Assembly (NCBI GenBank): GCA_964482105.1
Contig: CAYZWA010000001.1
Location: 18,806-42,991 of the forward strand
DNA: 24,186 bases
Origin: an uncultured Candidatus Saccharibacteria bacterium
Lineage (GTDB): Bacteria; Patescibacteriota; Minisyncoccia; Phycocordibacterales; Phycocordibacteraceae
Reading direction: 5' to 3'
The translations under genes and the position numbers were made by a program. Under the pieces are notes generated by a model, which saw only the letters and a program-made list of their open reading frames with translations, was not told the DNA's origin and ran no database searches. Position 1 is the stretch's first letter. Each line of letters starts with the position of its first letter. Positions 1-24,186 of this stretch are shown one piece after another.

Positions 1-24
1 GCGGATTCTGGTATGATGGCCGTA

Positions 25-1257
25 ATGGATACGGGCCAGAACGGTTCTGCGGCGCCGCCGGGCGCGGCGCCAGGGCGGGTACGGGTAGCCTTTTTTGTCA
101 CCGCGCTGCGTGCCGCGGGTGGCACGCGGGTTATCGTCGATCTCGCGAACTGGGCGGCCGCGCGCGGATACGCGGTCGATCTCCTGACCATGCGGCCTAC
201 GGGAGAGTACGTCTCGCAGATTGCTCCCGGCGTGCGCCTCGTCTCGCTCTCGCGCCGGCGGATCCTGCTCTCGCTGGTTCCCCTCATGGCGTACCTGCGC
301 CGCGAACGCCCGGCGGCCGTCATGCCGACGGACGAGCTCTCGCAGCTCCTCGCGCTTGGCGCGAAGCTCCTCACGCGCTCGCGCACACGGATCGTCGTGC
401 GCGTCGGGAACATGTTCTCCATCTTGTGGCCGACGTACCGCGGTTGGCGCGACCGGGTGCTCATCCCGGCACTGCTCCGGCGCCTGTATCCGAAGGCGGA
501 CGCGATCATCGCGGTGTCGCAGGGCGTCGCGCATGACCTGCAGGCCTTTTTCTGCCTGCCTGCGGAGAAGGTAACGGTCATCTTCAATCCGAAAGAGCTC
601 GCGTACATCGCCCGTCGCGCGCTCGAGCCGGTGGCGCACCCCTGGCTTGCCGACCAGACGCTGCCCGTCGTCGTCGCGGTGAGCCGGCTGCGCGCGCAGA
701 AGGACCTGCCGACGCTGTTGCGTGCGTTCGCCGAGGCGCGCCGCGAATGTCCCTCCCGGCTTCTCATCCTCGGCAAGGGCAGCGATGCCGACGCGCTCGA
801 GCACCTTGCGCGCGAGCTCGGTATCGCTGACGCGGTCGCGTTTCTCGGCTACGTGGAGAATCCGCACGCCTACACGGCTCGCGCGGACATCTTCGTCTCG
901 ACCTCGCGGTGGGAAGGGATGCCGAATTCGGTCGTCGAGGCGATCGCGTGCGGCGTGCCAGTCGTCGCGACGGATTGCGACTCCGGGCCGCGCGAGATCC
1001 TTGCGCCGGACACAGACCCGCTCCTGCGCCGCCGCGAGGGTGTCGAGTGGGCTGCGTACGGCGTGCTCGCGCCGGTCGGCGGCGTGCGCGAAGTCGCAGA
1101 AGCGCTCACGACGCTGCTGCGTGCGCCCGACCGGCGCGCCGCGTATGCCGCGGCCGCACGCCATCGGGCAGCCGCGTTTGATGCGTGTCGTATCGTTGAC
1201 CGGTATCTCGCGTGCATGGTGCCCCAGGATGAGTCCGGGGGCACGGGAAGACCATGA
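25..1257 (+). CDS. Glycosyltransferase family 4 (GT-B fold)
   Basis: N-terminal FFVTALRAAGGTRV motif and C-terminal GT4 signature SRWEGMPNSVVEAIACGVPVVATDC. The ORF track starts at 13; ATG 25 is preferred because ATG 13/16 overlap a TGnTATGAT extended -10 at 9-17. Confidence 0.9.
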   Translation: MDTGQNGSAAPPGAAPGRVRVAFFVTALRAAGGTRVIVDLANWAAARGYAVDLLTMRPTGEYVSQIAPGVRLVSLSRRRILLSLVPLMAYLRRERPAAVMPTDELSQLLALGAKLLTRSRTRIVVRVGNMFSILWPTYRGWRDRVLIPALLRRLYPKADAIIAVSQGVAHDLQAFFCLPAEKVTVIFNPKELAYIARRALEPVAHPWLADQTLPVVVAVSRLRAQKDLPTLLRAFAEARRECPSRLLILGKGSDADALEHLARELGIADAVAFLGYVENPHAYTARADIFVSTSRWEGMPNSVVEAIACGVPVVATDCDSGPREILAPDTDPLLRRREGVEWAAYGVLAPVGGVREVAEALTTLLRAPDRRAAYAAAARHRAAAFDACRIVDRYLACMVPQDESGGTGRP

Positions 1258-2348
1258 AGCTCCTCTACGCGACGTCAATCACGCTCCCGTCCCGGCACGC
1301 GAACCGGCGGCAGGTGCTCGCCCAGGCGCGGGCGTTCTCCGCCCGTCTTGGCGACGACTTCCTGCTCGGTATCGGCGCGAATCGCGACGGCGCGGATCTC
1401 GGCGTGCCCGCGATCGAACTAGGGGAGGGGGCGAAGAGCCCGGTGCTCGCGTGGCGGTACGCGCGGCTCGTCCGCACGCGCGGTATCACGCACGTCTATG
1501 TACGCGAGGAACGGCTGTTCTTCTTTCTGTACTGGTATCTCCGCCTGCTGCGGCCGCCTGCGCGGCTGTATTTCGAGGCGCACACGCTCGGACACGGGTT
1601 CTTCTTCGCGCACGTCGTGTCGCACGCGGATGGCGTCGTGGCGCTCACGCGCGGGCTCCGAGAAGACCTGCTCGCGCGCGCTCCGAGCGCGCGTGTGCTG
1701 GTCGCGCACGATGCGGTCGACCTCGCACGGTTTGCCGTCACGGCGTCGCGTGCGGAGGCGCGCGCACGGTTCGGGCTCCCGCAGGAGGGCGCCGTTGCCG
1801 CATACGTCGGCCGCTACGCGACCGCTGCGCAGGACAAGGGTGTCGACGGCTTCATCCGTGCGGTCGGGAAAGCGCGCGAAGAGACGCTCCTGCACCTCTT
1901 CATCGTCGGGCTTGCGGAGCGAGAGGTGTCAGCGGTCGAGCGCGTGTGCGAGGCGAGCGGCATCGGCGCGCAGGTGCGCACGCTCGTGCCGTATGTGCCG
2001 CAGGTCGATGTCGCGATCGCCATGCGCGCGGCGGATCTGCTCGTCATGAACTACGGCGACACGCCGCACTTCGCGCGCTACATGTCGCCGATGAAGCTCT
2101 TCGAGTATATGACCGCCGGCGTGCCGATTATCACGACCGACCTGCCGTCGGTACGCGAGGTGCTCTCCGACGACGCGGCGTTCTTCACGGTGCCCGGAGA
2201 CGACACGTCGCTCGCTCAGGTGCTCGTCTATGTCGCGCGGCACCCGGGGGAGGCCGCGCGCCGCGCCGCATCTGCGGCGCGGCGCGTGCAGGGCTGCACC
2301 TGGGACGCGCGGGCGTCTGCCATACTCGACTTCATCGCGCGCGCATGA
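1254..2348 (+). CDS. Glycosyltransferase family 4
   Basis: YVGRY...KGVD and SPMKLFEYMTAGVPIITTDLP GT4 motifs; 4-nt ATGA overlap with the upstream gene. Confidence 0.88.
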   Translation: MKLLYATSITLPSRHANRRQVLAQARAFSARLGDDFLLGIGANRDGADLGVPAIELGEGAKSPVLAWRYARLVRTRGITHVYVREERLFFFLYWYLRLLRPPARLYFEAHTLGHGFFFAHVVSHADGVVALTRGLREDLLARAPSARVLVAHDAVDLARFAVTASRAEARARFGLPQEGAVAAYVGRYATAAQDKGVDGFIRAVGKAREETLLHLFIVGLAEREVSAVERVCEASGIGAQVRTLVPYVPQVDVAIAMRAADLLVMNYGDTPHFARYMSPMKLFEYMTAGVPIITTDLPSVREVLSDDAAFFTVPGDDTSLAQVLVYVARHPGEAARRAASAARRVQGCTWDARASAILDFIARA

Positions 2349-3469
2349 CCATCGTATTCATCACCGATTCCCTTGAGGTGACCAGCGGCTGGGGCCGCTA
2401 CACGGCCGACCTGAAGGGTGCCCTGGAGCGGGCGGGGCACACGGTACGGGTCATCGAGGGGGTCATGCCGCGCGGCTACTTCTCGAACCCCTTTTTCCTG
2501 CTCCACCTCCTCGGCGACGTGTTCCGCATGCGGCGATTGCTGCGCGCGTACCGGCCGGATATCGTGCATGTGACGGCAGAGCCGTACCTGCTCGCGGTAC
2601 CGCTGCTCGCGCTCACGCACACGCCCGTCGTGCTTACCGTGCACGGCACCTACGCGTATCTGCCGGCTGCTGCGCCGCATCTGCTGCAGCCGCTCTACCG
2701 CGCCCTCTTCGCCCGCGCGCTCGCGCATGTGCGCGGCGTGATCGCGGTGAGCGCGTATACCAAGCGCTATTTCTTACAGCAGGCAGAGGCGGCCGGCATC
2801 CCGCTTCCGGCCGCGGTCCGGGTCATCCATAACGGTATCGAGGTCGCTCAGTATCCGTTTGTACGCGCGCCCGCGACACCTGCGACCAAGGTCGTCATCA
2901 CCGTCGGGACGGTCAAGGCGCGCAAGGGGATCGTCGAGGCCGTTCGCGCGCTCGGCGCGTACCAGGCGCGCTCGGCGACGCCGTTCGTGTACCACGTCAT
3001 CGGGCGCAACGCCCCGGCAGCCGACTACGCGCAGCTGCTCCAGGAGGAGATACGCGCCCAGCATCTCGACGGCAAGGTAGTGTTCCTCGGGAAGGTCTCG
3101 GCAGAGCAGCTGGAAGCAGAGTACGCGCGCGCCGACCTCTTCCTGCTCCTGGCGCGCGTGAAGCGAGAGACGCGATTCGAGGGGTTCGGTCTGGTGTGCC
3201 TCGAGGCTAACGCGCACGGCGTGCCGGCGATCGTCTCTGCCGAGGGCGGCTCTGCAGAGGCGATTGCGGACGGGGGGAGCGGGTTCGTGGTCGACCCGGA
3301 CGACCCGATAGCGGTCGCGGGGCGTATCAGCCAGGTGCTCGACGACGAGACGCTCGATCGTCGCGCGGTACGGCAGTGGGCCGAGGCGCACGACATTGCG
3401 CGCGTCGTGCAAGAGGTCATCGCCCTGTATCAGTCGGTCGCCGTGCCCCCAGGCTTGGTGCACGCGTAG
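2345..3469 (+). CDS. Glycosyltransferase family 4 (PimA-like)
   Basis: Real start is MTIVFITDS at ATG 2345 (ATGA overlap with the previous stop). Motifs HGT, VIHNGI, TVGTVKARKG and FEGFGLVCLEANAHGVP. This is the C-terminal 374 aa of the 915-aa ORF in the track. Confidence 0.88.
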   Translation: MTIVFITDSLEVTSGWGRYTADLKGALERAGHTVRVIEGVMPRGYFSNPFFLLHLLGDVFRMRRLLRAYRPDIVHVTAEPYLLAVPLLALTHTPVVLTVHGTYAYLPAAAPHLLQPLYRALFARALAHVRGVIAVSAYTKRYFLQQAEAAGIPLPAAVRVIHNGIEVAQYPFVRAPATPATKVVITVGTVKARKGIVEAVRALGAYQARSATPFVYHVIGRNAPAADYAQLLQEEIRAQHLDGKVVFLGKVSAEQLEAEYARADLFLLLARVKRETRFEGFGLVCLEANAHGVPAIVSAEGGSAEAIADGGSGFVVDPDDPIAVAGRISQVLDDETLDRRAVRQWAEAHDIARVVQEVIALYQSVAVPPGLVHA

Positions 3470-4239
3470 AGCGCCTCGTCCGCGTTGAAGCCCATGCGGC
3501 GGCAATCGCGCAGCGCGCCGATGTCGTGGGCCGGGATCTTCCGCACGGCGAACCCGGCGTCGGCGAGCCGAGCCAGATAGTCGGCCTCCCCGTATATGCG
3601 CACGTGGTCTCTCTGGCCGAATGTCCGTAGGCGTTCTTCCGCCGTGGCCGCCGGATCTTCGATCGTCGCGGTGTCCCGCGAGACCGGTACCTGCAGGATA
3701 GCGATGCCGCCCGGCTTCGTGACGCGGAAAAGTTCGCGCAGCGCGCGTCGGTCGTCGGGCACGTGTTCCAGGACGTGGTTGCAGATGACGAGGTCAAACC
3801 GGTCATCTGCAAGCGACGACAGGTCGGTGATGTCGAGATAATGCGCGCCTTCGTAGCGCTGCGGCGTATAGCGCGCGTCGCCCTCGAACTTGTCTCCGGA
3901 CACGTACTCGACATGCGTAAGCGCGCGCACGCGGCGCGACACACCCTTCTCCGGAGCGACGTGGAGGACACGCGCGGGCGCGCGCGGGTCCAGGATGTCC
4001 GTCCGTGTCTCGAGGAATCGCCACACGAGACGTTCCTTGTCGGACGAGTTGCACCACGGGCAGCGGTAGTGTGCGCGTGCACCCATGCTCACGATACGGT
4101 AGTGATCGATCGTCGCCTGGCCCGGGCCGGGCGGATTCGGCGCGAACGCGCGTGCGTGCCGTTCGCACAGCGGACAATAGTATGCCGTGCCGTATCGGCG
4201 GTACGCGCGTACGAGGCGGTAGCGGAGTCGTCGCAGCAT
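3430..4239 (-). CDS. Class I SAM-dependent methyltransferase with N-terminal CxxC...CxxC
   Basis: CPLC...CPWC, VLHVAPEKG and FDLVICNHVLEHVPDD motifs typical of Methyltransf_11-type enzymes in polysaccharide loci; starts 2 nt after the flippase stop. Confidence 0.85.
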   Translation of the reverse strand: MLRRLRYRLVRAYRRYGTAYYCPLCERHARAFAPNPPGPGQATIDHYRIVSMGARAHYRCPWCNSSDKERLVWRFLETRTDILDPRAPARVLHVAPEKGVSRRVRALTHVEYVSGDKFEGDARYTPQRYEGAHYLDITDLSSLADDRFDLVICNHVLEHVPDDRRALRELFRVTKPGGIAILQVPVSRDTATIEDPAATAEERLRTFGQRDHVRIYGEADYLARLADAGFAVRKIPAHDIGALRDCRRMGFNADEALYACTKPGGTATD

Positions 4240-4241
4240 GG

Positions 4242-5489
4242 CTACATCTTATAGAACAGCACGGTTGCCACGATGCTGTCGACCACGTCGGTGAGAACGA
4301 GCGCGAGTACGGCGCCGAGGAGGCCGAGCGTGGGGATGAGTACCGCCATGAGCGCGATGCGCGTGCCCGGTATGGCGAATTGGTAGATATAGAGCGCCTT
4401 GATCTTCGCCTGTGCGGAGAGCGCGCTCGAGAAGAGGTTGAACGGTTGCATGGCAATAAGCGCTGCGACGAGCTGCGAGTAGGGGACGGCGGCGAGATAC
4501 TGCGGGAAGAACCAAGCGAAGAGGTACGGTGCGAGGAGGACATACGCGACGGCCGCGCCTGCCGCGACGCCGAAGAGCAGGAACACCTTGCGCGGCAGCG
4601 TACGCTTCAAGGTCGCGTCATCGGTTGCCGCGAATTTCGGATACGCGAGCCGGTTCACGGTCTTTATGACGCCGGCGGCGCGGATAGGGATCGTCTGCGC
4701 GAAGATATAGAGAGCGACCGCAGTCGGGCCGAGGAAGTGCCAGAGGAGGATGTCGTCAGCGCTCGATGCGAACGTGCCGACCGCGGACATGACCGTGAGG
4801 TGCTTGCCGTAGGGGATCATGCCCGGGTCGGGCGTGTCGTTCGGCGGGACGTTCCGCAGGGACACCCAGAGCACGATGACGCGTGCGATACCCCAGCTCG
4901 CGAGGTAGCTCGCGAGGATGATGAGCAGGTCGTTCGTGAGGAAGAGGGTGGCGATGACGACCACCGCCGCGAAGCCTTGCGCGCCCGTATCGGCGAGGAA
5001 GCCGAACTTGAAACGCTTCTTGCCTTGCAGGTAGGTGACGTAGATCCCGGGTGCTTCCCAGAAGGGGATGCATATGCCGGCGATGACGAACGCCCAGCCG
5101 AGCAGCGGGTTCGCATGGGCGAGGTAGTATGCGCCGAACGCGATGGCGCCTGCGCCGCCGACGAGCCCCCAGCGGACCTTGGTGCGGAGTCCCGCGAAGA
5201 GGGAGCCGTCCATGCCGCGCGCGACCGAGCGCCCGAGCGCCGTGTCGACGCCGCCGAGGACGAAGATGCCGAAGAGGTCGGCGACGACGAGTACGTACTG
5301 GTAGGTGCCGTACGTCTCTTTGGGGATGAGGTTCGCGAAGGCGAGCGCGGTCGCGAAGGCGATGAGCGCTTGCAGGACGGAGGAGATACCCGCCCAGAAG
5401 CTCCCGGAGGCGAGATAGACCATGTCGGTCCCGGTATACTTCTCGGTCGCGCGCAGGGCGCTCGTCATCCGTTCCTTGAGGTCGGCCAT
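4242..5489 (-). CDS. wzx: Oligosaccharide flippase (Wzx/MOP family)
   Basis: Many TM segments, N-terminal LIPKETYGTYQY motif and SADDILLWHFLGPTAVALY motif. Start taken at MADLKER (ATG 5489); the longer ORF upstream is the antisense shadow of the + strand gene. Confidence 0.85.
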   Translation of the reverse strand: MADLKERMTSALRATEKYTGTDMVYLASGSFWAGISSVLQALIAFATALAFANLIPKETYGTYQYVLVVADLFGIFVLGGVDTALGRSVARGMDGSLFAGLRTKVRWGLVGGAGAIAFGAYYLAHANPLLGWAFVIAGICIPFWEAPGIYVTYLQGKKRFKFGFLADTGAQGFAAVVVIATLFLTNDLLIILASYLASWGIARVIVLWVSLRNVPPNDTPDPGMIPYGKHLTVMSAVGTFASSADDILLWHFLGPTAVALYIFAQTIPIRAAGVIKTVNRLAYPKFAATDDATLKRTLPRKVFLLFGVAAGAAVAYVLLAPYLFAWFFPQYLAAVPYSQLVAALIAMQPFNLFSSALSAQAKIKALYIYQFAIPGTRIALMAVLIPTLGLLGAVLALVLTDVVDSIVATVLFYKM

Positions 5490-5630
5490 ATATAATATAG
5501 GTACCATACAGTATACCGGCAGTCTCGGTATCCCGCAGGGGTTGCTTGAACGGTCATGGGTTCCTATAGTATGTAGAGTATCGGGGTTCGTGGTGTCAGA
5601 TTTATTGCAGAAAGGTAATCCACATCGATT

Positions 5631-6476
5631 ATGTACAAACAGATATATGTCGCAGCGACGTTGCTGCTCGTGGCCGGCGTCGTGCCGGGCGTCGCGAGTG
5701 CCGCCATGCTCGGTGTGCAGGAACAGGCACACGTGGACGCAGAGGTACGAGGCGCAGGTCTCTCTGCCGGGGCGAGCGCTACCGAGGAGGCAGGTGAGAG
5801 CGCGAGCACGTCGCGCGCAGAAGCAGGTGATCAGGTGAGTGCGACCGGTACCCAGGCGCGTATCGAGGCGCAGACCCGCGCTCAGACGCAGATGGAGGCA
5901 CACGCGGTCATGCAAGCACAGGAGCGCATGCAGGCCGAGGCGCATCTCCGGTTCGCGCTTGAGGGCTCCACGACGCCGGCGACGACGCTCGTCGGACTCC
6001 AGCAGTCGATCCAGATGCGCGCACAGGAGCTCAACCAGGAAGAGGCACGTGCTTCGACCTCGGAACAGGCCGTCCTGAAGAATGAGAATCCGGTCCGGCT
6101 CGCGGTCCACGCGCTTCTCGCATCGCGTGATCTCTTGGACGGCATCGGCCCGCAGGTGTCGGTGATCGCGCAGCAGATGAACGCGTCGATCGCGACAACG
6201 TCTGTCGCCGAGGCGCAGATACGGTCGCGCGGTTTCTGGACGCGGCTCCTCTTCGGCGGTGACACGAAGGCAGCGAACGACATCAGTACCGCGGTCGCCC
6301 AGAACCAGGCGCATATAGAGGCGCTCACACAGCTCTTGAACCAGGCGAATCTCTCGACAGATCTCAAGACGACGCTCCATGCGCAGATTACCGCGCTTGG
6401 TGCCGCGCAGGCCAATCTCCAGGCTCTCGCGCAGAATGAGCAACGCGCGTGGGGTCTCTTCAGCTGGCGGTTCTAG
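5631..6476 (+). CDS. Hypothetical exported protein, Ala/Gln-rich coiled coil
   Basis: Signal-peptide-like N-terminus (MYKQIYVAATLLLVAGVVPGVASA), low-complexity A/E/Q region, helical C-terminal half ending WGLFSWRF; transcribed divergently from the flippase. Confidence 0.8.
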   Translation: MYKQIYVAATLLLVAGVVPGVASAAMLGVQEQAHVDAEVRGAGLSAGASATEEAGESASTSRAEAGDQVSATGTQARIEAQTRAQTQMEAHAVMQAQERMQAEAHLRFALEGSTTPATTLVGLQQSIQMRAQELNQEEARASTSEQAVLKNENPVRLAVHALLASRDLLDGIGPQVSVIAQQMNASIATTSVAEAQIRSRGFWTRLLFGGDTKAANDISTAVAQNQAHIEALTQLLNQANLSTDLKTTLHAQITALGAAQANLQALAQNEQRAWGLFSWRF

Positions 6477-6494
6477 GGGACGAGGGTAGTGCAG

Positions 6495-6527
6495 GACGCG
6501 CCCGGCCGCTCCGCGGCCGGGCGCGTC
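6495..6527. terminator. Perfect 15-bp GC-rich inverted repeat with 3-nt loop and no U-tract
   Basis: GACGCGCCCGGCCGC-tcc-GCGGCCGGGCGCGTC, 18 nt after the stop at 6476. Confidence 0.5.
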
Positions 6528-6540
6528 GCGTCTCCCGGCG

Positions 6541-6549
6541 TGCTATAGT
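6541..6549 (+). promoter_or_regulatory. Extended -10 promoter element (TGcTATAGT)
   Basis: TGnTATAnT consensus 9 nt upstream of ATG 6559; the identical 9-mer sits at the same distance upstream of secA. Confidence 0.65.
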
Positions 6550-6558
6550 ATCTCCACC

Positions 6559-8637
6559 ATGACATACACCCAGATGACCAAGGCGGTCGCGCGCTGGATA
6601 GCCCTCGGCGCGCTCTTCCTTGTCCCGCTCGTGCCGCTCATCGTGGTCAACTCGTTCTTCTTCCCGTTCATCACCGGCAAGGCGTTCTTCTTCCGCATCG
6701 TGGTCGAGATCGCCATTGGCGCGTGGGCAGTGCTCGCGTTCCTCGATCGGGAGTACCGCCCGCGCTTCTCCTGGATCGGCGTCGCGGTGCTCGCGTTCAT
6801 CGCGTGGATGTTCGTCGCGGACCTCTTCGCGGTGAATGCCGCGAAAGCCTTCTGGAGCAACTTCGAGCGCATGGAGGGCTGGGTGCTCCTCATCCACCTG
6901 CTCGGATTCTTCGTCGCGGCGAGCGCGGTCTTGCGCGTCGAGAAGAAGTGGCGCGCCTGGTTCCTCGCCTCGCTCGGCGTCGCGGTGGTCGTCTCGGCGC
7001 ACGGTATCCTGCAGCAACTCGGCGCGTTGCCGATCCACCAAGGGTCGACGCGCATCGACTCGTCGTTCGGCAACTCCGCCTACTTTGCCGTCTACCTCCT
7101 GTTCAACACGTTCCTCGCGCTCTGGCTCGCGCTCTCGGAGAAGCGCCAGTGGCTCAAGTGGACGCTCATCGCCTTCGCGGTCGTCGAGGCGTCCCTCATC
7201 TTCTTCACCGAGACACGCGGGACGATACTCGGCCTCCTCATCGCTCTCGGCATCGCGGCGCTCCTTACCCTGTTCACCGCGGGGAAGCGCGCCCGGCAGG
7301 TCGCCGGTTGGGGGCTCGCGCTCCTCCTCCTCGTCTCGGGCGGCTTCTATCTTGCGCGCGGCTCGTCGTTCGTGCAGGACAATCATGTGCTGCAGCGCAT
7401 CGCGTCGATCTCGCTCGCCGACGGGGCGACCCGCTTCACGATCTGGCACATGGCATTCGAGGGTGTCGCGGCGCGCCCGATCACCGGCTGGGGGCAGGAG
7501 GGGTTCAACTACGTCTTCAATACCTACTACGATCCGTCGCTCTACGGGCAGGAACAGTGGTTCGATCGTGCGCATGACGCGTTCATCGACTGGCTCGTCC
7601 AGGGCGGCGTGCCCGCCTTCGTTCTCTATCTCGCCATCTGGGGCAGCGTGCTCTGGTACCTCTGGCGCCGCTCGGAGCTCTCGCGGAGCGAACGCATCCT
7701 GCTCACCGCCGCGCTCGCCGGATACGCCGTCCACAATCTCTTCGTCTTCGACAATCTCTATGCGTACGTCTACTTCTTCGCCATACTCGCGCTCGTCGAC
7801 TCGCAGGTCGCCCGCCCGATCCGCCGGCTCGACACGGCGCCCGAGCCGACCGATGCCGGCGTGACCGCGTCGATCGGCGCCGTCGCGGCCGTCGCGGTCA
7901 TCGCCGCCATCTGGGCGGTGAACATCCCGGGCATGCGCGTCGCGAGCGATCTCATCACCGCCATGACCCCCTCGCCGGGCGGCGTCGCGGAGAACCTGAG
8001 CGAGTTCAAAGCGCTTTCCGCGCACCCGTCCTTCGCGGGCCAGGAGGTGCGCGAGCAGCTGGTGAGCTTCGCCGTCGCGGTGGCGCAGAGCCAGGCCGTC
8101 TCGGATGCGGACAAGAAGGCGGCGCTCGACCTAGCGATCAGCGAGATGCGGAAGCAGGTCGCAGCGTACCCGCTCGACGCGCGCGAACATCTCGAGCTCT
8201 CGTACGCCTATCGTTCGGCCGGTGACGCCACTGATGCGCTCAAGGAGGTGCGCACGGCCATCATGCTCTCGCCGAAGAAGGAAGTCTCGTGGCTCGAAGC
8301 GGGCACGCTCGACCTCGCGCTCGGCAATGTCGCGGCGGCGCAGCAGGACTTCGATACGGCGTACCAGCTCGGGCCCCAGTTCAAGGAGCTCGCGACCTAT
8401 GCCGCGGCGGGCGACATCTTCGCCGCCGACACGGCCAAGGCCGACCAGGTGCTCCAGAACGCGTACGGGACGACGACGGTCGACAGCGACATCCTCGCCG
8501 CTGCGTACTACCAGACGAAGCAATGGGACAAGCTCATCGCGCTCCTGCGGCTTCGCGCGAGCAACCCGTCGCTCAGTGCCGCGGATCGTGCATCAATCCA
8601 GGCGCTTATCACCGAGGTTGAGAAGGAGGCTAAATGA
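6559..8637 (+). CDS. O-antigen ligase / O-oligosaccharyltransferase family (Wzy_C) membrane protein with C-terminal TPR-like region
   Basis: About 12 TM segments; motifs FGNSAYFAVY, TETRGTILG, RFTIWHMA, PITGWGQEGF and DRAHDAFIDWLVQGG; C-terminal helical repeats (ARE...LSYAY...A...P). Confidence 0.85.
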   Translation: MTYTQMTKAVARWIALGALFLVPLVPLIVVNSFFFPFITGKAFFFRIVVEIAIGAWAVLAFLDREYRPRFSWIGVAVLAFIAWMFVADLFAVNAAKAFWSNFERMEGWVLLIHLLGFFVAASAVLRVEKKWRAWFLASLGVAVVVSAHGILQQLGALPIHQGSTRIDSSFGNSAYFAVYLLFNTFLALWLALSEKRQWLKWTLIAFAVVEASLIFFTETRGTILGLLIALGIAALLTLFTAGKRARQVAGWGLALLLLVSGGFYLARGSSFVQDNHVLQRIASISLADGATRFTIWHMAFEGVAARPITGWGQEGFNYVFNTYYDPSLYGQEQWFDRAHDAFIDWLVQGGVPAFVLYLAIWGSVLWYLWRRSELSRSERILLTAALAGYAVHNLFVFDNLYAYVYFFAILALVDSQVARPIRRLDTAPEPTDAGVTASIGAVAAVAVIAAIWAVNIPGMRVASDLITAMTPSPGGVAENLSEFKALSAHPSFAGQEVREQLVSFAVAVAQSQAVSDADKKAALDLAISEMRKQVAAYPLDAREHLELSYAYRSAGDATDALKEVRTAIMLSPKKEVSWLEAGTLDLALGNVAAAQQDFDTAYQLGPQFKELATYAAAGDIFAADTAKADQVLQNAYGTTTVDSDILAAAYYQTKQWDKLIALLRLRASNPSLSAADRASIQALITEVEKEAK

Positions 8638-9725
8638 CGATAACTGAGCGCATACCGCTCGCGCCGCTGACCACATTCGGGGTCGGCGGCGCGGCGCGTT
8701 TCTTCGCGGCGGCCGAGACTGCCGAGGACGTGTGCGCCGCCATCCGCTTTGCCGACGAGCGTGCGTTGCCGCTCACCATCCTCGGCGGCGGGTCGAACGT
8801 CCTCATCGCCGACGAGGGGATCGACGGCGTCGTGCTCGCCCCGCGTATGGGCGGTATCGCGTATGAGGCGCATGACGACGGGGTGGTCGAGGCGGTTGCC
8901 GGTGCCGGCGTCTTGTGGGACGACCTCGTGCGCGAGACGCTCGCGCGCGGTCTCGCGGGGCTTGAGTGTCTCTCAGGCGTGCCGGGGACCGTCGGCGGCG
9001 CGGTTGTCGCGAACATCGGCGCCTACGGCGCGCAGGCGAGCGACACGCTCGTGCGTGTCGAGGCGGTCGAACGCGCGTCCTGTGCGCGCCGCGCGTTCAC
9101 GCCGGACGAGTGCGCGTTCTCGTACCACGACAGCCGGTTTGCTCGTGAGCCAGGCCGGTTCGTCATCATACGCGCGGCCTTCGCGCTTCGCGCCGGTGCT
9201 GCCGCGTTGCCGCGCTACGCGGACTACCGCGCGAACCTCGCCGACGAGCTCCGCGCGCGCGACCGCGCCGCGACGCCCGCGAACGTCCGCGACCTCGTCC
9301 TCGACATCCGCGAACGCAAGGGTACGCTCGCCATGCCCGGTCGCAGCGCGTACCGGTGTGCCGGGTCATTCTTCCACATGCCGCAGGTCTCGCACGCGGC
9401 ATACGAGCGCGTGCGCACGGCCGCGCGCGCGCTCGACGCGGCGAAGGAGGAGCGCTTGCGCCCGTGGTCGTGGGAACAGCCGGACGGGACCGTCCGTCTC
9501 GCGCCGGGTTTCCTGCTCGAGTACACGCCGTTTACGAAAGGGTACGTGCGCGGCGCGGTCGGCATCTCGCCCAAGCACACGCTCTCGATCATTGCGCTCG
9601 ATGGCGCGCGCGCGCACGAGATAGCCGCGCTCGCGCACGACATGCAGCACGCGGTCGAGCGCACGTTCGGCGTCGTGCTCGTGCGCGAGGTCGAGTACCT
9701 CGGCGCATTCGCACACGACGCGTGA
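8634..9725 (+). CDS. murB: UDP-N-acetylenolpyruvoylglucosamine reductase (MurB family), divergent active site
   Basis: LAPLTTFGVGGAA, ILGGGSNVLIAD, GLECLSGVPGTVGGAVVANIGAYG, AGSFF, ISPKH and LVREV motifs. Confidence 0.9.
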   Translation: MTITERIPLAPLTTFGVGGAARFFAAAETAEDVCAAIRFADERALPLTILGGGSNVLIADEGIDGVVLAPRMGGIAYEAHDDGVVEAVAGAGVLWDDLVRETLARGLAGLECLSGVPGTVGGAVVANIGAYGAQASDTLVRVEAVERASCARRAFTPDECAFSYHDSRFAREPGRFVIIRAAFALRAGAAALPRYADYRANLADELRARDRAATPANVRDLVLDIRERKGTLAMPGRSAYRCAGSFFHMPQVSHAAYERVRTAARALDAAKEERLRPWSWEQPDGTVRLAPGFLLEYTPFTKGYVRGAVGISPKHTLSIIALDGARAHEIAALAHDMQHAVERTFGVVLVREVEYLGAFAHDA

Positions 9726-9752
9726 TGCGAACGTGTTCGCGCACGCGTCCAC

Positions 9753-9761
9753 TTATCCACA
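9753..9761 (+). promoter_or_regulatory. Perfect DnaA-box sequence TTATCCACA
   Basis: Exact match to the bacterial consensus in the murB to small-ORF spacer; whether it functions is unknown. Confidence 0.45.
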
Positions 9762-9801
9762 CATGAAAAGTTTTTCATACACGCAAAAAGTTTTTCCGCG
9801 C

Positions 9802-9839
9802 GATAATACGAGCAGGAACATTCGTGTGAGAATGTTCCT
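9802..9839 (+). promoter_or_regulatory. -10-like GATAAT followed by a 10-bp 5'-leader hairpin
   Basis: GATAAT at 9802-9807; stem AGGAACATTC (9814-9823) / GAATGTTCCT (9830-9839) begins at the expected transcription start. Confidence 0.45.
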
Positions 9840-9884
9840 TGCACGAATGGGTCGATCTATCAGTAACCACTAACGCACAACATC

Positions 9885-10031
9885 ATGGCCACGAAGAAGC
9901 GTAAGGCGACAAAGAAGGTCGCGAAGAAGAAAGTCGCGAAGAAGACGACGCATCGCCGCACGGTGCGGAAGGTCGCGAAGAAGACCGCTCGCAAGACCAC
10001 CCGCAAGACCGCGCGCAAGCATTCCCGCTAG
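9885..10031 (+). CDS. 48-aa Lys/Arg-rich histone-H1-like protein
   Basis: Translated by hand: MATKKRKATKKVAKKKVAKKTTHRRTVRKVAKKTARKTTRKTARKHSR. 24 of 48 residues are K or R, no D or E. Codons are mostly GC3-biased, and the ORF is flanked by a promoter-like element and a hairpin. Below the ORF-track length cutoff. Confidence 0.8.
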   Translation: MATKKRKATKKVAKKKVAKKTTHRRTVRKVAKKTARKTTRKTARKHSR

Positions 10032-10045
10032 ACGGCACGTGCGTT

Positions 10046-10091
10046 TGTCGAAGCAGCCGGCCCCGCAGACGCGGGGCCGGCTGCTTCGACA
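10046..10091. terminator. Perfect 21-bp inverted repeat with 4-nt loop and no U-tract
   Basis: TGTCGAAGCAGCCGGCCCCGC-agac-GCGGGGCCGGCTGCTTCGACA, 14 nt after the small-ORF stop. Confidence 0.6.
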
Positions 10092-10114
10092 TCCGTGAGT
10101 GCGCGTGCTATAGT
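10086..10114 (+). promoter_or_regulatory. secA promoter: TCGACA-17 nt-TATAGT with TG extension
   Basis: -35-like TCGACA at 10086-10091, exact 17-nt spacer, TGcTATAGT at 10106-10114, ATG at 10124. Confidence 0.65.
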
Positions 10115-10123
10115 GTGGCGACC

Positions 10124-12649
10124 ATGTTCAATTTCTCCTCGTTTTTCTCCAAGAATCAGTCGGCAGCCTTCCTGAAGCGGGCACAGCCGGTCGTGGCCGC
10201 CGTCGACGCGCTTACCGACGAGCTCCGGGCGCTCTCTGACGCCGATCTGCGCGCCCGGATCGCCGAGATACGCGCTCGTGCTGCCGAGGCGCATGAGACG
10301 CCAGAGGCCGACATACCACAGGTATTCGCTCTCGTACGCGAGGCGTCGCGCCGCACGCTCCGGCAGCCGCACTTTACCGTGCAGCTCGAGGGCGGTCTCG
10401 CGCTCCTCGAGGGCAAGATCGCCGAGATGCGCACCGGCGAGGGCAAGACGCTCGTCGCGACGCTGCCGGCGACCTTCCACGCGCTTGCCGGGAAGGGTGT
10501 GCATGTCGTCACGGTCAACGATTACCTGGCGCGTCGCGACGCCACCTGGATGGGCCAGGTGTACGATTTTCTCGGTCTCTCGGTCGGCGTCGTGACGAGC
10601 GCCGGCGCGTTCCGCTATGACGCGTCGCACGTCACGTCTGCAGAAGATCGTGAGCGCGACGAAGAAGGATCATTCAAGGTCTTTTATGAGTATCTCCGGC
10701 CGGCGACGAAACGCGAGGCCTATGCCGCCGACATCACCTACGTCACCAATAACGAGCTCGGCTTCGACTACCTGCGCGACAACACCGCGTATGACCCGTC
10801 GCAGCTCGTCCAGCGCGACCCGTACTTCGCCATCGTCGACGAGGTCGACTCCGTGCTTATTGACGAGGCGCGAACGCCGCTCATCATCTCGGGGCCGTCC
10901 GGCGACGCGGAAGATCTCTATCAGAAGTTCGCAGCCATCGTGCGCACCCTCAAAGCGGACGAGCACTATACGGTCGATGAGAAGCAGAAGGCGATCCAGC
11001 TGACCGACGCGGGTATCCGTGCCGCAGAACGCGCGCTCGGCATCGAGAATCTCTACACGGAGGGCGGCATCAAGCTCGCGCATCATCTCGAGACGGCGGT
11101 GCGCGCCGAGGCCTTGTTCCATAAAGATAAGGAGTATGTCGTGAAGGACAACGACATCGTCATCGTCGACGAATTCACCGGCCGTCTGCAGCCTGGCCGG
11201 CGATGGTCGGAAGGGCTTCATCAGGCGGTCGAGGCGAAGGAGGGCGTCCCGGTACAGGCCGAGACGCGCACGTACGCGACGGTCACGTTCCAGAACCTGT
11301 TCCGCATGTATCCGCGCAAGGCCGGCATGACCGGCACCGCGCTCTCGTCCGAAGAGGAGTTTTATACGGTCTACGAGCTCGAGGTCGTCGTCGTGCCGAC
11401 GAACAATCCAGTCGCGCGCAAGGACTACGACGACCTCATCTTCCAGACAGCAGCGGGCAAGTATCGTGCGGTCGCGCGTGCGGTGCAAGAGCGGCAAGAC
11501 AAAGGCCAGCCGGTCCTGGTCGGCACCGTCTCGATCGAGGACAACGAGATCGTGAGCCGCTATCTCGCCGACGCGCACGTGCGCCACGAGGTGCTGAACG
11601 CGAAGAATCACGAGCGTGAAGGCGAGATTATCGCAGAGGCGGGCAAGTACGGCCGCGTGACCGTCGCGACGAACCTTGCCGGGCGTGGCGTCGATATCAA
11701 GCTCGGCGGCGCGGCAGCGTCGCGCGAGGAGCGCGAGCGGGTGCTCGCGGCCGGAGGCCTCGCGGTCATCGGTACCGAGCGGCACGATGCGCGCCGCATC
11801 GATAATCAGCTGCGCGGCCGCTCGGGCCGTCAGGGCGACCCGGGCGAGACGCGCTTCTACGTCTCACTCGAGGACAAGCTCATGCGCGTCTTTGCTTCGT
11901 CGACATTGCAGAAGGTCATGGGCGGCTTCGGCATACCCGAAGACGAGCCGATCGAGAGTTCGATGATCACCCGGTCGCTCGAGACAGCGCAAGAGCGCAT
12001 CGAAGGGTTCAATTTCGACGCGCGCAAGCAGGTACTCGCGTATGACGATGTCATGAACACCCAGCGCCTCTCCGTCTACGCGCGGCGTCGCGCGGCACTT
12101 GCCGGTACTGACGCTGAAGTCGAGTCGATCGCCGAGACGCTCTTCGCGGGCGACGACGCGGCGCTTGCCGCGTTTTCGGCGAAGAAGCAGGAGCTCGGTG
12201 ACGCGTTCGCGCGCAACCTCCGCTTCCTGTTGCTTCAGGTGACCGACCTGTTCTGGCTTGAGCACCTCGAGACCATGGAGTACCTCCGCCGGTCCGTGTC
12301 GCTCCGCGCGTACGGCCAGCGCGACCCGCTCATCGAGTATCGTCGCGAGGGGCTCACGCGCTTCCGCGCGCTTGAGGCGAATATCATAGCGGCGCTCGCG
12401 GATGCGCTTCCGCGCATGGCTGCTGCCACGCCCGTCCAGGTGACGAAGGAAGAGGAGCAGATGCACGCTGCGGCGCTCGCCGCAGGCGAGGGGGGCGCCG
12501 CAGGCCCCGCGCCCGCTCGCAAGGCGCACACGCATGGCCGCAACGAGATCGTCACGATAGAGAAGGATGGCGAGACGCGCTCGCTCAAGTTCAAGAAAGC
12601 GGAGCCGCTCCTTGCCGAGGGTTGGCAGATCGTGAGCCAAGCGCACTAA
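10124..12649 (+). CDS. secA: Preprotein translocase ATPase SecA
   Basis: IAEMRTGEGKT Walker A, VTVNDYLARRD, IVDEVDSVLIDEARTPLIISG, ATNLAGRGVDI, IDNQLRGRSGRQGDPG and YGQRDPLIEY motifs. ATG 10124 is preferred over GTG 10115. Confidence 0.97.
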   Translation: MFNFSSFFSKNQSAAFLKRAQPVVAAVDALTDELRALSDADLRARIAEIRARAAEAHETPEADIPQVFALVREASRRTLRQPHFTVQLEGGLALLEGKIAEMRTGEGKTLVATLPATFHALAGKGVHVVTVNDYLARRDATWMGQVYDFLGLSVGVVTSAGAFRYDASHVTSAEDRERDEEGSFKVFYEYLRPATKREAYAADITYVTNNELGFDYLRDNTAYDPSQLVQRDPYFAIVDEVDSVLIDEARTPLIISGPSGDAEDLYQKFAAIVRTLKADEHYTVDEKQKAIQLTDAGIRAAERALGIENLYTEGGIKLAHHLETAVRAEALFHKDKEYVVKDNDIVIVDEFTGRLQPGRRWSEGLHQAVEAKEGVPVQAETRTYATVTFQNLFRMYPRKAGMTGTALSSEEEFYTVYELEVVVVPTNNPVARKDYDDLIFQTAAGKYRAVARAVQERQDKGQPVLVGTVSIEDNEIVSRYLADAHVRHEVLNAKNHEREGEIIAEAGKYGRVTVATNLAGRGVDIKLGGAAASREERERVLAAGGLAVIGTERHDARRIDNQLRGRSGRQGDPGETRFYVSLEDKLMRVFASSTLQKVMGGFGIPEDEPIESSMITRSLETAQERIEGFNFDARKQVLAYDDVMNTQRLSVYARRRAALAGTDAEVESIAETLFAGDDAALAAFSAKKQELGDAFARNLRFLLLQVTDLFWLEHLETMEYLRRSVSLRAYGQRDPLIEYRREGLTRFRALEANIIAALADALPRMAAATPVQVTKEEEQMHAAALAAGEGGAAGPAPARKAHTHGRNEIVTIEKDGETRSLKFKKAEPLLAEGWQIVSQAH

Positions 12650-12664
12650 TCGCGCGTGTTGCAT

Positions 12665-13645
12665 ATGGCACTGGTAGATGAGATAACCGTTTCCGCCGTA
12701 GCGGGCACCGGCGGCACCGGCGTGACGCACTGGCTGCGCACGAAGTCGAACGCGCGCGGCGGTCCAGACGGCGGCGATGGCGGCAAGGGCGGCGACATCG
12801 TGCTTGTCGGCGTGCGCGACCTCTCGGCGCTTGCGCGGTATAGATACGAGAAGACATTCCGTGCCGCAGACGGCGCGGCGGGACAGGGCCGGCTCCGGAG
12901 CGGTGCCGATGGTCCGGATACGGTTCTCACCGTACCGGTCGGCACGCTCGTGCGCTTTGCGGCCGACGCGCGGGAGTACGAAATCATGCGAGAAGGGGAG
13001 CGGATCGTCGTATTCAAGGGCGGTCACGGGGGGAGGGGGAACGCACGCTTCAAGAGCTCGACGAACCAGAACCCATTCACGCACACCGACGGCAAGAGCG
13101 GCGAGTCGGGGGACATCACCTTCACGCTCAAACTGATCGCTGACGCGGGTCTCATCGGGCTCCCGAATGCTGGCAAGTCGTCTTTGTTAAACGCGCTGAC
13201 CAGTGCCCGTTCGAAGGTCGGGGAGTACCCCTTTACCACCCTCGAGCCCAGCCTCGGAGACTTCTACGGATACCTGATTGCAGACATCCCGGGGCTCATA
13301 TCGGGCGCCTCGTCTGGTCGAGGGCTCGGAACACGATTTCTTAAGCATATAGAAAGAACAGGTTTTACAATACATCTCATCTCGGCTGAACAAGCAGAGC
13401 CAGTACACGCGTATGACGAGGTGCGGAATGAGCTTGAAGCGTTCGGGCACGGACTCTCGACCAAGCATGAGCTCGTCGTCGTATCGAAAGCAGACCTTGT
13501 GCCCGACGCGCTCCTCGCGAATACGGTCCGAAAGCTCGAACAGCATACGGGTAGGGAAGTGCTCGCAGTTTCGGTCAAGAATGCGACGTTGGTCAAGCGT
13601 CTCGCAGACCGGCTCACAGTGCTCCTCTCCGATCAATCCGCGTAA
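12665..13645 (+). CDS. obgE: GTPase Obg (short form)
   Basis: Gly-rich Obg domain (GGPDGGDGGKGG), G1 GLPNAGKSS, G2 YPFTTL, G3 DIPGLI, GLGTRFLKHIER and G4 SKAD. Confidence 0.95.
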   Translation: MALVDEITVSAVAGTGGTGVTHWLRTKSNARGGPDGGDGGKGGDIVLVGVRDLSALARYRYEKTFRAADGAAGQGRLRSGADGPDTVLTVPVGTLVRFAADAREYEIMREGERIVVFKGGHGGRGNARFKSSTNQNPFTHTDGKSGESGDITFTLKLIADAGLIGLPNAGKSSLLNALTSARSKVGEYPFTTLEPSLGDFYGYLIADIPGLISGASSGRGLGTRFLKHIERTGFTIHLISAEQAEPVHAYDEVRNELEAFGHGLSTKHELVVVSKADLVPDALLANTVRKLEQHTGREVLAVSVKNATLVKRLADRLTVLLSDQSA

Positions 13646-13700
13646 GTCCAAGTTCTCTCTTGACCTGTGTATTGCGTACTTGGCCGCCCCGAGTGTCGGC

Positions 13701-13706
13701 TATACT
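13701..13706 (+). promoter_or_regulatory. -10 element TATACT, 6 nt before ATG 13713
   Basis: Near-consensus -10 with no Shine-Dalgarno sequence; the spacing fits a leaderless transcript. Confidence 0.55.
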
Positions 13707-13712
13707 GTCGGT

Positions 13713-14732
13713 ATGGAAGAAGTCCTTCTCGACGGGCAGAGATACGTATCGTCGAAGCGAGCCGCGAAAATAACCGGCTATGCGAAAGACTACGTTGGGC
13801 AACTTTGCCGAGAAGGCAAGGTTCCTGCGCAGCTTGTCGGGCGTGGCTGGTTCGTTCTCGAATCGGCCATACGAGAACACAGATTCGGTACGTCTACGTC
13901 CGTGCACAGTGCAGACGCTGCCTCCGCAGCTGTTGTCGAGCACTCGGCCGCGTCTGAACGAGCGCGGGCAGAGAAAGAGGAGGAGCCGGCCGTCGAGGCG
14001 CATCCGGGAGACGACATCCACGCGTCTGCGCGCGCGGCGGCACTTGCTGCTGCGGCTACGCGTCTTCAGTCTCAGGTTCCGGCCCCAGAAAGAGAACCCG
14101 ACAGGGCACACGGCTACATAGCTCCGGAGGCGATTGCCGCGGAAGACAGAGCCATACGGATGCTCGGACACACCCTGGATGCGCCGACATACGAACCGGT
14201 TACCGCCGAACCGTTGCCGACAATCAATCGAATCAACCGACTCGCGGCGGTCACTGAGCTGGGGCAGGCTTCGCCAGAACAGGCGCCTGAGCTGCCGGAC
14301 GACCGGGCACCTCATGCCGAGGAGGCGCGCGTCGCGTTGCACGCGGAGGAAGAAGGGGAGTTGTCATCAGAGGTCGAAGAAGATCCTCCGGTACCCGTGC
14401 CGGTTCATCGGGCATACGAGTCCGACCATCAGGCGATTGATACGGGCGGGGAGGAGCTCAAACTCAAAAGTGACGTCAGCTATGCGCGTGCGGGGGAGAC
14501 ACGTACGACTACGGCAGTGAGGGCAACGCCGCTCGCTGCGCCGCGGCAGGCACGCCCCGCTCCACCCCGCTCGGCACGCAGGTCGCGCGTGTCTGCGTGG
14601 GTGAGCGTGGTCGTCGTCGCGGTTGTTGCACTCGGAGTTGTCACGATCGGCATGGGGGCAGTAACCCTCGGCAAGTATGCGTATCTCGTGAGCGGTTTGA
14701 CCGGTACATTTACGTACGTAAATAGCTACTAG
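13713..14732 (+). CDS. N-terminal HTH (excisionase/HTH_17-like) protein with low-complexity linker and C-terminal TM anchor
   Basis: YVSSKRAAKITGYAKDYVGQLCREGKVPAQLVGRGWFV, then an acidic/Pro/Ala linker, then the hydrophobic segment VSAWVSVVVVAVVALGVVTIGMGAV preceded by a basic patch (RSARRSR). Start taken at MEEVLL. Confidence 0.8.
   Translation: MEEVLLDGQRYVSSKRAAKITGYAKDYVGQLCREGKVPAQLVGRGWFVLESAIREHRFGTSTSVHSADAASAAVVEHSAASERARAEKEEEPAVEAHPGDDIHASARAAALAAAATRLQSQVPAPEREPDRAHGYIAPEAIAAEDRAIRMLGHTLDAPTYEPVTAEPLPTINRINRLAAVTELGQASPEQAPELPDDRAPHAEEARVALHAEEEGELSSEVEEDPPVPVPVHRAYESDHQAIDTGGEELKLKSDVSYARAGETRTTTAVRATPLAAPRQARPAPPRSARRSRVSAWVSVVVVAVVALGVVTIGMGAVTLGKYAYLVSGLTGTFTYVNSY
14708..14723. 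repeat. Perfect 16-bp palindrome ATTTACGTACGTAAAT
   Basis: Self-complementary; lies in the last codons of the HTH gene. Confidence 0.7.
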
Positions 14733-14746
14733 GTAAGCTATATATC

Positions 14747-14764
14747 GTCTCGTATATACGAGAC
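14747..14764. promoter_or_regulatory. Perfect 18-bp palindrome GTCTCGTATATACGAGAC (copy 1 of the TCTCGT-RTAY-ACGAGA motif)
   Basis: Self-complementary; a near-identical palindrome occurs at 22297-22314. Confidence 0.7.
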
Positions 14765-14794
14765 ACACCCTTATACTCGAACAAAGTACCCGAT

Positions 14795-14827
14795 ACTCCC
14801 GTGTAGCGATACACGGGTAACGGGAGT
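14795..14827 (+). other. Stem-loop with GCGA tetraloop and a competing alternative pairing
   Basis: CCCGTGTA-gcga-TACACGGG (14798-14817); ACTCCCGT (14795-14802) can instead pair with ACGGGAGT (14820-14827). Confidence 0.4.
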
Positions 14828-14963
14828 GCTCCGCGTCGAAAAAAGTTAAAGAAGCTGGAGTGAACGAGCCAACGACGCACCGCTGCAATAGAGGTCTATC
14901 CACAGGCCATCTCTATAAATTGCCGTGGCTTTTCTTTATTATTTAAGTAACCTGCTACACGGC

Positions 14964-16124
14964 ATGAACTCTCCTCTACTCGATACCCATCTTGCAGCCC
15001 CTGCAACCGAGACGCACGTACAATCCGAACTGCGTGCGGTAGCAATCGCTGCCTGCGTGCTTGTCTTGGGCGCGTCTGCCGCATACTCTCCCGCGCTTCC
15101 GCAGGTTGCGGGTCGTGTTGCTACCGTGGCACATCGCGTGGCGACCGGATTCGCGGATACGTTCGGCGCATCGACCGATGTGCGCGGACGCATTGCCCAA
15201 GCGCTCGTGCCGCGTCAGGAGCGCTTGCTGCCGGCATACCAGACAGCGGACCAGACCACGCTATTCGCAGACGCGCAGGCGCATATCGCGGCAGCAACCG
15301 CCGGTTATACCGCACTGCGTGCGTATGCGACCGCCGGCGACGTGGCACAGCCATTCGCTGCCGTGGCGCAATCCGCGCGCACGCGCTCCCCTTCGGCCGA
15401 TATCGGAGGCGCATACGTCGCGTTCGGGCGCTCTGTTATCGCCGTATCGGATTGGTGCATTCACGCTGACATATCGCTCGCGTACCTGATTGCGCGCGCG
15501 GGGTTCGCCGGCGTGTCGACAGCGAACAGATTCGCGCGGTCGGCGGCCGCCGGTGCGCGGATCGCATACGCGGGCGTGTCTGACGCCCTGCGCGGGAGCG
15601 CGCTCTTGTCGGCGGGCGCGCATGAATTCGCTCAGGGCAAGCGCGCCGCGGCGGCTGCGTTCGCGGCAGTCGCTTCGGCGGCAAGCACGCTCTCTGTGCC
15701 CGTCGCGCACCAGGTACACCGCGAGCGATTCCCAAGCCCGATGCCGGACATCCTGCCGGTGCTCTCTGGTGCCGTAGATGCGCTAGGCGAAGGGGTCATC
15801 GCTATAGCACACGCAGCGATTAACGCCGACGTATCGCTTGCGTACGGTATCGCGGCTGCTGCTCCGGCAAGCGCACGGGCCGTGTTCGGTGCGGAGTATG
15901 CCACCGCGTACCGGTTCGTCGCGGTCACTGATACGGTGTCGACCGGGTACGGTCTCGCGGTCGAGCGTGCCGGCCGGTTCGCGTACGAAGGGGTAGCCGG
16001 TGTCGGTGCGTTTACTACGCAGACTGCTGCCGGGGCGTACAGTGCATACCGGTCGATCCTTGATGCGGGTACGTTGCCCGCGGCACACGTCGGCGTACCG
16101 GGACGTACCGCGAAGGGGAGATGA
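14964..16124 (+). CDS. Ala-rich membrane-anchored protein with an internal 29-aa repeat; first gene of the F1-like operon
   Basis: One N-terminal hydrophobic segment (AVAIAACVLVLGASAAY) and two GAxxAxGxxVIAxxxxxIxADxSLAYxIA repeats; ATGA overlap with the next gene. GTG 14925 is an alternative start. Confidence 0.7.
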   Translation: MNSPLLDTHLAAPATETHVQSELRAVAIAACVLVLGASAAYSPALPQVAGRVATVAHRVATGFADTFGASTDVRGRIAQALVPRQERLLPAYQTADQTTLFADAQAHIAAATAGYTALRAYATAGDVAQPFAAVAQSARTRSPSADIGGAYVAFGRSVIAVSDWCIHADISLAYLIARAGFAGVSTANRFARSAAAGARIAYAGVSDALRGSALLSAGAHEFAQGKRAAAAAFAAVASAASTLSVPVAHQVHRERFPSPMPDILPVLSGAVDALGEGVIAIAHAAINADVSLAYGIAAAAPASARAVFGAEYATAYRFVAVTDTVSTGYGLAVERAGRFAYEGVAGVGAFTTQTAAGAYSAYRSILDAGTLPAAHVGVPGRTAKGR

Positions 16125-16957
16125 GACTGCGTATGCGGCGTCTCGTTACCGTGCACGGTCTGGCGTACGCGCTCGTCACAGCGCTGCTGTTCGTCGTGAA
16201 CGTTAGTAGCGTCGCACACGCGCAACAGGCGAGTGACGGGCTGATCGCACGCACGTACGCGATTATCGGCGCACAGCCGGTCTCAGGCGATCTTGTCTCG
16301 CTCGACAAGGCGGCCCAGACGCTGCACCTCTCGGCCACCACGAGCGATGAAGCGATATTCGGCGTAGTCGTGACCGATCCGGTCATCGTCCTGCGCTCCG
16401 CGAGCACGAGCGTGCCGGTCGTAACGTCCGGCGAGGCGCAGGTAAATGTCACGGCGCGCGGCGGCGCCATCGCGCCAGGCGATTTCATCACGACCTCCCC
16501 TGTGCCTGGGAAGGGACAGCGCGCGACGAGTACCGATGCTTTCGTCGTCGGCATGGCGCTCGCCTCGTTCCCTTCGACGACGACGCCTGTGGCCGCGACG
16601 ACAACCGGGAGCATCCCGGTACTGCTCCAGATAGGGCCGTACTCCGGCCATCCTCCGGCGGCCGCCTCGGGCATCTCTAACCAATCCGCACCCACCTCAG
16701 TGGCGGCTCAGACGCCCAAGATCGGTGTGCCGGTGTTCCTGAAGTACCTCATCGCCGCTGTAGTCGCGATCGGCTCGATCGTGGTCGCGTTCGTGAACTT
16801 CGGTGCGAGCGTACGGAACAGCGTCATCTCGATCGGGCGCAATCCGCTCGCACGATCTTCCATCCAATCCATGGCGGTCCTGAACACGGTTCTCATCGTG
16901 GTCGTAAGCGCCGGGGGGATCTTCATCGGGTTCGTCATCCTCTTCTTACCCTCCTAG
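16121..16957 (+). CDS. Signal peptide + exported beta-rich domain + C-terminal ATP-synthase-c-like helical hairpin lacking the acidic residue
   Basis: Signal peptide ending AHA; beta-rich domain at about aa 35-172; P/A/S linker; two TM helices joined by a GRNP loop; sits in the atpE position directly before the atpF-like gene. Confidence 0.75.
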   Translation: MRLRMRRLVTVHGLAYALVTALLFVVNVSSVAHAQQASDGLIARTYAIIGAQPVSGDLVSLDKAAQTLHLSATTSDEAIFGVVVTDPVIVLRSASTSVPVVTSGEAQVNVTARGGAIAPGDFITTSPVPGKGQRATSTDAFVVGMALASFPSTTTPVAATTTGSIPVLLQIGPYSGHPPAAASGISNQSAPTSVAAQTPKIGVPVFLKYLIAAVVAIGSIVVAFVNFGASVRNSVISIGRNPLARSSIQSMAVLNTVLIVVVSAGGIFIGFVILFLPS

Positions 16958-16967
16958 CTACCCTCGT

Positions 16968-17750
16968 ATGACTAACGCATCTCTCGGCTCTGTCTTCTCT
17001 GTCCCGGTCGGCGTGACCCTTGCCGTTCTCCTCGGATTCGTCTTCCTCGCGCTCGCGGTACTCGTCGTCGTGGTCATCCAGTTCGGTACGCGGTTACGCT
17101 ACCTGGCTTCGCCGGTCTACGACCGGATCGTCAAAGAGGCCGAAGAGAAAGCGCGGCAGATCGTGAACGTCGCAGAGGAACAGGCACGCGTCGCGCTCGA
17201 GAACGCGAAGGCCGCGGCGGTCAAAGCTTCCTCGGATCAGGCGCAGATGGATGAGCAGATGCGCCAGGAACAGAACAGGCATTTGGAAGAGATCACCAAA
17301 CGTGCCGAAGAGCTCCTCAACAAGCAAGCGCTCTCGATCACGCAGTTGTCTGAGGCGATGGCGAGCGCATTCGGCAAGCAGATGCGTGCCGCAGAGACGG
17401 TACTCGAACGTGAGACGTCCGAGATGCAAGGCGTTATCGCGAGCGAGACGAAGCGCGTGCAAGAGACGTTCTCGAACATGGCAGCGAAGGTCGACGACGA
17501 CTACGCGCAGCTCGTCAACGAGACCGGTAAGAAACTGGAAGCGGAGCTCAACGGGGAAGTACAGGCTGCGCGCGAAGCGGTCAAGGCCTATCGCGAAGAG
17601 CGCATGGCACTCCTCAACAAGGAGATCGTCAGGATCGTCGAAGATACGGCACGGATCGCACTGCATACGGTGCTCTCGCTCGAGCAGCATCGTGACATCG
17701 TCATCGCGGCGCTCGAGGAAGCGAAGCAGCAGAACGTCTTTGCGAAGTAG
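16968..17750 (+). CDS. atpF: Subunit-b-like peripheral stalk, elongated (260 aa)
   Basis: Single N-terminal TM, long EEKARQIV...A-rich coiled coil, b-like C-terminus IVRIVEDTARIALHTVLSLEQHRDIV; directly precedes the delta gene. Confidence 0.65.
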   Translation: MTNASLGSVFSVPVGVTLAVLLGFVFLALAVLVVVVIQFGTRLRYLASPVYDRIVKEAEEKARQIVNVAEEQARVALENAKAAAVKASSDQAQMDEQMRQEQNRHLEEITKRAEELLNKQALSITQLSEAMASAFGKQMRAAETVLERETSEMQGVIASETKRVQETFSNMAAKVDDDYAQLVNETGKKLEAELNGEVQAAREAVKAYREERMALLNKEIVRIVEDTARIALHTVLSLEQHRDIVIAALEEAKQQNVFAK

Positions 17751-17753
17751 CGT

Positions 17754-18293
17754 ATGGATGATGCCCGCCTCGCTACCTTCGTCGAACACACCTACAGTCG
17801 TGCCGCGTTCGCGTACCGTATCGGCGTGCTGAAAGAGTTCCTCGAGTTCGCCTTCTTCACCGCGCACTATGAGCGGATTACGGGCGAGGCCATCGACGCA
17901 TTCGGGAAAGACGGTCGCCCGGTCGCGGACATCGCCTTCCTGCGGTCGCTCCCGGCGCCGTTCTTCGACGGGCTTACGCAGGCATCGTTCTCTGCGGAGT
18001 TGGATCGGGTCGCAGACGCCGTACGTGCGCTCCCGACGCTCTCACTCACGGTCCCGGTCATGCTCGATGACGAGGGTCGGGACGCGGTAGGTGCGTGGGT
18101 GCGGAAAGAGGTCGGTCGTGACGTCATGCTCGACCTCTCGATCGATCCGGATATCGCGGCGGGGTGCCAGGTGGTATGGCACGACCGGCTGTACGACTTC
18201 AGCCTCGACCACTATCTCGGAGCCAGTCGTGCCGCCTTTGATGAGCGTGTGCGTGCGGCCCTGTCGCCCGCGGAGCCTGCTGAACGCCCATGA
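17754..18293 (+). CDS. atpH: Delta/OSCP-like subunit, divergent N-terminus
   Basis: C-terminal LSIDPDIAAGCQVVWHDRLYDFSL matches the delta/OSCP pattern (vDpslIgG.vv..gd...D.S); located between the b-like gene and alpha. Confidence 0.7.
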   Translation: MDDARLATFVEHTYSRAAFAYRIGVLKEFLEFAFFTAHYERITGEAIDAFGKDGRPVADIAFLRSLPAPFFDGLTQASFSAELDRVADAVRALPTLSLTVPVMLDDEGRDAVGAWVRKEVGRDVMLDLSIDPDIAAGCQVVWHDRLYDFSLDHYLGASRAAFDERVRAALSPAEPAERP

Positions 18294-19761
18294 ACACACC
18301 GGATGGATCGGCGGCGCGCGAAGGAGAAGTCGGCTTTGTCACGCGGGCGAAGGGGTACCTCTTCTCGCTGGAGGGTCTGCCTTCGGCGCGCGTTAACACC
18401 ATCATCGAGAATGCGAAAGGGCAGCGCGCGCTCGTCACTGCGTTGCGCGAAGATAGTGTCGAAGCGCTCCTGCTCGGCCGCGGCACTCTTGAGGCAGGCG
18501 AGCGCTTCATGCTCTCAGGCGCGCGTCTCATGTACCCGTCAGGCGAGGCGCTCCTCGGGCGTGTCGTGAATGCGCTCGGCGAGCCGATCGATGACGGCGC
18601 GCCATTTGCAGAGAGGAAGACCCCGCTTATTCTCGAGGCGGACGCGCCGACCATGAGCGCCCGTGCGCCGATGACCGTGCCGCTTCAGACGGGCATGCCC
18701 GCCGTCGACATCCTTATGCCGATCGCCAAGGGACAGCGTCAGCTCGTCGTCGGGCCGACCTCGAGCGGCAAGAACTTCTTCCTGGAGAGCGTGGTCGCGA
18801 ATCAGGCTGCGACCGAGGTCATCTGTATCTACGCGTTCATCGGCCGGCCAGCCAGTTACATCGAGGATGCGGTCGCGCGGATCTCGCATGACGGGGACAA
18901 GAACCAGCACGTCATCATCATCGCGTCATTCTCGGATGAGCCCGCGTCGATGGTGTACCTGACACCGCTCGTGGCCGTCGAGCTCGCCGAGTACTTCTCG
19001 CTCTCCGGCAAGGACGTCATCGTCGTGCTCGACGACCTCGGCGCCCATGCGAAGTATCTGCGTGAGATCGCGCTTCTGTCCGGAGAGATACCAGGCCGCG
19101 AGTCTTATCCGGGTGACCTGTTCTACCGACAGGCGAGCATGCTCGAGCGGGCCGGCCGCTTCAACAAGACGCTCGGGAACGGCAGCATCACGATCCTGCC
19201 GGTCTTGGAGACGGACATCGAGGACGTGTCGAACCTCGTATCGACCAATCTCGTGTCCGCGACAGACGGCCACCTCTTCTTCTCGCCGCTCCTGCACGCC
19301 GAGGGGGTCTTTCCGGCGATGATCCCCGCGCAGTCAGTGACCCGCGTCGGCCGCAGGACGCAGAGCACGCTCGCGACTCAGCTCTCCATACGCGCCCAAG
19401 CGCTTCTGGCAGAACAGGAGCGCCAGCAGCGGTACAGCCAATTCGGCACGCAGCTGTCGCAAAAGACGCGCCGGCTGATCACGCAAGGACAGGTGATGCG
19501 CGCGCTCCTCAATCAGGAACAGATGACCGCACTGTCGCCCGAGGCGCAGATCGTCCTGCTTGCGCTCGTATTCACCGGGCTCTTCGACGGCAAGGATGCC
19601 GCATTCGCGGCTAAAAATCGTCGCGCGCTCGTCGAAGCGGTCGCGCGGGCGCCGCAGAACGCCGCCGTCGCACCCGTGGTCGAGAGCGCGCAGCGGGGTA
19701 CCATCTCGCTCGAGCAGTTCCTGAAGAAGCTCTCCGGGGCCGTCCCGTATTTCGCTGCCGT

Positions 19762-19771
<10 letters not shown>
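18290..19771 (+). CDS. atpA: F1-ATPase alpha-like subunit (divergent)
   Basis: LLGRVVNALGEPID, PIAKGQRQLVVGPTSSGKN, DDLGAHAKYLREIALL, PGRESYPGDLFY, LLER-like MLERAG, TDGHLFF and SVTRVG motifs. Confidence 0.92.
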
Positions 19772-22296
<2,525 letters not shown>

Positions 22297-22297
<1 letters not shown>

Positions 22298-22314
22298 TCT
22301 CGTGTACACGAGAT
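22297..22314. promoter_or_regulatory. Perfect 18-bp palindrome ATCTCGTGTACACGAGAT (copy 2 of the TCTCGT-RTAY-ACGAGA motif)
   Basis: Self-complementary; starts at the last base of the epsilon stop codon. Confidence 0.7.
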
Positions 22315-22990
22315 ATGTATTACATACAACAAATATTGAAATCTCTGATAGACGAGCTTTTTGATACACTGATACCCATTGGCGAAGGTACGCACGAGGA
22401 ATCGATGAGATCAGTCTGGGTAACTTGGCATATTTTCTTGTAGTTTTGTCATTTTAAGACGGTTAATTAATCATTGCGCTTTTGCGGACGGTGATAATTG
22501 ATACACCGACCGTCTCGTGCCGTGTGTACATTTATAGGGGTGGACGTGCAGTGTTCAGAACCTGGCCTGTGAGCGATTGGCAAGACGAACAATGATAGCA
22601 AGTAATAATATAGATATTTCGTCTCATTACAGATCACATGCGGCATGCATGGAGAGGCATTGTTGATGGTCGTTAAGCCGTGATCCATACCATTCTCGCG
22701 GGGATGTTCGGATTTTTATCTGGGAGTGTGCACACACTGCGCTGTAATGCCCAGTAAGAGCGCTTGCCGCACAAAACAAGAGCATACATCCGTTGCGAGT
22801 AGCGCATTCTTCGTGGTGTGCGCATCGAACCGCGGGTGCGATACGTACATGCGCATACGCATTCTTGAGTCACCATTGATTTATGGTTCAGTGCGAGTTG
22901 TCGTTAGTCGCGCACGCTATCCACACATCATCTCGAGATGCTCCTAGGCGAACACGGAAATACAGATAAAATATAAATAAATCGTCCTAC

Positions 22991-24186
22991 ATGGTACCTC
23001 GCGCACACAGCAAAGATCGACAGATGCTCTCCTCGCGAGATGCAGCGCAAGCTGTCGGGTACACGAGCGACTATGTCTCGCGTCTGTGTCGACACGGCAA
23101 GGTCGATGGCGAGAAGAGGGGCAACGTCTGGTACATTGACATGCGCTCGCTTCGTGTGTTTGTCGAAGAGCAAAAACGTGTCCAAGAAAGTTATCACGAT
23201 CAACTCGCGCAGCAGCGCAAGGACGAGTATCAAGGACCGCGCTCCGTTCCTTCGACGCCAGCACGGAAAGATACGTCGCGCGCGCGTCGGCCACGGATAG
23301 CGTTTGCGGCGGTTGCGGTCGTCGCGGCGCTCCTGCTCGGCGCGGGCATCGCGGCCGGCAACATCCTGCCGAAGCTGTTGACGACGACTGAGGTTTCTCC
23401 AGCCGCCCACTTGAGCGCGCATCGTGTCGCGAGCACGAGCCCGCATATTGCCGCGATTGCGGCGACCCAACCGGGCTTCTCAAGCGCGCTCCTGCGCGCC
23501 GTCTCCGACTCTTTCCAAGCAGTGCAGCAGAGCGTACAGCGCGCCTTCGGTTCGCTCGGCGGCCTGTTCTCACCGGCCTCGACCGCGACCTCGACTTCGC
23601 CCTCAGGCATCACACCTGGAGTCGGGGTGACGCAAGCGACGACGTCTCCTGATACCGCGGTTCTGGCGCGAACGAACCTGTTCGCGGTGCCGGCGGGCGG
23701 CACGCTCGGTATCAATACCGACGTGAACATCCGCAACGGTCTCTCGGTCGGCAGCACGGCGGCCGTGAGCGGGAACGCGAACGTCGGCGGTACGGCGCGG
23801 ATCGGCCGGACACTCTCGGTCGGCGGTGGTGCAGACGTGCTCGGCCTGCTCTCCGCGAGCGGCGGCATCACGACCGGCGGCGCGAACGTGAACGCAGGTA
23901 CCGGCCAGGTCACCGGCGCGAACATCATCAACAAGCTCCACGCTGGTTCGAATATCACGATTACGGGCACGCCGCAGGACCCGATCATCTCGTCGACCGG
24001 CAGCAGTTTCGGTTTCTTCGGGTCGAGCAACAATGGTACGGTTACGAGCGTCACCGGCTCTGGCGGCTCGACCGGCCTCTCGCTCTCCGGCACCATCACC
24101 TCGAGCGGCGCGCTCACGCTCGGCGGGTTGCTGAACATCGGGCATGGCGGTACCGGCACCTCGTCCGCACCCTCGTACGGACAGGT
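22991..24186 (+). CDS. 5' part of a large HTH-TM-fibre surface protein (runs off the window)
   Basis: Open frame from ATG 22991 to the window end, translated by hand: MLSSRDAAQAVGYTSDYVSRLCRHGKV HTH, TM IAFAAVAVVAALLLGAGIAAG, S/T-rich linker, 6-residue Gly/beta repeats, GTVTSVTGSGG...LNIGHGGTG fibre-type repeats. Missing from the ORF track because it has no stop codon in the window. Confidence 0.85.
   Translation, partial: MVPRAHSKDRQMLSSRDAAQAVGYTSDYVSRLCRHGKVDGEKRGNVWYIDMRSLRVFVEEQKRVQESYHDQLAQQRKDEYQGPRSVPSTPARKDTSRARRPRIAFAAVAVVAALLLGAGIAAGNILPKLLTTTEVSPAAHLSAHRVASTSPHIAAIAATQPGFSSALLRAVSDSFQAVQQSVQRAFGSLGGLFSPASTATSTSPSGITPGVGVTQATTSPDTAVLARTNLFAVPAGGTLGINTDVNIRNGLSVGSTAAVSGNANVGGTARIGRTLSVGGGADVLGLLSASGGITTGGANVNAGTGQVTGANIINKLHAGSNITITGTPQDPIISSTGSSFGFFGSSNNGTVTSVTGSGGSTGLSLSGTITSSGALTLGGLLNIGHGGTGTSSAPSYGQ
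23723..23881 (+). repeat. About nine tandem 6-residue beta-strand/Gly peptide repeats
   Basis: VNIRNG LSVGST AAVSGN ANVGGT ARIGRT LSVGGG ADVLGL LSASGG ITTGG. Confidence 0.7.

Follow-up and report, generated by a model that had tools for sequence, protein, structure and literature searches.

A c-subunit-like membrane protein with an exported phage-fibre-type domain in an F1-like ATPase operon of CPR bacteria

Many CPR genomes have been reported to encode 'incomplete' or 'minimal' ATP synthases, and these gaps have been blamed on genome incompleteness or gene loss (PMC11738941, PMC10656485). The DNA analysed here, a stretch of 24,186 nucleotides from an uncultured Candidatus Saccharibacteria bacterium (the window), raises the question of what such an operon encodes in place of the usual membrane subunits, and what an exported domain of phage-fibre type might do there. 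Our results suggest that part of the CPR ATP-synthase gap is a real, conserved alternative, in which a c-like protein stands in for the products of the a and c genes; this protein cannot conduct protons by the usual route and bears a phage-fibre-type domain outside the cell. If this is true, reconstructions that give these organisms a proton-coupled ATP synthase are wrong, and the locus would give a way to test how ultra-small episymbionts drive their surface fibres and pili or hold them in place. An autoproteolytic chaperone module that is shared with phages and expanded in CPR surface proteins would here have been inactivated and reused. Our literature search turned up no account of a fused c subunit, nor of an F1-like ATPase in CPR bacteria that lacks subunit a.

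A three-part fusion protein

The open reading frame at 16121-16957 (+) translates to a 278-aa protein that is a three-part fusion: a signal peptide is followed by an exported beta domain (~140 aa) and, after a disordered linker (~25 aa), by a c-subunit-like two-helix membrane hairpin (Table 1). An ATG at 16133 is an alternative start of this frame. Homologues with the same architecture (73 proteins of 250-295 aa) occur in independent NCBI, JGI, ENA and Logan assemblies, and this effectively rules out that the fusion is an artefact of a mis-called ORF or a chimeric assembly, in favour of which there is nothing except the uncertain start codon (16121 or 16133).

The predicted model has a helix over residues 2-29 of the signal peptide, and the alanine of the A-x-A site (A34) is conserved in at least 90% of 54 aligned members. 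The basic n-region, the hydrophobic core and the cleavage site between AHA and QQ are consistent with the export that the initial annotation had proposed, and the beta domain should lie on the outer face because it is N-terminal to TM1 of the c-like hairpin. The beta domain is modelled with confidence (AF2 pLDDT 92, pTM 0.86). In the linker, pLDDT falls below 50 over aa 182-198, and gapped alignment columns indicate that its length differs among homologues.

Table 1. Features of the operon and its flanks, with positions in the window
Feature	Coordinates	Strand	Basis or remark
Upstream 399-aa Ala-rich membrane protein	14925..16124	+	No Pfam or NCBIfam hit
Signal peptide, aa 1-34	16121..16222	+	RLRMRR n-region, hydrophobic core, AHA/QQ site
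Exported beta domain, aa 35-176	16223..16648	+	AF2, profile matches, hhalign, Foldseek
L-I-A-R-T-Y, aa 41-46	16241..16258	+	Place of the D-x-A-E-x-Y cleavage motif (hhalign, column statistics)
Flexible linker rich in Pro/Ala/Ser/Thr, aa 177-202	16649..16726	+	pLDDT, gapped alignment columns
c-subunit-like hairpin, helices aa 203-240 and 242-275	16727..16954	+	Profile, Foldseek, hhalign
Cytoplasmic loop G-R-N-P-L-A, aa 239-244	16835..16852	+	GRNP invariant in 54 sequences
b-like peripheral-stalk subunit	16968..17750	+	Position, architecture, conserved synteny
delta (OSCP)-like subunit	17754..18293	+	PF00213, 24.6 bits vs cut-off 22.3
F1-like alpha	18290..19771	+	PF00006; NCBIfam 370 bits vs cut-off 554
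F1-like gamma	19762..20619	+	PF00231; NCBIfam 64 bits vs cut-off 194
F1-like beta	20607..22028	+	PF00006; NCBIfam atpD 423 bits vs cut-off 463
epsilon, short (90 aa, beta-sandwich only)	22025..22297	+	PF02823
Large surface fibre, N-terminal 398 aa	22991..24186	+	Runs off the window

The exported domain is related to phage-fibre modules

The segment at 16223-16636 corresponds to aa 35-172, and the initial annotation had picked out in it a string of motifs reminiscent of phage structural proteins. All of these are present in the translation: LIARTY (41-46), GDLVSLD (56-62), FGVVVTDP (80-87), PVVTSGEAQVNVT (99-111), GAIAPGDFITTSPVPGKGQRA (115-135), VVGMAL (142-147) and GSIPVLL (163-169). G56, G115, G120, S126 and G130 are invariant among 54 aligned members. 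The pattern is not due to chance, because the 73 homologues share the architecture, because the 54 aligned members share the invariant residues and because profile matches are many.

These resemblances are visible by profile and fold methods only. The window protein has zero Pfam families at E<=1, an NCBIfam scan was likewise empty, no member of the family passes any Pfam gathering threshold, and the sole phmmer match in the PDB, to an LRR protein, is spurious. When 50,697 phage records were searched by tblastn with the window domain, none matched; the fibre-type D-x-A-E module does match jumbo phages. The domain profile retrieved 25,677 representative proteins, most of them giant CPR surface proteins; 12,716 are found at E<=1e-10. 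The best matches are giant proteins with 2-4 copies of the domain, those with names being CPR proteins, and multi-copy D-x-A-E proteins reach E-values down to 1e-69.

The closest relatives are thus the D-x-A-E modules of giant CPR surface proteins and jumbo-phage fibre proteins, an unnamed family with which the c-fused domain has clear sequence homology. An hhalign comparison gave a probability of 99.9% (E 1.5e-33) and aligned IARTY on DLAE.Y of the fibre module, and the two forms have in common the motifs GD, IGVV, G.V.V.V, NG.I..GD.IT.S..PG...KA and IG.AL. Proteins with fibre modules are 500-5400 aa long and mostly have 2-3 of them, placed internally or at the end; the c-fused domain, by contrast, occurs once, at the N-terminus, and has lost D, E and R.

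Through these modules the domain is tied to the C-terminal autochaperone of phi29 gp12 (PF11962 Peptidase_G2, MEROPS family G2), with which it has superfamily and fold in common. The fibre-module profile matches gp12 residues 685-743 (E 6e-5) and residues 1-52 of 3gqh (E 7e-5), and over the same stretch Peptidase_G2 is passed by two of the eight fibre-type proteins scanned (P0090 and P0092, 37 bits against a cut-off of 25). When 54 family members were scanned, PF11962 was absent among the 25 of 40 matched families listed. Foldseek related the domain to 3suc (E 0.012, query-normalised TM-score 0.59) and 3gqh_A (E 0.025, TM-score 0.58/0.51, rmsd 4.0), both gp12 structures, and returned phage fibre or pre-neck-appendage proteins at E 1.5e-10 and rmsd 2.2-3 Å. 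The likeness to the gp12 C-terminal fragment is moderate, and cement proteins score higher.

Indeed, the best solved structures in Foldseek are phage cement proteins, followed by gp12. The cement and decoration proteins that share the fold include those of Pam3 (8hdt_G, the top cement match at E 4.3e-4), Borrelia BB1 (8pkh), Sf11 (9ocb) and TW1 (5wk1_K), as well as lambda gpD. Probabilities are 0.99-1.00 for 8hdt_G, 8pkh, 9ocb, 5wk1_K, 8qsy and 7kmx_a, and TM-scores of the cement proteins range from 0.47 to 0.64, the query-normalised value for 9ocb being 0.64. Sub-threshold HMM matches among the relatives point the same way: XM1_gp53_minor_capsid (PF23982) is matched by 24 of the 54 members at E<=1, and Phage_cement_2 (PF09956, formerly DUF2190) by four of the 54 (best E 0.0038), the best relative (P0026) scoring 26.3 bits against the cement models where the cut-off is 27. 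The window protein itself has no hit to PF23982 or PF09956. Cement proteins have only 10-16% sequence identity to the window domain, and they differ in setting, since the window gene is cellular and its membrane-tethered product belongs to an ATPase operon with no capsid. In ~20 CPR loci the context is not a phage structural module but a chromosomal operon, with secA-obg on one side of the gene and F1-like genes on the other.

The Peptidase_G2-type and DUF2190-like resemblances that the initial annotation had named are therefore both borne out by profile-profile and fold comparison, although a direct Pfam match of the window protein to either family is lacking. We assign the exported domain to the D-x-A-E / Peptidase_G2-like superfamily as a degenerate and probably non-proteolytic member. 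It differs from gp12 in having LIARTY instead of the D-x-A-E motif and in lacking the conserved Arg. Nor does it share the placement of gp12-type domains, which follow a trimeric fibre or tailspike at the C-terminus and are released after cleavage: the window domain stands directly after the signal peptide, is not C-terminal to a beta-helix fibre, is not released and is fused to a membrane hairpin. The N-terminus that gp12 exposes after cleavage sits where the mature N-terminus of the window domain sits.

Loss of the catalytic residues

The D-x-A-E motif occurs in 237 of 275 fibre copies and in none of 78 c-fused members. By column, D, E and R are conserved at 90%, 91% and 92% in the fibres, while D and E are at 0% in the c-fused form; all three residues are absent from all 75-78 c-fused members, and the conserved Ser of the fibre module is lost too. 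The c-fused form retains the structural positions G, GD, S, G, KA and G.A. In the window protein D is replaced by L and E by R (R44, codon at 16250), exactly the Glu-to-Arg change that had been read from the sequence at the outset. Since D, E, R and S of the fibre module are all gone, the domain should be non-catalytic, in agreement with the initial annotation.

A domain that still acts as an autoprotease or chaperone through other residues, and is released from the hairpin after assembly, would fit a superfamily that is autoproteolytic, but it is highly improbable given that D, E and R are missing from every c-fused member and that the linker to the hairpin is C-terminal to the domain. Moreover, nothing upstream is left to cleave off, because the motif position coincides with the mature N-terminus.

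The membrane hairpin resembles F-type subunit c

The family profile matches c subunits in the PDB (E 0.0033), and the modelled hairpin superposes on them in Foldseek with target-normalised TM-scores of 0.57-0.90 and rmsd of 1.1-2 Å. An hhalign comparison with six canonical c subunits gave 86.5% and E 4.6e-6. Residues G239, R240, N241 and P242 show no variation among 54 sequences, and this loop aligns to ARQP, GRQP or SRNP of the canonical proteins. The R-(Q/N)-P loop of F-type c-rings contacts gamma and epsilon, and by the alignment the G-R-N-P-L-A loop is its equivalent. As in F-type subunit c (PF00137), the two-helix hairpin with its loop is encoded just before b-delta-alpha-gamma-beta-epsilon.

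The differences from subunit c are considerable. The window protein lacks the GxGxGxG motif, the ion-binding Glu/Asp and a Pfam-threshold hit (ATP-synt_C is matched by one of 54 members, at 16.4 bits against a cut-off of 24), it adds a signal peptide, an exported domain of 140 aa and a linker, and no partner subunit a is present in its operon. V260 occupies the canonical carboxylate position, 18 residues after the loop Pro, and inspection of the hairpin sequences by eye found an acidic residue at this position in none of 54. In the family profile, hydrophobic columns align with the carboxylate of the c subunits from A. woodii, Spirulina and I. tartaricus. In part of the family an E, D or Q stands ~13 residues beyond the loop Pro. 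The initial annotation had placed the domain on 'the rotor', a label that presumes a working F-type ring; here the ring subunit is without a carboxylate and the operon without subunit a.

An F1-like operon without subunit a

The c-like gene is followed by genes for b, delta, alpha, gamma, beta and epsilon. The b-like subunit has an N-terminal membrane anchor and a long charged helix and does not match Pfam ATP-synt_B. Alpha is divergent, with the P-loop GPTSSGKN, and beta keeps the Walker A (GGAGVGKT) and GERIREG motifs. For alpha, beta and gamma, the NCBIfam scores do not reach the F0F1 equivalog cut-offs, and alternate-F1F0 and Mycoplasma F1-like models come close behind. A perfect palindrome lies directly after epsilon (22297-22314); scans of the window for Rfam families and tRNAs were empty.

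Related loci were collected with an alignment of 15 closer sequences. Across ~20 CPR loci, ATP-synt_A gave no match and no polytopic membrane protein is encoded within the operon or next to it; this a-less status covers the operon and its flanks, and canonical atpB/atpE could exist elsewhere in the genomes. The 399-aa upstream protein was considered as a disguised subunit a and rejected, as its profile is not polytopic and Pfam gave no match. The a-less operon is conserved from Kaiserbacteria-like genomes to Saccharimonadales, and in other classes the genes beside it (arginyl-tRNA synthetase, integrase, a bactofilin-like protein and similar) do not include an a-like gene. Other CPR bacteria have a canonical AtpI-a-c-b-delta operon.

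With its sub-threshold F1 subunits and non-canonical membrane sector, the locus appears by its gene content to belong with the F1-like non-canonical ATPases. The divergent alpha and beta score nearly as well with the models of the Mycoplasma F1-like X0 ATPases (the MSC_0618/0619 type and the M. mobile gliding motor MMOB1660/1670) and N-ATPases as with genuine F0F1 models. Like the window operon, the X0 ATPases combine an F1-like head and a non-canonical membrane part with a contextual tie to surface structures; they are found in another phylum, and the window operon differs in retaining gamma, epsilon, delta, b and a c-like ring.

Surface-fibre genes flank the operon

The stop codon of the upstream gene and the start codon of the c-like gene share bases (ATGA), an arrangement that makes translational coupling of the two probable. 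The family of the upstream 399-aa protein holds this position across the clade, and the protein has marginal similarity (E 0.096) to the N-terminus of a 1378-aa fibre that takes its place at a related locus (L001). The fibre that begins at 22991 has an HTH, one TM segment and then Gly/Thr/Ser-rich repeats. A fibre gene lies downstream of epsilon in at least 11 related loci, and fibre genes flank the operon in at least 11 loci.

The initial annotation had suggested that the domain could grip or template fibres ending in the same kind of domain, which is a hypothesis. Among neighbouring fibres, a DLAERY copy was found in one related genome only, in the 1378-aa fibre of L001, where it is mid-protein and not C-terminal. 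The complete downstream fibre of the same locus (1169 aa) is without the domain, and none of D-x-A-E type was found in the 676 aa of the fibre that are recoverable from a related contig (L006). A search for fibre homologues returned mostly partial proteins, with the domain in P0228 only. A second domain-bearing protein within 10 kb of the operon was seen in one species only; a homologous fibre domain close by is thus not a conserved feature.

Possible functions of the fusion protein

The reading that we favour, with moderate confidence, is that the exported domain forms a non-enzymatic oligomerisation or docking crown outside an F1-like ATPase ring that does not translocate ions, and that this crown is probably linked to fibres, a link that we infer. 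In such a machine, n copies of the hairpin would form a c-like ring docked to the F1-like ATPase. Once signal peptidase had cut, the N-terminus of each beta domain would be free and would lie a few residues ahead of the former cleavage motif. The domain would then resemble a released chaperone domain while still being tethered, by the flexible linker, to the outer face of the ring. There the beta domain may serve as the crown, most probably through self-association or association with homologous domains of surface fibres that are anchored in the membrane, and ATP hydrolysis by the F1-like head could thus be coupled to a cell-surface structure.

The crown could also be self-contained, with homo-oligomers (e.g. 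trimers) that set or stabilise the ring stoichiometry or anchor the ring to the cell wall, and with no part for fibres. The cement and gp12 relatives found by Foldseek, which form trimers in published structures, would agree with this, as would the retention of the structural core residues and the fact that domain-bearing fibres are not conserved neighbours. We consider it a tentative alternative and on the doubtful side, because fibre-class genes consistently flank the operon, with the upstream one probably translationally coupled, and because the long flexible linker suggests reach and not a rigid cap.

A bolder version of the fibre-linked crown, which we regard as unlikely, would be an ATP-driven rotary or ratcheting surface machine instead of an ion pump, in which the F1-like motor turns a c-like ring with neither carboxylate nor subunit a, and the exported domains, of fibre origin, pass torque or anchorage to extracellular fibres or pili of the episymbiont. 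If true, this would be a rotary ATPase with its output on the cell surface, and the second independent F1 motor for surface mechanics after the Mycoplasma mobile gliding motor.

Finally, the operon could encode an ordinary ion-translocating ATP synthase, with the 278-aa protein as a decorated c subunit or an AtpI-like ring-assembly factor, the a (and maybe c) gene elsewhere, and the exported domain merely capping or stabilising the ring. The hairpin fold, the R-N-P loop, the position before b-delta-alpha-gamma-beta-epsilon and the intact catalytic motifs of beta fit this explanation; the E, D or Q in TM2 of some members might provide an unconventional ion site, and canonical operons are present in other CPR bacteria. 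We nevertheless judge it distinctly improbable, because no member has the canonical acidic residue and the carboxylate aligns to hydrophobic residues, because ~20 loci are without a polytopic a-like gene in or beside the operon, and because alpha, beta and gamma all fall under the F0F1 cut-offs.

Architecture and relatives of the c-like fusion

The c-like fusion has one layout, common to 73 homologues of 250–295 aa: a signal peptide with A-x-A at its end, a beta-rich domain of ~140 aa, a low-complexity linker of variable length, and two hydrophobic helices with an invariant G-R-N-P loop between them. All strings quoted in the initial annotation were found at the residues indicated in the 278-aa translation, as were the bounds of the exported domain and codon 16250, which is R44 within L-I-A-R-T-Y. 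AlphaFold2 with the family alignment modelled the full chain at a pLDDT of 84.8 (beta domain >90), with aa 182–198 disordered and the helical hairpin at 203–240 and 242–275; the exported domain modelled by itself reached a pLDDT of 92 and a pTM of 0.86.

The nearest relatives of the ORF occur in metagenome-assembled genomes of CPR/Patescibacteria (Kaiserbacteria, Paceibacterota, 'Minisyncoccota'), and remoter ones in Saccharimonadales and WWE3. The window has a G+C content of 60–70%. Ahead of an F-type-like ATPase cluster it encodes glycosyltransferases, an O-antigen-ligase-like protein, murB, secA and obg. Also present is a 281-aa ORF with a signal-peptide-like N-terminus and a Gln/Ala-rich, coiled-coil-looking region, flanked by a minus-strand flippase-like gene and the O-antigen-ligase-like gene. 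The Saccharimonadales locus L003 (GCA_035545555.1) encodes a second paralogue with the exported domain and a GRNPLA hairpin (profile E 2e-27), ~7 kb upstream of the operon copy and adjoining a 667-aa protein without annotation. Rings could therefore be hetero-oligomeric, or the hairpin could serve a purpose apart from the ATPase. Some relatives of the c-like ORF have a much longer N-terminus (an open frame in related locus L017; homologue P0009, a called protein of 460 aa). Either the upstream membrane protein is genuinely fused to it, or the extension is an artefact of read-through or start calling.

Positions of the features discussed, in the window and in related loci
Feature	Locus	Position	Strand
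ORF, 281 aa	window	5631–6476	
HTH_17 protein with C-terminal TM segment	window	13713–14732	
Ala-rich membrane protein	window	14925–16124	
c-like fusion ORF, 278 aa	window	16121–16957	+
Exported domain, aa 35–172	window	16223–16636	
Alpha subunit	window	18290–19771	
18-nt palindrome	window	22297–22314	
Non-coding spacer	window	22298–22990	
Fibre gene (runs off the window)	window	22991 onward	
Protein with D-x-A-E module	L001	5758–9891	
Second c-like paralogue, 273 aa	L003	2376–3197	
Long c-like open frame, 623 aa	L017	8846–10714	

Identity of the exported domain

The 278-aa protein has zero matches at E ≤ 1 in Pfam and NCBIfam. Among 54 family members, 24 touched PF23982 (XM1 gp53 minor capsid protein; top score 26.3 bits, cut-off 27) and four touched PF09956 (Phage_cement_2, formerly DUF2190), while PHROGs matches were to 'head scaffolding' and 'tail fiber' families. 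A profile of the exported domain only, searched against 1.84 billion representative proteins, retrieved 25,677 at E ≤ 0.001 and 12,716 at E ≤ 1e-10. The top matches are proteins of 500–5400 aa with 2–4 copies each, and the named ones are hypothetical proteins of Woesebacteria, Uhrbacteria and the 'Patescibacteria group'. The D-x-A-E module of giant surface proteins is hugely expanded (homologues P0074–P0222; Parcubacteria locus L001), usually with 2–3 copies per protein in proteins of up to ~5400 aa; the few with a named source are mostly from CPR and annotated solely as 'hypothetical protein'.

The c-fused and fibre versions align with a probability of 99.9% (hhalign, E 1.5e-33), placing I-A-R-T-Y opposite D-L-A-E-x-Y. 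The fibre-version profile in turn matches gp12, the pre-neck appendage protein of phi29, at residues 685–743 (E 6e-5); in the C-terminal gp12 fragment 3gqh the match starts at residue 1, with D-F-A-E-Y-F (E 7e-5). Two of eight scanned fibre proteins (P0090 and P0092) pass the Pfam Peptidase_G2 threshold over the same stretch, with coverage limited to ~55 residues at the start of the module, and tblastn finds the module in jumbo-phage structural proteins of Atu_ph07, PA5oct-like phages and Campylobacter phages. Compared with the PDB, the domain model is closest to capsid cement or decoration proteins (Pam3, Borrelia BB1, Sf11, TW1, HFTV1, XM1; E 4e-4 to 4e-2, TM-score 0.47–0.64), followed by phi29 gp12 (3suc, E 0.012; 3gqh, E 0.025; query-normalised TM-score 0.58–0.59). 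The best BFVD matches, with E down to 1.5e-10 and an rmsd of 2.2–3 Å over ~135 residues, are large phage proteins labelled tail fibre, tail protein or pre-neck appendage. The exported domain thus belongs to the Peptidase_G2 / cement-fold superfamily; the resemblances proposed initially were right, although they emerge through profiles and fold comparison only. Formally, the 278-aa protein passes no family threshold.

The suggestion that the domain is non-catalytic was borne out. The D-x-A-E start is present in 237 of 275 copies in 144 fibre-type proteins versus 0 of 78 c-fused proteins, and the conserved Arg and Ser are also largely replaced. In an alignment of 263 fibre and 75 c-fused copies, the D (90% in fibres) is G/T/S/A in the c-fused group, the E (91%) is R/Q/T/K, the Ser of V-S-T (88%) is mostly V, and the Arg of G-R-V-P (92%) is R in 7%. 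Structural positions, namely several Gly, G-D, the Ser of T-x-S, the A of K-A and G-x-A, are 92–100% conserved in both groups (the K of K-A is 65% in the c-fused group, K/R 90%). Because these positions are kept and the D/E/R/S set is lost, the alignment indicates an intact fold without its catalytic set. About 7 residues separate the former cleavage site from the signal-peptidase site, which leaves nothing upstream for release. In its mature form the domain looks like a chaperone domain that has already been released yet is still tethered.

The hairpin and the ATPase operon

The family profile matches solved F-type c subunits (A. woodii c2, E 0.0033; the rest weaker), and Foldseek places the hairpin on c subunits with target-normalised TM-scores of up to 0.90. 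Against six canonical c subunits, whose sequences were entered by hand, hhalign gave 86.5% (E 4.6e-6, 71 columns), with GRNP opposite ARQP. In all these alignments the ion-binding Glu/Asp lies opposite hydrophobic residues, and none of 54 hairpins has an acidic residue there; a polar N/Q/E/D/H occurs five positions earlier. The hairpin is c-like and lacks the carboxylate.

Downstream of the c-like gene, in overlapping reading frames, are a b-like protein, a weak OSCP/delta, alpha, gamma, beta and a short epsilon. Neither subunit a nor a canonical c was found in the operon in the window, L001, L003 or 17 GTDB loci, and no neighbouring ORF of those loci was polytopic or matched ATP-synt_A. Scores against NCBIfam equivalogs fall below the cut-offs (alpha 370/554, beta 423/463, gamma 64/194), with alternate-F1F0 and Mycoplasma F1-like/gliding-motor models close behind for all three. 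The operon has divergent F1-like subunits and, at the examined loci, no subunit a. Walker A and GER(I/T)REG motifs are intact in beta. The alpha P-loop reads G-P-T-S-S-G-K-N versus the usual G-D-R-Q-T-G-K-T, and epsilon is merely 90 aa, its C-terminal helical domain absent; both fit a divergent F1-like head.

A canonical AtpI-a-c-b-delta operon occurs in other CPR such as Southlakia epibionticum (PMC10633639 supplement), which makes the arrangement here a variant of its own rather than just 'the CPR ATP synthase'. Surveys mention CPR complexes that are 'minimal' or incomplete (PMC10656485, PMC11738941); we found no description in the literature of such a c-subunit fusion or of an a-less CPR F1-like ATPase. 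The ATPase is of the F1-like kind but its membrane sector is non-canonical, and the exported domain is an inactivated Peptidase_G2 / cement-fold superfamily member. The hairpins may form a ring beneath gamma/epsilon that would not translocate ions. One main alternative is a c subunit that is decorated but ordinary in other respects, the gene for subunit a lying elsewhere.

Fibre neighbours

On a ring that does not translocate ions, the tethered exported domains could form an oligomeric or docking crown at the outer face, which might connect the ATPase to surface fibres. Fibre-class genes are operon neighbours: the Kaiserbacteria-like clade keeps the order secA, obg, gatB, HTH-TM protein, upstream membrane protein, c-like fusion, b, delta, alpha, gamma, beta, epsilon, giant fibre. 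Three observations count for the link. First, the stop of the Ala-rich membrane protein gene and the start codon of the c-like gene overlap (ATGA). Second, members of the membrane protein's family have the motif 'AH..I.ADV.LAYGIAAAAP' in common and, in several genomes, an HTH and TM segment of their own. Third, L001 has in the same position a surface protein of 1378 aa that contains YadA-head repeats and Ig-like domains as well as a D-L-A-E-R-Y copy of the exported domain (profile E 2e-19). Together with the likewise conserved HTH_17 gene before the c-like gene, the membrane protein gene looks like a split or truncated fibre N-terminus.

Three others count against it: no neighbouring copy besides that of L001 was found within 10 kb at any locus; the downstream fibre of L001, which is complete, has no copy; and the window's own fibre is truncated, with no copy in the 676 aa reached by extension through related locus L006. 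The expected homologous domain in neighbouring fibres was thus found in the L001 upstream protein only. The other main alternative is that the crown is structural only and has no partner among the fibres. For a preprint raised in connection with the fibre link (bioRxiv 10.64898/2026.03.03.709456), the authors' interpretation is coupling to ATP production.

A non-coding spacer of ~690 bp separates the epsilon stop from the fibre gene; it has ~45% G+C, versus 60–70% for the genome, and no Rfam match. It starts with a perfect palindrome (ATCTCGTGTACACGAGAT) after the epsilon stop. Gaps of 300–1200 bp precede the downstream fibre gene in related loci too.
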